Assembly (NCBI GenBank): GCA_963829405.1
Contig: CAWHIZ010000036.1
Span: 23,619-87,618 of the forward strand
Source: an uncultured Actinomycetota bacterium
GTDB taxonomy: Bacteria; Actinomycetota; Actinomycetes; Mycobacteriales; Mycobacteriaceae
Direction: 5' to 3'
Length of the DNA stretch: 64,000 nt
Shown here in pieces: positions 1 through 64,000 of this stretch. The first letter of the stretch is position 1; each line of letters begins with the position of its first letter. Below the pieces are notes generated by a model. That model did no database searches. It saw only the letters and a list, made by a program, of their open reading frames with translations, and was not told the DNA's origin. The translations under genes were made by a program, and so were the position numbers.

Positions 1-18
1 AGGACGAAGGTAGGAAGC

Positions 19-1491
19 ATGAGTGACACCACCATCGACGGGTCCGATGGTTTCGAGCGCAGTGACCGGCTCTACAACGAGGACCTCGCGCCTGCCCGTG
101 AACGAAACTGGGGCACCTACAGCCTCTTCGCGATGTGGATGTCCGATGTGCACAGCATCGGTGGCTACACATTCGCCGCTGGCCTGTTCTTCACCGGGCT
201 CGTCGGCTGGCAGGTGTTCATCGCGTTGATACTCGGCATCACCGTGGTGTTCTTCCTGATGAACCTCACCGGGTTCGCTGGCCAGGCCACCGGGGTGCCC
301 TTTCCGGTGATCGCACGCATCTCGTTCGGAGTCTTCGGCGCCAATCTCGCGGCGCTGATCCGGGCGGCGATCGCCATCGCCTGGTACGGCATCCAGACCT
401 GGCTCGCGTCGCAGGCGGTGGTCGTGCTCGCGATCGCGGCCTGGCCCGGCCTCGCCGACCACCGAGGGGTGAACTTCCTCGGCCTCGACATGCTCGGCTG
501 GGCGGCGTTCGCGGTGCTGTGGGTGCTGCAGCTGTTGGTCATCCGGCGCGGCATGGAGACGGTGCGCCGGTTCCAGGACTGGGCGGGCCCCGCCATCTGG
601 GTGGTGATGTTCGTGCTCGCCATCTGGATCGTCGTCGAGGCGGGATCGGACTTCTCGCTGAACCTCACCGACGACCAGAAGTCCGGCGGCGCAGCCGTGC
701 AGGCCTTCTTCGTCGCGGTCGCGCTGACCATCACCTACTTCTCGACGCTGCTGCTGAACTTCTGCGACTTCTCGCGGTTCGCGCCGAATCGGGCCACTGT
801 CGTGCGCGGCAACTTCTGGGGCCTGCCGGTCAATTTCATGGCGTTCGCGATCGTCACCGTTGCGGTCACCGCGGGCAGCATCGCGGTGTTCGGCGAGGCG
901 ATCACCGACCCGGTGGAGATCGTCGCGAGGATCGACAACGTGTGGGTCACCGTCATCGGGGCCATCACATTCGTGATCGCGACGATCGGCATCAACGTCG
1001 TCGCGAACTTCGTCTCGGCCTCCTACGACCTCGCCAACGTCGCGCCCAAACACATCGACTTCCGCCGCGGCGGTTTGATCAGTGCGATCGTCGCTGTGGT
1101 GATCACGCCGTGGCATCTGTACAGCAGCCCCGATGCGATCTTCTACTTCCTCGGCGGCCTCGGCGCGCTGCTCGGCCCGCTGTTCGGTGTCATCTTCACC
1201 GACTACTACCTGGTGCGGCGGCAACGCGTTTCGATCGACGAGCTGTACCTCGACGACCCGCGCAGCCGGTACTACTACAAGCGCGGCTGGAACCCCAAGG
1301 CGCTCATCGCAGGCACCACGGCGGCGGCGTTCTCGTTGTTCGTCGCGCTCTACAAGCCGTGGGAGGCGTGGTCGGCGTTCTCCTGGTTCGTCGGCGTGAT
1401 CATCTCCGCGGTCCTGTACTACGCGATCTCCGCGCGCGATGTCCGGCAACCCGAACTGGCGCCGTCGACGAGCGAAGAGGCGCAATCATGA
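19..1491 (+). CDS. NCS1-family allantoin/nucleobase:cation symporter (PucI-like permease)
   Basis: Intact 490-aa hydrophobic ORF with multiple TM segments. N-terminal 'NEDLAP..RNWG..SLFAMW' block is typical of NCS1 transporters. Its stop overlaps the allantoinase ATG (ATGA at 1488-1491). Confidence 0.8.
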   Translation: MSDTTIDGSDGFERSDRLYNEDLAPARERNWGTYSLFAMWMSDVHSIGGYTFAAGLFFTGLVGWQVFIALILGITVVFFLMNLTGFAGQATGVPFPVIARISFGVFGANLAALIRAAIAIAWYGIQTWLASQAVVVLAIAAWPGLADHRGVNFLGLDMLGWAAFAVLWVLQLLVIRRGMETVRRFQDWAGPAIWVVMFVLAIWIVVEAGSDFSLNLTDDQKSGGAAVQAFFVAVALTITYFSTLLLNFCDFSRFAPNRATVVRGNFWGLPVNFMAFAIVTVAVTAGSIAVFGEAITDPVEIVARIDNVWVTVIGAITFVIATIGINVVANFVSASYDLANVAPKHIDFRRGGLISAIVAVVITPWHLYSSPDAIFYFLGGLGALLGPLFGVIFTDYYLVRRQRVSIDELYLDDPRSRYYYKRGWNPKALIAGTTAAAFSLFVALYKPWEAWSAFSWFVGVIISAVLYYAISARDVRQPELAPSTSEEAQS

Positions 1492-2828
1492 CCGACCTCG
1501 ATCTGGTGATCCGCGCCCCGCGGGTGGTGAGCACCGCGGGCGAGGTGAGCCGCATCGTCGGCGTGAAGGACGGCACGATCGTCGCCATCGAGCCGATGGA
1601 ATCAGACCTGACGGCACCGCAGGTGATCGAGCTCGGTTCGGACGAGGCGTTGCTTCCCGGCATCGTCGATTCGCATGTGCACGTCAACGATCCCGGCCGC
1701 ACCGAGTGGGAGGGGTTCGCCAGCGCGACAAGGGCCGCTGCCGCCGGGGGTGTCACGACGCTGATCGACATGCCGCTCAACAGCATTCCGCCCACCGTCG
1801 ACGTCGCCGCGCTCGAGGTGAAGCGCAAGACCGCACAGACCCAGGCGCATATCGACGTCGGGTTCTGGGGCGGCGCCGTTCCCGGTAACGTGGGTGACCT
1901 TCGGCCGCTGTACGACGCGGGCGTCTTCGGCTTCAAATGCTTCCTGCTGCACTCCGGTGTCGACGAGTTCCCACCCGTTGACCCCGAACAGCTCGAGGCG
2001 GCCATGCGCGAGATCGCCACCTTCGACGGCCTGATGATCGTGCATGCAGAGGACACCCACGCCATCGAGCACGCACCGACGGCGCACGGCGAGACGTACT
2101 CCAACTTCTTGTCGTCGCGGCCGAGGGGAGCGGAGAACCTCGCCATCGCGCAGGTGATCGAGCTGGCCAGGTGGACCGGCTGCCGCGTGCACATCCTGCA
2201 CGTGTCCAGCTCGGATGCGCTGCCGATGATCGCAACCGCACGGCGCGACGGCATCGCCATCACGGCCGAGACCTGCCCGCACTATCTGACCTTCGCCGCC
2301 GAGGAGATCCCCGACGGGGCAACGCAATACAAGTGTTGCCCGCCGATAAGGGAGGGCGGAAACCGGGAGTTGTTGTGGAACGGGCTGCGCGACGGGACCA
2401 TCGACATGGTCGTCACCGACCATTCGCCGTCAACGCCGGACCTGAAGTGTCTTGATATCGGCGACTTCGGGGTGGCCTGGGGCGGCATCTCGTCGCTGCA
2501 GATCGGCCTGTCCGCGGTGTGGACCCAGGCGCGCCAGCGCGGATTCGACCTCGTCGACGTGTGCCGCTGGATGTGTCAGGCCCCCGCGAAGCAGACCGGC
2601 CTGCGCCGCAAGGGCCGCGTCGACATCGGATACGACGCCGACTTCTGCGTGTTCGCACCCGACGACGCATTCGTGGTCGACGTGCACCGGCTTCTGCACA
2701 AGAACGCGATCACGCCGTACGACGGTCGCCCGCTCGCGGGTCAGGTGCGCAGTACGTGGTTGCGGGGCAAGCAGATCGACGTCGACGACGAGCCGCAGGG
2801 CCGGCTCCTGACCAGAGGGGCAGCATGA
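1488..2828 (+). CDS. allB: Allantoinase (cyclic amidohydrolase)
   Basis: Reading frame from ATG 1488 inside the long ORF 135..2828. Metal-binding 'DSHVHVNDPGRTEWEGF', 'FKCFL' and 'VTDHSP' motifs fit the allantoinase/dihydropyrimidinase superfamily. Sits next to the allantoin permease and ureidoglycine aminohydrolase. Confidence 0.9.
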   Translation: MTDLDLVIRAPRVVSTAGEVSRIVGVKDGTIVAIEPMESDLTAPQVIELGSDEALLPGIVDSHVHVNDPGRTEWEGFASATRAAAAGGVTTLIDMPLNSIPPTVDVAALEVKRKTAQTQAHIDVGFWGGAVPGNVGDLRPLYDAGVFGFKCFLLHSGVDEFPPVDPEQLEAAMREIATFDGLMIVHAEDTHAIEHAPTAHGETYSNFLSSRPRGAENLAIAQVIELARWTGCRVHILHVSSSDALPMIATARRDGIAITAETCPHYLTFAAEEIPDGATQYKCCPPIREGGNRELLWNGLRDGTIDMVVTDHSPSTPDLKCLDIGDFGVAWGGISSLQIGLSAVWTQARQRGFDLVDVCRWMCQAPAKQTGLRRKGRVDIGYDADFCVFAPDDAFVVDVHRLLHKNAITPYDGRPLAGQVRSTWLRGKQIDVDDEPQGRLLTRGAA

Positions 2829-3665
2829 GCAACAACGGCGCCACGCTATTACGCGCCGACCGGTGGGCACCCGCCGCAGACCGAGCTGACCACCGACCGC
2901 GCGGTGTTCACCGAGGCGTACGCGGTGCTGCCTCGGGGAACGATGCGCGACATCGTCACCAGCTTTCTGCCGTTCTGGGACGACACCCGGCTCTGGGTGA
3001 TCGCGCGCCCGCTGTCGGGGTTCGCGGAGACGTTCTCGCAGTACATCGTCGAGGTGTCGCCGGGCGGCGGCAGTGACCGCCCGGAACTCGATCCTGGCGC
3101 CGAAGGAGTGCTGTTCGTCGTCGAGGGCGGATTCACGCTCCACATCGGGGGAGACAAGCACGACCTGACCGCAGGCGGATACGCGTTCCTGCCTCCGGGC
3201 TGTGACTGGAAGCTGCGCAACGACACCGCCGAGACCGCGCGCTTCCACTGGATCCGCAAGGCGTACCAGCGCGTCGACGGTCTTGACGTACCGGAACCGT
3301 TCGTCACCAACGAGACTCAGGTCGACGGCATCGAAATGGCTGGAACGCAGGGGCGCTGGACCACGCAGCGGTTCGCCGACCCGGCTGACGTCCGGCACGA
3401 CATGCACGTCAACATCGTCAACTTCGAACCCGGTGGAGTGATCCCGTTCCCGGAAACCCACGTCATGGAGCACGGCCTCTACGTGCTCGAGGGAAAGGCC
3501 GTGTACCTGCTCAACAAGGACTGGGTCGAGGTGCAGGAGGGCGACTTCATGTGGTTGCGCGCCTTCTGCCCGCAGGCCTGCTACGCCGGCGGGCCTGGCC
3601 GGTTCCGGTATCTGCTCTACAAAGACGTCAACCGGCACGCCAAGCTGAGTCGCCAGTTCGTCTGA
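2825..3665 (+). pseudogene. (S)-ureidoglycine aminohydrolase (bicupin), N-terminus out of frame
   Basis: ORF 2904..3665 is a two-cupin protein. The family-typical peptide 'RYYAPTGGHPPQTELTTDRAVFTEAYAVLPRG' reads upstream of the GTG at 2904 in the same frame but has no start codon. The only plausible start is ATG 2825 (ATGA overlap with the allantoinase stop), which lies in another frame. This implies one extra base between about 2830 and 2850. Confidence 0.7.
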
Positions 3666-3667
3666 GT

Positions 3668-3938
3668 TCAGCGGTGCCGCAAGCGCTCCGCCTTGCCGAG
3701 CAGTTCCAGATCCGACTCGTCCAGCGGGACATGGTGCGACACATACACATCCACGACGGCGTCGAACCGTCGCATCACCGCGCGGGGACTGATGCCGAAC
3801 CAGCTTCGGCATTCCCTCTCGGGCAGCGGCTCATCGGAAGCCCGGTTCAACAACGAACGCGAGGATCCTGCGGTCGTAGCAGTCCAGATGCATCATCGTT
3901 TCCCACTCGTGTCCGTGGGAGGTCGCGAGCGCAGGCAT
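3668..3938 (-). pseudogene. Small hypothetical protein (~90 aa) immediately downstream of sdaA, split by one frame change
   Basis: ATG at 3938, 5 nt after the sdaA stop, opens 'MPALATSHGHEWETMMHLDCYDRRILAFVVEPGF'. The reading continues after a frame change near 3845 in ORF 3668..3853 ('..SDEPLPERECRSWFGISPRAVMRRFDAVVDVYVSHHVPLDESDLELLGKAERL'). No family recognised. Confidence 0.3.
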
Positions 3939-3943
3939 GGCTG

Positions 3944-5333
3944 TCAGCACTCGACGTAGTTCACGGGGACGTTCACTGCGAGCCCTCCGGTCGATGTTTC
4001 CTTGTACTTGGAATGCATGTCGGCGCCGGTCGTCCGCATCGTCTCGATGACCTGGTCGAGCGTCACGTGGTGCGCGCCATCACCGCGTAGCGCCATTCTG
4101 GCAGCATTGATGGCCTTGCCCGCGGAAATCGCGTTTCGTTCGATGCAGGGGATCTGCACAAGCCCCCCGATCGGGTCACAGGTGAGCCCGAGACTGTGCT
4201 CCATCGCGATCTCGGCGGCGTTCTCCACTTGTTCCGTTGTACCGCCGAGAATTTCGGCGAGTCCGCCCGCGGCCATCGACGCGGCGGAACCGACCTCGCC
4301 CTGGCAGCCCACTTCTGCGCCGGAGATGGAGGCGCGCTCCTTGTAGAGCGATCCGATGGCTCCCGCGGCCAGCAGGAACCGAATCGCGGTGTCATCCGGA
4401 TCCCGTCGTCCCGCGGGCGTGTAGCGCGTCGCGTAGTGAAGCACGGCGGGGACGATGCCCGCGGCCCCGTTGGTCGGCGCCGTGACGATGCGGCCACCGG
4501 ACGCGTTCTCTTCGTTGACGGCGAGTGCGACGAGGTTCACCCAGTCCTCGGCGAACTCGGGCTTGCGGTCGGGATCTTCGGCGTTGAGGCGGTCGTACCA
4601 GTCCTTGGCCCTGCGCCGCACCCGCAGTGACCCCGGGGAGGAACCCGTCGCGGCCGATACCGCGCTTCTCGCATTCGACCATCACATCGCGGATGTGCAG
4701 CAGCCGCCTGTGGATCTCTGCGGTGGAGCGTGTTTCGCGTTCGATGGACAGCATGAGCTCGCTGACACTGCAGCCGTGGTGGTTGCAGAGTTCGAGCATC
4801 TCCTTGGCGGAACCGAAGGCCAGCGATCGGGGGTTGGTTCGTTTCGGCGCGGATTCCTGGCTCTCGGCTTCGGTGACGACGAAGCCGCCGCCCACCGAGA
4901 AGTACGTCTGGCAGTGGAGTTCGAGGCCGTCGGCGTCGAGCGCCGTTATCGTCATGCCGTTGGGGTGGAAGGGCAGGATCGTCAACGGTCGCAGCACCAG
5001 ATCCTGCTCGGTGAGCGCGATCTGCCGTGACCCGCCGAAGGCGATGGTGCCGGTCGCGCGCATCTCGTCGACGCGGCGTTCCATCTCGTCGGTCTGAATC
5101 TCTTCTGGCCGGTGGCCTTCGAGGCCGAGGAGCACCGCGGTGAACGTGCCGTGCCCCGCACCCGTCGCCGCCAAGGATCCGTAGAGGTCGACCCGGACGT
5201 CGTCGACGTCGTCGAAGGCGCCCAACGTGTGGAGGTCGGCGACGAACCGGGCGGCTGCCCGCATCGGGCCGACGGTATGGGAGCTCGACGGGCCGATGCC
5301 GACGGAGAAGAGTTCGAAGACGCTGATCGTCAT
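3944..5333 (-). pseudogene. sdaA: L-serine ammonia-lyase (iron-sulfur L-serine dehydratase), one frame change
   Basis: N-terminal part is in ORF 4392..5333 ('MTISVFELFSVGIGPSSSHTVGPMRAA..'). C-terminal part is in ORF 3944..4621 ('[41 protein letters not shown]'). The join lies in the CCCCGGGG run at 4631-4638. Total length is 3n+1, which fits one extra base. Confidence 0.9.
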
Positions 5334-5371
5334 CCTGGCATCGCTCCTTCTCGACTCGGCGTGGTCGGCAT

Positions 5372-5383
5372 CTGATATATGAG
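5372..5383. promoter_or_regulatory. Operator-like palindrome copy 1 (CTGATATATGAG)
   Basis: One mismatch to the palindromic core TGATATATCA. Lies in the sdaA / flavoprotein divergent intergenic region, 39 bp upstream of the sdaA start (5333). Confidence 0.5.
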
Positions 5384-5512
5384 TGTGTCTCGTAACGGTA
5401 GGTCAGGCAGGTCATCGGGTCAAGGGCGGGATTCCACCGGCCGTCATCACCCTTGACCCAGGGCCGGTTAGTGACATACATTACAGAAATCTTGACGTGT
5501 TAGAAAACATAT

Positions 5513-5524
5513 CTGAAATATCAG
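5513..5524. promoter_or_regulatory. Operator-like palindrome copy 2 (CTGAAATATCAG)
   Basis: 12-bp near-palindrome 15 bp upstream of ATG 5539. A TTGACG hexamer (-35-like) lies at 5492-5497, so the site would overlap the -10/+1 zone of that promoter. Confidence 0.5.
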
Positions 5525-5538
5525 AAGGCCGGTTGGTT

Positions 5539-7588
5539 ATGTCCATGCAGCTCATCGATCCGCTTCTTCAGCAGTTCCAGCTGAAGAACATGACCCTGCG
5601 TAACCGCGTCGTCAGCACGTCCCACGAGCCGTCGTACACCGAGGACGGCATGCCCAAAGCGCGCTACCGCCTCTACCACGAGGAGAAGGCCAAGGGCGGC
5701 ATCGGCCTGACGATGATGGGCGGCTCCGCGGTGGTCGCCCCCGACAGCCCGGCCGCCTTCGGAAACCTGCACGTGTACAAGGACGAGATCGTGCCGTGGC
5801 TTCGAGAGCTGGCCTACGGGGTGCACGAGAACGGCGCGGCGGTGATGTGCCAGATCACCCACCTGGGCCGGCGCACGAGCAACTACGACGGCGACTGGCT
5901 TCCCGTCATCGCGCCGTCGGCGATCAGGGAGCCCGCGCACCGCGCCTTCCCGAAGGTCGCGGAGGAATGGGATATGGACCGCATCGTGAAGGCATACGCC
6001 GACGCGACGGCCAGATGCCGGGAGGCGGGTCTCGACGGCATCGAGCTCGAGGCCTACACCCACCTGCTCGACTCGTTCTGGTCCCCGCTGACCAATCACC
6101 GCGACGACGAGTACGGGATGGGCAGCCTCGAGGACCGGCTTCGGTTCCCGCTGCGGGTTATCCGGGCAGTGCGCGAAGCGGCCGGGCCTGACTTCACCGT
6201 CGGTATTCGGATGTCGCTCGACGAGGACACCGACGGCGGCCTGAAGTACGACGACGGCGTCGAGATCGCCAAGCGTGTGGTGGCCGAGGGTATCGACTTC
6301 ATCAGCGTCATCAAGGGCTACATGGCCAGCGACGAGGCGCTGTCCCGGGTGATCCCGCCGATGGGCACGCCGGTCGCGCCTCACCTCGAGTTCGCGGGCC
6401 GGGTCAAGGAGGCCCTGCAGATCCCGGTCATGCACGCCGCACAGGATCAACGACGTGGCGACCGCGCGCCATGCGATCCGCGATGGGTTGATCGACCTGG
6501 TGGGGATGACCCGCGCGCATATCGCCGATCCGCACATCGTCGCGAAAATCCAAGCGGGCGAGGAGGACCGGATACGCCCGTGCGTCGGAGCCAGCTACTG
6601 CCTCGACGAGATCTACCAGAGCCGCGACGCCAAGTGCGTGCACAACGCGTCGACGGGACGCGAGGACCGGATGCCGCACCACGTGCCCGCCGCGACCGGA
6701 CCGGCACGCAAGGCTGTCGTCATCGGCGGCGGGCCCGCAGGTCTCGAGGCGGCCCGCGTTCTCGGCGAGCGCGGCCACAAGGTGGTGGTGTTCGAGGCGG
6801 CCGACGCAGCGGGCGGCCAGATCCGACTCGCCTCGTCGGCACCCCGACGTCGCGACCTGATCAGCATCGTCGACTGGCGGCTGGCCGAGTGCAAACTGCT
6901 CGATGTCGACATCCGGACCAACGCCTACGCCGAGGCCGGCGAGGTGCTCGCCGAGAACCCCGACATCGTGGTGGTGGCCACCGGCGGACTGCCCAACACC
7001 GAATTCCTCACCGAGGGTTCGCAGTTGGTCACCGATGCATGGGATGTGCTCTGCGGAGCGGTCCGGCCTCGCGGCAAGGTCCTCTTCTACGACGACAACG
7101 GCGGACACCCGGGGATGGATGCCGCCGAAGTGGTGGCGCGAACCGGTGTCGAGGTCGAGTTCGTCACGCCGGAGCGCACGTTGGCGCCCGACGTCGGCGG
7201 CGTGAACTACCCCGGCTACTTCAAGGCATTCGCCGAGTACGACGTTCGGGTGACGCTCAACGAGCGGGTAACCGGAGTGCGGCGCAAGGACGGTCGCCTC
7301 GAAGTCGACCTGTACAACGAGTACGCGCATGCGACAAAGCAGCGTCTCGTGGATCAGGTCGTCGTCGAGCACGGCACCCTTCCGCAGGACGAGCTGTACT
7401 TCGACCTGGTGCCCGGTTCATCCAACCTCGGCGAGGTCGATCAGCAGGCCCTGCTCGATCTGCGCCCGCAGCAGGTCGTGCGCAACTCCGATGGCGGCTA
7501 CCAACTGTTCCGGATCGGCGACGCGGTCGCGAGCCGCAACATCCACGCCGCGATCTACGACGCCTTCCGGCTCTGCATCGTCCTTTAA
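5539..7588 (+). pseudogene. StcD/DgcA-like N-methyl amino acid demethylase flavoprotein (OYE-type FMN domain + FAD/NAD(P) domain), one frame change
   Basis: The N-terminal OYE-like TIM barrel starts at 'MSMQLIDPLLQQFQLKNMTLRNRVVSTSHEP..' in ORF 5383..7656. After about 6443 that ORF turns into Arg/Pro/Gly-rich text. The real continuation 'ATARHAIRDGLIDLVGMTRAHIADP..VVIGGGPAGLEAA..' is in ORF 6455..7588. Length is 3n+1. Confidence 0.8.
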
Positions 7589-7631
7589 CCAGATTCGTCA
7601 CCAGCAATCTCCGACAACGAGGAGTTCTTCT

Positions 7632-8717
7632 ATGCCACAGCATGTTCGAGGTGTGATCGCGCGCGCCAAGGGGGCGCCGGTCGAGGTCGCGACGATCACG
7701 ATCCCTGACCCAGGCCCCGGCGAGGTCGTCGTGGCGATCCAGGCCTGCGGTGTCTGCCACACCGACCTGACCTACCGCGAGGGCGGCATCAACGACGAGT
7801 TCCCGTTCCTGCTCGGCCACGAGGCCGCAGGCGTGGTGGAAGAGGTTGGCGACGGCGTGGATTCGGTCGCCGTCGGCGACTTCGTCATCCTGAACTGGCG
7901 GGCGGTCTGCGGACAGTGCCGTGCCTGCAAGCGCGGCAGGCCGCAGTACTGCTTCGACACCTTCAACGCCGCACAGAAGATGACGCTCGACGACGGCACC
8001 GAACTCACCCCGGCTCTCGGAATCGGCGCCTTCGCCGAGAAGACGCTCGTGCACGCAGGCCAGTGCACCAAGGTCGACGCCGATGCGGATCCGGCCGTGG
8101 TCGGGTTGCTGGGATGCGGTGTGATGGCAGGCCTCGGCGCCGCGGTGAACACCGGCAACGTCTCGCGTGGCGACTCGGTGGCCGTGATCGGCTGCGGAGG
8201 CGTCGGTGATGCCGCGATCATGGGCGCCAGGCTGGCGGGCGCGGGCACGATCATCGCGATCGACCGCGACCCGCAGAAGCTGGAGTGGGCTCGTGACCTC
8301 GGCGCGACTCATACCGTGAACGCCGCCGAAGTCGACACCGTCGAGGCCGTGCAGGAACTGACGGGCGGATTCGGCGCGGACGTCGTGATCGATGCCGTCG
8401 GCCGCCCGGAGACGTGGCGACAGGCCTTCTATGCTCGTGACCTGGCGGGAACAGTTGTGCTGGTGGGTGTTCCGACACCGGAAATGAAACTGGAGATGCC
8501 GCTTGTCGACTTCTTCTCCCGCGGCGGATCGCTGAAGTCGTCGTGGTACGGCGACTGCCTGCCCGAGCGCGACTTCCCGACGCTCGTCGACCTGTATCAG
8601 CAGGGCAGACTGCCGCTGGAGCGCTTCGTCTCCGAGCGCATCAAGCTCGACGAGGTCGAGGACGCATTTCACACGATGCACAAGGGTGCTGTGCTGCGTT
8701 CCGTGGTCGTGCTGTAA
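7632..8717 (+). CDS. Zn-dependent alcohol dehydrogenase, S-(hydroxymethyl)mycothiol (formaldehyde) dehydrogenase type
   Basis: Intact reading frame from ATG 7632. Has 'GVCHTDL', '[12 protein letters not shown]' and the Rossmann motif '[12 protein letters not shown]'. Resembles class-III/MscR-type enzymes. Sits among formaldehyde-releasing demethylases. Confidence 0.8.
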
Positions 8718-8728
8718 ACGCCTGAGCG

Positions 8729-9364
8729 TCAGAACATCTTGCGGATGTCGTCCTCGAACTCGCGCACGTGGGCCTCGGCCAACTTGCGGGCGCGGGCTCC
8801 GTTGCGGTCGAGGATCGCCTGCAGCACCTCCGTCTGGCCGTGCACGTGGTGGTCGAGATCGGGGAGGCGCTCGCGGGCGAGATTCCACATCCGCAGCGAC
8901 AGGTCGAGGCTTCCGGTGAGCGTGTCGAACAGATAGGGGTTGTGCGCCATCCGGTGTATCGCGCGGTGCACAAGCACATCGAGGTCGAGCAGCTTGGCGG
9001 GGTCGGTGCAGGCGTCGATGTCGTCGAGGAGCTTGTGCAGTTCCTGCCGTTCCTCGTAACGCGCTTCGGTCGCCGCGCGCTCGGCCGCAAGCCCCTCGAG
9101 GCGCTCCCGCATATCGCAGATCGCCTCCAGGTCAGCGAGATCCAGGTCGGCGGCGTAGCTTCCGCTGCGCGGATAGACGACGACCAGCTTGCGGTAGGCG
9201 AGGCGTTTGATCGCCTCGCGCACCGGTGTCCTGCCGACACCGAGCTCGGCGGCCAGCTGCTCCTCTTCGATGGGTGCACCCGGTGCGATCTCGAGCGTGA
9301 CGATCTTGTCGCGGATCGCGTCGTAGGCCTGATCCGACAGCAGCGGGCTCGGGATGTCGATCAC
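8729..9364 (-). CDS. GntR-family transcriptional regulator (FadR/FCD subfamily), paralog 1
   Basis: Intact 211-aa ORF with a GTG start. Winged-helix 'EEQLAAELGVGRTPVREAIKRLAYRKLV' followed by an all-helical FCD-like C-terminal domain. Confidence 0.85.
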   Translation of the reverse strand: MIDIPSPLLSDQAYDAIRDKIVTLEIAPGAPIEEEQLAAELGVGRTPVREAIKRLAYRKLVVVYPRSGSYAADLDLADLEAICDMRERLEGLAAERAATEARYEERQELHKLLDDIDACTDPAKLLDLDVLVHRAIHRMAHNPYLFDTLTGSLDLSLRMWNLARERLPDLDHHVHGQTEVLQAILDRNGARARKLAEAHVREFEDDIRKMF

Positions 9365-9369
9365 CCCCT

Positions 9370-9381
9370 CTAATATTTCAG
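9370..9381. promoter_or_regulatory. Operator-like palindrome copy 3 (CTAATATTTCAG)
   Basis: Lies in the 34-bp gap between the soxG stop (9399) and the GntR paralog-1 start (9364). Two mismatches to CTGATATATCAG. Confidence 0.4.
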
Positions 9382-9398
9382 TTGGTGACCACGTTACA

Positions 9399-9993
9399 TC
9401 ACCAGTCGACGCCGAACTCCTCGGCGGCGTCGATCAGCCAGTCGGCGAGATAACGGGCGAACGACGATCGCACGATGAGGCGGTAGTCGGTTCCGTTGTC
9501 GCTCAACGGGATCACCACAACGCCTGCCTGACCGAGGACGGTCTGCGCTGCGGCGCCAGGCCCGAACACCGCGGGGTGGCTGTCCAGCGAACAACCCTTG
9601 GCGATGACGTCCCGCGCGCGCGTGCCCCGCAGCCGCAGCGTCGTGCGCTGTGCGGAAACGTCGATGGCGGCGCCACCGTGTTCGGAGACGGCATCGCGCA
9701 GCGTCGACTCGAGGCTTTCTCCGTCGCGGCTCTCCGAGGTGACCAGCCATTCCTGCGGGCCAAGCCAGATCGTTGTCGACCTCTCCGCCGGACACCGTGG
9801 TGGACGGCGCGGTCGGCAGCGCGTCGACGCCGAGGACTCTCGCGGCCGCCGCGCCTCCCGGTCCGGCCGGGTCGACCCAGAGATCGACCATCGCGGCGAA
9901 TGGTTCGTCGGCGACGGTCGCCGCCTGCGGCAGGTTCGCGAACCGAGTTTCGTAGCCATGCAACGGGCTACGGCGGGTGAGGGTGTCAGCCAT
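9399..9993 (-). pseudogene. soxG: Sarcosine oxidase gamma subunit, one frame change
   Basis: Start '[15 protein letters not shown]..' (ATG 9993) is in the frame of ORF 9394..10122. The conserved 'IWLGPQEWLVTSE...' to 'YLADWLIDAAEEFGVDW' tail is in the frame of ORF 9399..11477. The switch lies between 9770 and 9781. Length is 3n+1. Confidence 0.8.
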
Positions 9994-12845
9994 CGCGGCG
10001 TGCTCCTTCTGGATCGACGAGAACGGAGCCGGTGACCTCGACGGGCACCAGCGTGCCGTCCACCGGTACGTGCAAGGTGTCTCCGATGCGGGCGTGGCCG
10101 CCCTTGACGAGCGCGAGCGCAAACGGGCGTCCCAGTTCCGCGCTGCGGTAGCTCGACGTGACGTGCCCGAGCATCGGCACCGGCGGGGGCGGTAGCTCTC
10201 CGTCGTCGATGTAGTCGATGATCTGGGCGCCCTCGGGAAGCACTGTGTCCGCGTCGGTGGGCAGCAGCCCGACGAACTGCTTGCGCAACGGATTCAGGTT
10301 CTCGCTTCGGGTGAACGAGCGCTTGCCGACGAAGTCGGGCTTCTTCTTCGACACCGCCCAACTCATGCCGAGATCCTGCGGGGTGTTCGTGCCGTCGGTG
10401 TCCTGCCCGATGATCGGGTAACCCTTCTCGGCGCGCAGCACGTGCATCGTCTCCGTGCCGTACGGGGTGATCCCGTAGCGCTCGCCCGCGGCGATGAGCC
10501 GCTCCCACAGCGCGGTCGCATACCAGCCCATCACGTTGACCTCGTATGCGAGCTCGCCCGAGAAGCTGACCCTGGCGACCCGCACGTGCACGCCGTCGAG
10601 AGTGGTGTCCCGCCACGCCATGAACGGGAACGCCTCGTTGCTGACGTCGATGTCGCCGAATACCGCGCCGACGACATCGCGCGACTTCGGGCCGACGACG
10701 GGGAAGGTGTGCCACTGCTCGGTGACGGACGTCAGCCGCACCCGAAGGTGAGGCCACTCGGTCTGCAGCCACTCCTCCATCCAGTCGAGGATCCGCGCGG
10801 CGCCACCGGTGGTGGTGAACGCCATGTACCTGTCGTCGGCCAACCGCATGACGGTGCCGTCGTCGATGACCATTCCGTCGACGCCGCACATCACGCCGTA
10901 GCGGACCATCCCGACCTTCAGCGTGCTCATCATGTTCGTGTAGAGCAGGTCGAGGAACGCGCCCGCGTCCGGGCCCTGTACGTCGATCTTGCCGAGCGTC
11001 GAACCGTCGAGTATGCCGACTCCGCCTCGGACGGCGGCACATTCGCGCAGTACCGCGGTCTCCATGTCCTCGCCCGGTAACGGGTAGTAGCGCGGACGCT
11101 TCCACATGCCGACGTCCTCGAACACCGCGCCGCGATCGACGTGCCAGTCGTGCACCGCGGTCACCCGCTCCGGGTCGAACATGTGGCCGCGGTCTCGCCC
11201 TGCGAGCGCGGCGAACGCCACCGGCGTGTAGGGCGGCCGGAACGTGGTGACGCCGAGGTCCTCCATCGGCGCACCGAGCAACTCGGACGTGATGCCCGAG
11301 GCGACGACGCCGGACGTCTTGCCTTGATCGTGGGCGGTCCCGATCGTCGTGTAGCGCTTGATGTGCTCCATCGAGCGCATGCCTGCGCCCACCGCGCGGA
11401 CCAGGTCGGCCACCGTGGCGTCGCGTTGCACGTCGACGAACTGGCGGGTCGCGGCATCCGCGTCGGGCACGTACCACAGCACGACGCCAGGGGCTTGTGC
11501 CGGAGCCGGATCAGCTCTCGCCCGCAACGGGTTCCGATTCGGCGGAGAAGCCGAGCGCGGTGATCGCGGATGCCGCCGCCTGCCGGCCGCTTCGCAGGCA
11601 TCCCGGTAGGTCGAACACGCCGTCGGCTGAGCCGGCGACGCTGACCGCTTCGAGTGGTTCGCCGGGGACGAACGCGCCGATGGCGTCGTCGTAGCGCAGC
11701 TTTCCGCGGGCCTGGCTGAACAGGTGCACCGCCGGATTCCAGCCACCGCTGACGAGCAGCACATCGCATGGGATGACGGCGGGGGCGGCGTCGTCACCGG
11801 GCCGGTCCACGATCGCGTGGGTGACACGTGCCTCGCCGCGTGTTCCGCTGACCACCGAACCCGGATGAATCGTGATGCCGCGCGCGGTGCACTCGTCTCG
11901 CAGATCCTGCCCGACGCGGGCGCGTGCATCGACGATCGCGTTGATCGTCACACCCGCATCGTGCAGGTCGAACGCCGCCGGGTACGCGCTGTCATTGGTG
12001 GTGAAGACGACGCCGTGCTCGCCGACCCGGACGCCGAAGCGGTGCAGGAACGTGCGCGCGCCGTTGGCGAGCATGATGCCTGGCCGGTCGTTGTCGGCGA
12101 ACACCACGGGCCTTTCGTGGGCGCCCGCCGCGACCACGATGTGCCGCGCGCGGATCCGCCACACCCGCTGCCTGCTGACGGCGGCGGGCGCTTCCGCACC
12201 GAGATGATCGGTACGGCGTTGCAGCGCAAGGACAAAGCCGTCGTCATAGTGACCGAACGCGGTGGTGCGTTGGAGATGAAGCACATCGGGGTGGCTGGCG
12301 AGCTCGGCGACGGCGTCGGCCACCCAGTCCATCGCGGGCCTGCCGTCGATCAGGTCGGTGGTGCCAAGCAGTGCGCCGCCCGCTTCGTTCTGTTCGTCGA
12401 TCAGCACGACCCGCGCCCCGGCGCGTGCCGCCGTCAACGCGGCGGCCAGCCCGGCCGGGCCCGCGCCGGCGACAAGCACATCGGTGTGCACGTGGGTGCG
12501 GTCGTACTTCGCGGTGTCGGCTATCTCTGCCAACCGGCCCTGACCCGGAATGCCCCGCGCGACAAGGCCGTCGAACAGCTCGACGGTGGTCGCCAGCAGC
12601 ATCGGCTCTGGAAACGGATGCTCGATCTGGACGAGACCGCCGGTGTCCTCGGCCCACGCGGCGGTGAAGCCGCGCGGGCGGCCGAGCTTGATGCTGGTGG
12701 TGACCTGGTGCACGCCGTTGGCGAGCAGCGCGGAGGCCAGCGTGTCGCCTGCGTGACCGGTGAGCTCACGGTCGTTGAAGGTGAATGTCAGCGTGGTGTC
12801 GCGCGCGACGCGGCCACCCTCGCTGGTGCGGAAAGGTGCGCTCAT
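9986..12845 (-). pseudogene. soxA: Sarcosine oxidase alpha subunit, one frame change
   Basis: N-terminal half ('MSAPFRTSEGGRV..', ATG 12845) is in ORF 11511..12935 and ends at a TGA at 11511. The GcvT-like C-terminal half ('..[23 protein letters not shown]..') is in ORF 9986..11929. The join is near 11520. Length is 3n+1. Confidence 0.9.
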
Positions 12846-13120
12846 CAGATCGTCGGCCTCTGCTCGTCCGGGCGGTACACCCGCTGGAATCGGTAGGTTG
12901 CGGTGTCGCGAACGGCGTTGAACCATCGGCGGCAACCGTGGCTGTGGGTCCAGCGTTCGGCGAAAAGACCTTTGGGGTTACTGCGGAAGAACACGTAGTG
13001 CGCCCACTGCTCATCGGTCAGCGCCTGCGGGTCCTCGGGGTAGGCGACGTGCGCCTGGCCGCCGTAGTGGAACTCGGTTTCCTCACGCGGCCCGCACCAC
13101 GGGCATTCGATGAGCTGCAT
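12845..13120 (-). CDS. soxD: Sarcosine oxidase delta subunit
   Basis: Intact 91-aa ORF 'MQLIECPWCGPREETEFHYGG...' with the Cys-rich Zn-binding pattern. Located between soxB and soxA. Confidence 0.9.
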   Translation of the reverse strand: MQLIECPWCGPREETEFHYGGQAHVAYPEDPQALTDEQWAHYVFFRSNPKGLFAERWTHSHGCRRWFNAVRDTATYRFQRVYRPDEQRPTI

Positions 13121-13148
13121 GCGTTGGCTCCTGTACTCGTGAAGGCTG

Positions 13149-14384
13149 TTAGTGCGCGACGCCCGCGGCGCCGTGTTCGTCGACCAGCGCGCCGGTGACG
13201 AACCGGTCGATGGTGAACGGAGCGATGTAGGGGTGTGGCTCGTCGTTGGCGATCGTGTCGGCCAGACACCACCCGATTCCGGGTGTCGCCTTGAAACCGC
13301 CTGTGCCCCAACCGGCGTTCAGGTACAGGTTCTCGTACGGCGTACGCCCGACGATGGGGGAGGCGTCAGGGCAGACGTCGACGATTCCGGCCCAGCTGCG
13401 CAGCAGGTGAGCGCGGGCGAAGATGGGGAACAGCTCGACGGCGGCAGCCATCTGGCGCTCGATGATGTGGAAGGCGCCGCGCTGCCCGTACCCGTTGTAG
13501 GAGTCGACGCCCGCACCCATCACCAACTCGCCCTTGTGCGCCTGAGATACGTACACGTGCACGGCGTTCGACATCACGATCGTCGGGTGGACCGGCTCGA
13601 GGAGTTCGGAGACCAGCGCCTGAAGGGGATGGCTCTGCAGGGGCGTGCGGATACCGAGCATGTCGGTGAGCGTCGACGTGTGTCCGGCCGCGCACAGCGC
13701 GACGCGGCCCGCGCCGATGGTGCCTTGGGTCGTGCGCACTCCGGTCACCCTGTCGCCGTCGGTGTCGAACCCGATGACCTCGCAGTTCTGGATGATGTCG
13801 ATGCCTGCCTCATCGGCCCTGCGCGCGAACCCCCATGCGACGTAGTCGTGTTTGGCGATCCCCGCACGCGGCTGATACGTCGCACCGAGTACCGGGTAGC
13901 GAATGTCGTTGGAAATGTTGACGATCGGGCACAGCTTCTTCACCTCGTCGGGATCGACCCACTGTGCGTCGATACCGTTGAGCTTGTTGGCCTCGACCCG
14001 CCGCACGCTGTCGCGAACGTCCTGCAGGCTGTGCGCGAGGTTCAGCACCCCGCGCTGGCTGAACAGAATCGGATAGCCGAGATCCTCTTCGAGGCCCTCC
14101 CAGAGCTTGAGTGCGTGCTCGTAGATGCGGGTGCTCTCGTCCCACAGATAGTTCGACCGGATCAGGGTGGTGTTGCGGGCCATGTTGCCGCCGGCCAGCC
14201 AGCCGCGCTCGAGCACCGCGACGTCGGTGATGCCGTGGTTGCGGGCCAGATAGTGCGCGGTCGCAAGGCCGTGCCCACCGCCGCCGACGATGACGACGTC
14301 GTACGACTTCTTCGGTTCCGGGGTACGCCAGAGGAATTCGGGATGATCGGGCAGGTGCGCACCGGGAGGCGTTGGTGGGGTCAC
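13149..14384 (-). CDS. soxB: Sarcosine oxidase beta subunit
   Basis: Intact 411-aa ORF. Dinucleotide motif '[15 protein letters not shown]'. Family-typical sequence throughout. Lies in soxBDAG gene order. Confidence 0.9.
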
Positions 14385-14386
14385 AG

Positions 14387-15709
14387 CTAGGCCTCCATCA
14401 GGTTCGGGTAGAGCGGGAACCGCTGCGAAAGGACGTCGACTCGAGCGCGCAGGGCGTCGAGGTCGGTGTCGTCGGCGCCGGGCCGCAGCGCGAGGCTGAT
14501 GATGTCGGCGACCTCGCCGAACGCGTCGAGATCGAATCCGCGCGTCGCCAACGCCGCGGTGCCGATGCGCACACCCGAGCTGACCATCGGCGGCCGGGGG
14601 TCGAACGGGACAGTGTTGCGGTTCACCGTGATTCCGACCCGATGCAGGCGGTCTTCGGCCTGCTGGCCGTCGAGTTCGGATTCGCGGAGGTCGACAAGCA
14701 CCAGGTGGACGTCGGTGCCACCGGATACCACGTTGATGCCCGCCTCGCGTGAATCCTCTTGCAGGAGGCGCTCGGCGAGGATCTTCGACCCGTCGAGGGT
14801 GCGCTGCTGGCGCTCACGGAACTCCGGCCCTGCGGCGAGTTTGAACGACACCGCCTTGGCGGCTATGACGTGCTCGAGCGGACCGCCCTGCTGGCCGGGG
14901 AAGACCGACGAGTTGATCTTCTTGGCCAGTGCCGCGTCGTTGGTCAGGATGATCCCGCCGCGCGGGCCGCCGAGGGTTTTGTGCGTGGTGGAGGTGACCA
15001 CGTGAGCGTGGGGGACAGGCGATGGATGCAGACCCGCGGCGACCAGACCCGCGAAGTGCGCCATGTCGACCATCAGATAGGCACCGACTTCGTCTGCGAT
15101 GCGGCGGAATTCGGCGAAGTCGAGCTGCCGCGGATATGCCGACCAGCCGGCCACGATCAGCTTGGGTTTGCGTTCGTGGGCAAGGCGCTCGACCTCGGCC
15201 ATGTCGACCAGGTGGTCGTGCTCGGTCACGTGGTAGGCGGCGACGTCGTACAGCTTGCCGGAGAAGTTCAGCTTCATCCCATGGGTGAGATGGCCGCCGT
15301 GCGGCAGGGCAAGTCCGAGGATGGTGTCGCCGGGTGCCAGCAGTGCGGCCATCACCGCCGCGTTGGCCTGGGCGCCCGAGTGTGGCTGCACATTGGCGAA
15401 GTCCGCGCCGAACAGGCTCTTGAGCCGGTCGATGGCGAGTTGCTCGGTCACGTCGACGTGTTCGCAGCCGCCGTAGTACCGCTTGCCGGGATAGCCCTCG
15501 GCGTACTTGTTGGTCAGCACCGAACCTTGCGCCTGCATCACCGCCAGCGGCGCGAAGTTCTCACTGGCGATCATCTCGAGGGTGCTCTGCTGACGGATCA
15601 ACTCATCGGCGATCGCGCGGTGAACTTCTGGATCCAGCGACGCGAGGCTCTCGCTCAAGATCGGGTTGGCGGCCCCCGCGGTGGCCAGTTCTGCGGTGTC
15701 GAGACTCAT
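14387..15709 (-). CDS. glyA: Serine hydroxymethyltransferase
   Basis: Intact 440-aa ORF with the PLP-lysine motif '[12 protein letters not shown]'. Lies directly upstream of soxB on the same strand. Confidence 0.95.
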
Positions 15710-15742
15710 GGTCGCCTTTCTGACATTGCAGCTGATACTTCA

Positions 15743-15754
15743 CTAATATATCAA
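15743..15754. promoter_or_regulatory. Operator-like palindrome copy 4 (CTAATATATCAA)
   Basis: Lies in the glyA (start 15709) / GntR paralog-2 (start 15817) divergent region. A weaker abutting copy, CTGATACTTCAC, is at 15732-15743. Confidence 0.5.
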
Positions 15755-15816
15755 CTGTGGGATAGACTAGGATCAGATCGCGACCACGTCAATAGGCCGG
15801 TCAGCATGAGAAAGGG

Positions 15817-16494
15817 GTGGCGATGACCCTGTCGGAGTTGTCCTTCGTTGACGCCGAAGCCGGCGCAGAGACCAACGCGGACCGCGCCTACGAAACGGTG
15901 CGCGAGCGCCTGGTCATGCTCGACATCCGGCCCGGCGAGCCGATCAACGACGACCATCTCGCTGCCGAGCTGGGCCTGGGCCGCACACCCGTGCGTGAGG
16001 CACTCAAGCGCCTCGAGCGCGATCGACTGGTGATCGCCTACCCGCGTCGCGGCACCTTCGCGACAGCAGTTGACATGACCGATCTCGCCGACATCTCCGA
16101 GATCCGCAAGCAGTTGGAACCGGTCGCGGCCGCCCGTGCCGCCCGAACGGCGACGGCCGAAGCCAGGGCGCGCTTGACCAAGCTGGCCGAGGGGATCGCC
16201 GGGATCGACGACACCGACGATCCCCGCGACGTGTTGCGACACGACGTACACGTCCATCGCGAGATCTACCGCGCCTCGGGTAATCCGCACCTGGAGACGA
16301 TCCTCGTCGGCCTCGACGCGCACGCGACCCGGATCTGGTGTCTGTTCCTCGACCGACTGCCCGACGTCGCGAGCCATGTCCGCGAGCACATCGGACTGTT
16401 GGAGGCGATCGTCGCGGGCGACGAAGAGTCCGCGGCCGCGCTGACGCTGTCGCACGTCATCGGATTCGAGCAGGCGATTCGGGCGTTGCTGTAG
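15817..16494 (+). CDS. GntR-family transcriptional regulator (FadR/FCD subfamily), paralog 2
   Basis: Intact ORF (GTG 15817 or ATG 15823). Contains 'DDHLAAELGLGRTPVREALKRLERDRLV'. Clearly paralogous to the next gene. Confidence 0.85.
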   Translation: MAMTLSELSFVDAEAGAETNADRAYETVRERLVMLDIRPGEPINDDHLAAELGLGRTPVREALKRLERDRLVIAYPRRGTFATAVDMTDLADISEIRKQLEPVAAARAARTATAEARARLTKLAEGIAGIDDTDDPRDVLRHDVHVHREIYRASGNPHLETILVGLDAHATRIWCLFLDRLPDVASHVREHIGLLEAIVAGDEESAAALTLSHVIGFEQAIRALL

Positions 16495-16510
16495 GTCCAC
16501 CCCGCGCACA

Positions 16511-16522
16511 CTGATATATCAT
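16511..16522. promoter_or_regulatory. Operator-like palindrome copy 5 (CTGATATATCAT; perfect 10-bp core TGATATATCA at 16512-16521)
   Basis: Lies between the GntR paralog-2 stop (16494) and the paralog-3 start. Confidence 0.55.
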
Positions 16523-16597
16523 CGTCGCACCAGGGGAAGGATGCGTGCGGTGACGGTTGTCGGTGTTGAATCGCTCGGCGAAGTGGATCTCGGTGCG

Positions 16598-17228
16598 ATG
16601 TCGTTCGCGGACCAGGCGTATCTCGTCATCCAGGACAAGCTGATCATGCTGGACATCCGGCGCAGGCGAGGCGATCGTCGAAAGCGAATTGGCCGCCGGG
16701 CTCAAACTCGGCCGTACGCCGGTGCGCGAGGCCCTCAAGAGGTTGGAGGCCGACCGGCTTGTGGTCTCCTTCCCGCGTCGAGGGACCTTTGCCACCGGGG
16801 TCGACGTGGCCGATCTGCGGCATATCTCCCAGATCCGCGTGAACCTCGAACCGGTGGCGGCCAGGGCGGCCGCAGACAATGCGTCGCCCGCTGTCCGCGC
16901 CCATCTGCTCGAGCTGGCCGACCGCACCGACGCACTGGAAATCGAGACCATCGATCGCCATGAGCTGATGCGGTGGGACCTGCGGGTGCACCGCGCCATT
17001 TACCGCGCGACCGGCAATCCCCATCTCGAGGACGTACTGATTCGGTACGACAACCTCGCGACCCGGATCTTCTGCCTGTTCCTCGACCGGCTTCCCACGG
17101 TCGCGCAGCATGTCGGTGAGCACACCGAGCTGCTGCGGACCATCGCCAACGGTGACGGTGATGCCGCAGCGGCGATCGCGCTGGAACACGTCACGGGGTT
17201 CGAGGAAGCCGTCCGCGCGATCGTCTGA
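16598..17228 (+). pseudogene. GntR-family regulator, paralog 3 (tandem duplicate), one frame change
   Basis: N-terminus 'MSFADQAYLVIQDKLIMLDIR' is in ORF 16541..16963. The remainder '..AAGLKLGRTPVREALKRLEADRLV..' is in ORF 16689..17228. The switch is at about 16661-16665. Length is 3n+1. The start could also be ATG 16541. Confidence 0.75.
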
Positions 17229-17238
17229 CCAACCAGGG

Positions 17239-18086
17239 TCAGCTGAAGACCACGGTCCGATGACCGTGCAGCAGTACCCGGTTCTCGCAATGCCATCGCA
17301 CCGCGCGGGACAATGCGAGCGCCTCGGCGTCCTGGCCGACCGTCGCGAGACGGGCGGGGTTGTGCGAGTGGTCGATTCGGATCACCTCCTGCTCGATGAT
17401 CGGCCCCTCGTCGAGGTCGGGGGTGACGTAGTGTGCCGTCGCGCCGACCAGCTTGACGCCGCGGTCGTGCGCCTGGTGATACGGCTTGGCGCCCTTGAAC
17501 CCTGGCAGGAACGAGTGGTGGATGTTGATCGCTCGGCCCTTCAGCGCGGTGCACGTCTCGTCGGAGAGCACCTGCATGTAGCGGGCGAGGACCACCACGT
17601 CGGCGTCGAGGTCGTCGACGAGCGCCAGCAACCGAGCCTCGGCCTCCGGCTTCGTGGTGGGCGTCACGGGGATGTACACGAACGGCAGGCCTGCCGCCTC
17701 GGCCATCGGTTGCAGCACTTCGTGGTTGGACACCACCGCGACCAGCTCGCCGCCCAGAGTGCCTGCCCGCCAACGGAAGATCAGGTCGTTGAGGCAGTGC
17801 CCCATCTTCGAGACCATCACGATGACCCGCGGCTGCTCGGTTCCGTTGAAGCGGAACGTCATCCCGAATCCAGCTGCGACAGAGGAGAACTGCTCGGTCA
17901 GCGCGGCGATATCGACAGAGTCGTCCAGGCAGACGAACGTGGTGCGCAGGAAGAAGGACTGGCTGGCGACGTCGTCGAACTGCTGGTGCTCGGCGATGTC
18001 GTAGCGGCGCGAGAAGAGAAACGAGCTGACGGCGTGCACGATGCCGGGACGCTGCTGGCAGCTCAGCGTCAACGTGAAGGTCTGGG

Positions 18087-18090
<4 letters not shown>
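17239..18090 (-). CDS. purU: Formyltetrahydrofolate deformylase
   Basis: Intact 283-aa ORF. ACT-like N-terminus plus a formyltransferase core with 'NIHHSFLPGFKGAKPYHQA'. Confidence 0.9.
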
Positions 18091-20622
<2,532 letters not shown>

Positions 20623-20724
20623 TCAACCCGCAAGTGCGTATTGCGCAACCTGTTCCTCGTAGAGCAACGCGCCCGCGCGGGGTAGGTCACAGAGAAGCCG
20701 AGCTACCTGGGTAGGGTCGCGCCT

Positions 20725-21507
20725 GTGAGCAACGGGAGCTCCGACGCAGGCGGCGGGGGTGTGCAGTCGGTTGACCGCGCGGTTTCCGTCCTGGAGATCC
20801 TCGCTCGCCTCGGTGAAGCCGGGGTGACAGACCTCGCGACCGACATCGGCGTTCACAAGTCCACGGTGTCGCGTCTGCTCACCGCGCTCGAGGAGCACGA
20901 GCTGGTCGAGCAGGCGCATGAGCGGGGCAAATACCGGCTCGGGTTCGGCATCCTCCGGCTGGCCAATGCGGTGTCCGGACAGCTCGACATCACCCAGCAG
21001 GGCCGCGAGATCTGTGAGCGGCTTGCCGTCGAGGTGGGCGAGACGGTCAACATCGCGGTGCTGCGATCGCATTATGTGGTCAACGTCGACCAGGCTCGGG
21101 GGCCGACGTCGGTCGGCAGCCACAACTGGGTCGGTGAGCTCACGCCTCTTCATGCGACGTCCAGCGGCAAGATCCTGCTGGCGTTCATGTCGGCGCAGGC
21201 GCGACGGGAACTGTTGAAGGAGCCCGGCCTTGCCCGCTACACCGAGCACACCATCACCTCGCTCGACGATCTCGACCGTCAGCTCATCTCGGTCGCGAGC
21301 GACGGCTACGTCATCTCGACCGAGGAACTGGAACATGGACTGACCGCGGTCGCGGCTCCGATTCGCGATCACACGGGCATGGTCATCGCCGCGCTCAGTG
21401 TCTCCGGCCCCGTCTATCGGCTGACCGAAGAGCGCGCCAGCCAGATCGCACCCGCAGTGGTGGCTGCGGCCGCGTCCGTCTCCGAACGCATGGGCTATCA
21501 GGGCTGA
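20725..21507 (+). CDS. IclR-family transcriptional regulator
   Basis: Intact 260-aa ORF with a GTG start. N-terminal wHTH 'VQSVDRAVSVLEILARLGEAGVTDLATDIGVHKSTVSRLL' plus an IclR effector domain. Confidence 0.85.
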   Translation: MSNGSSDAGGGGVQSVDRAVSVLEILARLGEAGVTDLATDIGVHKSTVSRLLTALEEHELVEQAHERGKYRLGFGILRLANAVSGQLDITQQGREICERLAVEVGETVNIAVLRSHYVVNVDQARGPTSVGSHNWVGELTPLHATSSGKILLAFMSAQARRELLKEPGLARYTEHTITSLDDLDRQLISVASDGYVISTEELEHGLTAVAAPIRDHTGMVIAALSVSGPVYRLTEERASQIAPAVVAAAASVSERMGYQG

Positions 21508-21616
21508 CTGCACGCGCAACTGCGAATCGGGCGCGCTTTGCGACGCTGGCGGTGGAGTAGCGCGCCGGATTCTGAAAAAACTTCAGTCGAACGCTGGTGT
21601 ATCACTGCGCCGCACT

Positions 21617-21628
21617 CTAATATATCAG
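21617..21628. promoter_or_regulatory. Operator-like palindrome copy 7 (CTAATATATCAG)
   Basis: Lies between the IclR stop (21507) and the BCCT transporter start. One mismatch to CTGATATATCAG. Confidence 0.55.
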
Positions 21629-21679
21629 CGATGGTGTGGCCCTCGTCACACCTGCTTGTATCAGCCTCAGGAGTTCTAT

Positions 21680-23353
21680 GTGACTGCCCAACAGGACCAC
21701 CCGCTCGATGTCGACGATCTCAAAGCCAAGCTTCACCACACCTTCCCCGGTCCAGGCGCACCGGTTCCGCCGGGCCATGACACCGAGGTACCGCTGTGTC
21801 AGCGGCCACCGATCACCGACAAGGTGGTCTTCGGCGTCACCGCGGTGTTCGTCCTCGCCATCCTCTGTTGGGGCCTGATCTGGCCGACCCCGTTCGGTTC
21901 GACGATGTCGTCGATCCTGAATTGGGTGGTGAGCAACATGGGGTGGCTGTTCATCGTCTCGGCCACCTGTTTCGTGTTGTTCGCGGCATGGCTCGCGCTG
22001 AGTCGCTACGGCAGGATCCCGCTCGGCCAGGACGGCGAGAAACCCGAGTTCAACACCGTCAGCTGGGTCGCGATGATGTTCAGCGCAGGCATGGGCATCG
22101 GTCTGATCTTCTGGGGCGTCACCGAACCGCTGACGCATTTCGTCAACCCGCCACCAGGGCTCGCTGATTCGAAGGCGGGCACCGCGCTCGCGACGGCGCT
22201 GTTCCACTGGGGCTTTCACCCGTGGTCGATGTATGCGGTCGTCGGCTTGTCGATCGCCTATGGCAGCTACCGGATGGGGCGGCGGCAGCTGATCAGTGCC
22301 TCGTTCATCCCGCTGCTCGGCCGGAAGCGGGTCGAAGGCCCGATCGGAAAGACGATCGACATCCTCGCGATCTTCGCGACGATGTTCGGCACCGCAGCCT
22401 CGCTTGGCCTCGGCGCGCTGCAGATCGGGTCGGGCTTCGAGGTTCTCGGCTGGGTCGGCAAGGCGGGCACGCTGCTACTCGTGACAGTGGTCGCGCTGCT
22501 CACGCTCGCCTTCGTCGCTTCCGCGGTGTCCGGCGTATCGCGCGGCATCCAGTGGCTGTCCAACATCAACATGGTGCTCGCACTGGTGCTGGCGATCTTC
22601 GTGTTCGTCGTCGGGCCGACGGTGCTGATCCTGAACCTGCTGCCGACGGCGCTCGGTGACTACGCCGCCAACCTCGCGGCGATGTCGGCGCGGTCCGCCG
22701 AGGCGGGCGGCGACACCGAGAAATGGCTGTCGTCGTGGACGATCTTCTACTGGGCGTGGTGGATTTCGTGGACACCCTTCGTCGGCATGTTCCTGGCGCG
22801 CATCAGCCGGGGCCGCACCATCCGGCAGTTCGTCATCGGCGTGATCCTCATTCCGACGACAGTGAGCCTGCTGTGGTTCGTCATCTTCGGCGGTGCAGGC
22901 ATCGGCCAGCAGCGCGACGGCATCGACATCTTCGGCAGCGGCGAGCCCGAATCGACGTTGTTCGGGATGCTCGGCAATATGCCGCTGGCAGGTCTGTCGT
23001 CGCTGTTGGTGATGGCGCTCGTGGCGATCTTCTTCGTGTCCGGCGCCGACGCCGCGTCGATGGTGATGGGCACGCTGTCCCAGAGCGGCTCGGTCTATCC
23101 GTCGCGATGGGCGGTCGCGTTCTGGGGCTTGAGCACCGGTGCAGTGGCGGTGCTGATGCTGTGGGCCGGCGGGAACGACGCCCTCAACGGTCTGCAGACG
23201 ATGACGATCATCGTGGCCGCTCCGTTCGTGATCGTGATGATCGGCATGTGCGTCTCGCTGTTCCTGGACGTCACCCGCGATCCGATGATCGCTGACCTCC
23301 GCAAAACGGCGGTCGTCGAGGGGCAGGAAGTCAAGGAACCGGCACCTCAATAG
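21680..23353 (+). CDS. BCCT-family betaine/choline/carnitine transporter
   Basis: Intact ORF with the BCCT signature 'WTIFYWAWWISWTPFVGMFLARISRGRTIRQF'. GTG 21680 is preceded by AGGAG at 21668-21672. The ORF track's TTG at 21656 is an alternative start. Confidence 0.85.
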   Translation: MTAQQDHPLDVDDLKAKLHHTFPGPGAPVPPGHDTEVPLCQRPPITDKVVFGVTAVFVLAILCWGLIWPTPFGSTMSSILNWVVSNMGWLFIVSATCFVLFAAWLALSRYGRIPLGQDGEKPEFNTVSWVAMMFSAGMGIGLIFWGVTEPLTHFVNPPPGLADSKAGTALATALFHWGFHPWSMYAVVGLSIAYGSYRMGRRQLISASFIPLLGRKRVEGPIGKTIDILAIFATMFGTAASLGLGALQIGSGFEVLGWVGKAGTLLLVTVVALLTLAFVASAVSGVSRGIQWLSNINMVLALVLAIFVFVVGPTVLILNLLPTALGDYAANLAAMSARSAEAGGDTEKWLSSWTIFYWAWWISWTPFVGMFLARISRGRTIRQFVIGVILIPTTVSLLWFVIFGGAGIGQQRDGIDIFGSGEPESTLFGMLGNMPLAGLSSLLVMALVAIFFVSGADAASMVMGTLSQSGSVYPSRWAVAFWGLSTGAVAVLMLWAGGNDALNGLQTMTIIVAAPFVIVMIGMCVSLFLDVTRDPMIADLRKTAVVEGQEVKEPAPQ

Positions 23354-23366
23354 AGGCAGCACAAGC

Positions 23367-23405
23367 CACTGGTCGCCGCACGCTGAAAAGGTGCGGCGAC
23401 CAGTG
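23367..23405 (+). terminator. Stem-loop terminator candidate after the BCCT gene
   Basis: Perfect 15-bp inverted repeat: cactggtcgccgcac (23367-23381), 9-nt loop, gtgcggcgaccagtg (23391-23405). It is followed by 'ccgttt' and begins 14 nt after the stop codon. Confidence 0.6.
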
Positions 23406-23564
23406 CCGTTTGCTGTGCCGAGCGGCCCGGTAGGCGGTATGAAATTCCCAGGAAAAAGTGCCGCGTTTCCGCTTGACAAAGGTTTGTGACAGCCCACACA
23501 CTGTTGCGTATTACGAATCGTGTTTCTCTATACGCTTCATCTCCGCGAAACGAGGAGGCAACAA

Positions 23565-23924
23565 ATGCTTGAAGTCTGTCCTCTGTCTCAGTTGCCGCCG
23601 GGTGAAGCTCTTCGCGTCGACGCCGACCCGCCGATCGCCGTCTTCCACACCGAGGACGGCGAGGTGTTCGCCATCGACGACACCTGCTCGCATCAGGACG
23701 CTTCGTTGGCCGACGGCTGGGTCGAGGGATGCGAGGTGGAGTGCCCGCTGCACGCCTCCCGGTTCGATCTGCGCACCGGCGCCGTCGACGCCCCTCCCGC
23801 CAAGCTGCCGGTGCGCACGCATGCGGTCGTCGTCGAAGACGGCATGATCCGCGTCGCGCTGAGTGACGAGAAGCCCAACCTTCCGCCGGACATCCGCGCG
23901 CGCCTCGCGCAGGGACAGCCATGA
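23565..23924 (+). CDS. Rieske [2Fe-2S] ferredoxin component
   Basis: ATG 23565 follows GAGGAGG. Contains 'CSHQ...CPLH' Rieske ligands. Its stop overlaps the next ATG (ATGA at 23921). Confidence 0.8.
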   Translation: MLEVCPLSQLPPGEALRVDADPPIAVFHTEDGEVFAIDDTCSHQDASLADGWVEGCEVECPLHASRFDLRTGAVDAPPAKLPVRTHAVVVEDGMIRVALSDEKPNLPPDIRARLAQGQP

Positions 23925-25121
23925 AGCACGTTGCGATCATCGGCGCGTCGCTCGCGGGTCTGTCCGCGGCCCGCGCACTTCGGTCGCAGGGCTTCGGCGG
24001 GCGCGTGACGGTCGTCGGCGACGAGACCCGACGGCCTTACGACCGTCCGCCGCTGTCGAAGGAATTCCTCGCAGGCGATATGACCGAGGCCGATCTGGCG
24101 CTCGAGGCCGACGACGACGATCTGCAGGCCGAATGGTTGCTCGGGGCGGCCGCAACCAAGCTCGATACTGTTTCAGGCACAGTCGAACTCGCCGACGGAA
24201 GCCGCGTGATTGCCGACGGCTTTGTGATCGCCACCGGCTCGCGGGCCCGCCGCTGGCCCGGCTGCGAATCCATGGCAGGCGTTCACGTCATCCGCACCAT
24301 CGACGACGCCATCGCACTACGCGCCGATATGCGCCCAGGTGCTGCGCTGGTCGTCATCGGCGCGGGATTCATCGGAGCCGAGGTCGCCTCGACCGCGCGC
24401 AAGCTCGGCATGGGTGTCACCGTCGTCGAGGCGGCGCCGACGCCGTTGCAGGTTCAGCTCGGTACGCGGCTGGGCGCGGTGGTCGCCGAGCGCGCACTGC
24501 GACGAACGGAACGACGCTGATCTGTGGCGTCGGCGTGACCGGCCTGACCGGTGAGAATCGCGCGCTCCGGAACACCGACTGCGTCGACCGGGTGACCGGG
24601 GTCGACCTCGCCGACGGGCGCCATCTGCCTGCCGACGTCGTGGTCGTGGGTATCGGAGGCGTCCCCAACATCGAATGGCTGCGGGACAGCGGGCTCGAAC
24701 TGGGCAACGGAGTGCTCTGCGGAGCCAACGGTCAGACGAACGTTCCCCACGTCGTCGCCGTCGGTGACTGCGCCGCGTGGCACGACATGTCGACAGGGAC
24801 GGCGCACCGGGTGGAGCACTGGACGGGCGCGCTCGAACGGCCTGCAATCGCCGTCGCGACCTTGCTCGCGGGCGGCATCGATCAGGGCGCCGCGGTGAAG
24901 GCGCCGTACTTCTGGTCCGACCAGTACGGCTCGCGTATCCAGTTCGCAGGCATCGCGGCGCCCGACGACGAGATCACGATCGAGGAAGGCAGCTGCGACG
25001 ACGCTGCTTCCTCGCGACGTACCGGCGCGACGGTCGGCTGGTCGCCGTTCTCGGCGTCGACCAGCCGCGTCTGTTCACCCGCTGGCGCCGTCAGATCGCC
25101 ACGGCGCCCGCCACCGTCTGA
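23921..25121 (+). pseudogene. FAD-dependent ferredoxin reductase (pyridine nucleotide-disulfide oxidoreductase), two frame changes
   Basis: The gene is spread over three frames. 23921..24520 holds 'MKHVAIIGASLAGLSAA..VVIGAGFIGAEVA'. The frame of 23863..25170 holds '..NGTTLICGVGVTGL..VVAVGDCAAW..YFWSDQYG'. 24777..25121 holds '..FLATYRRDGRLVAVLGVDQPRLF..'. Both shifts are -1, at about 24490 and about 25000. Confidence 0.8.
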
Positions 25122-25166
25122 TCACCAGCCCTCAGCCCATCCCGACCACGCGACGTTGACAGGAGT

Positions 25167-26303
25167 GTGATGACCACATTCGACGAGGCTCCCAGCCTTC
25201 CCGAGAGCCTGATCTCCACACTTGCAGGCCACTACTACACCCACCCCGAGGTCTTCTCGCTGGAGCAGGAGAAGGTCTTCGAGACGATGTGGTTCTGCGT
25301 CGTGCGCTCCTCGGATCTCGACAAGGCAGGCGCATTCAAGACCGTGCAGGTGGGCCGGGAGAGCGTGCTGGTCACCAGGTCCCGCAAGGGTGGCGTCAAC
25401 GCCTTCTTCAACGTCTGCCGCCACCGCGGCGCTCAACTGTGCACCGAGGAGAGCGGCGAGGTCAGGCGGGCGTTCCAATGCCCTTATCACGCATGGACTT
25501 ACGATCTCGACGGCAAGCTGATCGCCGCCCCGAATCTCACCAAGATGCCCGACATCGATCGCGTCGAGTACGGGCTGCGAAAGATCGCAGTCACCGAATG
25601 GCTGGGCTACGTGTGGGTGTGCCTGGCCGACGAGCCGCCGTCGTTCGAGGCGACGGTGATGCGGGAGATCGTCGAGCGACTCGGCGACCTCGACTTGATC
25701 GACCACTACGCAATCGCCGACCTGAGCGTGGGCCGCCGGATCGTCTACGACGTCAAGGCCAACTGGAAGCTCATCATCGAGAACTTCATGGAGTGCTATC
25801 ACTGCGCCACGATTCACCCCGAGTTGACCGAGGTGCTTCCGGAATTCGCCGACGGGTACGCGGCGCAGTTCTACGTCGGCCACGGCGCCGAGTTCGGCGA
25901 TGACGTCAAGGGTTTCACCATTGACGGATCCGAGGGGCTCGACCACATTCCCGGCGTCACCGAGGACCAGGACCGCCGCTACTACGCGATCACCGTCCGC
26001 CCGCAGGTCTTCGTCAACCTGGTGCCCGACCACGTCATCGTGCACAGGATGTTCCCGATGGCCGCGGACCACACCATCGTCGAATGCGATTGGCTGTACC
26101 TGCCGGAGGTGGTCGAGTCCGGCCGCGACGTGAGCCGGTCGGTCGAACTGTTCCACCGAGTCAACACCCAGGACTTCGAAGCCGCCGAAAGGTGCCAGCC
26201 CGCAATGAGTTCGCGGCTGTACCGCAACGGCGGTGTGCTGGTGCCAAGCGAGCACCACATCGGCGCGTTCCATGACTGGCTGCGTGGCATGCTTGCCGTG
26301 TGA
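25167..26303 (+). CDS. Rieske non-heme iron oxygenase, alpha/catalytic subunit (GbcA/Stc2-like betaine demethylase type)
   Basis: Intact 378-aa ORF with 'CRHRGAQLC...CPYHAWTY' Rieske ligands and a catalytic domain containing 'ENFMECYHC'. The substrate (glycine betaine versus proline betaine) cannot be told from the sequence. Confidence 0.8.
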   Translation: MMTTFDEAPSLPESLISTLAGHYYTHPEVFSLEQEKVFETMWFCVVRSSDLDKAGAFKTVQVGRESVLVTRSRKGGVNAFFNVCRHRGAQLCTEESGEVRRAFQCPYHAWTYDLDGKLIAAPNLTKMPDIDRVEYGLRKIAVTEWLGYVWVCLADEPPSFEATVMREIVERLGDLDLIDHYAIADLSVGRRIVYDVKANWKLIIENFMECYHCATIHPELTEVLPEFADGYAAQFYVGHGAEFGDDVKGFTIDGSEGLDHIPGVTEDQDRRYYAITVRPQVFVNLVPDHVIVHRMFPMAADHTIVECDWLYLPEVVESGRDVSRSVELFHRVNTQDFEAAERCQPAMSSRLYRNGGVLVPSEHHIGAFHDWLRGMLAV

Positions 26304-27191
26304 CGACTGACGCCAGGCGTGTCCGTGTTGGTGCAGTGTTTCGTCCGCAGACTGCTCCGGAGCGCCTCGCGTCGGCGTCCAGGGCCGCCGACGACGCAGG
26401 TCTGGACGAGCTGTGGCTGTGGGAGGACTGCTTCCTTGCGGGCGGGATGTCTTCTGCGGCCATCGCCCTTGCCAACAGTGAGCGCCTGAAGGTCGGCATC
26501 GGCATCCTGCCGGTCCCGATGCGAAACGTCGCTTCGACCGCGATGGAGATCGCCACCCTCGACCGCGCATACCCGGGGCGAATCCGGATCGGTCTCGGTC
26601 ACGGGGTACAGGACTGGATGGCTCAGATCGGCGAGAAGGTCGCCTCGCCGATGACCCTGTTGCGTGAATACGTAACGGTGCTGTCTTCGCTGTTGCGCGG
26701 TGAACGCGTGACCTTCGACGGCAGGTACGTGAAGCTCGCCGACGTCGGCCTCGACTGGCCACCCCAGACGAAAATCGAACTGCTGATCGGTGCCGAGCGG
26801 CCCCGAACGCTCGAGCTCAGTGGCGAGATCGGCTCGGGCACGGTGATCACCGGCGGCACTTCGCCGGAAGGTCTTCGGCAAGCTCTGGGTCACGTCGCCA
26901 GCGGTCGCGCCAAAGGCGAGGCATCCGAACGAGCATTCGGCCGTCGTGTACCTGATATGCGGGACCGGGCCGGAGGCCGCACAGCAGGCGCGCGACGAGG
27001 TGGTGTTCTGGGAGCTGGACCCTGCCGACGACCGTGCCGTCTACGGGTCGGCGGAGGACATCGCCGCGGGGGCGAATCGGTGGATCGACGCAGGCGCCGA
27101 CACGATCGTGTTCCAGTCGCCCGCGGATGTGGACATCGAAGAGTTCGTCGGCGTCATCGGGCAGGTTCAAGCGCTGATCGCCGCGCGTTAG
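26300..27191 (+). pseudogene. Luciferase-like (LLM class, F420-dependent-type) oxidoreductase, one frame change
   Basis: GTG 26300 overlaps the oxygenase stop (GTGTGA). The N-terminal part is in ORF 26300..27574 up to '..RAKGEASERA'. The C-terminal part 'VVYLICGTGPEAAQQARDEV..' is in ORF 26946..27191. The switch is at about 26930. Length is 3n+1. Confidence 0.7.
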
Positions 27192-29881
27192 CCGACCGCC
27201 GCGCGTCCGGCTTCAAGGCGGGCGACCGGGAGCCGGAATGGGGAACAGGACACGTAGTCGAGCCCGGTCTGATGGAAGAAGTGGATGGACTCTGGGTCGC
27301 CGCCGTGCTCACCGCACACCCCGAGCTTCAGGCCGGGCTTGGTCTTACGACCCTCCGCAGCAGCGATCTCCACCAGACGGCCTACGCCGTCGGCGTCGAT
27401 GGTCTCGAACGGCGATATGGTGAACACCCCTTTGTCGATATAGGCGGCGAACAAGGAGGATTCGACGTCGTCGCGGGAGAATCCCCATGTCGTCTGCGTG
27501 AGATCGTTTGTGCCGAAAGAGAAGAAGTCGGCGGCGTCGGCGATCCGATGAGCGGTCAACGCGGCCCGCGGTAGCTCGATCATGGTGCCGATCGGAATCG
27601 TCAATGTGACGCCGCGCTCGGCGGACACCTCCGCGAGAATGCGCTCGGCCTCATCGCGGACCAGATGCAGCTCCATCACCGACCCCACCAACGGGACCAT
27701 GATCTCGACCTTGGGGTTCTTACCCGCAGCGAGCTGATCGCAGGCCGCCTCGCCGATGGCTCGGACCTGCAGTGCGAACAGCCCGGGGGTCACCAGGCCA
27801 AGACGAACGCCGCGCAAGCCCAGCATCGGGTTCGACTCGTGCAGGTCCTCGACCGCGGCCAACAGCTTGCGGTCGGTGTCCACCTGCTCGCCGGTCTCGC
27901 CCGCAGCGTCGGCGAGTGCGACCTTGACCGCGAGCTCGGTACGATCAGGGAGGAACTCGTGCAGCGGCGGATCCAGCAGCCTGATGTTCACCGGGAGGCC
28001 GTCCATTGCGTCGAGCAGGTCCGTGAAGTCCCTGCGCTGCAAGGGCAGCAGCGCCGCGAGCGCGTCTGCGCGTTCCTCGGCGGTGTGGGCGACGATGACC
28101 CGTTCGATGAGCGTGCGACGATCACCGAGAAACATGTGCTCGGTTCGACATAGGCCGATGCCCTGTGCGCCAAGGGATCTCGCCCGAACGGCGTCCTCGG
28201 CGGTATCGGCGTTCGCGCGGACCGCCAACCGTCGGGATTCGTCGGCATGGGTGAGGAGTCGATCGACCGCGTTGACGAGGGCGGCGGTCTCGTCGTCGGT
28301 TCCTTCGAGGGCGGCACCCAAGCCGGACTCGATGTAGGTCTCGACGGGGGAGGGTACGACGGGTACCGCGCCGAGGAAGATCTCGCCGGTCGACCCGTCG
28401 ATGCTGATCGCATCACCCTCCTCGATCACCGCGCCGCCGACACGCGCGGTACGGGCCACGGCGTCGACGTCGAGCGCCTCGGCGCCGCAGACGCAGGTCT
28501 TGCCCATGCCGCGGGCGACGACGGCCGCGTGTGAGGTCTTTCCGCCGCGCGCGGTGAGGATTCCGTTGGCGGCGATCATGCCCTCGAGGTCGTCGGGGTT
28601 GGTTTCCCTTCGCACCAGGACAACCTGCTCACCGCGTTCGCGCCATGCCTTGGCGGTCGCGGAATCGAACACCGCGCGGCCGACCGCGGCACCCGGCGAT
28701 GCGGCCATCCCCCGCGTCAGCAGTTCGCGCTGTGCCGACCGGTCGAACTGCGGGAACATCAGCAGTGCAAGCTGCGACCCGGACACCCGCGACAGCGCCT
28801 CGTCCATCGTGATCAGGTTCTCGTCGACCAGCTGGCCCGCTATCCGAAATGCCGCTGCAGCGGTGCGCTTGCCGACGCGGGTCTGCAGCATCCACAGCTT
28901 GCCGAGCTCGATGGTGAACTCGATGTCGCACAGGTCCCGGTAGTGCGTCTCCAGCCTGCGCATCACCTTCATCAGCTGCTTGTGCGATGCCGGGTCCATC
29001 GTCTTGAGATCGTCCAGCGACAGCGTGTTCCGGATTCCGGCGACGACGTCCTCGCCCTGGGCATTGGCCAGATAGTCCCCATAGGCACCCGTCCGGCCAG
29101 ATGCCGGGTCGCGGGTGAACGCCACCCCGGTTCCGCTTGTCTCGCCGAGGTTGCCGAAGACCATGGTGCAGATGTTGACGGCGGTGCCGAGGTGCTGCGG
29201 GATGCGCTCCCGTCGGCGGTACAGCCGTGCCCGCTCGGTGTTCCACGAGTTGAAGACCGCGTTGATGGCCATGTCCAGCTGCTCGCGCGGGTGCTGGGGA
29301 AAGTCGTGGCCGGAGTGCTCCCGCACCAGATCCTTGAAGACCGAGACGAGTTCCCTGAGATCGTCGACGTCCAAGTCGACGTCGGTGGTGACACCCTTCG
29401 CTGACTTCGCCTTGTCGAGCGTGTCGGAGAAGACCTCGCCGGGCATATCCAGAACCGTCTTGCCGAACATCTGCAGCAGCCTCCGGTAGGAGTCCCACGC
29501 GAAGCGCTCGTCGCCGGACTCTTCGGCCAGCCCCTTCACGCTGGCGTCGTTGAGTCCGATGTTCAGGACGGTCTCCATCATTCCCGGCATCGAGAACGCT
29601 GCGCCGGAGCGGACGCTGACCAACAGCGGGTCGTGGCGATCGCCGAGGCGCCTGCCGATCCCGTCTTCCAGCTGCCGCAGCGCCATCGTTACCTGCACCC
29701 GCAGCTTCCCGGGGGCGCTGCCGCGCGTGAGGTACTCGCGACAGGCCTCGGTGGTGATCGTGAACCCGGGCGGCACCGGCAGGCCGAGGTTCGTCATCTC
29801 GGCGAGGTTCGCTCCCTTGCCGCCGAGCAGAGCCTTCTGGCTCTTGTCGCCCTCGGTGAAGTCGTACACGTACTTGGTCAT
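27188..29881 (-). CDS. ppdK: Pyruvate, phosphate dikinase
   Basis: Intact 897 codons from ATG 29881 ('MTKYVYDFTEGDK..GGKGANLAEM'). Phospho-His motif 'GGKTSHAAVVARGMG' and PEP-utilising C-terminus 'FFSFGTNDLTQ' are present. The ORF-track start at 30097 is an upstream extension. Confidence 0.95.
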   Translation of the reverse strand: MTKYVYDFTEGDKSQKALLGGKGANLAEMTNLGLPVPPGFTITTEACREYLTRGSAPGKLRVQVTMALRQLEDGIGRRLGDRHDPLLVSVRSGAAFSMPGMMETVLNIGLNDASVKGLAEESGDERFAWDSYRRLLQMFGKTVLDMPGEVFSDTLDKAKSAKGVTTDVDLDVDDLRELVSVFKDLVREHSGHDFPQHPREQLDMAINAVFNSWNTERARLYRRRERIPQHLGTAVNICTMVFGNLGETSGTGVAFTRDPASGRTGAYGDYLANAQGEDVVAGIRNTLSLDDLKTMDPASHKQLMKVMRRLETHYRDLCDIEFTIELGKLWMLQTRVGKRTAAAAFRIAGQLVDENLITMDEALSRVSGSQLALLMFPQFDRSAQRELLTRGMAASPGAAVGRAVFDSATAKAWRERGEQVVLVRRETNPDDLEGMIAANGILTARGGKTSHAAVVARGMGKTCVCGAEALDVDAVARTARVGGAVIEEGDAISIDGSTGEIFLGAVPVVPSPVETYIESGLGAALEGTDDETAALVNAVDRLLTHADESRRLAVRANADTAEDAVRARSLGAQGIGLCRTEHMFLGDRRTLIERVIVAHTAEERADALAALLPLQRRDFTDLLDAMDGLPVNIRLLDPPLHEFLPDRTELAVKVALADAAGETGEQVDTDRKLLAAVEDLHESNPMLGLRGVRLGLVTPGLFALQVRAIGEAACDQLAAGKNPKVEIMVPLVGSVMELHLVRDEAERILAEVSAERGVTLTIPIGTMIELPRAALTAHRIADAADFFSFGTNDLTQTTWGFSRDDVESSLFAAYIDKGVFTISPFETIDADGVGRLVEIAAAEGRKTKPGLKLGVCGEHGGDPESIHFFHQTGLDYVSCSPFRLPVARLEAGRAAVG

Positions 29882-30012
29882 CGATCGTCTCCTTGGCTGA
29901 GGTCGAGTCTGGGCCGCAGGGACCGGTGTCGTGCGGGAAACGGCGAAGCCGATTACCGACTGACTTTGGGCGTCTGACTCGGTTTGCCTGCGCGGGCGCT
30001 TAATCTCGCGCC

Positions 30013-31520
30013 ATGGACCGCATCTTCCAGTGGCTGTGGGACCGGTACGGCCCGAGGTACTCGTGGGCGCTAGGCGCCCTGATGTATCCCATTGCACTGG
30101 TGACGTACCTGGTCTGGTCGATGACCATCGTCGCTTTCGAGGGGTCCAGCCACTACGGCCAGGCGGTGCTCTTCACCGTGGTTGCCGTCGCGGTGCGGAC
30201 GTATGTGTTGATCCTGCCCGCCCTCAAGGGAATCCGAGCCGTTGAGCAGTGGGCGACTAATTCGGGGGTTGACCCGCGGGACGCCTTGACCGCGACATAC
30301 GTCTACTCTCGTCGCGCGTTCACCCGAGCAATGGCGTCCGATGCGTTGTGGACAGTCGCCTTCATGGTCGCGGTCGGTGTGATCGCGGGGACAACCGGAT
30401 GGCGGCTTGTCCAGTACGCAGTTATGGGAGTCGCGGTCGGGGTGCGGAACGATTCTGATCGCCATGCACAGCTTCATGGAAGGGGTGTTCCGCCCCGCCC
30501 GAGCCGCCATTGTCGGCGAGACGGGAATCGGTGACTCGCTCCCCCGCTCGCGCCCGACATTCGCCAATTGGACGAACCTGTCCATGACCTCGTCGATTTT
30601 CCTCACATATCTATCTGCCGCGATGCTGGCAGCCGTGCTCGATGTCGCCAGACACGGCCCCCTGCTCGCGGTGGCGATGGCGTGCGCATTGACGTTCGGT
30701 TTGGCGGTGCCGATCGGGGTCGGTGCTTCGTTCTCGCCTGTCGCTGCGACCAATTCGCGATCTCGCTGCCGGCACTGAGCGTGTTGCGGCGGGGGACTAC
30801 AGCCAACGGCTGCCGGTGGTGCAGGACGACGATCTTGGCGCACTGACCGCGTCGTTCAACCGGATGCAGGCGGGTTTGGCTGAGCGGCAACGGCTTCAGG
30901 CTGCGTTCGGTACCTACGTCGACCCGGTTCTGGCGTCGCGTCTGCTCGAGCAGGGTGACGATGTGTTCACCGGTGAGCGCCGCGAGGTGACGGTGATGTT
31001 CGTCGACATCCGCGACTTCACCCCGTTCGCGGAGTCGAACACCGCCGAGGACACGGTGTCTCGGCTCAATGCGCTGTTCGACATCGTGGTGCCCGCCGTC
31101 GTCGAGGCGGGTGGACACGTCAACAAGTTTCTCGGCGACGGAGCGCTTGCGGTGTTCGGCGCCCCGAACGAGCTCGCCGATCACGCCGATGCCGCGGTGA
31201 ATGCCGCTGTGGTGATTGATCGACTTGTCGCCGAGCGGTTCGGCGGCGAGCTTCGGATCGGTATCGGGATCAACACCGGGCAGGTGATCGCGGGCACGAT
31301 CGGTGGTGGAAGCAAGCTGGAGTTCACCCTGATCGGTGACACCGTCAACGTGGCCGCCCGCGTCGAGCAACTCACCAAAACCACCGGCGACACAATCCTT
31401 CTCACCCAACAGACCGTCGACGCGATGGCGTCCCGGCCAAACACGCTCGTCGACCGGGAATCGCATGAGTTGAAAGGGAAGTCGGCCGCTGTGCAGGTTT
31501 ACGCGATGGATCACAAGTGA
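30013..31520 (+). pseudogene. Membrane-anchored HAMP-domain class III adenylate/guanylate cyclase, two frame changes
   Basis: The TM region is in ORFs 30013..30534 and 30407..30778. HAMP plus cyclase ('RPIRDLAAGTERVAAGDY..', 'VTVMFVDIRDFT', 'KFLGDGALAVFG', 'IGINTGQVIAGTIG') are in ORF 30723..31520. The +1 shifts are at about 30445 and about 30720. Confidence 0.8.
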
Positions 31521-32116
31521 TCGTCGGGTATCCGGCTCAGCAGTCGGACCGCGATGTGAACGCCAGGTCCGATGAGCACCGCGAACAACAGAGTGCCGAT
31601 CCCTGCGACTCCGCCGAGTAGCCAGCCCAGGATCAGCACCGTCACCTCGACCACGGCGCGCGCAGCCCCAAGCGGCCAGCCCGATATCCGGGCGATACCC
31701 GTCATCAGCCCATCCCGTGGCCCGGGCCCCAGTCCGCACCGTAGATAGAAGCCGCTGCCGATCGCGACGAGCAGGATGCCTCCGACACACAGCCCGAACC
31801 GCGCGGGCATCGACTCGAGATGGGGCAGGAACATCAGGCCCACATCGAGGGCCGTGCCGACGAGCAAGACGTTGGCCACCGTTCCCAGGCCTGGTCGCTG
31901 CCGCAACGGTATCCACAGCAGCAGTACGACCGCGCCGATCAGGTTCGTCATCACGCCGATGGACAGGTGCGCCCGCGACGCGATGCCCTGCGAGAAGACG
32001 GTCCACGGTGAATTGCCCAGACCCGCGGCAACCAGCATCGCCTCGCCGGTGCCGAAGACCCACAGGCCGAACACCAACGACGTGGCCTGAAGCGGTCGCG
32101 GCACCCATCTGTTCAC
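31511..32116 (-). CDS. YczE/YitT-like integral membrane protein
   Basis: Hydrophobic ORF containing 'GLGNSPWTVFSQG'. I prefer GTG 32116 over the ORF-track start 32233 because the extension overlaps the divergent neighbour. Confidence 0.55.
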   Translation of the reverse strand: MNRWVPRPLQATSLVFGLWVFGTGEAMLVAAGLGNSPWTVFSQGIASRAHLSIGVMTNLIGAVVLLLWIPLRQRPGLGTVANVLLVGTALDVGLMFLPHLESMPARFGLCVGGILLVAIGSGFYLRCGLGPGPRDGLMTGIARISGWPLGAARAVVEVTVLILGWLLGGVAGIGTLLFAVLIGPGVHIAVRLLSRIPDDHL

Positions 32117-32131
32117 CGCATCAACGATGGC

Positions 32132-33007
32132 ATGCTGATGCGCGTGGCCACCGTCCTGATCCCGATCCCGGACACCGACTTCGACCCAACCGAGGTCGCG
32201 GTCAGTTGGCAGGTGCTCACCGGTGATGGGCACGCCGTCGTGTTCAGCACCGAAAGCGGCAGGACCGCCGCCGCGGACGACATCATGGTCACCGGCCGCG
32301 GCCTCGACTTCTGGTCACGGGTTCCGGTGCTTGGTCGCGTCGCCGTCATTGGTCGTTTCCTGCGTGCCAACAGCGATGCCCGCGCCGCCTACGCGGCGAT
32401 GCTGCAATCCGCGGAGTATCAGCACCCCATCGCGTGGACCGAAGCCGGGATCGACGGGGTGGACGCGCTACTCCTTCCCGGTGGCCATCGCGCGCGTGGC
32501 ATGCGTTCGTACATCGACAGCGACGTCCTGCAGGCACTCGTCGTCAAAGCATTCGAGCGCTCCACGCTCGTCGCAGCGATCTGTCACGGCGTTCTGCTCG
32601 CCGCCCGGTCCGTCGATCCGTCGACAGGACACTCGGTGCTCCACGGTCGCAAGACCACCGCGCTCACATGGGATTTCGAACGACGCGCGTGGCGGCTCAC
32701 CCGCGTCACGCGGTTCTGGGACCCCGACTATTACCGCACCTATTCCGATCGTCCGGGCGATCCCGCCGGCTATATGTCCGTGCAGGCGGAAGTCACTCGC
32801 GCACTGGAGAAGCCGGACGACTTCTGCGATGTGCCCGCGGATTCCCCGCACCGGCGCAAGCAGACGTCGGGGACGGTGCGCGACACCGCCACCGACTCAC
32901 GGCCTGCCTTCGTCGTCGACGACGGGCGCTACATCTCCGCGCGCTGGCCGGGTGACACTCACACCTTCGCGTCGGCGGTGTCGGCGAGGTTGCGCGAAAC
33001 GGTCTGA
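32132..33007 (+). CDS. DJ-1/PfpI-like type 1 glutamine amidotransferase-fold protein
   Basis: Intact 291-aa ORF with the nucleophile-elbow Cys 'AAICHGVLL' and an 'LLLPGGH' motif. Confidence 0.65.
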   Translation: MLMRVATVLIPIPDTDFDPTEVAVSWQVLTGDGHAVVFSTESGRTAAADDIMVTGRGLDFWSRVPVLGRVAVIGRFLRANSDARAAYAAMLQSAEYQHPIAWTEAGIDGVDALLLPGGHRARGMRSYIDSDVLQALVVKAFERSTLVAAICHGVLLAARSVDPSTGHSVLHGRKTTALTWDFERRAWRLTRVTRFWDPDYYRTYSDRPGDPAGYMSVQAEVTRALEKPDDFCDVPADSPHRRKQTSGTVRDTATDSRPAFVVDDGRYISARWPGDTHTFASAVSARLRETV

Positions 33008-33861
33008 GCCGCGTCGACGATGACCGCCGTCACCGCATCGGGATGAGAGATAAGGGTCAGGTGCGACCCGCCGTCGAACTCGGTGACGGTCGAGTGAGCA
33101 CGTGTCGCCATCGCGTGTTCCGATGTCGGCGTGATGATCTGGTCACCGCTGCTGATGAAGTACCAGGAGGGGATCGTTTTCCACGCCGCATAGCGAGACG
33201 GGGTGTCGAAGGCCTCAGTCGACGCGGCGCGCTGCGTCGCCCACAGCCGCGTTGCCACGTCGGCGGGAAGGTCGTTTCCGAAGTTCTGCAGGAACACATC
33301 CCGCTTCAGATAGAGGTCCACTGCTCCACGGGGTGCTCCCGGATAGGGAAGTTTGTCGAAAAGCTCATCGTCGGACTTGTGCTTGAGAACCGAGTCGGCC
33401 CCACTGAGTGAGCCGTTGGTCTCGCCGACGTCGGGTGCGGCGGCGTCGACGTAGACCAACGCCTTGACGTTCGGGATGGTCTCCGCGGCATTGGTGATCA
33501 CCGAACCACCGTAGGAGTGCCCGACCAGAACGACGGGGCCATCGATCGTTCTGAGGAAGTCTGCGACGTAGGTGGAGTCGGTGGTGAGGTTCTCGAGTGG
33601 ATTGGCGATCGCCCTGACGGTGTAGCCCTGCGACTGGAGTATCTGGATTTCGCCGTTCCAACTGGATGTGTCGGCCCACGCGCCGTGCACCAGCACGATG
33701 GTCGGCTTCTCGGCTGTGGGTTCGGCAGCCGACGGCCTCGACGAGATCAATCCGCCCACGACGATCGCGGTGCATATCAACAATGCGATCAGGCTGTATG
33801 TGCGCCCGACTCTCGAGGTAACCATGGAGATTACGTTCGCACGCAGCGCGGTACGGGTCAT
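32959..33861 (-). CDS. Secreted alpha/beta hydrolase
   Basis: ATG 33861 (or 33825) gives a signal-peptide-like N-terminus followed by 'IVLVHGAWAD' and the nucleophile elbow 'GHSYGG'. The ORF-track start 34176 is an extension into the neighbouring SDR gene. Confidence 0.7.
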   Translation of the reverse strand: MTRTALRANVISMVTSRVGRTYSLIALLICTAIVVGGLISSRPSAAEPTAEKPTIVLVHGAWADTSSWNGEIQILQSQGYTVRAIANPLENLTTDSTYVADFLRTIDGPVVLVGHSYGGSVITNAAETIPNVKALVYVDAAAPDVGETNGSLSGADSVLKHKSDDELFDKLPYPGAPRGAVDLYLKRDVFLQNFGNDLPADVATRLWATQRAASTEAFDTPSRYAAWKTIPSWYFISSGDQIITPTSEHAMATRAHSTVTEFDGGSHLTLISHPDAVTAVIVDAAQTVSRNLADTADAKV

Positions 33862-33908
33862 CGATGCTGACGGCAAAGCGCTATACCGGCTAGCTGGTAG
33901 CCGGCTGC

Positions 33909-34754
33909 TCAGAACTTGGCGACCGCTCCGGCGTCGACCGGCAGCGCTGCTCCTGTGATGTACTGCGACTCGTCGGAAGCAAGGAACAACACCGCATGGC
34001 TGACCGCTCGTGCCTCGATCAGCGGCGCGGGCAGCATGTGGAAATGCCCGATCACCGCCGCAGCGTCGTCCATCGTCGGCTCGGCGAGGTCGGGCCTCAG
34101 CGTGCGATGAAACCACTCGTTGTCGAGCATCGGCGTCCGAATATTGCCCGGATGAATCGAGTTCACCCTGATCCATTGCGGGGCAAGCTCATTGGCCAAC
34201 GAGTTCTTCAGTCCGACCAACGCATGCTTGGCAGATGCGTACGCCGCCATGTAACCACCGCCGCGCAATCCGAGCATCGAGCTCACCAGGATGATCGAAC
34301 CTCCGCGACCGTCCGACATATGCGGCAGAGCGACCTTGACCGTGTGCATCACGCCGGTCAGGTTGATGTCCAGCATCGTCTGCCAGTCGGCCTCCTCGAT
34401 CGACGCAGCAGGGGCGGGCACACCGCTGATACCGGCGTTGGCGACAACGATGTCGGGCCTGCCCAACTCGTCGACGCCTCGTTGCAACGCGGCGCGCAGG
34501 CCCTCGAGATCCCTGACGTCGACCTTCGCGGTGACGACGCGCCGATCCAGCTTCTCGACCAGTGCCGCGGTCTCGTCGAGATCGGCCTGCGTCGCTCCCG
34601 GATAGCCGACGCCGTCGATGTCGTCGCACACGTCGACGCCGATGATGTCGGCGCCTTCCTCCGCAAGGCGGATGGCGTGTTCACGACCCTGGCCGCGTGC
34701 CGCTCCGGTGATGAACGCGACCTTGCCTGCCACCCTGCCAACGGTGTTCGTCAT
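33909..34754 (-). CDS. SDR-family oxidoreductase (carveol-dehydrogenase / mycofactocin-coupled-like subgroup)
   Basis: ATG 34754 gives 'MTNTVGRVAGKVAFITGAARGQGREHA..'. The catalytic motif is 'YASAKHA'. Confidence 0.8.
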   Translation of the reverse strand: MTNTVGRVAGKVAFITGAARGQGREHAIRLAEEGADIIGVDVCDDIDGVGYPGATQADLDETAALVEKLDRRVVTAKVDVRDLEGLRAALQRGVDELGRPDIVVANAGISGVPAPAASIEEADWQTMLDINLTGVMHTVKVALPHMSDGRGGSIILVSSMLGLRGGGYMAAYASAKHALVGLKNSLANELAPQWIRVNSIHPGNIRTPMLDNEWFHRTLRPDLAEPTMDDAAAVIGHFHMLPAPLIEARAVSHAVLFLASDESQYITGAALPVDAGAVAKF

Positions 34755-34788
34755 CGCCACCTCCCGGCGAAAGAGTACCGTCACCTCG

Positions 34789-36163
34789 ATGAAGCTGATC
34801 TCGCCGACCGATTCGATGTTCCTGATCGGCGAATCTCGTGAGCATCCGATGCATGTTGCCGGCCTGCAGCTCTTTCAGCCGCCCGAGGGCAGTGGCCCCG
34901 ACTTCATCCGCGACCTGCACGAGACGATCGTCGCAGAACGACGATTTCCAGCCGACCTTCAGAAAGCATCCCGGCCTGATGCTCGGCGGCATCGCCAACG
35001 TCGCCTGGGCCTTCGACAAGGATGTCGACATCGACTACCACCTCCGCAGATCCGGTTTGCCCCGTCCTGGCCGCATCCGCGAGTTGCTCGAGCTGGTGTC
35101 GCGGCTGCACGGCACCCTGCTCGATCGGCACCGGCCGCTGTGGGAGACAAGCCTCGTCGAGGGTCTGGAAGACGGTCGTTTCGCGATCTACACCAAGATG
35201 CACCACTCGCTGCTCGACGGCATCTCCGCGCAGCGCCTCACGATCCGGTCGATGTCGACCGACCCCGACGACCGCGAGGTTCGGGTGCCGTGGACACTCG
35301 GCCCGAAGCACAGAGACAAGCGCGCCGACGCGTCGCGGTCGACTCTGCAATCGATCACCGGCGCCATCGGGTCGGTTGCCTCGTTGGCTCCCTCGGCGCT
35401 GTCGGTCGCGCGGGCCGCGCTGCTTGAACAGCAGCTGACCCTGCCGTTCCGAGCGCCCAAGACGATGTTCAACGTGCCGATCGGGGGAGCGCGGCGGGTG
35501 GCCGCACAGTCATGGCCCCTCGCGCGGATCCGAGCGATCAAATCGGCGGCGGGCGTCAGCTCCAATGACGTCGTGCTGGCCATGTGCGCCGGAGCGCTGC
35601 GCGCCTACCTCATCGAAGAGAACGCGCTGCCGGAAACACCTCTGGTGGCGATGGTCCCGATCAGCCTGCGCGCCGAGGGCGAGCAGGACGCGGGCGGCAA
35701 CATGGTCGGCACGATCCTGTGCAACCTCGCCACCGACACCGAGGATCCCGCCAAACGTCTCGAGGCGATCAACACCTCGATGAACGACAACAAGAGGGTG
35801 TTCGCCGAGCTGCCGAAGAACCAGGCGCTCGCGTTGTCGGCATTCCTGATGTCGGGAATCGCGCTCGCGTTGGTGCCCGGGTTCGCGTCGTCGGCTCCGC
35901 CGCCGTTCAACATCGTCATCTCCAACGTGCCGGGTGCCCGTGAGCCGCTGTACTGGAGAGGCGCCCGACTCGACGGCAACTACCCGCTGTCGATCGCGTT
36001 GGACGGCCAGGCCCTGAACATCACGATGACCAACAACGCCGACAACCTCGACTTCGGCCTCGTCGGCTGCCGCCGCAGCATTCCGCACCTTCAGCGCCTG
36101 CTCATGCATCTCGAGGACTCGCTGACCGACCTGGAGAAGGCCGTCGGAGTCGCAGGCGGTTAG
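34789..36163 (+). pseudogene. Wax ester synthase/diacylglycerol acyltransferase (WS/DGAT), one frame change
   Basis: N-terminus 'MKLISPTDSMFLIGESREHPMHVAGLQLF..' (ATG 34789) is in the frame of ORF 34618..35427. The rest, including the catalytic 'HHSLLDG', is in ORF 34838..36163. The switch is at about 34930. Length is 3n+1. Confidence 0.85.
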
Positions 36164-36181
36164 CCTGCGCCCTTGCCGTTG
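36157..36181 (+). repeat. 25-bp direct repeat, left copy (cggttagcctgcgcccttgccgttg)
   Basis: Identical to 37788-37812. It contains the WS/DGAT stop codon (TAG 36161-36163). Confidence 0.9.
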
Positions 36182-37787
36182 GTGTCGGTGCTGATCGATC
36201 GATTTTGTCGGTGTTCGAATGTATGTTCGAGTCATGTCAGTGGTTGCGGTGCGGGAGGCGATGGCGAACGCTGTGCGCCGCCTACGACGCCGTCGATGCC
36301 TGCGATGTTGATGCGTTGACCCGCGCCGAGGTGGTGTCGGTGATCGACGATCTCGAAACACTGACCTGCCGGATGCCGACCCAGTGCGCATCGGCTGCTG
36401 ACCCGGCTGCAGGCCGAAACCACCCCGCGTGAGATGGGCGCCAAATCGTGGAACGAGGTGCTGCGGATCCGGTGGCGGCTGTCGACGGGTGAGGCGTCGC
36501 GGCGGCTGCACGAGGCCGCCGACCTGGCCGCGCGCACCAGCCTGGTCGGTGAGCCGTTGGCGCCGCTGCTGCCCGCGGTGGCCGCCGCCCAGTCGGCGGG
36601 ACTGATCACCGGTGAGCACGTCGCGCGCGATCCGCGCCGCCATCAAGCGCCTGCCGTCGTGGGTCGACACCATCACCGCCGCGCAGTTCGAGGTCGACCT
36701 GGTGCGCGTCGCGGTCGGGGTCGGACCCAAAGAGCTACGCGAGACCGCCGACCTGCGGCTGTTCCTGCTCGATCAGGACGGCCCCGAACCCGACGACGCC
36801 GAACGCGAACGCAAACGCCGACTTCACCACTATCGCCAAGGGCCGTGACGCGATGACCGCGGCTAGTCGCCGAACTTCACCCCCGAGGCGTGGGCGGTGT
36901 GGGAAGTGATCTTCGCCAAATACGCCGCGCCCGGCATGTGCAACCCCGCCGACGACCGAACCGTGCACCTCGGGCACCCCCACCAGGCCCAGATCGACAC
37001 CGACGACCGCACCCTGGGCCAACGCCAGCACGACGCGATGCTGGCGATCGGGCGCATCGCGTTGATGAGCGGTGAACTCGGCCACCTCAACGGGCTACCG
37101 GTGTCGGTGATCATCCGCACCACCCTGCAGGACCTGGAAAGCCGCGCCGGCATCGGCGTCACCGGCGGGGGCACCAAACTCCCGATCGCCGACGTCATCA
37201 GAATGGGCGCGCCACGCCAACCACCACCTCGCCGTGTTCGACGGAGCCACCGGCCAAGCGCTGGCGCTGTATCGCACCAAGCGGGTCGCCTCGCCCGCCC
37301 AGCGGATCATGCTGATCGCCCGCGACGGCGGCTGCACCAAACCGTGCTGCACCGTGGGCGCCTACGGCTGCCAGGTCCACCACGCCACCACGGACTGGGC
37401 ACAAGGCGGCAACACCAACGTCGACGACATGACCCTGGCGTGTGGACCCGACAACCGCGACGTCGACGACGAGCGGCTGGCAGACCCGCATCAACACCCG
37501 CGGCGAATGCGAATGGACACCCCCACCCGATCTGGACCACGGCCAATCCCGCATCAACTACTACCACCGCCCCGAAGCACTCCTGCGACCACCCGAAGAC
37601 CGGGCGCTGCCCGAACCCCAACCACCGGAACCGAAGTCACCGAAACCAAGCGGCACAACGACTACCGACGTCAACCCGTCAGGACCTCGACACCACCGAA
37701 ACACCCGGCGGACCCGAACCACCCGACCACAAAGCCGCCTAACCCACACCGCGGGTGAATGAACAGATACATCCACTCGGATCAAAT
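36182..37787 (+). mobile_element. REP13E12-like single-gene element (DUF222/HNH endonuclease) bracketed by 25-bp direct repeats
   Basis: 1606 bp between two perfect 25-bp direct repeats, carrying only the DUF222-HNH gene. It separates two convergent genes whose stop codons both lie inside the repeat. Confidence 0.6.
36219..37762 (+). pseudogene. DUF222 / HNH endonuclease (13E12-repeat family), at least seven frame changes
   Basis: Family-typical text is spread over ORFs 36205..36432, 36434..36856, 36612..36848, 36897..37742, 37234..37758 and 37442..37762. The HNH core is 'GCTKPCCTVGAYGCQVHHATTDWAQGGNTNVDDMTLACGPDNR'. Frame order is 0>1>2>0>1>0>1>2. Confidence 0.8.
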
Positions 37788-37812
37788 CGGTTAGCCTGCG
37801 CCCTTGCCGTTG
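37788..37812 (+). repeat. 25-bp direct repeat, right copy
   Basis: Identical to 36157-36181. It contains the stop codon (TTA on the + strand, 37791-37793) of the minus-strand SDR gene. Confidence 0.9.
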
Positions 37813-38531
37813 TCGACCCGGTAGACGGCGCCGTGTACAGCTGCCGCGTCGTCGCTCGCGAGGAATGCGACCACGTTGGCGACATCGAGGGGCGCCATCA
37901 TGCCGCGCGGGGAAGCCGTCCGCATGATCAGGTCGAAGTTCGCGTCGTCCGGCGCGGAGAACTTCTCGATCTGTGGTGTCAGCATGCCGCCGGGGCAGAC
38001 GGCGTTGACCCGCAACCGGTCGGCGGTGTACTCGACGGCCAGCGCTCGGGTGAGCCCGATCAGGCCATGCTTGGCCGCGCAGTACCCGGCGGAGTACGCC
38101 TGGCCCTCGACACCGGCGATGGAGGCGACGTTGACGATGTTGCCGCCGTGGGCAAGTAAGTGGGGTAGCGCGGCCCTGCACAGGTAGAACGGTCCATTCA
38201 GGTTGACCGCGAGGTCGTCCGCCCAGTCGTCGTCGGTCATGGTCTCGGTACGGCGCATCTGATGGCTTCCCGCGATGTTGACGAGCACGTCGAGCCGACC
38301 GAACCGCTCGACACATCGCTCGACCGCATCGCGACAATCCGTCGCCGAACCCACGTCGACCGATGCGTAGGCACCCGCTTCCACATCGGCGAACACCGCG
38401 GCCAGCCGGTCGGAGTCCCTGGCTATACCGAAAACCGTTGCACCCTGGCGGGAAAGCAGCCGCGCGGTTTCGGCGCCAAGCCCAGAGGAGGCGCCGGTGA
38501 CCAGAATGACTTTGCCGCCTAGCGATGACAT
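37791..38531 (-). CDS. SDR-family oxidoreductase
   Basis: 246 codons from ATG 38531 ('MSSLGGKVILVTGASSGLG..', catalytic 'YCAAKHG'). The ORF-track start 39044 is an antisense extension into the next gene. Confidence 0.8.
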   Translation of the reverse strand: MSSLGGKVILVTGASSGLGAETARLLSRQGATVFGIARDSDRLAAVFADVEAGAYASVDVGSATDCRDAVERCVERFGRLDVLVNIAGSHQMRRTETMTDDDWADDLAVNLNGPFYLCRAALPHLLAHGGNIVNVASIAGVEGQAYSAGYCAAKHGLIGLTRALAVEYTADRLRVNAVCPGGMLTPQIEKFSAPDDANFDLIMRTASPRGMMAPLDVANVVAFLASDDAAAVHGAVYRVDNGKGAG

Positions 38532-38573
38532 TCGATTCAATCCGCCCTTCAGCGTCGACGTGGGATTACGGTA

Positions 38574-39319
38574 ATGGACGTGGAGGAGCTTGCCGCACAA
38601 CGGGAGTTCACGGCGTACGGCCCGTCGCACCTGGTCGTGCTCGCCGTGTTCGTCATCGGCGCAGTGCTTCTGGTCTGGATCGGCCGTCGGCAGACCGAAG
38701 CGCAGGCACGCATGCTCGGTCGCGCGCTGGCCGTCGTGATCGTCGCGGCATTCGCTGTGGCGCTGGTGTACAAGCTGATCCGGCCCGACATCCAGACCTC
38801 GATACCGCTGCAGCTCTGCGATATCGCAGAGCTCACGGCGGCCTACGCATTGTGGACGCAGCGTCATTGGGCTTTCGTGCTGGCGTACTACTGGGGTCTC
38901 GTGCTGAGCTCGCAGGCGCTCATCACGCCGGACATCGGCACGCCGCAGGAAGGTGCGCCGGATTTCCCGAGCCATCTCTTCCTGACGTTCTTCATCCTTC
39001 ACGTACTCGTCGTGTGGGCGGCGATCTATCTCACATGGGGGCAACGGAACCGGCCGAGTTGGCGGGACTATCGATTCGCGATCTCGGTGACGCTCGCATG
39101 GGCGGCGTTCACCATCACTTCAACGCCATCACCGGAACCAACTACGGCTACCTCAACAGGAAGCCCCCGACCGCGTCAGTGCTGGACGCGCTCGGGACCG
39201 TGGCCGGTCTACCTGTTGGCCGAGATCGCGATCGTGCTCGCGTGTGGGCGCTGATGACGTGGCCGTGGGAGCGGAAACGGCACGCAGACGTCAGCGTCGG
39301 GCGGCAGGCAGCTCGCTGA
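38574..39319 (+). pseudogene. TIGR02206/YwaF-like integral membrane protein, three frame changes
   Basis: Frame of ORF 38574..39254 up to '..AAFTIT'. Then 'FNAITGTNYGYLNRKPPTASVLDALG' in the frame of 38525..39319. Then back for 'PWPVYLLAEIAIVLA'. Then 'VWALMTWPWERKRH..' again in the second frame. Switches are at about 39110, 39197 and 39240. Confidence 0.6.
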
Positions 39320-39355
39320 CGACTTCGCGGTCTACTTTTGGGCGGCGCCCCGCAG

Positions 39356-39383
39356 TTGATTTAAACTTACTGGCGAGTAATAA
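39356..39383 (+). promoter_or_regulatory. Sigma-70-like promoter candidate for the hydrolase gene
   Basis: TTGATT (39356-39361), a 16-nt spacer, then TAATAA (39378-39383). A G-rich RBS (aaggggga) and ATG 39397 follow. It is an isolated AT-rich patch in a GC-rich context. Confidence 0.4.
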
Positions 39384-39396
39384 AGGGGGACCGCCA

Positions 39397-40296
39397 ATGG
39401 TGGGCGATAACGCGCCTTCCCGGGATGAGGCAGGTTCGGGCATCGAGCCACCGGTCGCGCCGAAGGTGCGCCGGGCATTTGGGCTGCTCGAGCGGTTCGC
39501 ACCGGCGCTCGGGGCGAGATGGGCTGTCGAACTGTGGTGCACCCCGCCCGCGGTGGAGATGAGCCTGCGGATGCCGCCCGGCGTGCCTGCCGGTGAGCCG
39601 GTCGAGGCAACCTGGGCCGGACATCGGATCGCCGGGGAGTTCTGGGGTGAGGGCCCCGCGGTCTATCTGGTGCACGGCTGGGGCGGCTGCCGCGCGCACC
39701 TCGGCGTCTTCGTCAAACCGCTTGTCGAGGCGGGATACCGCGTATTCGCCTTCGACCTGCCCAGCCACAACGAGTCCGATCCGGGAGACCTCGCGCCAGG
39801 CCGCACGACGATCGTCGAGTGCGCAGAAGCGGTCCGCGCGTTCGTCGGCACCCACGGGCGGGCGCACGGGATCGTGGCGCATTCCATCGGCGCCAAGGCC
39901 GCTGCGCTCGCAGTGGCAAGGGGGATGTCCGTCGACCGCCTCGTGTTCCTGGCGCCGATGGGCGACTTCAGTTTGTATCTGGACCTCTTCGCCGATCGCC
40001 ACGGGTTCGGGCCGCGCATTCGAACGCGCCTGCATCGGCGCCTCGACCGACGGCTGCGGATGCCGTTGTTCGACACAGACATCCCCAAAGCGGTTGAGTC
40101 CATCGACAATCCGCCGCCGCTCCTGCTGGTGCACGATCCCGACGATCCGGACAGTCCGTACTCGACGAGCGAGAGAATCGTCGGTGATTGGCCAGACGCG
40201 AAATTGGTGACCACTCGCGGACTCGGACGGCTCGCGCACTACCGCATCCTGCGGCACCGCCCCGCGATCCAGGCCGCCGTCGAGTTCATCGGCTGA
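39397..40296 (+). CDS. Alpha/beta hydrolase
   Basis: 299 codons from ATG 39397. Contains 'VYLVHGWGG' and the nucleophile elbow 'VAHSIGAKA'. Confidence 0.75.
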   Translation: MVGDNAPSRDEAGSGIEPPVAPKVRRAFGLLERFAPALGARWAVELWCTPPAVEMSLRMPPGVPAGEPVEATWAGHRIAGEFWGEGPAVYLVHGWGGCRAHLGVFVKPLVEAGYRVFAFDLPSHNESDPGDLAPGRTTIVECAEAVRAFVGTHGRAHGIVAHSIGAKAAALAVARGMSVDRLVFLAPMGDFSLYLDLFADRHGFGPRIRTRLHRRLDRRLRMPLFDTDIPKAVESIDNPPPLLLVHDPDDPDSPYSTSERIVGDWPDAKLVTTRGLGRLAHYRILRHRPAIQAAVEFIG

Positions 40297-40327
40297 TGGA
40301 CATGTCCGCGGTCTAGGATTCCGCTCC

Positions 40328-41700
40328 ATGTCCGCTCCCCGAACGGTCACCGAGCCCAGTCGCGAAATCGACGTCATCCACGAGACCGACGTGCTGGTCG
40401 TCGGCTCTGGTCCCGGTGGCCTTGCCGCCGCCCTTGCGGCGTCACGCGCGGGCGTGCAGGTGGCTCTGGTCGAACGGTTCGGCTGCTTCGGCGGAAACAT
40501 CACGGCAGTCGGAGTCGAGGGCTTCGCCTGGTACCGCCGCGAGCAGACGGTGGAAGCAGGCGGCATCGGCTGGGAGTTCGAGCAACGCGCCAAGGAGATG
40601 GGCGCGGCGGTGCCCGAAAGCCAGTCGCTGTCATACGAACTCGACTCAGAAGGCTTCAAGCTGGTCGCCGACCGGCTTGTGGAGGAGGCAGGCATCCACG
40701 CGATGCTGCACCGCCAGTTCGTCGCACCGCTGATGGACGGCGAGGAGATCATCGGCGTCGTCACCGAGTCCAAGGCCGGGCGGGAGGCGATCCTGGCCCG
40801 CCGGGTTGTCGACGCCACCGGCGACGCCGACGTGGCCACCCGAGCGGGGGCGCCGGTCGGTAAGACACCCGTCGAGGAGATGATGGCGGCGTCGGTGATG
40901 TTCCACCTCGCCGGTGTCGACAAGGCGGCATTCCTCACCGGCGTCGCCGAGGACCCGCAGACGTATCGCGATTGGGCGGCAGGGGAATTCGCCGCCGACA
41001 CCGACGAGAAGGACGCCGACCTCTATTCGCCGTATCTCGGCAAGCCGTTCGCGAAGGCCATCGCCGACGGGGTTGCTCCCGGACCACCTGAACACCATCG
41101 GCGGCACATGGGGCGCGATGCACGACACCGGCGAGCTGACCTACATGAACCTGGTCCACCTCGCCGGATGCGACGGCACCGACCCCGACAGCCTCACCCG
41201 CTACGAGATCGAGGGCCGACGACAGGCCATGCTCGCCATCGAGGCGCTGCGGCGCTACACGCCGGGCTGCGAAGCCGCCCGCCTGCGCAACTTCGGGATG
41301 ACGATCGGCATCCGCGACACCCGCAAGATCGACGCCGTCTACAACCTCACCGAGACCGACGTGCGCGAGCAGGGCCGGTTCGACGACAGCATCGGCATCT
41401 ACCCCGAGTTCATCGACGGCTACGGAGTTCTGGTGCTCCCGACGACCGGGCGCTACCTGCAGATCCCGTACCGGTCACTGCTGCCGAAGACCGTCCGGCA
41501 TCTGATCGTCGCCGGCCGCGCCACCGGAGGGGACCGCATCGCCCATGCCGCGACCCGGAACATGTCGTGCTGCGCCGTCACCGGTCAGGGCGCCGGGGTG
41601 GCCGCCGCACTGTCCGATCCGGTCGGAACGCGGTTTGGACGACGTCGACATCGCCGCCGTCCAGGCCGAGTTGACCCGTCAGGACGTCCGGATCAGCTGA
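40328..41700 (+). pseudogene. FAD-dependent oxidoreductase (FAD_oxidored type), two frame changes
   Basis: 'DVLVVGSGPGGLAAA' N-terminus is in ORF 40328..41674. The middle part '..DHLNTIGGTWGAMHDTGELTYMNLVHL..' is in ORF 40914..41729. The tail 'DDVDIAAVQAELTRQDVRIS*' is in the third frame, ending at TGA 41698-41700. The +1 shifts are at the GGGG run 41068-41071 and at about 41636. Confidence 0.7.
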
Positions 41701-42823
41701 TCACCTTGGACCAGTTGGCCCCGAGGTAGTCGGCCATCTTCTTGCTCTGCTCGTCCGTCGGAATCACGGGTGTCCCTTCGACCTTGGGCAGCGCTTCGAG
41801 CAGCGTCTTGTCGACGGTGCCCGCCTTCTCCATCGCGTCCGCGAGCACCGGTCGGGCGAGGCCCTTCAGGAAGAGGTTCTGGCCCTCGTCGCTGTAGAGG
41901 AACTCCTGCCAGAGTCGCGCCGCGGCGGGGTGTGGACCGTCGGCGTTGATCGCCTGGAAGTAGTAGCCGCCGACGAGTGCATCGTTGGGGACGAACACCT
42001 TCCAGGTCGGGATCTTCTTGGTCTCGGCCGCATTCAGGTAGTCCCAGTCGATGACGACCGGCGTCTGGCCGGATTCGATCGTCGCAGGCGTCGGGTCGAC
42101 GGGCACGAAATTGCCCGCTTCCTTGAGCTTGACGAAGAAGTTCAGGCCGGGGGCGATGTCGTCCACCGATCCGCCGTTGGCGAGCGCCGTCATCAGCACG
42201 CCGTTGGCGGCGGCGCTTGCGGTGGTGGGATCGCCGTTGAGGGCGACCTTGCCCTTGAACTCGGGCTTGAGCAGATCGGCGACCGCGGTTACTTCCGGCA
42301 CCTTCGCCGAGTCGTAACCGATGGACGTATAGCCGCCGTAGTCGTTGACCCAGGTGCCGTCCGGATCCTTGAACTCGGCGGGGATGTCGTCGAACTTCTC
42401 GACCTTGTACGGCGCGAAGAGTTTGGTGTTCGCCAATGCGATCGCCTGGCCGAGGTCGAAGACGTCGGGCGCGGTGCTCTTGCCCTTCTGCTGGTTGGCG
42501 GCGTTGATCTCGTCCTGGCTGTTGGCATCGGGCTGCGCGGAGTTCACCTTGATGCCGTACTTGCTGGAGAACGTGTCGATGATCTCCTTGTAGTTGGCCC
42601 AATCCGGCGGCAGCGCAATCACATTGAGCTCTTTCTCGGCTTTCGCGGCCTCGATGAGGCCGTCCATCCCGCCGAAGTCGGCCGCCGACGTGGCCTCCTT
42701 GGCGTTCACACCGGACTCGGTCTGGCCGCCGGAGTCCTCCTTTTCGGGGGGAGCGCACGCGACCAGTCCGATGACGACGAGTGCGGATGCGGCGGTGGCT
42801 CCGAGAAGCCGTGATCTGATCAT
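41693..42823 (-). CDS. ABC-transporter periplasmic solute-binding lipoprotein (PotD/iron(III)-type family)
   Basis: Intact 376-aa ORF with a signal peptide and lipobox 'VIGLVAC'. It has the overall look of an SBP. No permease or ATPase gene is adjacent. Confidence 0.7.
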   Translation of the reverse strand: MIRSRLLGATAASALVVIGLVACAPPEKEDSGGQTESGVNAKEATSAADFGGMDGLIEAAKAEKELNVIALPPDWANYKEIIDTFSSKYGIKVNSAQPDANSQDEINAANQQKGKSTAPDVFDLGQAIALANTKLFAPYKVEKFDDIPAEFKDPDGTWVNDYGGYTSIGYDSAKVPEVTAVADLLKPEFKGKVALNGDPTTASAAANGVLMTALANGGSVDDIAPGLNFFVKLKEAGNFVPVDPTPATIESGQTPVVIDWDYLNAAETKKIPTWKVFVPNDALVGGYYFQAINADGPHPAAARLWQEFLYSDEGQNLFLKGLARPVLADAMEKAGTVDKTLLEALPKVEGTPVIPTDEQSKKMADYLGANWSKVIS

Positions 42824-42959
42824 TGCCGAACCTTCCGATGGGAGGGCGGATCCAACGTGGCGGAACCCTACCGCGAGGTCCTTTCGTTAGGGTGAATTCC
42901 AGGCATTTGTGCACGTCAGAAACGCCCGACGGCTACCGCAGAAGTGATACTTTCCGACG

Positions 42960-43565
42960 ATGGACGACGAAGCCGGTCGCGAAGCCGTCGACGTCGCATT
43001 GACTCTGTTGGCAGAGCAGGGGTTTGACGCCACCTCGATGGCGCAGATCGCCGCGGCCACCGGCATCCCGGCCGACGAGGTCGAGCGCGCCCTCGGAACC
43101 AAGGACGAGATCGTGCTGACAGTCGCCGAGGAGATGCTCGGGTCCGTCGTCAAGGCGCTGTCCGAGATCGACGCGCAGACGCCCCTTGTCGAAGCGCTGA
43201 TGACAGCGCACTCGTCGCTGCTCGCCGACATCATCAACGACACCGGTCCGGTCTCGTTGGACCGCATGCGCCGGATGGGCAAGACGATCACGTCGTCACC
43301 GGATCTGCAGAAGAAGGTCGGCGCGCAGCGTGTCGAGATGCTCACGAGTGTGCTTGCCGACCGTTTCGAGAGCGCCGCGTCGGACACCCGCGTGCAGCAG
43401 GGGCTGAAGCTGTGGTCGGCCGTCCTCGCGGCGACCTACCTGGACGTGCTGGACAAGCATGGCCGATTCGACCCCGACGTCGATGAGGAGTCACCGGATT
43501 ACATGCGCAACAGGCTGAATCGGGCCTTCCGGATCGTCACCGGTCGATCGATACCGGCGACCTAG
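42960..43565 (+). CDS. TetR-family transcriptional regulator
   Basis: Intact 201-aa ORF with the N-terminal HTH 'GFDATSMAQIAAATGIPADEVERALGTKDEIV'. Confidence 0.75.
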   Translation: MDDEAGREAVDVALTLLAEQGFDATSMAQIAAATGIPADEVERALGTKDEIVLTVAEEMLGSVVKALSEIDAQTPLVEALMTAHSSLLADIINDTGPVSLDRMRRMGKTITSSPDLQKKVGAQRVEMLTSVLADRFESAASDTRVQQGLKLWSAVLAATYLDVLDKHGRFDPDVDEESPDYMRNRLNRAFRIVTGRSIPAT

Positions 43566-43622
43566 CGTTCGGCGACGGCCGTCGAGCCCGTTAACACCAC
43601 GTCACGACCGATCGCATTTGGT

Positions 43623-43641
43623 CTATAGGTCTTGTTTTTAG
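43623..43641 (-). promoter_or_regulatory. 19-bp AT-rich motif copy A (CTAAAAACAAGACCTATAG, read on the minus strand)
   Basis: Lies upstream of the APC permease gene. Matches the pattern yTAAAwAC-NN-GACCTwTAG shared with 46908-46926 and 55283-55301. Confidence 0.45.
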
Positions 43642-43710
43642 TTCTTTAGGGTCTTACGCTTCCGTCACGAGTAACGCACATCACGTTGCCCACAGGAAAG
43701 GAAGGCCTCC

Positions 43711-45169
43711 ATGGCCGTGAATTCAGTGCCCGCATCGGCCACTGCAGAGGACTCCGACGAGGGTGGCAGCACACTCAGGCGGGGAGCGATCGGTCTCGTC
43801 GGCGTCGTCTTCATGGTGGTGGCGTTCTCGGCGCCGATAACGGCGATGACTGGCAACCTGCCGGTGGCGGTGGGCTTCGGCAACGGCCTCGGCGCCCCTG
43901 GCGGATTCGTCATCGCAACGGTGGTGTTCACCATCTTCAGCGTCGGGTTTGTCGCGCTGGCCCGGCATATCACCGCGGCCGGTGCCTTCTATACCTTCGT
44001 CTCGCGTGGCTGGTCGAAGATCCCCGGCCTACCTGCCGGCGTCTTGTCGATGTTCAGCTACATGACGATGGAAGCCGGCCTGATCGGCATCTTCTCGGCC
44101 TTCGCCGGACAGGCCGTCAACGCTCAGTTCGGGGTCGATCTTCCGTGGCTGTTGTACGCAGCGATCGGGCTCATCGTCATTGCGATGCTTGTCGCACTTC
44201 GACATCTCGGTGGCTGCCAAGGTTCTGGGTGTCGTCCTGGTCTGCTGAGATCGCGATGCTGACCCTGACCGCAGTCGCTTCACTGGCTCACCACCCGGAT
44301 GGATTGAGCTGGACGTCGCTGAGTCCGGTCACCGCACTGACCACCAATGGAGTCGCCGGCGGTGTGGTGGGGCTGGGTTTGATGTTTGCCTTCTGGTCGT
44401 GGGTCGGATTCGAGTCAACCGCCATCTACGGCGAGGAGTCCAAGGACCCGAAGAAAATCGTGCCGCGGGCGACCATGATCGCCGTCATCGGAATCGGCGT
44501 CTTCTATACCTTCATCGCCTGGGGTGTGATCGTGGGTAACGGCCCTGCGAAGGCAGTCGAAGTGCGCTTCGAGCGCAACGCCGTTCGATCTTCTGTATGT
44601 GCCGACCGAGCAGTACGTCGGCCATTGGGGAGTTATCGTTTTCGAATGGTTGGTGCGTCGGCGGCTCCTTCGCTTGCGCATTGGCAATTCACAACTCTGC
44701 CTCGAGGTACCTGTTCGCCTTCGGTCGCGATGGACTGCTGCCGCGCCGCCTCGGCGAGGCACACCCCAAGCACGCCTCGCCGTGGATCGCCTCGTCTGAC
44801 CCAAAGTTTCTTCGCTGCGACTTGTTGTCATCCTCTGCGCAGTCAGCGGCTCCGATCCCTACACTGGTGCTGTACGTGCTGGTTGCGATTCTGGCGACGA
44901 TCTGCCTCCTGATCGTGCAGACCTTGTCCTCCGTCGCCACGGTGGTGTACTTCCACGTCAAGAGGCAGCACCCAGAGACCGCCAGTTGGTGGCGCACTGT
45001 CGCGGCGCCGATCCTCGGTGGCGCAGGCATGGTGTACGTCATCTACCTGATGGTCTCCAACATGTCGGCGGCGGCGGGCGCCGCGTCGGGAAGGCTATTG
45101 TTCAAGATGATCCCGTACATCGTGGTGGCGCTTGCTTGTGCTGTCGATTCGGCCTGGCGTTCTACCTAG
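43711..45169 (+). pseudogene. APC-family amino acid/amine permease, at least five frame changes
   Basis: Hydrophobic, family-like segments are scattered over ORFs 43711..44262, 43686..44912, 44599..44799 and 44597..45169. Examples: 'GLVGVVFMVVAFSAPITAMTG', 'FAFWSWVGFESTAIYGEESKDPKK', 'FACALAIHNSASRYLFAFGRDGLLP'. The true 3' end is uncertain, about 45170-45250. Confidence 0.65.
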
Positions 45170-45213
45170 CGGACGGCTCGCGCCCGATCTCTACGAACGC
45201 ATCGGGTCGCACC

Positions 45214-46037
45214 ATGTTCGACGACAAGACCAGTCAACGAGACCGCTCGCGTGACCGACTGGTCGACGACGAACGGGTACTGGTCACCGGCGGAAGCCGC
45301 GGCATAGGGATCGGTATCGCCGAGGACTTCCTGCGTGCCGGGGCAGCGGTCGCGATCAGCGGCCGCGGCTCGGACGCCCTCTCCGACGCCGCCGAAGCGC
45401 CTCGACCCGACAGGACAGCGGATCCACACGGTCGTGGCCGACATCGCCGATCCGCGCGTCGTGTCAGCAGATGGCCGAGGAGGCCGCCGATCGGCTCGGC
45501 GGGCTGGATGTGTTGTGCGCCAACGCCGGCGTCTATCCCGAGCGCACCCTCGATGAGATCAATGTCGACGACGTCGACGTCGATCATTCTCCACCAACGT
45601 CGACGGGACCATCTTCTAGCGTCCAGGCCTGCCGCAGCGGCGCTGCAAAGAGTCCGGGAGAGGCCGCAGTCGTGGTGACCTCGTCGATCACCGGGCCGAT
45701 CACGGGATATGCGGGATTGAGCCACTACGGCGCCAGCAAGGCAGCGCAACTGGGCTTCGTTCGCACCGCCGCGCTGGAACTCGCGGCTGACGGGATCACC
45801 GTCAACGCCGTGCTGCCCGGCAGCATCCGCACCGAGGGTCTCGACGGTTTGGGGGCGGCGGCGATCGAGAAGATGGAGGCCTGCATTCCGCAGCGCCGAC
45901 TGGGCTCCCCTGCCGATATCGCTTCCGCTGCAATTTATTTCGCCAGCGAGGAGGCGGGCTTCGTACCGGCCAGACCCTGGTGGTCGACGGCGGGCAGACC
46001 CTTCCCGAACTACCCGAAACCGTTCTGGAGGAGGTGA
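45214..46037 (+). pseudogene. SDR-family oxidoreductase (FabG-like), at least four frame changes
   Basis: 'RVLVTGGSRGIGIGIAEDF' is in the frame of 44986..45678. 'IHTVVADIADP' is in 45335..45556. 'LDVLCANAGV..SSITGPITGYAGLSHYGASKAAQ..' is in 45471..46037. 'LVVDGGQTLPE' is in 45980..46168. The exact start and stop are uncertain. Confidence 0.65.
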
Positions 46038-46047
46038 AGTCGATGCC

Positions 46048-46791
46048 TCACCGCTTCAACCAGGACTCGATGGTGTGGCGGGTGTCGTTGATGTGTTCGG
46101 CATCCATGCGCTTGGCGGCCAACTCGGGTTCACGGTTCTCGATGGCCTCGAGGATCGACTCGTGGTAGTCGTTGGCGTTGGGCTCCAGCCTGCCGAAGAT
46201 CGCACCGACCGGGCAGCCACATCCGGCGGCGCGCATCGGCGACCGCGTCGAGCAGCTGATCGTTCTGGGCGGCCTGGGCGATGCGCAGATGAAACGCCGA
46301 ATCCAGAGTCTGGAAGTCGACCACGTGCTGCGCGGACTGATCGCCGAGCGCGGTGTCCAGAGCCGTGTCCATGCCGACCAGGAGCTTGTGAAGCGCGGCC
46401 AGGTCGCATGCTCCGGTGCCGCTCGGCGGCCAGGTGCGTCGCGCCGGTCTCGACGACGATGCGGTAGTCGAACGCGTCCCGGATGGCGCGCTTGTTGCGC
46501 CGCATCTCCCGCCGCATCTCCGCGGCGTCGATACACCGGCGCCAACACCGTGAACCCGCCGCCGCGACCGCGGCGAACCGCGATCAGCCCGTCGCGCTCC
46601 AAGGCGGCGACCGCCGTGCGCACCGTGGTGCCGGGACACGTCCAGCATCTCGGAGAGTTCACGCTCCGTTGGCAGCCGATCCCCTGGACGGAACTCGCCC
46701 GAGTTCCAGGGCACGACGAATCTGATCCACGCACCAACTCGTGCGCCGGGATCTGTCGAACCGGAACCAATGCCGCATGCCCGGCTGTCAT
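46048..46791 (-). pseudogene. GntR-family (FCD) regulator, at least seven frame changes in ~740 bp
   Basis: Recognisable pieces alternate among all three minus-strand frames (ORFs 46048..46791, 46130..46714, 46056..46517). They are 'EFRPGDRLPTERELSEMLDVSR', 'TTVRTAVAALERDGLIAVRRGRGGGFTV', 'RAIRDAFDYRIVVETGATHLAAER', 'LDSAFHLRIAQAAQNDQLLDAV' and 'YHESILEAIENREPELAAKRMDAEHI'. Confidence 0.7.
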
Positions 46792-46907
46792 AGTCGGCCC
46801 CTTCCTGTCACGACGAGGTTAACGCATCGGGCCGCAAATATCGTTTGCCCTGCCCAAGGCACCAAGCACGAACATGGGCTCGAAAGAGGCGTCTCGATTT
46901 TAAAGAT

Positions 46908-46926
46908 CTAAAAACTTGACCTTTAG
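46908..46926 (+). promoter_or_regulatory. 19-bp AT-rich motif copy B (CTAAAAACTTGACCTTTAG)
   Basis: Lies in the divergent region between the GntR pseudogene (start 46791) and the SDR/DUF1116 transcription unit (start 46995). It is preceded by TCTCGATT (46892-46899), an 8-mer also present before copy C. Confidence 0.5.
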
Positions 46927-46994
46927 AGCTTTAACGAAGAAACTGATGAGAGTTCTTGATCGGCATCACATGGCTACATCGAAGGGATCAAGCG

Positions 46995-47729
46995 GTGGGA
47001 AACAAGGTCATCGTCACCGGTGGGGCGGGCGTCATCGGCCAAGCCATCTGTCGGCGCCTGTTGGTAGGCGGCTATGTACCGGTGGCGGCGGATCTCAAGA
47101 CGGCGATCGACGGGTTCGACGCGGATCGAGGCGGGTCTTGGCGGCACCATCGGCGACGGCGATGGACGTCACCGACCGAGAGAGCGTGGTGTCGAGGGTC
47201 GTCCTCGGTGGTCGCCGACGGAGAGACCGTGTACGGACTGGTCAATTGCGCTGGAATCCTTCGGGATTCATTCCTCGGTGAACTGGACGAGGCGAACATG
47301 GAGTTGATGTTCCAGGTCAACATCGCAGGCATGGCACGGGTCACCGACGTCGTGGCTCCGCTGATGACCGACGGCAGCGCCATCGTCAACGTGGGTAGCC
47401 TCACGGGGCACTTCAGCCGGTTCCGCGGCGCATCGGTGTACGGCGCGACCAAGGCGGGAATCGCCGCCTACACGAGGTATCTGGCCGAGGAGCTCGCGCC
47501 GCGGGGTATCCGGGTCAACAACGTCGCCCCCGGTGTCATCCGGGCGCCGATGAGCCCGTCCATGGCGCGGGTCTCCGGTGGCGAGGAGATCAGCGCGAGC
47601 TACGCGATGCTCAAACGCATCGGTGAGCCCGAGGAAGTCGCCGAGGCCGTGGAGTTCCTACTCTCGCCGCGCGCCTCGTTCATCACCGCTCAGACGCTGC
47701 TGGTCGACGGCGGTGTGGTCGCATGGTGA
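46995..47729 (+). pseudogene. SDR-family oxidoreductase with a short out-of-frame patch (two frame changes)
   Basis: ORF 46956..47729 has 'VIVTGGAGVIGQA' and 'YGATKAG'. Residues around 47125-47205 read as Arg/Trp-rich nonsense there. The frame of 46916..47281 gives a sensible 'VLAAPSATAMDVTDRESVVSRVV' over the same stretch. GTG 46995 is the preferred start. Confidence 0.65.
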
Positions 47730-49001
47730 GCACCGAGCACAGCACGACGGCCCCCCAGGGCTTCATCTCCATCGAGGACGCGAATGCCGAAGCGTTCGAC
47801 CGCCTCAACGACGCCGATCCATGGGTGGTGGACGTGCGCCGGCCCGCGACGTGTTGCCGGGCTACCGAGACAACCTGGTCCTGACGTCCGGGGCGCCGAT
47901 GCCGTGGTCCGAGTACATGGGTGGGCAACGCGACGCGCTGATCGGGGGGGCGCTGTTCGAAGGGCTCGCCGACAACCGCGAGGAGGCGATCGCCGGATTC
48001 GCGAGGGGCGAGATCGAGATCGGCGGCTGCCACGACTACGCCGCGGTCGGGATCACTGGCCGGCATCTACACCGCGTCCATGCCCGTGTTCGTGGTCGAG
48101 AACCGCACCACGGCAACCTCGGGTTCTGCAACTTCTACGAGGGCAAGGAACCGCGGCGGCTCAATTACGGCTGTTACGACGAGGGCGTCCGCGAGCGACT
48201 GCTGCACGTCAACACCGTGCTGGCACCCGTTGTCGGGGAGGCCCTCCGCCGCTGGGCGGGATTGCGCTCAAGCCGCTGATCGCCCGGGCCCTGCGGATGG
48301 GCGACGAGGTGCACAGCCGCAACGCCGCGGCGTCGATCCTGTTCAATCGCGAGATCCTGCCCGCGGTGCTCGACATGGTCGACGAGCAGGTGCCCGGTGT
48401 CCGCGAGACCATGCTGCACCTGGCCGAGAACGACTACTTCTTCCTGCGGCTGTCGATGGCGGCCGCGAAGGCCTCCGCCGACGCGATGGCGGTACCCGGC
48501 TCCACGCTGGTCTCGGCGATGGCGTTCACCTGCCGCGGCTTCGCGATCAAGCTGGCGGGCCTGGGGGACACCTGGTTCGAGGGGCCGCCGCCGATTCACC
48601 AGGGCAAGCTGTTCGCCGGCCACACGGAAGACGAAATCACCTGGATGGGCGGCGAATCGCCCATCACCGAGACCATCGGGCTCGGCGGCTTCGCGCAGGC
48701 CTGCGCGCTTCCCCTGCAGGAGTACCAGGGCGGTTCCCCCGAGGTGATGATCGAGCGCAACCGCGAGATGTACGCGATCACCCACGGCGAGAACGGCACC
48801 TACCGGATCCCGCAGTTCGGCTTCCGCGGCACGCCGACGGGCATCGACGCCCGCAAGGTGCTGCGAAACCGGCATCCTGCCCGTGATGGACGTCGGGCTG
48901 GCCGGGTCGCGACGGCGGGCAGATCGGCGCGGGCGTCATCCGGGCGCCTCGGCAGTGTTTCGAAGACGCGATGGCCGAGTACCACCGCAGGTACGGCCTG
49001 A
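47723..49001 (+). pseudogene. DUF1116 (YlbE/AllG-like) protein, at least five frame changes
   Basis: ATG 47723 overlaps the SDR stop (ATGGTGA). Pieces 'ANAEAFDRLNDADPWVVDVR', 'LTSGAPMPWSEYMGGQRDALIGGALFEGLA', 'MPVFVVENRTT', 'RMGDEVHSRNAAASILF..ITETIGLGGFAQA' and 'GQIGAGVIRAPRQCFEDAMAEY' follow the E. coli YlbE sequence as I recall it. They are spread over ORFs 47578..48279, 48080..48886, 47784..49001 and 48883..49431. Confidence 0.7.
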
Positions 49002-49003
49002 TC

Positions 49004-49784
49004 ATGGGCTGCCGACGACGACAGGTCGCTGCCGTTCACCTTCGGCGGAGCCGCGCGTCGTGACCGGCGCCGCCTCGGGAATCGGTGCCGCGACCGCGCA
49101 GCACCCTGATGTCGGCTGGGATCCGCACCATCGGCGTCGACCTCCGCGAGCCCGAACCCGACCCGGCGTTCGGCGCCGACGTCCAGGTCTGCGTCAGCCG
49201 TCGACATCCGCGACCGTGGACCTGGCCTGCGCGGCTGGTCGACGAGGATGTCCCACGTGGCGGGATCTAGCTATCTGGTCAATTGCGCAGGAGTCCTCGA
49301 GACCACCGGTTTCAGCGGGGTCGACCGCGACACGTGGCAGCGGTGTCTGGACGTCAATCTCGTTGGGGCATACAACGTCCTGGACGCCGTCGCGCCGCCC
49401 TTGCGGCAGGCGACCTCGGCCGCCGTCGTGAACATCACGTCGATGGAGGCCGCCCGCGTCATCGCCCTGTCCGACCCCGACCCAACCCCGCAGTACGCGG
49501 CCGCCAAGGCCGGGCTTGCAGATGCTCACGCAGAGCGCAGCCCGCGCACTCGCCGCCGACGGGATACGCGTCAACAGCGTTTCCCCGGGATTCGTCGCTA
49601 CCCCGATGGCGGCACCGCACGGCGACACCGCGACGCTGTCCGCGTCACTTGGGGGCGGGTGCCGGCGGGCGGTTCGCCACGCCCGACGGAGATCGCTGCC
49701 ACGGTCGCGTTTCTGCTCAGTGACCAGGCCGCCTACATCACCGGGTCCGACCTGCGCGTCGACGGCGGATTTCAGCTGACATGA
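49004..49784 (+). pseudogene. SDR-family oxidoreductase, at least five frame changes
   Basis: 'VVTGAASGIGAATA' is in the frame of 48883..49431. 'GIRTIGVDLREPEPD' is in 49085..49270. 'LVNCAGV..VNITS' and '..EIAATVAFLLSDQAAYITGSDLRVDGG' are in 49248..49784. 'MLTQSAARALAADGIRVNSVSPGFVATPM' is in 49516..49779. An extra G lies in the run right after ATG 49004. Confidence 0.65.
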
Positions 49785-50864
49785 GCGCTCTCGAACATCG
49801 CCCGGCCACCTGTGGGGTACGAACCGTCCCTTGGCCGCGCCGCCCGCACGCGGTGACTGGTCGGAGTTCGCGAAGGGCACCTTCGGCAGCGCCGCCGAAC
49901 GGTTGGCCGACGGCGACTCGGACGCGGCCGCCCAACTGATCGAGGTCGGTGTACTGGAAGCCGAAGAGCTACGCGAGATCTACGACCGCTGGCCGGCTGC
50001 AACGGTGGCCTGGATACGGGGACACGGAGTGCGAGGCGTCGGACGTCGCCGAAGCAATCGACCGGCTCCGCGCACTCATCGGCGAACACGCGATGGCGGG
50101 CATCGCGGCCGAGTGGCCGACGTTCGTGGCCGCGGTCGAGACCGCCGCAGCGGCATGCAGGCCGCGCGACGGCGCTGGCCGCCGACGCCATCGAGGATGC
50201 GCGCGCGGGTGTGGCAGGGCATTCACGACCGCGCCGTGGACCGGGTGTCCGGGATCATCGACATCGCGGTCAAGCTCGTCGGCGAGCACGCACTCGGCGA
50301 GCTGTGGGACTTTCTGATGAGCGACTGGTACGACGTGCACGCACACCGCTACGCCCTCGACAACCAACGGTGGAGCGACTCCGCCCACCAACTGATGATC
50401 GCCATCGTCGACGGATTCCACGCCCACCTGACCGGGGCGGGCCGCCAAGGTGACATCGACCGTCATCGAGGAGCCCACTCGCATCGGATTCCGCTTCGCG
50501 CCGTGCGGATCGGGTGGACGATCAGTGGATGCCACCATCACCGAGGGCTCTCCACGTGCCGGTGCCCCCTACGGTTCGCGGTCACGACCGAGCGCCACGA
50601 CTGGGCCTGGAACACGATCGGCATCTGCTCGTACTGCGTGCACTGCTGCCAGCTCAACGAAGTGATGCCGATCGACCGCCTGCGGCTACCCGACCCGGGT
50701 GATCGACCCGCCGGTCTGGTCGCCCTCGCAGCCCGCAGACGACGTGTACGTGGTGGGTCTACCGCGACCCCGCCGACGTGCCCGACCACGTCTACCACCG
50801 AGTCGGCCGCGATCCCGCACGAAGGCCGAGCAAGCGACACAGGGGAAGGAGCGGCGATGTCTGA
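49781..50864 (+). pseudogene. Cys-rich hypothetical protein (no family recognised), at least five frame changes
   Basis: ATG 49781 overlaps the SDR stop (ATGA). Coherent text is spread over ORFs 49831..52293, 49949..50317 and 50450..50665. Examples: 'GDWSEFAKGTFGSAAERLADGD..', 'ELWDFLMSDWYDVHAHRYALDNQRW', 'RIGFRFAPCGSGGRS', 'HDWAWNTIGICSYCVHCCQLNEVMPIDRL'. The 3' end is approximate. Confidence 0.4.
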
Positions 50865-52139
50865 CTCCGTGGCGATGACCCAGCTCGAGGTTCCCGACTA
50901 CGACCTCGGGCTGCGCGGCAAGCTGGTGCGATCCAGAAAGACCAGGGGCACATCCAGTCTGGCCTTCTGCACCATCATCTACGGCCTCTCGCTGGCCGAC
51001 GACGTCACCGACACGCCGTTGAGCAACGCGGCAAACGGGTATCCGGACGCCGCGCTGATACCCGACGAGAGCACTCGCGTGGCATTGCCGTGGCGTTGCG
51101 GTACCGATGCCGTCATCGCGGACCTCGCCGGTGCGGACGGGGTTCCGCTGGCGGTCTCACCGCGGTTGCCTGCAGTCGGGGCTGACGGCGTTACGCGGAC
51201 CTCGACCTGGACCCCATCCTTGGCTACGAGTACGAGACTGTGGATCTTCGACCGCACCCCCGGCTCCCACTGGAGGCGACCGCCGCCCGCACGGCCGCGC
51301 CGAGAACGCCTACAGCCTGTCCCGGTGCGCCGAAACACAGCATTGCCCTCGAATTCACCAATCGCATGCAGTAGGTCGGCATCGAGGATCGAGGCGTTTC
51401 ACAGCGAACTCGGGCCCGGGTTCTTCGAGTTCACCCTCGCGCCGGCCCCCGCGGTGCGCGCCGCCGACAACGCCGTTCGGGCCAGGCAGTACCTGCGCGA
51501 TCTGTGCCACGAACGGGGACTGCACGCCAGCTTCATGGCCAAGCCGTTCGCCGACAAGTCGGGCGCGGGCGGGCACGTCCACTCCAGCCTGAACCGCGAC
51601 GGCACCAATGTCTTCGCCGACGACCGCGCATCAGCTGTCCACCGAGGGGCGGCACTACCTCGCCGGGTTGGTCTGCGCCATGCCCGACCTCGCGCTGCTG
51701 CTGAATCCGTACGTCAACTCCTACAAGCGCATCGACCCGGAGATGTTCACCGCCGCCCGCGCCAGTGGGGCCACGATGACCGCAGTACCGCCTGCCGGGT
51801 GTTGCTCGCCGACCGCAGCTCGGCGCGGGTGGAGCACCGCAGGCCCGGCGCCGACGCCAACCCCTACATCGTCGCGGCGGCACTGCTGGCGGGCGGCCTG
51901 CACGGGCTGCGTGAACACCTCCCGCTGCCGGAACCTCGCGAGCCGTCGCTGCCGTGCCAGCCGATCTCGGCAGCGCCGTTGCCGCTTCGAACGACTCGCC
52001 GTGGGTGGCCGATCTGCTCGGCACGCTGTTCTGTGCCTCCTTCGCCGCCACCCGCCGCGCCGAACTCGCCGCATACGAGAAGTGGCTGTACCGCACGATC
52101 ACCACTTGGGAACTCAGCCGACACCTGGAGCACCAATGA
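50857..52139 (+). pseudogene. Glutamine synthetase-family protein (gamma-glutamyl-amine synthetase-like), paralog 1, at least five frame changes
   Basis: ATG 50857 follows GGGGAAGGAG. GS hallmarks are spread over three frames (ORFs 49831..52293, 51608..52261, 51954..52139): 'FHSELGPGFFEFTL', 'SFMAKPFADKSGAGGHVHSSL', 'NPYVNSYKRI', 'RVEHRRPGADANPYI'. The stop overlaps the next ATG (ATGA at 52136). Confidence 0.75.
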
Positions 52140-53523
52140 CCGACACCATCCGCACTCCTGGATCTCGACCAGTTCGACCAACTCAGTCGGGCCGGGAGAG
52201 ATCAATACGGTCGTGTGCGCGACGCCCGACCCCTACGGCCGCCTCGTCGGAAAGCGGCTGACCGTTCAGGCATTTCGCGCGCTTGGGCTCTAGGGCACCG
52301 GCATCAACGCGAGCAGCTTCGTGTTCGCCGTCGACATCGAGATGAACCCGCTGAACCTTCCGGTATCCAACGCCGCCAACGGTTGGGCCGACATTCGGCT
52401 GGTGCCCGATCTGACGACGATGCGCCGCGTGCCATGGGAACCCAACGCCGCTTTGGTCATCTGCGACGCGTACAACGCCGATTCCGACACCCTGCTCTCG
52501 GTGGCGCCACGGACGCATCCTGCGGACGCAGATCGAGCGGGCCGAGCAGGAAGGGCTGAAGTTCAAGTTCGCGTCGGAGTTGGAGTTCTATCTTGTCGTC
52601 CACACCGCCGCGGGAGGCATGGGACCTGGGCTACCAGAACCTCAAGATGCTCTCGGACTACCGATCCGATTACCAGATGGTCCAGGCCTGTCGCGACGAC
52701 TGGTTCATCGAACGGATCCGCAACCAGATGCCCGATTTCGGGGTACCGATCGAATCGTCCAAACCCGAGTGGGGCCTCGGTCAGCAGGAGGTGACCCTGG
52801 ACTACTGCTCGACCTTGGAGATGGCCGATCGCCATGTCCTGTTCAAGTACGGCATCAAGCAGCTTGCGCACAATGCCGACCTGACCGTGACCTTCATGGC
52901 CAAGCCGATCATCGACGAGGTGGGATCCTCCTGTCACCTGCACATCAGCATGTGGTCGGCGGACGACCAACAGTCCCTGTGCTGGTCGGAGCGGCCCGCC
53001 GGCGGGATGTCGGACAAGTTCGGCTCCTTCGTCGCAGGCCAGTTGACGCACGCCACCGACATGACCCTGATGTTCGCGCCAACAGTGAACTCCTACAAGC
53101 GCTTTCAGCCCGAGCAGTTCGCGGGCACCGCGATCGCAGTGGGCAACGACAACAGGTCGTGCGCGTTCCGCCTCGTCGGTCACGGGCCGTCGTACCGGGT
53201 GGAGAACCGCATCCCCGGCGCCGACGTCAACCCGTACTACGCATACTCGGCCACCATCGCCGCCGGGCTCGATGGCATCGACCGGGAGTTGCCGACTCCC
53301 GATGTCTTCGATGGCAACGCATGGACGGGCGACAAGATCCAGACGGTGCCCACCTCCCTGCACGAAGTCCCTTGACCTGTTCGCGCACAGCAAGATGGCC
53401 CGCGCCGGGTTCGGCGACGAAGTGTTCGACCATCTGCTGGCCTCCTCGACCAGCGAACTGACTGCCTTCGATTCCCACACCGTCACCGACTGGGAACTGC
53501 GCCGCTACTACGAGCGCGTCTAA
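52136..53523 (+). pseudogene. Glutamine synthetase-family protein, paralog 2, several frame changes plus an in-frame TAG
   Basis: Pieces lie in ORFs 49831..52293, 52321..52794, 52593..53375 and 53272..53523. Motifs seen: 'ELEFYL', 'PEWGLGQQEVTL', 'FMAKPIIDEVGSSCHLHISMW', 'VNSYKRF', 'RVENRIPGADVNPYY'. TAG at 52291-52293 interrupts otherwise continuous text ('..AFRALGL*GTGINASSFVFAVD..'). Confidence 0.75.
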
Positions 53524-53557
53524 CGCTCCACCAAACCAGTACAGGAGCCGCAGTCCG

Positions 53558-54497
53558 ATGCCGATCGATCCCATCGCCCAGAAGATGCTCGACGACACCA
53601 AGGCGTCGGGCCGTCCCAACGCTCATCTTCTCCCCGTGGCGACTGCCCGGCAGAACTTCGAGGACACCTTCGGCGCCCTGTCGAAGCCACCCGTCCACCG
53701 GGTCATGGACGTCGAAATCCCCACGCGCGACGGCGAATCGATCCCGGGGCGGCTCTACCTGCCCGCCGACGAGAGTGCGGTGCTGCCACTGACGGTGTAC
53801 TACCACGGCGGAGGCTGGCTACTCGGCAGCATCGATTCCCACGACGTCACCGCCAGAATGCTGGCCAATGCGTCGGGCAGCGCGGTGCTGTCGGTCGGAT
53901 ACCGGCGAGGACCGGAGGCCCGGTTCCCCACCGCCGTCGACGACGCGATCGACGCGCTGCAATGGGCAGCCAGCCCGCAGCCGGTCTCGGCATCGACACC
54001 GCCCACGTGGCCGTCGCCGGTGACAGTGCCGGCGGCAACCTCGCAGGAGCGGTCGCCCTGAACGCCAGAGACAACGGCGGGCCAGTGCTGCGCCACCAGC
54101 TGCTCGTCTATCCGGTCACCACCACCGATCTGGAGCGCGGAATGGATCCGCAATACGACGGAGTGATGCTCGAACGCGATGAGTTGCAGTGGCATCAGGA
54201 CAATTACCTGCCCAGCCCCGATCGCCGACACCGATCCTCGCGTCGACATTCTGGACGCCGATCTGACCGGCCTGCCCGACGCGACCATCATCCTGGCTGA
54301 ATGCGACCCGATCCGGCCGCAGGGTGAGCGATACATCGCCGCACTCGAGGCGGCCGGGGTGCCGATCCGAAGCCACCTCACACCGGGGATGGTGCACGGC
54401 TTCTTCGGACTCGACGAGGTCTTCCCCTCGGCCACCGAAGCGATGACGTTCGCGGGCCAGCGGCTGGCTCGAAGCCCTCGGTGCGGTGGACCGATGA
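53558..54497 (+). pseudogene. Hormone-sensitive-lipase-type alpha/beta esterase, three frame changes
   Basis: 'HGGGW' oxyanion motif is in ORF 53558..54061. 'VAVAGDSAGGNLA' nucleophile elbow is in 53962..54300. 'ECDPIRPQGERY..GMVHGF' is in 54179..54709. The likely tail '..LEALGAVDR*' ends in an ATGA overlap at 54494-54497. Confidence 0.7.
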
Positions 54498-55233
54498 ACG
54501 GGACCGTACTGGTTACCGGCGCGGGCGGAGGCATCGGCCTCGCCACCGTGTCAGGCCTGCGTCGAAGGATGGTCTCGACGGTGGTGGCCAGCGACGTCAA
54601 GGACACCGTGCCCGAGCTGCCTGCCCGCAGGCGCCGATATGTGCCCTTCGATCTGCTCGACGGTGATCCCGCGAACGCTGATGGCGACGTTCGAGGACAC
54701 CGGCCTTGACTACCTGGTCAACACTGCAGGAGTCGCGATCTTCGATCGTGACGGCTCGGTTCTCGACATCGAGGAATCGGTCTGGGACATGACATTGGGG
54801 GTCAACCTGCATGGCCTGCGCCACCTCACCGCCGCGGCCGTGCCGATCCTTCGCCGTGGCAACGGCAAGAGCATCGTGAACGTGGCAAGCACTGCAGGCA
54901 TACGTGGGATGGACTCACCGCTCGACGCGTATCAGGTCAGCAAGGCGGCCGTCGTCTCGTTGACCCGGACCCTTGGCGCTGCAACTGGGTGCGGATGGAA
55001 TCCGGGTGCAATACAGTGTGCCCCGGGGCCATCCTCACCCCGATGATCGCGCCGCTCTATGCCGAGGACCCAGCACGCCGCGCGAACATGGAAGAGCGAA
55101 CCCCACTGGGCCGGCTGGGCATGCCTGAGGACATCGCACAACGCGATCGCGGTTCCTGTTGTCCGACGAAGCCTCGTTCATCACCGCCACCGATCTGGTC
55201 GTGGACGGCGGCTGGATGGCGCAAATCAAGTAA
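54494..55233 (+). pseudogene. SDR-family oxidoreductase, at least three frame changes
   Basis: 'MNGTVLVTGAGGGIGLA' is in the frame of 54179..54709. 'LVNTAGV..VNVASTAG..YQVSKAAV' is in 54639..55046. 'CPGAILTPM..RLGMPEDIA' is in 54989..55258. The tail '..FITATDLVVDGGWMAQIK*' is in another frame, with stop TAA at 55231-55233. Confidence 0.65.
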
Positions 55234-55282
55234 TGACGACACAATGCAGACGGTATAGTCATTGACATCTCGATTAATTGGT

Positions 55283-55301
55283 TTAAATACTGGACCTATA
55301 G
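55283..55301 (+). promoter_or_regulatory. 19-bp AT-rich motif copy C (TTAAATACTGGACCTATAG)
   Basis: Lies upstream of the FMO gene (start 55362). It is preceded by TCTCGATT (55268-55275). TATAGT/TATATT -10-like hexamers overlap the motif at 55297-55307, and TTGACA lies at 55262-55267. Confidence 0.5.
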
Positions 55302-55361
55302 TATATTTACGGAGGCAGCGACCGCGGCGTCGGCAAGGAGACACCGGATGAACGCAACCGA

Positions 55362-56842
55362 GTGACGGCACGTGTGGCGATCATCGGCGCGGGCTTCAGC
55401 GGAATCGCGGCAGCCGTGGCGCTGCGGCAACAAGGGGATCGAGGACTTCGTCATCTTCGAAAAGGCGCGGGCATCGGCGGAACGTGGTGGCACAACCGCT
55501 ACCCGGGCGCCGAAGTCGACCTGGAGTCACACATCTACTCCTTCTCATTCGAGCGCCGCGACTGGTCCCGCACCCACGCCGGACTGGCGCGAGCTGCTAG
55601 GACTACCTCGAGCGACGTCGCCGACAAGTGGGATCTCCCTCGCCGGGTGCGGTTCAACGAGGCGGTCCAGGACGTCTGGTGGTCTGACGACGATCAGACC
55701 TATACCATCGTGACCACGAGTTCCGGCGAATCGATCACGGCGCAGTTCACGGCCGTCATCAGCGCGGTGGGATTTCTGAACATCCCGGTGGTGCCGCCAT
55801 TCGCCCGTTGACGATCAACGACTATCGAAGGGGCGATGTGCCACACCTCCGCGGTGGATCGACGGGCTGGACATGGCAGGCAAAGTCCGTCGGCGTCGTC
55901 GGTACCGGCTCCTCCGCAGTCCAGGTGGTCACCGAAGCGGAGAAAATCGCTTCCGAGGTGAAGATCTTTCAGCTCGAACCAAACTGGATCATGCCGAAGA
56001 AGAGCCGCGACTTCACACGCTGCCGAACGCAGGCTCAACAGCAACTCCGCTCGCCTACGCATGGCGTCGATATCGACTGCTCTACTTCGATTACGACCGA
56101 CGCCAGATCCGCTCGAGCCACGCCCGCAAGCGACGGTCGGGTCAACAAGCGTCGCCATAGCGCAGCGCACTGGCTTTCCTGCGCCGCGAACTCGATTCAC
56201 GGCCCGATCTCATCGAATTGGTGACGCCTGAAGTTCGCGTTCGAGGGCAAGCAGGACGGTGGTGAGCGACACCTACTACGCGTCGCTGCTGCAAGCCCGG
56301 CGTGACGCTGGTGCCACACGGAGTCAAGGGGCTGACCCGGACGGGTGCCGTCGACGCCAACGGTGACGAGCACAACTTCGACGTCATCGTGATGGCAACA
56401 GGATTCGATGCCGCCAACTACCTGGGCAACTACGAGATCCACGGGCGGGGCGGCGTTGAACTGCACAGTACATGGAATGGAGAGCCCGAGGCGTTCCTCG
56501 GCATGATGGTGCCCGGCTTCCCGAACTTCTTCATCATGTACGGGCCCAATACCAATGCGGCTCCGCTTGTGCATTTCTACGAGGCACAGGCCGAGCTTCG
56601 CCGCAGGCACTGATCTCTCGCGCGGCCAAGGCCGGCAAAACGGTGATCGACGTGCGTCGCTCGGCGTTCGTCATCTACAACGACTGGCTTCAGGCACAGC
56701 TCGCCAAGACGGTGTGGAAGACCGCCAACAGTTACTTCCGGGCAGGAACAGGAAAGATCGTGTCGCAGTGGCCTCTTCGGTGCCAACACCGTACATCGTG
56801 TTGACGAAGCTGTTGCGCCGCATCGCTGTCCGACTGACGTGA
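55362..56842 (+). pseudogene. Flavin-containing / Baeyer-Villiger-type monooxygenase, at least six frame changes
   Basis: 'VAIIGAGFSGIAAA' and 'GIGGTWWHNRYPGAEVD' are in ORF 55362..55811. 'VGVVGTGSSAVQV' is in 55808..56224. 'VIVMATGFDA..GFPNFFIMYGPNTN' is in 56302..56613. Further pieces lie in 56472..56804 and 56555..56842. The likely stop overlaps the next start (GTGA at 56839). Confidence 0.65.
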
Positions 56843-57630
56843 GGATGGATGCATTGTCGACCAAACCCGTCATCGCAGTCACGATCAGTGGCCATGACCT
56901 ACGGCGGTTCGTTCACTGGCAGAACATATTCGACGGCCTGCAACAACTCGGTGCGATTGTGCTGGCCGTCGAGTGCGGCAGCGTGCCGCAGCACATGTCG
57001 TCGACCCTGGAGTATGTCGATGGACTTGTGATCAGTGGCGGCGGCGACGTCGACCCCACACTGTACGGCGCCGACCGGCGCGATCCGTTGGCGAAGGGAA
57101 TCAACACAGTACGAGACGGCAACGAGATCGCGGCATTCGAGTCTGCCTGGCGGCGAGGGATACCGACGCTGGCGGTCTGCCGCGGAGCGCAACTGGTCAA
57201 CGCCGCACGCGGCGGGACTCTCTACGTCGATCTGGACCGTGATCACCCGTCGAACGTCGACCACCGACGCACCGAGGAAGACTTGATACACGTCAGCCAC
57301 CGTGTCGACGTGGTTCCCGGCAGTCGGGTTGCCGGGTGGCTAGGCCAGGACGGCCCGATTTCGGTGAACAGCCAGCACCATCAGGGTATTCGTGAGCTTG
57401 CGCCAGGGTTCGTCGCAACTGCCGTCGCCGATGACGGACTGATCGAAGCGTATGAAGCGACGGACCAGGCCGTGACAGGCGTGCAGTGGCACCCCGAGGT
57501 GAACTGGCAGCACGACGAACTGGCGAAGCGACTGCTGAGCGGATTCATCGAGTCGTGCCGCCCGCCAGAAGTCCGGGACGTTTCGACGGAGAACCCGCTG
57601 GCTCAGCTCACACCGATACGGGCGACTTAG
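56839..57630 (+). CDS. Gamma-glutamyl-gamma-aminobutyrate hydrolase-family protein (PuuD-like, peptidase C26 class I amidotransferase)
   Basis: Intact 263-aa ORF (GTG 56839 or ATG 56845) with nucleophile '[10 protein letters not shown]', 'NSQHHQGI' and 'VQWHPE'. Confidence 0.8.
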
Positions 57631-60501
57631 CGTCCGGCGACGGCCACTGGCGACGGCAGGGGCCGCTCGCGCACTCGCATCGGCCACCAGAACCACTTGC
57701 CCATCAGCGCCGCGATGGACGGCATCATGAACGACCGGATCACCAGGGTGTCGAACAGCAGGCCGAGGCCGATCGTGGTGCCCACCTGCCCGATCACCGT
57801 CAGCTCGCTGACCGACATCGAGATCATCGTGAACGCGAAGACCAGGCCGGCCGACGTCACCACCGATCCGGTGCCGCCCATGGCCCGGATGATTCCCGTC
57901 CGGAGCCCGGCATGGATCTCCTCTTTGAAGCGTGACACCAACAGCAGGTTGTAGTCCGCGCCGACGGCCAACAGGATGATGACCGACATCGCCAGCACCA
58001 TCCAGTGCAGTTCGATGCCGAGCAGGTGCTGCCAGATCAGCACGGACAGGCCGAACGAGGCGCCGAGCGACAGCACCACCGTGCCGACGATCACCGCCGA
58101 CGCCACGATGGCGCGCGTGATCAGCAACATGATGATGAAGATCAGCGCCAGTGCGGCAACGGCGGCGATGACGAGGTCGTAGGTGTTGCCGTCGGCCAGG
58201 TCCTTGTAGGTGGCGGCGGTGCCGCCCAGATAGACGGTCGAACCCTCCAGCGGCGTGCCCTTGATGGCTTCCTTGGCGGCCTTCTTGATCGCGTCGATCC
58301 TCGCGATGCCCTCTGGGGACAGGGGATCGCCGTCGTGGCTGATGATGAAGCGCACGGCGTGGCCGTCGGGCGAAAGGAACTGTTCCATACCGCGTTTGAA
58401 GTCGGGGTTGTCGAACACCTCAGGCGGCAGATAGAACGAGTCGTCGTTCATCGACGCGTCGAACGCCTCGCCCATGGCCGACGAATTGTCCTGCGCCGCG
58501 GCCATCTGATCCTGCATGCCCTTCTGCGAGGCATACATCGTCAGCATCATCGTCTTCATGTTCTTCATGGTCGTGATCATCTCGGGCATCATCGCGACCA
58601 TCTGCGGCATAAGGGAATCCAGCCGTTCCATCTCCGGGATCAGCTGCTGGATGTCGTCGGTCATCACGTCGATGCCGTCGAGAGTGTCGAAGATGGCCCG
58701 GATCGAGTGGCATACCGGGATGTCGTAGCAGTGCGGTTCCCAGTAGAAGTAGGCGCGGATCGGTCGGAAGAAATCGTCGAAATCGGCGATGTTGTCCCGT
58801 AATTCGGCCACATCGGCGGTCATGTCCTTCATCTTGACCACCATGTTGTGCGTGGTGTCGGCCATCTCCGCGGTGAGGTTGGACATCCGCGTCATGGTGT
58901 CGATGGTGTTCTGCATCTCGTCGGCCTGCACCAGCATGTCGGCCATCCGGTCCTGCATGTACTTCTGGTTCAGCTGCTGCGTGGTGCCCTGCATGCTGAT
59001 CTGGAACGGAATCGAGGTGTGCTCGATCGGTTTACCGTCGGGCCGGGTGATCGCCTGCACCCTGGAGATGCCTTCGACACGGAAGATCGACTTGGCGATC
59101 TTGTCGATCACCAGGAAGTCGGACGAATTGCGCAGGTCGTGGTCGCTTTCGACCATCAGCAGTTCGGGATTCATCCGCGCAGGGGAGAAGTGCCGGTCGG
59201 CCGCCGCGTAACCCTCGTTGGCCGGTAGGTCGGTGGGCAGGTAGCTGCGGTCGTTGTAGTTGGTCTTGTAGCCGGGCAGGGTCAGCAGCCCGATGAGCGA
59301 CAGCGCGATCGTCGCGACCAGAATCGCACCGGGCCACCGCACGACCATGGCGCCGACCTTGCGCCAGCCGCGGGTCCGCATCGCCCGCTTGGGTTCGAGT
59401 GTCTTTCCGAACCGGCTTGCCACGGAGATGATCGCGGGCCCGAGCGTCAAGGCGGCGATCACCGTGATGAACATGCCGATCGCCAGCGGGACACCCATGG
59501 TCTGGAAGTACGGAAGCCTGGTGAAGCTCAGGCAGAAGACCGCGCCGGCGATGGTCAGGCCGGAGCCGAGGACCACATGCGCGGTGCCCCGAAACATGGT
59601 GTAGTACGCCTGTTCTCGGTCTTCGCCGACCGAACGCGCCTCCTGATATCGGCCGATCAGGAAGATGGCGTAGTCGGTGGCGGCGGCGATCGCCAGCGTC
59701 ACCAAGAGGTTGGTGGCGAACGTGGAGAGCCCGATGATCTCGTGATAGCCGAGGAACGACACCAGGCCGCGCGCCGCGGCCAATTCGAGGACCACCATCA
59801 CCAGCACGAGCAGCACCGTGACGATCGACCGGTAGACCAGCAAGCAACATCATGATGATGACGGTGAAGGTCACCGCCTCGATCAGCTGCATGCTGCGGT
59901 CGCCCGCGATGTGCTGGTCGGCCGCCAGCGCCGCGGGACCGGTCACATATGCCTTGACGCCCGGCGGCGGCTGCAGTCCTTCGACGATCTTCTGCACGGA
60001 CTCGACCGACTCGTTGGCCAGCGCCTCGCCCTGGTTACCGGCCAGCTTGACCTGGACGTACGCCGATTTGCCGTCGTTGCTCTGCGCTCCGGTGGCGGTC
60101 AGCGGATCGCCCCAGAAGTCCTGCACCGACTGCACGTGCGCGTTGTCGGCTTCGAGCTTCTTGATCATCTCGTCGTAGAAGGCGTGAGTCTCGTCGCCGA
60201 GTGACTCCTGGCCCTCGAGCACGACCATCACCGAGCTGTCGGAGTCGCCTTCGTCGAAGAGTTCGCCGACCTTCTTCATCGAGATCATCGACGGTGCGTC
60301 GTTGGGGCTCATCGACACAGCGCGCATCTGGCCGACCGTCTCCAGCTGGGGAACGATGATGTTGGCGACGGCGATGATCGCGATCCAGCCGAGAATGATG
60401 GGCACCGCGAGGGTGCGGATCAGCCGCGGAACCAGCGGCCGCGCAGCATGTCTCGCGGGAGGGAAGGCGTCGGTGGGTGCCTCGGCGGCGTGCGCACTCA
60501 T
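57627..60501 (-). pseudogene. mmpL: MmpL-family RND-type membrane transporter, one frame change
   Basis: The N-terminal 220 aa are in ORF 59032..60501 up to '..[10 protein letters not shown]'. The rest ('[14 protein letters not shown]..' through the second TM bundle) is in ORF 57627..59843. One extra base lies at about 59846. Length is 3n+1. Confidence 0.85.
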
Positions 60502-60941
60502 GCGGACTTCACAAAGCAGAAGGTCTGGGCGTTCAAGCCGTCGGACGTCCTCTCGTCTTTGACTTCGTCATCGACCGTGATCCGGCAGGTGATCGAGCCG
60601 CCGTCACCCTGGGCGACGATGTTCGGCGCGGCCGACGGTGCCGTCGTCTGCAACGTCAGTGACCACGGCAGCGGCATGGCGTCCGCCCGCTGAGGTTTGG
60701 CGTCGAGGTCGAGGTAGTTGACGTCGGCATAGGTCCCGGTGCCGAAGATCTCGTAGGTGACCACCTTCGGGTCGAACGGTTTGGGGTCGTCGGCGAAGTT
60801 GCGCGGGGTGACGGTGACGCCATCGGCGCCGAAGAATGTGCGGACCCGGCCCACGGTCATGCCCGCGATGACGAGAACCACCACGATCAGCAGCGGTAAC
60901 CAGGCCTTCTTGAGGAAGGTCAGTGGCGCATTGCCGCTCAT
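60498..60941 (-). CDS. mmpS: MmpS-family membrane protein
   Basis: Intact 147-aa ORF with a single N-terminal TM segment and a conserved C-terminal domain ('..[11 protein letters not shown]..'). Its stop overlaps the mmpL start (ATGA). Confidence 0.85.
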
Positions 60942-61015
60942 CAGCCCCTGCCCTTCCGCCGTAACCGCGCGTCTCCGGAAACTTATACGGTCGGCTAAGT
61001 AAGGACAAGCCGTAT

Positions 61016-61033
61016 GGCTAAGGTCACTTAGCC
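61016..61033. promoter_or_regulatory. Inverted repeat GGCTAAG-gtca-CTTAGCC (candidate TetR operator)
   Basis: Perfect 7-bp arms in the mmpS / TetR divergent region. Extra half-sites are GGCTAAG at 60993-60999 and GGCTAGG at 61059-61065. Confidence 0.45.
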
Positions 61034-61154
61034 GAGAGGATTGTTATCTCGGCCACACGGCTAGGTTCCGCGCAGGCGGTCGAGCCGAGCGTGTCTAGGA
61101 TCGGGACCCACAAAAGGGGGTACGGTCAGCTGGTCTAGGCAAGAGGGGACGCAC

Positions 61155-62006
61155 GTGACGAAGGTGGCATCGCCCCGCGGCGTGGTCCGCGAGCGCGTGC
61201 TACAGGCGGCCCTCGAGCTCTTCGCCGAGTACGGCGTCAGCGGGACCTCCCTGCAGATGATCGCCGATCGGGTGGGCGTCGCCAAGGCCTCGGTCTACTA
61301 CCAGTTCCACACCAAAGAGGACATCGTGCTGACGTTGATCAGCCCGGTGTTCGACGACATCGCCCGGCTGGTCAAGATCGCCGAAGCGGTCGGTTCGGAC
61401 GAGGCAAGGCGCGACGTCGCGATCAGCGGGCTCGTCGAGCTCGCCGTCCGCAACCGCAGCCTCACCACGGTGTTCTTCGGCGATCCCGTGATCGATCCGC
61501 TCGTTCGGTCCCACGACGAATTCGCCGCGGCCATCGAAGGATTCGACGCCCTGCTGGCCGGTCCCGCACCCGACGACGCGGCGCGGGTGGCGATGTCGGT
61601 CATCACGGCCGGAATCTACGGCACGGCGATCAACCCGCAGCTGGTCGACGTGTCCGACGACGATCTGCACCGGTTGCTGTTGAAGACGACGAAGTGCCTT
61701 TTGGCGGCGCTATCGACCTCGAGCCTGATCCGCCACCGCGCGAAGCCGGCGAAGAGGACGGTCAGCACTCCCAACATGGCCATGTTGAAGAGCCATGTCG
61801 ACGCGGTGTGCTGCCAATGCGCATCGTTCGCGATTCCGGCGACGAGGTTGGTCAGATCGGCCGTGGATGCGGTGGCAGCGAAACCCCACCGCCCTGGCGT
61901 GAGCCAGGCGATCGTCTCGAACAGCGGCCGGTCCGTCACCGGGATGAACCCGCCTGCGAGCACCAGTTGCGCCATCAGCGTCATCGCCAACAGCACGATG
62001 ACCTGA
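61155..62006 (+). CDS. TetR-family transcriptional regulator (3' end doubtful)
   Basis: GTG 61155. HTH 'GTSLQMIADRVGVAKASVYYQFHTKEDI'. Sensible TetR-like text runs to about 61700. The remaining ~100 codons up to the first stop (62006) look like antisense read-through of the ABC gene, so a missed frame change near 61700 is suspected. Confidence 0.65.
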   Translation: MTKVASPRGVVRERVLQAALELFAEYGVSGTSLQMIADRVGVAKASVYYQFHTKEDIVLTLISPVFDDIARLVKIAEAVGSDEARRDVAISGLVELAVRNRSLTTVFFGDPVIDPLVRSHDEFAAAIEGFDALLAGPAPDDAARVAMSVITAGIYGTAINPQLVDVSDDDLHRLLLKTTKCLLAALSTSSLIRHRAKPAKRTVSTPNMAMLKSHVDAVCCQCASFAIPATRLVRSAVDAVAAKPHRPGVSQAIVSNSGRSVTGMNPPASTSCAISVIANSTMT

Positions 62007-63481
62007 TCGCCGGTCCGTGCCAACGCCGAAACCGCAAGTCCCAGTACGGCTGCGGCCACACCCGTCGCTGCGACACCGACGAACAACTCCAACATCGGGC
62101 TGCTCAGTACCGCCGCACCCGCAGGCGCAGGCTTGCCGATTGCGGGCGCGGTGACGACCAGAACGAGGATCGCCGACTGGATGGCCGCGACCGTGCCGAA
62201 CACCGCGATCTTCGCCAACAGGTATGCCGAGGCCGACAAGCCCGCCGCCTGCTCACGACGGAAGATGCCACGTTCGCCGACGAGGTCACGCACGGTCAGC
62301 GTGGTTCCCATCAGGATTGCGGCGAAGCTCGTCAGCGCGATGAGGTGCTTCGGCTCAAACGGCGCGGAGCCGTCCGACGGGGGATGGCCGAAGCCGGCCT
62401 GGCCGGCCACGGTCAGAGGCAGCAGACCGACGATGAACGGCAGCACCGCGAGGAACACCACGTAGCCACGGTCGGCCAGAAGGAGCCGTACCTGGCGGCG
62501 TGCGATCGTCGATATCTGTCGCCGTACACCGGGACGTGCCGGTGTAGCTGTCTGCACCGGCTGATCCGAAGTAATTCGAGCATGCGGGTAACCGGCCTGC
62601 GATGCTCTGCCTGCGAGGAACCGCCGCGCAACGCCGTCGGGATCGGCGCAGACGATGCTGAAGATGTCGGCCCAGTCGGTGGCCCCGATAGCCGACTGGA
62701 GCCGATGAGGCGGTCCGCAGAATGCGGTCTTGCCGCCGGGTGCAAGCAGCAGCACCTGATCGCACGTGTCCAGGAGCGTCAACGAATGCGTCACCACCAC
62801 GACGACGCGGCCCGCGTCGGCGAGCTTGCGCAGCATCGCCATCACGCTCCGGTCGAGCGCGGGGTCCAGGCCCGTCGTCGGCTCGTCGAGCACGAGAAGC
62901 GACGGAGAGGTCAACAGTTCCAACGCGACCGACACGCGTTTGCGCTGCCCGCCGGACAAGTTGTCGATGCGCGTCGAGGCGTGCGGCGTCAACTCGAGTT
63001 CGTCGAGCACCGCGGCGATCACCTGCCTGCGGTCGCTCGCGGTGGTGTCGGCGGGCATCCGAAGTTCCGCTGCGAATTCCAGTTCCTGCGCGACGGTGAG
63101 CCGGCCGTGCACGACATCGTCTTGGGGCACCATGCCGATCCGATCGCGCAACGACGCGTACCCGCTGTGCAGATCGCGCCCCTCGAACGACACCGCGCCA
63201 CCGGTCGGCCGCCCGGCACCGACGATCAGCTTGGCGAGCGTGGACTTGCCCGCGCCAGAAGGGCCGATCACCGCTGTCAACGTGCCCGGCCGGGCGGTGA
63301 ACGAAATCCGATCCAGCAGAACGGTATTTCGCTCGGTCGCGAAGCTCACGTCGCGTACCTCGAGACCGCCGGTCGTCGCACGGGGCACGACGATGTCGTC
63401 GACCGCGGGAGCGGACCGCCACCGCACGCGAGTACAGGCGGCGGGCATCGTGGCTGTTGAGGAAATGGTCATCGTGATCAC
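61616..63481 (-). CDS. Fused ABC transporter (N-terminal ATPase + C-terminal ABC-2 type permease)
   Basis: Walker A 'GPSGAGKST', signature 'LSGGQRKR' and Walker B 'LLVLDEPT' are followed by about six TM segments. The start is GTG 63481 or ATG 63472. The last ~35 codons overlap the TetR gene and look non-native. Confidence 0.8.
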   Translation of the reverse strand: MITMTISSTATMPAACTRVRWRSAPAVDDIVVPRATTGGLEVRDVSFATERNTVLLDRISFTARPGTLTAVIGPSGAGKSTLAKLIVGAGRPTGGAVSFEGRDLHSGYASLRDRIGMVPQDDVVHGRLTVAQELEFAAELRMPADTTASDRRQVIAAVLDELELTPHASTRIDNLSGGQRKRVSVALELLTSPSLLVLDEPTTGLDPALDRSVMAMLRKLADAGRVVVVVTHSLTLLDTCDQVLLLAPGGKTAFCGPPHRLQSAIGATDWADIFSIVCADPDGVARRFLAGRASQAGYPHARITSDQPVQTATPARPGVRRQISTIARRQVRLLLADRGYVVFLAVLPFIVGLLPLTVAGQAGFGHPPSDGSAPFEPKHLIALTSFAAILMGTTLTVRDLVGERGIFRREQAAGLSASAYLLAKIAVFGTVAAIQSAILVLVVTAPAIGKPAPAGAAVLSSPMLELFVGVAATGVAAAVLGLAVSALARTGDQVIVLLAMTLMAQLVLAGGFIPVTDRPLFETIAWLTPGRWGFAATASTADLTNLVAGIANDAHWQHTASTWLFNMAMLGVLTVLFAGFARWRIRLEVDSAAKRHFVVFNSNRCRSSSDTSTSCGLIAVP

Positions 63482-64000
63482 CTATCCGAGGACGTAGGCC
63501 AGCGGGAGGACGGGTAGCAACGAGTCGATCCGGTCGAGCAGACCACCGAAGCCCGGGAGCCAGTCGCCGGCATCTTTGACCTGCGCCCGCCGCTTGAACA
63601 TCGACTCGAGGAGGTCACCGAAGAGACCGCCGATAGAGACGGCGACGAGCAGTCCGATCGACATCGTGCCAAGCAACGTGAGGATCACGAACGCCCCGAT
63701 GATCGCGCCGACCATCCCGCCGACGGTCTTGTTGGGGCTCAACGGGGACAGCGGCCTGCGCGCCCAACCCATGCGGCGCAACCCCTTTCCGCCGCACCAG
63801 GCGGCGACATCTGTGGCCGCGACGGCGAAGCTCAGCAGAAAGCTTTCGGGCCATATCATCACGAGATGTGACAGCGACCAGCAGATCCACACCGATCCGA
63901 ATGCGGTGAAAGCTGTTCGCCTTGGCCCGTTTTCAACGTCACCTTCGAGAATCGAAGGCAGCGCACACAGCAGCAGGACAATCGGCGCGAGCTGCAGCAG
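63482..64000 (-). CDS. CDP-diglyceride synthetase-family (CdsA-like, CTP_transf_1) membrane protein, 5' end outside the window
   Basis: C-terminal signature 'SMFKRRAQVKDAGDWLPGFGGLLDRIDS'. The frame stays open from 63892 up to base 64000, so the gene is partial. Stop TAG 63482-63484 directly abuts the ABC gene start. Confidence 0.7.
   Translation of the reverse strand: MLQLAPIVLLLCALPSILEGDVENGPRRTAFTAFGSVWICWSLSHLVMIWPESFLLSFAVAATDVAAWCGGKGLRRMGWARRPLSPLSPNKTVGGMVGAIIGAFVILTLLGTMSIGLLVAVSIGGLFGDLLESMFKRRAQVKDAGDWLPGFGGLLDRIDSLLPVLPLAYVLG

Follow-up and report, generated by a model that had tools for sequence, protein, structure and literature searches.

The closest described counterparts of the element analyzed here are the REP13E12 repeats of Mycobacterium tuberculosis (Rv1148c, Rv0094c/95c, Rv1587c/88c, Rv3466/67). 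Like the family examined in this study, these are dispersed, multi-copy repeats of ~1.4-1.5 kb that bear a LexA/SOS box at their 5' end, encode DUF222 together with a C-terminal Cys/His HNH-like motif, and undergo gene conversion and recombination among copies. Recent papers assign 13E12/REP13E12 no defined function and do not explain how the repeats arrive at new sites, and the searchable literature on the family describes neither insertion footprints nor empty sites or target duplications.

Several other kinds of mobile DNA leave characteristic footprints. Free-standing HNH homing genes of the phage seg/mob type leave no target duplication and co-convert their flanks. Islands and prophages with tyrosine or serine integrases carry an att core that duplicates the 3' end of the target gene. 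Unusually long target duplications are made by IS1549 of M. smegmatis and by casposons (14-15 bp), elements that possess DDE or Cas1 transposases and terminal inverted repeats. Here we describe a locus in a window of 64,000 nucleotides (the whole stretch of DNA that was analyzed), whose inserted element is, by its sequence, a member of the REP13E12/DUF222 (PF02720) repeat family. In contrast to the repeats of M. tuberculosis, this copy comes from a rapid-growing environmental relative, and its reading is broken in the present assembly.

Results

The element is inserted between two convergent genes and is bounded by direct repeats. The features of the locus, in window coordinates, are as follows.

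34838..36163, plus strand: WS/DGAT (wax ester synthase/diacylglycerol acyltransferase) gene, from its open reading frame and Pfam PF03007 and PF06974
36157..36181, no strand: left 25-bp direct repeat, the duplicate, with 18/25 nt non-coding here
36182..36204, plus strand: left arm, 23 nt, between the left repeat and the conserved unit
36205..37751 (end approximate), plus strand: conserved REP13E12-type unit, from family-wide conservation
36215..36230, plus strand: LexA SOS-box-like palindrome, TCGAAT-GTAT-GTTCGA, overlapping the MYVR start codon
36219..37742, plus strand: DUF222/HNH reading, stop TAA 37740-37742, broken across three frames
37752..37787, plus strand: right arm, ~36 nt, between the unit and the right repeat
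37788..37812, no strand: right 25-bp repeat, the native 3' end of the SDR gene (..VDNGKGAG and stop)
37791..38531, minus strand: short-chain dehydrogenase/reductase (SDR) gene, from its open reading frame, Pfam and the G273 orthologue

The preliminary description had claimed a perfect 25/25 repeat at 36157-36181 and 37788-37812, and the match is indeed exact: CGGTTAGCCTGCGCCCTTGCCGTTG occurs twice in the window, at these two positions and with 0 mismatches. The copies are separated by 1606 bp, and beyond the 25 nt their similarity ends abruptly on both sides. No third copy was found in the window at up to 3 mismatches, 100 dinucleotide-preserving shuffles gave 0 matches to the 25-mer, and in the whole 5.7-Mb assembly it occupies the same two places only. 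The stops are also where they had been claimed to be, with the last WS/DGAT codons and their stop (TAG 36161-36163) inside the left copy, and the minus-strand SDR stop (TTA 37791-37793) inside the right copy, which is the native SDR end and is kept across species. The WS/DGAT reading frame matches WS_DGAT_cat (PF03007, 1.6e-73) and WS_DGAT_C (PF06974, 1.3e-38), and the SDR gene matches adh_short (1.2e-52). Comparison with the G273 orthologue gives the SDR a length of ~246 aa, and a 417-aa reading frame reaching 39044 was rejected as an over-extension.

The site is empty in four relatives (G214, G077, L271 and L198), where, as had been predicted, the WS/DGAT and SDR genes abut via one 25-mer and share TTAG as overlapping stops. 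One of these, L198, is a soil contig that is 95.96% identical to the genome studied (G000) over 2423 bp and carries the identical 25-mer as a single copy. Because these relatives hold empty sites with one 25-mer, the insertion footprint proposed at the outset is borne out: the element was genuinely inserted here, and 25 bp of its target were duplicated. Owing to this duplication, each of the two genes retains its own last codons and stop.

The same element occupies the same site in three more species (G015, G353 and G235). There, the right junction is the same as at the focal locus, the left repeat is decayed or truncated (8, ~7+5 and 14 nt, respectively), and the orientation of the element is the same in all four filled species. 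At the single variable position of the 25-mer, both copies read T in G000 and both read G in G235. In an rpoBC tree, G000, G015 and G235 form a clade that excludes G214 and G077, both with empty sites, and filled and empty states are patchy over the species tree at sites A, B and E. Mismatches between G000 and L198 are distributed uniformly across the junction, at ~4 per 100 bp, and no divergent co-converted tract was found there in this comparison. We rejected a recent lateral import of the filled allele, given flanks without a divergent tract relative to L198 and a core without a foreign segment. We likewise discarded the idea that different mobile DNA had taken this site in G072 and G273, where it holds ordinary genes (PepSY_TM, PCuAC and Dyp peroxidase genes, and a gene for a membrane protein). 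An exact-protein look-up returned no same-species assemblies.

The inserted DNA consists of the conserved unit and two short arms. Conservation across the family sets in abruptly at TTGTCGG, 14 nt 5' of the ATG, and ends ~8 nt 3' of the stop, and these sharp boundaries are identical in 60 loci. The genome holds six copies of the unit on five contigs, with 92-93% identity. The unit opens with a predicted LexA SOS box, which would place it under DNA-damage regulation: the palindrome at 36215-36230 has 1 mismatch to the consensus TCGAAC-N4-GTTCGA (PMC3381160), and the box is present in 61/74 family loci, with a conservation of 95-100%. The left arm occurs once in the genome, is homologous to the site-A arm of G353, and resembles filler in that it recalls the TGTCGGTG...GATCGA motif of the unit itself; 4 of the 11 copies of TGTCGGTG in the window lie within the element. 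The right arm also occurs once, is identical to the G353 site-A arm at 36/38 positions of an overlapping 38-nt stretch, and is a diverged form of a ~70-nt arm common to three G015 copies. Arms differ from site to site and appear to include pieces of earlier flanks. No pair of terminal inverted repeats joins the two ends of the inserted segment. The element contains only DUF222 and a weak HNH match, with no recognized transposase (DDE, HUH, serine or tyrosine), and neither the 1606 bp nor the neighboring genes hold an integrase or excisionase. Searches for RNA families, promoter or terminator consensus sequences and arm hairpins gave nothing above controls.

A DUF222-HNH gene had been placed between the repeats. 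The DUF222/HNH sequence is there, but the gene is not intact: its reading hops between frames, with at least 4 frame changes and at least 11 indels relative to intact relatives. These indels reflect either real decay or assembly error, and in this assembly the focal copy reads as dead. Fragments matching Pfam DUF222 (PF02720) score 31.5 and 82.6 bits, over the cut-off of 24.4, and 21.9 bits, under it, compared to 260 bits in an intact relative; Pfam HNH reaches only 14.9 bits against a cut-off of 21.4. A Cys/His-rich HNH-like motif lies at ~37323-37459, and the columns Cys370/Cys375, His385-His386, Asn398 and Asn410 are invariant among 37 relatives. AF2 modeled the helical DUF222 part alone with confidence, the HNH-like part having an unreliable pLDDT of 30-45, and the PDB returned neither a sequence nor a fold match for the DUF222/HNH protein. 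The copy at the same site in G353 is intact and encodes 500 aa.

Flanking repeats had been expected at other copies of the family as well, an expectation that largely failed: apart from two partial exceptions, no comparable repeat was found at the 5 other copies here, at 23 in relatives or at 74 named-genome loci. Among 29 copies, the focal one included, a single other copy has a perfect repeat (18 bp, probably derived from the element), and another has an imperfect one. As judged from this survey, the family is not characterized by long flanking repeats. The 18-bp perfect repeat (G015_C11b) was rejected as a second target duplication, since the 18-mer ends the right arm of another copy; it is also missing from the G000 empty site, which points to an origin in the element. 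Copy B also lies in overlapping convergent stops, with at least CCTAG duplicated. A decayed 20-bp duplication at this copy was rejected, the local alignment not being significant against shuffles; its "spacer" more plausibly represents a left arm (GTCCGG...), with only CCTAG surely duplicated. A CTAG/TTAG target motif was set aside too: CTAG is five-fold enriched beside elements, because gene ends lie nearby, but it is absent upstream in ~80% of loci. The other copies have no common core, and the sequences into which they are inserted are unrelated.

Copies group by genome and not by site, and over its full length the G000 unit most resembles its own paralogues. The copies evolve in concert within each genome, and the unit has been homogenized with its paralogues by gene conversion, a process reported among the REP13E12 copies of M. 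tuberculosis.

Discussion

A REP13E12-type element, made up of a 1.55-kb unit and short site-specific arms, entered the TTAG in which the stops of two convergent genes, WS/DGAT and SDR, overlap, and 25 bp of the target were duplicated. The likeliest source of the duplication would be a staggered double-strand break with nicks ~25 nt apart, the overhangs being filled in after joining of the element, and the left junction could have gained a short filler templated by the element itself. The break might have been made by the HNH nuclease of the element itself, induced by the SOS response and either active in an ancestor or supplied from another copy. To our knowledge, no nuclease activity or cut site has been assigned to DUF222/HNH proteins, and we know of no precedent for a 25-nt stagger among HNH enzymes. 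After insertion, gene conversion homogenized the unit with its paralogues. Taken as a whole, including the fill-in and the later history, we give this explanation about an even chance of being correct.

At least four species have the filled site and a near-conspecific has the empty one, which leaves two histories: an old insertion followed by loss or replacement, or repeated hits on the site. With an old insertion, the empty allele may have taken over in some lineages and the left repeat of G000 may have been refreshed from an empty allele; otherwise, the same site would have been struck more than once. Counting against the proposal is that the 25-bp repeat is perfect though the insertion looks old. 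Together with the T/T state in G000 and the G/G state in G235, this perfect repeat calls for an extra event, a refresh or a re-insertion. The HNH score under the Pfam cut-off, the broken state of the focal copy and the long flanking repeats that are absent or undetectable at 100+ other copies also weigh against it.

A more far-reaching version, which we consider quite improbable, is that 13E12 units form a separate class of mobile elements, induced by the SOS response and driven by a nuclease, that dispense with inverted repeats and transposase and combine a fixed nick with a variable second junction. A nick at a constant target point would set the invariant right junction and serve as the starting point for copying in the element; the second junction would form at a variable distance, giving duplications of 8 to 25 bp in the four species and the templated left filler. 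Such a process would parallel target-primed insertion at the level of DNA, with the site hit independently in several lineages.

The repeats might instead be att-like cores, in line with the site-specific recombination suggested in the preliminary description. An excised circle with one 25-mer would undergo Campbell-type integration at the SDR 3' end, catalyzed by a recombinase in trans or through short-homology recombination, and the repeats would represent attL/attR cores. As is seen with integrative elements, the duplication restores the 3' ends of both target genes, and the 96%-identical L198 has a precise empty site with the identical 25-mer; the perfect repeat despite an apparently old insertion, the patchy filled and empty states at sites A, B and E, and literature that ties REP13E12 to a putative prophage attachment site are consistent with this reading as well. 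We nonetheless regard it as unlikely, given the lack of an integrase in or beside the element, a 25-mer found nowhere else in the genome, other copies at unrelated sequences without a common core, and a left repeat whose length varies among the four filled species. We also doubt that the element was captured passively, through a chance break or stalled fork repaired by end joining or template switching off a resident REP13E12 copy. The element would then not be self-mobile, the filler and the duplicated 25 bp would have arisen incidentally, and later spread or loss would proceed through ordinary homologous exchange of filled and empty alleles. A filler-like left arm that echoes the unit, arms that vary by site and appear to hold earlier flank pieces, a duplication that is not consistent across the family, the absence of inverted repeats and rampant gene conversion among copies all fit such an origin, but sharp, identical unit boundaries in 60 loci are unexpected under random capture, the site, orientation and right junction are the same in four species, and many family copies sit at different sites per genome.

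Homing-driven gene conversion, the other suggestion made at the outset, would account for recurrence at the same site in several species: the HNH nuclease would cut the empty allele, and the filled allele would be copied in by homologous repair. Related species do have filled and empty alleles of one site, and the right arms of G000 and G353 are ~95% identical against 84-88% for the host flanks, but the 36/38 arm identity is not significant against an expectation of 86%. Moreover, homing makes no duplications and leaves the first insertion unexplained, the uniform mismatch density between G000 and L198 shows no co-converted flanks, and the G000 unit is nearest to its own paralogues throughout, making this a very improbable account. 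An assembly artefact, with the repeat or the position of the element reflecting a mis-join, is scarcely credible: the assembly is probably a MAG and has frame-break zones in other parts, but three independent assemblies show the same element with the same junctions.

13E12/REP13E12 repeats are among the most recombinogenic, SOS-induced loci of mycobacteria. The locus described here gives a before-and-after view of such a repeat, comprising the exact target, the inserted DNA (unit and arms) and the 25-bp duplication. It can be compared with an intact orthologue from a sister species and with empty alleles, one of them from a near-conspecific. With these defined substrates, the mobility of 13E12 repeats becomes testable at the bench. 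In addition, concerted evolution, reported within M. tuberculosis, extends across species to environmental rapid growers. What is new is the documentation of a footprint, an empty site and a target duplication for one locus of a known repeat family.

Among known systems, free-standing HNH homing genes likewise carry a single nuclease-type ORF as their sole cargo and have filled and empty alleles among relatives; unlike them, the focal locus has a 25-bp duplication and no co-conversion tract, and its family occupies many sites per genome. With integrative elements it shares identical direct repeats that rebuild the interrupted gene 3' ends and a precise empty site, the core being identical at both junctions (25/25 in G000) and single at the empty site (L198), whereas the focal element is only 1.6 kb long and has no integrase, and the other copies lack a common core. 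A classical insertion sequence would make a target duplication of fixed length at every copy, in contrast to this family, in which the focal copy alone has one. Unlike IS1549 and casposons, the focal element has neither a transposase nor terminal inverted repeats; what it has in common with them is a long target duplication made on insertion, in an actinobacterial genome.

Results

Insertion at the junction of two convergent genes

At site A, between the convergent WS/DGAT and SDR genes, 1606 bp of REP13E12-type DUF222/HNH sequence are bounded by two copies of a 25-mer. The perfect 25/25 repeat reported in a preliminary description was borne out, and each copy does supply the stop codon of one neighboring gene, as had been claimed.

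Features at site A (window positions)
34838-36163: WS/DGAT gene, intact; stop TAG at 36161-36163, inside the left repeat
36157-36181 and 37788-37812: 25-mer CGGTTAGCCTGCGCCCTTGCCGTTG, direct repeat, 0 mismatches
23 nt (left) and ~36 nt (right): arms between unit and repeats
36205 to about 37751: conserved unit
36183, 36206, 36335 and 37102, + strand: TGTCGGTG octamers in the element
36215-36230: LexA SOS-box-like TCGAAT-GTAT-GTTCGA at the 5' end of the unit, 1 mismatch to mycobacterial TCGAAC(N4)GTTCGA
37791-37793, minus strand: stop TTA of the SDR gene, inside the right repeat

The window holds no third copy at up to 3 mismatches, the 25-mer is confined to these two positions across the 5.7-Mb assembly, and no such pair occurred in 100 shuffles. 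Sequence similarity drops sharply at either edge of the 25 nt. Conservation of the SDR 3' end (..GCC.GCGCCCTTGCCGTTGTCGAC) extends to many species, so the right repeat is native and the left its duplicate. The longest SDR reading frame (37791-39044, 417 aa) is probably over-extended; its Pfam domain begins at residue 178, and the orthologue in the related genome G273 has 246 aa.

Both flanks joined through one 25-mer were used as a query against 400 genomes of the genus, and matched without interruption in three relatives (G214, G077 and G383). The junction sequence of G214 and G077, ...GGTTAGCCGGCG..., has the 25-mer region once, and in it TAG of WS/DGAT and TTA of SDR overlap as TTAG; this matches exactly the empty site that had been predicted. 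Site A is also empty in G383 and G294, where WS/DGAT terminates earlier. A metagenome scan using the WS/DGAT protein found three further empty sites. The most telling of these, locus L198 (Ga0190265_10130307), has one identical 25-mer and matches the joined flanks at 95.96% identity over 2423 bp with one gap. These empty sites prove the insertion footprint that the preliminary description had proposed: the element inserted and duplicated 25 bp of its target, which preserved both gene ends. In G072 (L040, C10:47100-53400), genes for PepSY_TM, a PCuAC copper chaperone and a Dyp-type peroxidase lie between the WS/DGAT and SDR orthologues, so the junction shows variation in gene content that is independent of the repeat element.

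Anatomy of the element

The source genome, G000, carries six copies at 92-93% identity, five of them paralogues of the site-A copy.

Paralogues in G000 (contig:positions)
C17:91856-93391
C36:112857-114394 (copy C)
C12:81751-83282 (copy D)
C24:16819-18344
C28:9125-10641 (copy F)

Across 60 loci from named Mycolicibacterium/Mycobacterium genomes, family conservation begins sharply at TTGTCGG, 14 nt 5' of the ATG, and stops about 8 nt past the stop codon. Of 74 family loci, 61 have the SOS box. It codes for the conserved MYVR N-terminus (ATG TAT GTT CGA), so that LexA bound there would span the start codon; 15 nt farther downstream is another in-frame ATG (MS..). Six LexA ChIP peaks fall at 13E12-family genes of M. 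tuberculosis (PMC3381160).

Each arm occurs once in G000. The right arm is identical to the G353 site-A arm at 36 of 38 positions and is a diverged form of a ~70-nt arm common to three G015 copies, so it moves together with the element. In the left arm the unit's TGTCGGTG..GATCGA motif is echoed, which gives this arm the look of templated filler or of an end motif that has been repeated. Four of the 11 TGTCGGTG octamers in the window lie in the element, all on the + strand (about 0.1 expected); two non-coding copies stand 23 nt apart at the left end, one marking the family-wide left boundary, and the octamer may be a protein-binding or end motif. The element lacks terminal inverted repeats and Rfam matches, and its promoter, terminator and hairpin signals did not exceed controls. 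Copies D and F have further arms in common, a left one of ~47 nt (AATTCACTTCTGGCACTTTGGTTTCAGGCGTCACA..) and a right one of ~50 nt (GAATCCCAACGATCACGTGAAGGTGACC..GGTCAGGCCGACG), and hence form a larger mobilized unit or a nested element.

The DUF222-HNH gene of the preliminary description stood in its DUF222 matches (three Pfam fragments, two above the gathering score), but not as a single open frame: homologous reading runs through all three frames, with at least 11 indels against intact relatives. Every one of the six G000 copies is broken, G015 has both broken and intact ones, and G353 has intact copies, its 500-aa site-A orthologue among them. Of 36 frame-breaking events in G000, about 30 insert a single G/C base, a spectrum unusual for natural decay that may reflect assembly consensus errors; rpoB, rpoC, WS/DGAT and SDR are intact in this genome. 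Many indels are common to different subsets of copies, which argues for real lesions spread by conversion, whereas the odd spectrum and probable MAG origin argue for consensus error. Assignment of the protein as a nuclease is weak. The Cys/His/Asn columns of its HNH-like motif are invariant in 37 relatives, the Pfam HNH score is under its cut-off, AlphaFold gives a confident model of no more than the helical DUF222 part, and no PDB match was found by sequence or fold.

Flanking repeats across the family

A long duplication is not a family trait, or at least not detectably. The preliminary description had held that family copies without flanking repeats would count against its reading, and such copies largely prevail: exact repeats of at least 13 nt flank none of the other G000 copies, and of 74 further loci not one stands out. 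Only three of the 29 copies with flanking sequence exceeded 300 shuffles: the focal copy (25 bp), G015_C11b (18 bp) and G015_E (imperfect). The G015_C11b 18-mer was rejected as a duplication; it is the end of another copy's right arm, absent from the G000 empty site, and hence element DNA. Many family copies are old and common to several species, so any duplication that was short or had decayed could since have been lost. At the empty sites of copy B (G122, G273), too, the genes converge and their stops overlap (CCTAG/CTTAG); where the site is filled, CCTAG at least is duplicated. An insertion into overlapping stops can survive only by duplicating the overlap, and selection thus accounts for part of the pattern. 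CTAG was also weighed as a target motif and dismissed. The copy F site is empty in G214 and holds 123 bp of other DNA in G077; at the orthologous convergent intergenic spot in G015 (L070, C11:66200-69800), a different DUF222/HNH member, beginning with the same TTGTCGG..TTCGAA..TTCGAA motif, lies within 2.8 kb of extra DNA.

History of site A

Three relatives (G015, G353 and G235; flanks about 84-89% identical) have the element in this same position and orientation, and its right end meets the right repeat at the same boundary. On the left the repeats differ: G015 retains 8 nt (CGGCTAGC), G235 14 nt, 12 of them matching, and G353 the start CGGTTAG and end CGTTG around a scrambled middle. The sole variable position of the 25-mer, position 10, is T in both G000 copies and G in both G235 copies; in G353 it is G on the left and C on the right. 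In an rpoB-rpoC tree G000, G072, G015 and G235 form one clade (96/100), with the empty-site G214 and G077 as its sister. On this basis, one old insertion is the simplest reading. Against it, the near-conspecific L198 is empty and the G000 repeat is perfect, position 10 included, so something more must have happened at least once. The element may have inserted, or inserted again, recently in the lineage of G000; that of L198 may have lost it precisely; an empty allele may have replaced the filled one; or recombination with an empty allele may have refreshed the left repeat. Mismatches between G000 and L198 are evenly spread across the junction (~4 per 100 bp), and nothing there points to recent import of a divergent tract.

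Sites B and E are patchily filled on the rpoBC tree (G306, G383, G177, G122, G273, G235, G072), which implies precise losses, allele replacement or repeated gains. Site E is filled in G306 and empty in G383 and G177; site B is filled in G306 and empty in G235 and G072.

Discussion

The mechanism proposed in the preliminary description, site-specific recombination or homing-driven gene conversion, is not established. We favor, at about even confidence, a staggered break ~25 nt wide at the target, cut by a putative SOS-induced family nuclease; the gap would be filled in after the element joined, and filler would be added at the left junction. Att-like or short-homology integration of a circle would explain why the empty site is precise and the repeat perfect, but it is unlikely given that there is no recombinase and that the other copies lack a common core. 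Passive capture during break repair could explain the filler and the variable arms, yet sharp family-wide unit boundaries and the same junction in four species make it improbable. Homing may help to spread the element; as the origin of the footprint it is very doubtful, because it cannot produce the duplication and no co-conversion tract is left.

In a tree, units from orthologous and paralogous sites (G000 contigs C36, C17, C12, C24 and C28; loci L039, L057, L065, L071, L059 and L063) group by genome rather than by site, with support of 100/100 for G353, 99/98 for G000 and 99/99 for G306. The G000 site-A unit is nearer its own paralogues than the G353 orthologue over its whole length. The dispersed copies thus evolve in concert through gene conversion, a pattern that spans species of environmental mycobacteria. 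Flanks of copy C run left-element-right in G000 and G353; in four other genomes (G214:C38, G015:C1, G177:C10, G122:C2) the right flank lies ~4.5 kb upstream of the left, which suggests an element-associated rearrangement. Literature searches found no description of a REP13E12 insertion footprint. For M. tuberculosis, recent papers list REP13E12 with the loci converted most often and as inversion breakpoints, and the repeats are said to lack a defined function (PMC13061034, PMC13157036). Clustering by genome in G000 and its relatives agrees with this conversion. The element itself adds to the known REP13E12 family a new member that is documented unusually well.
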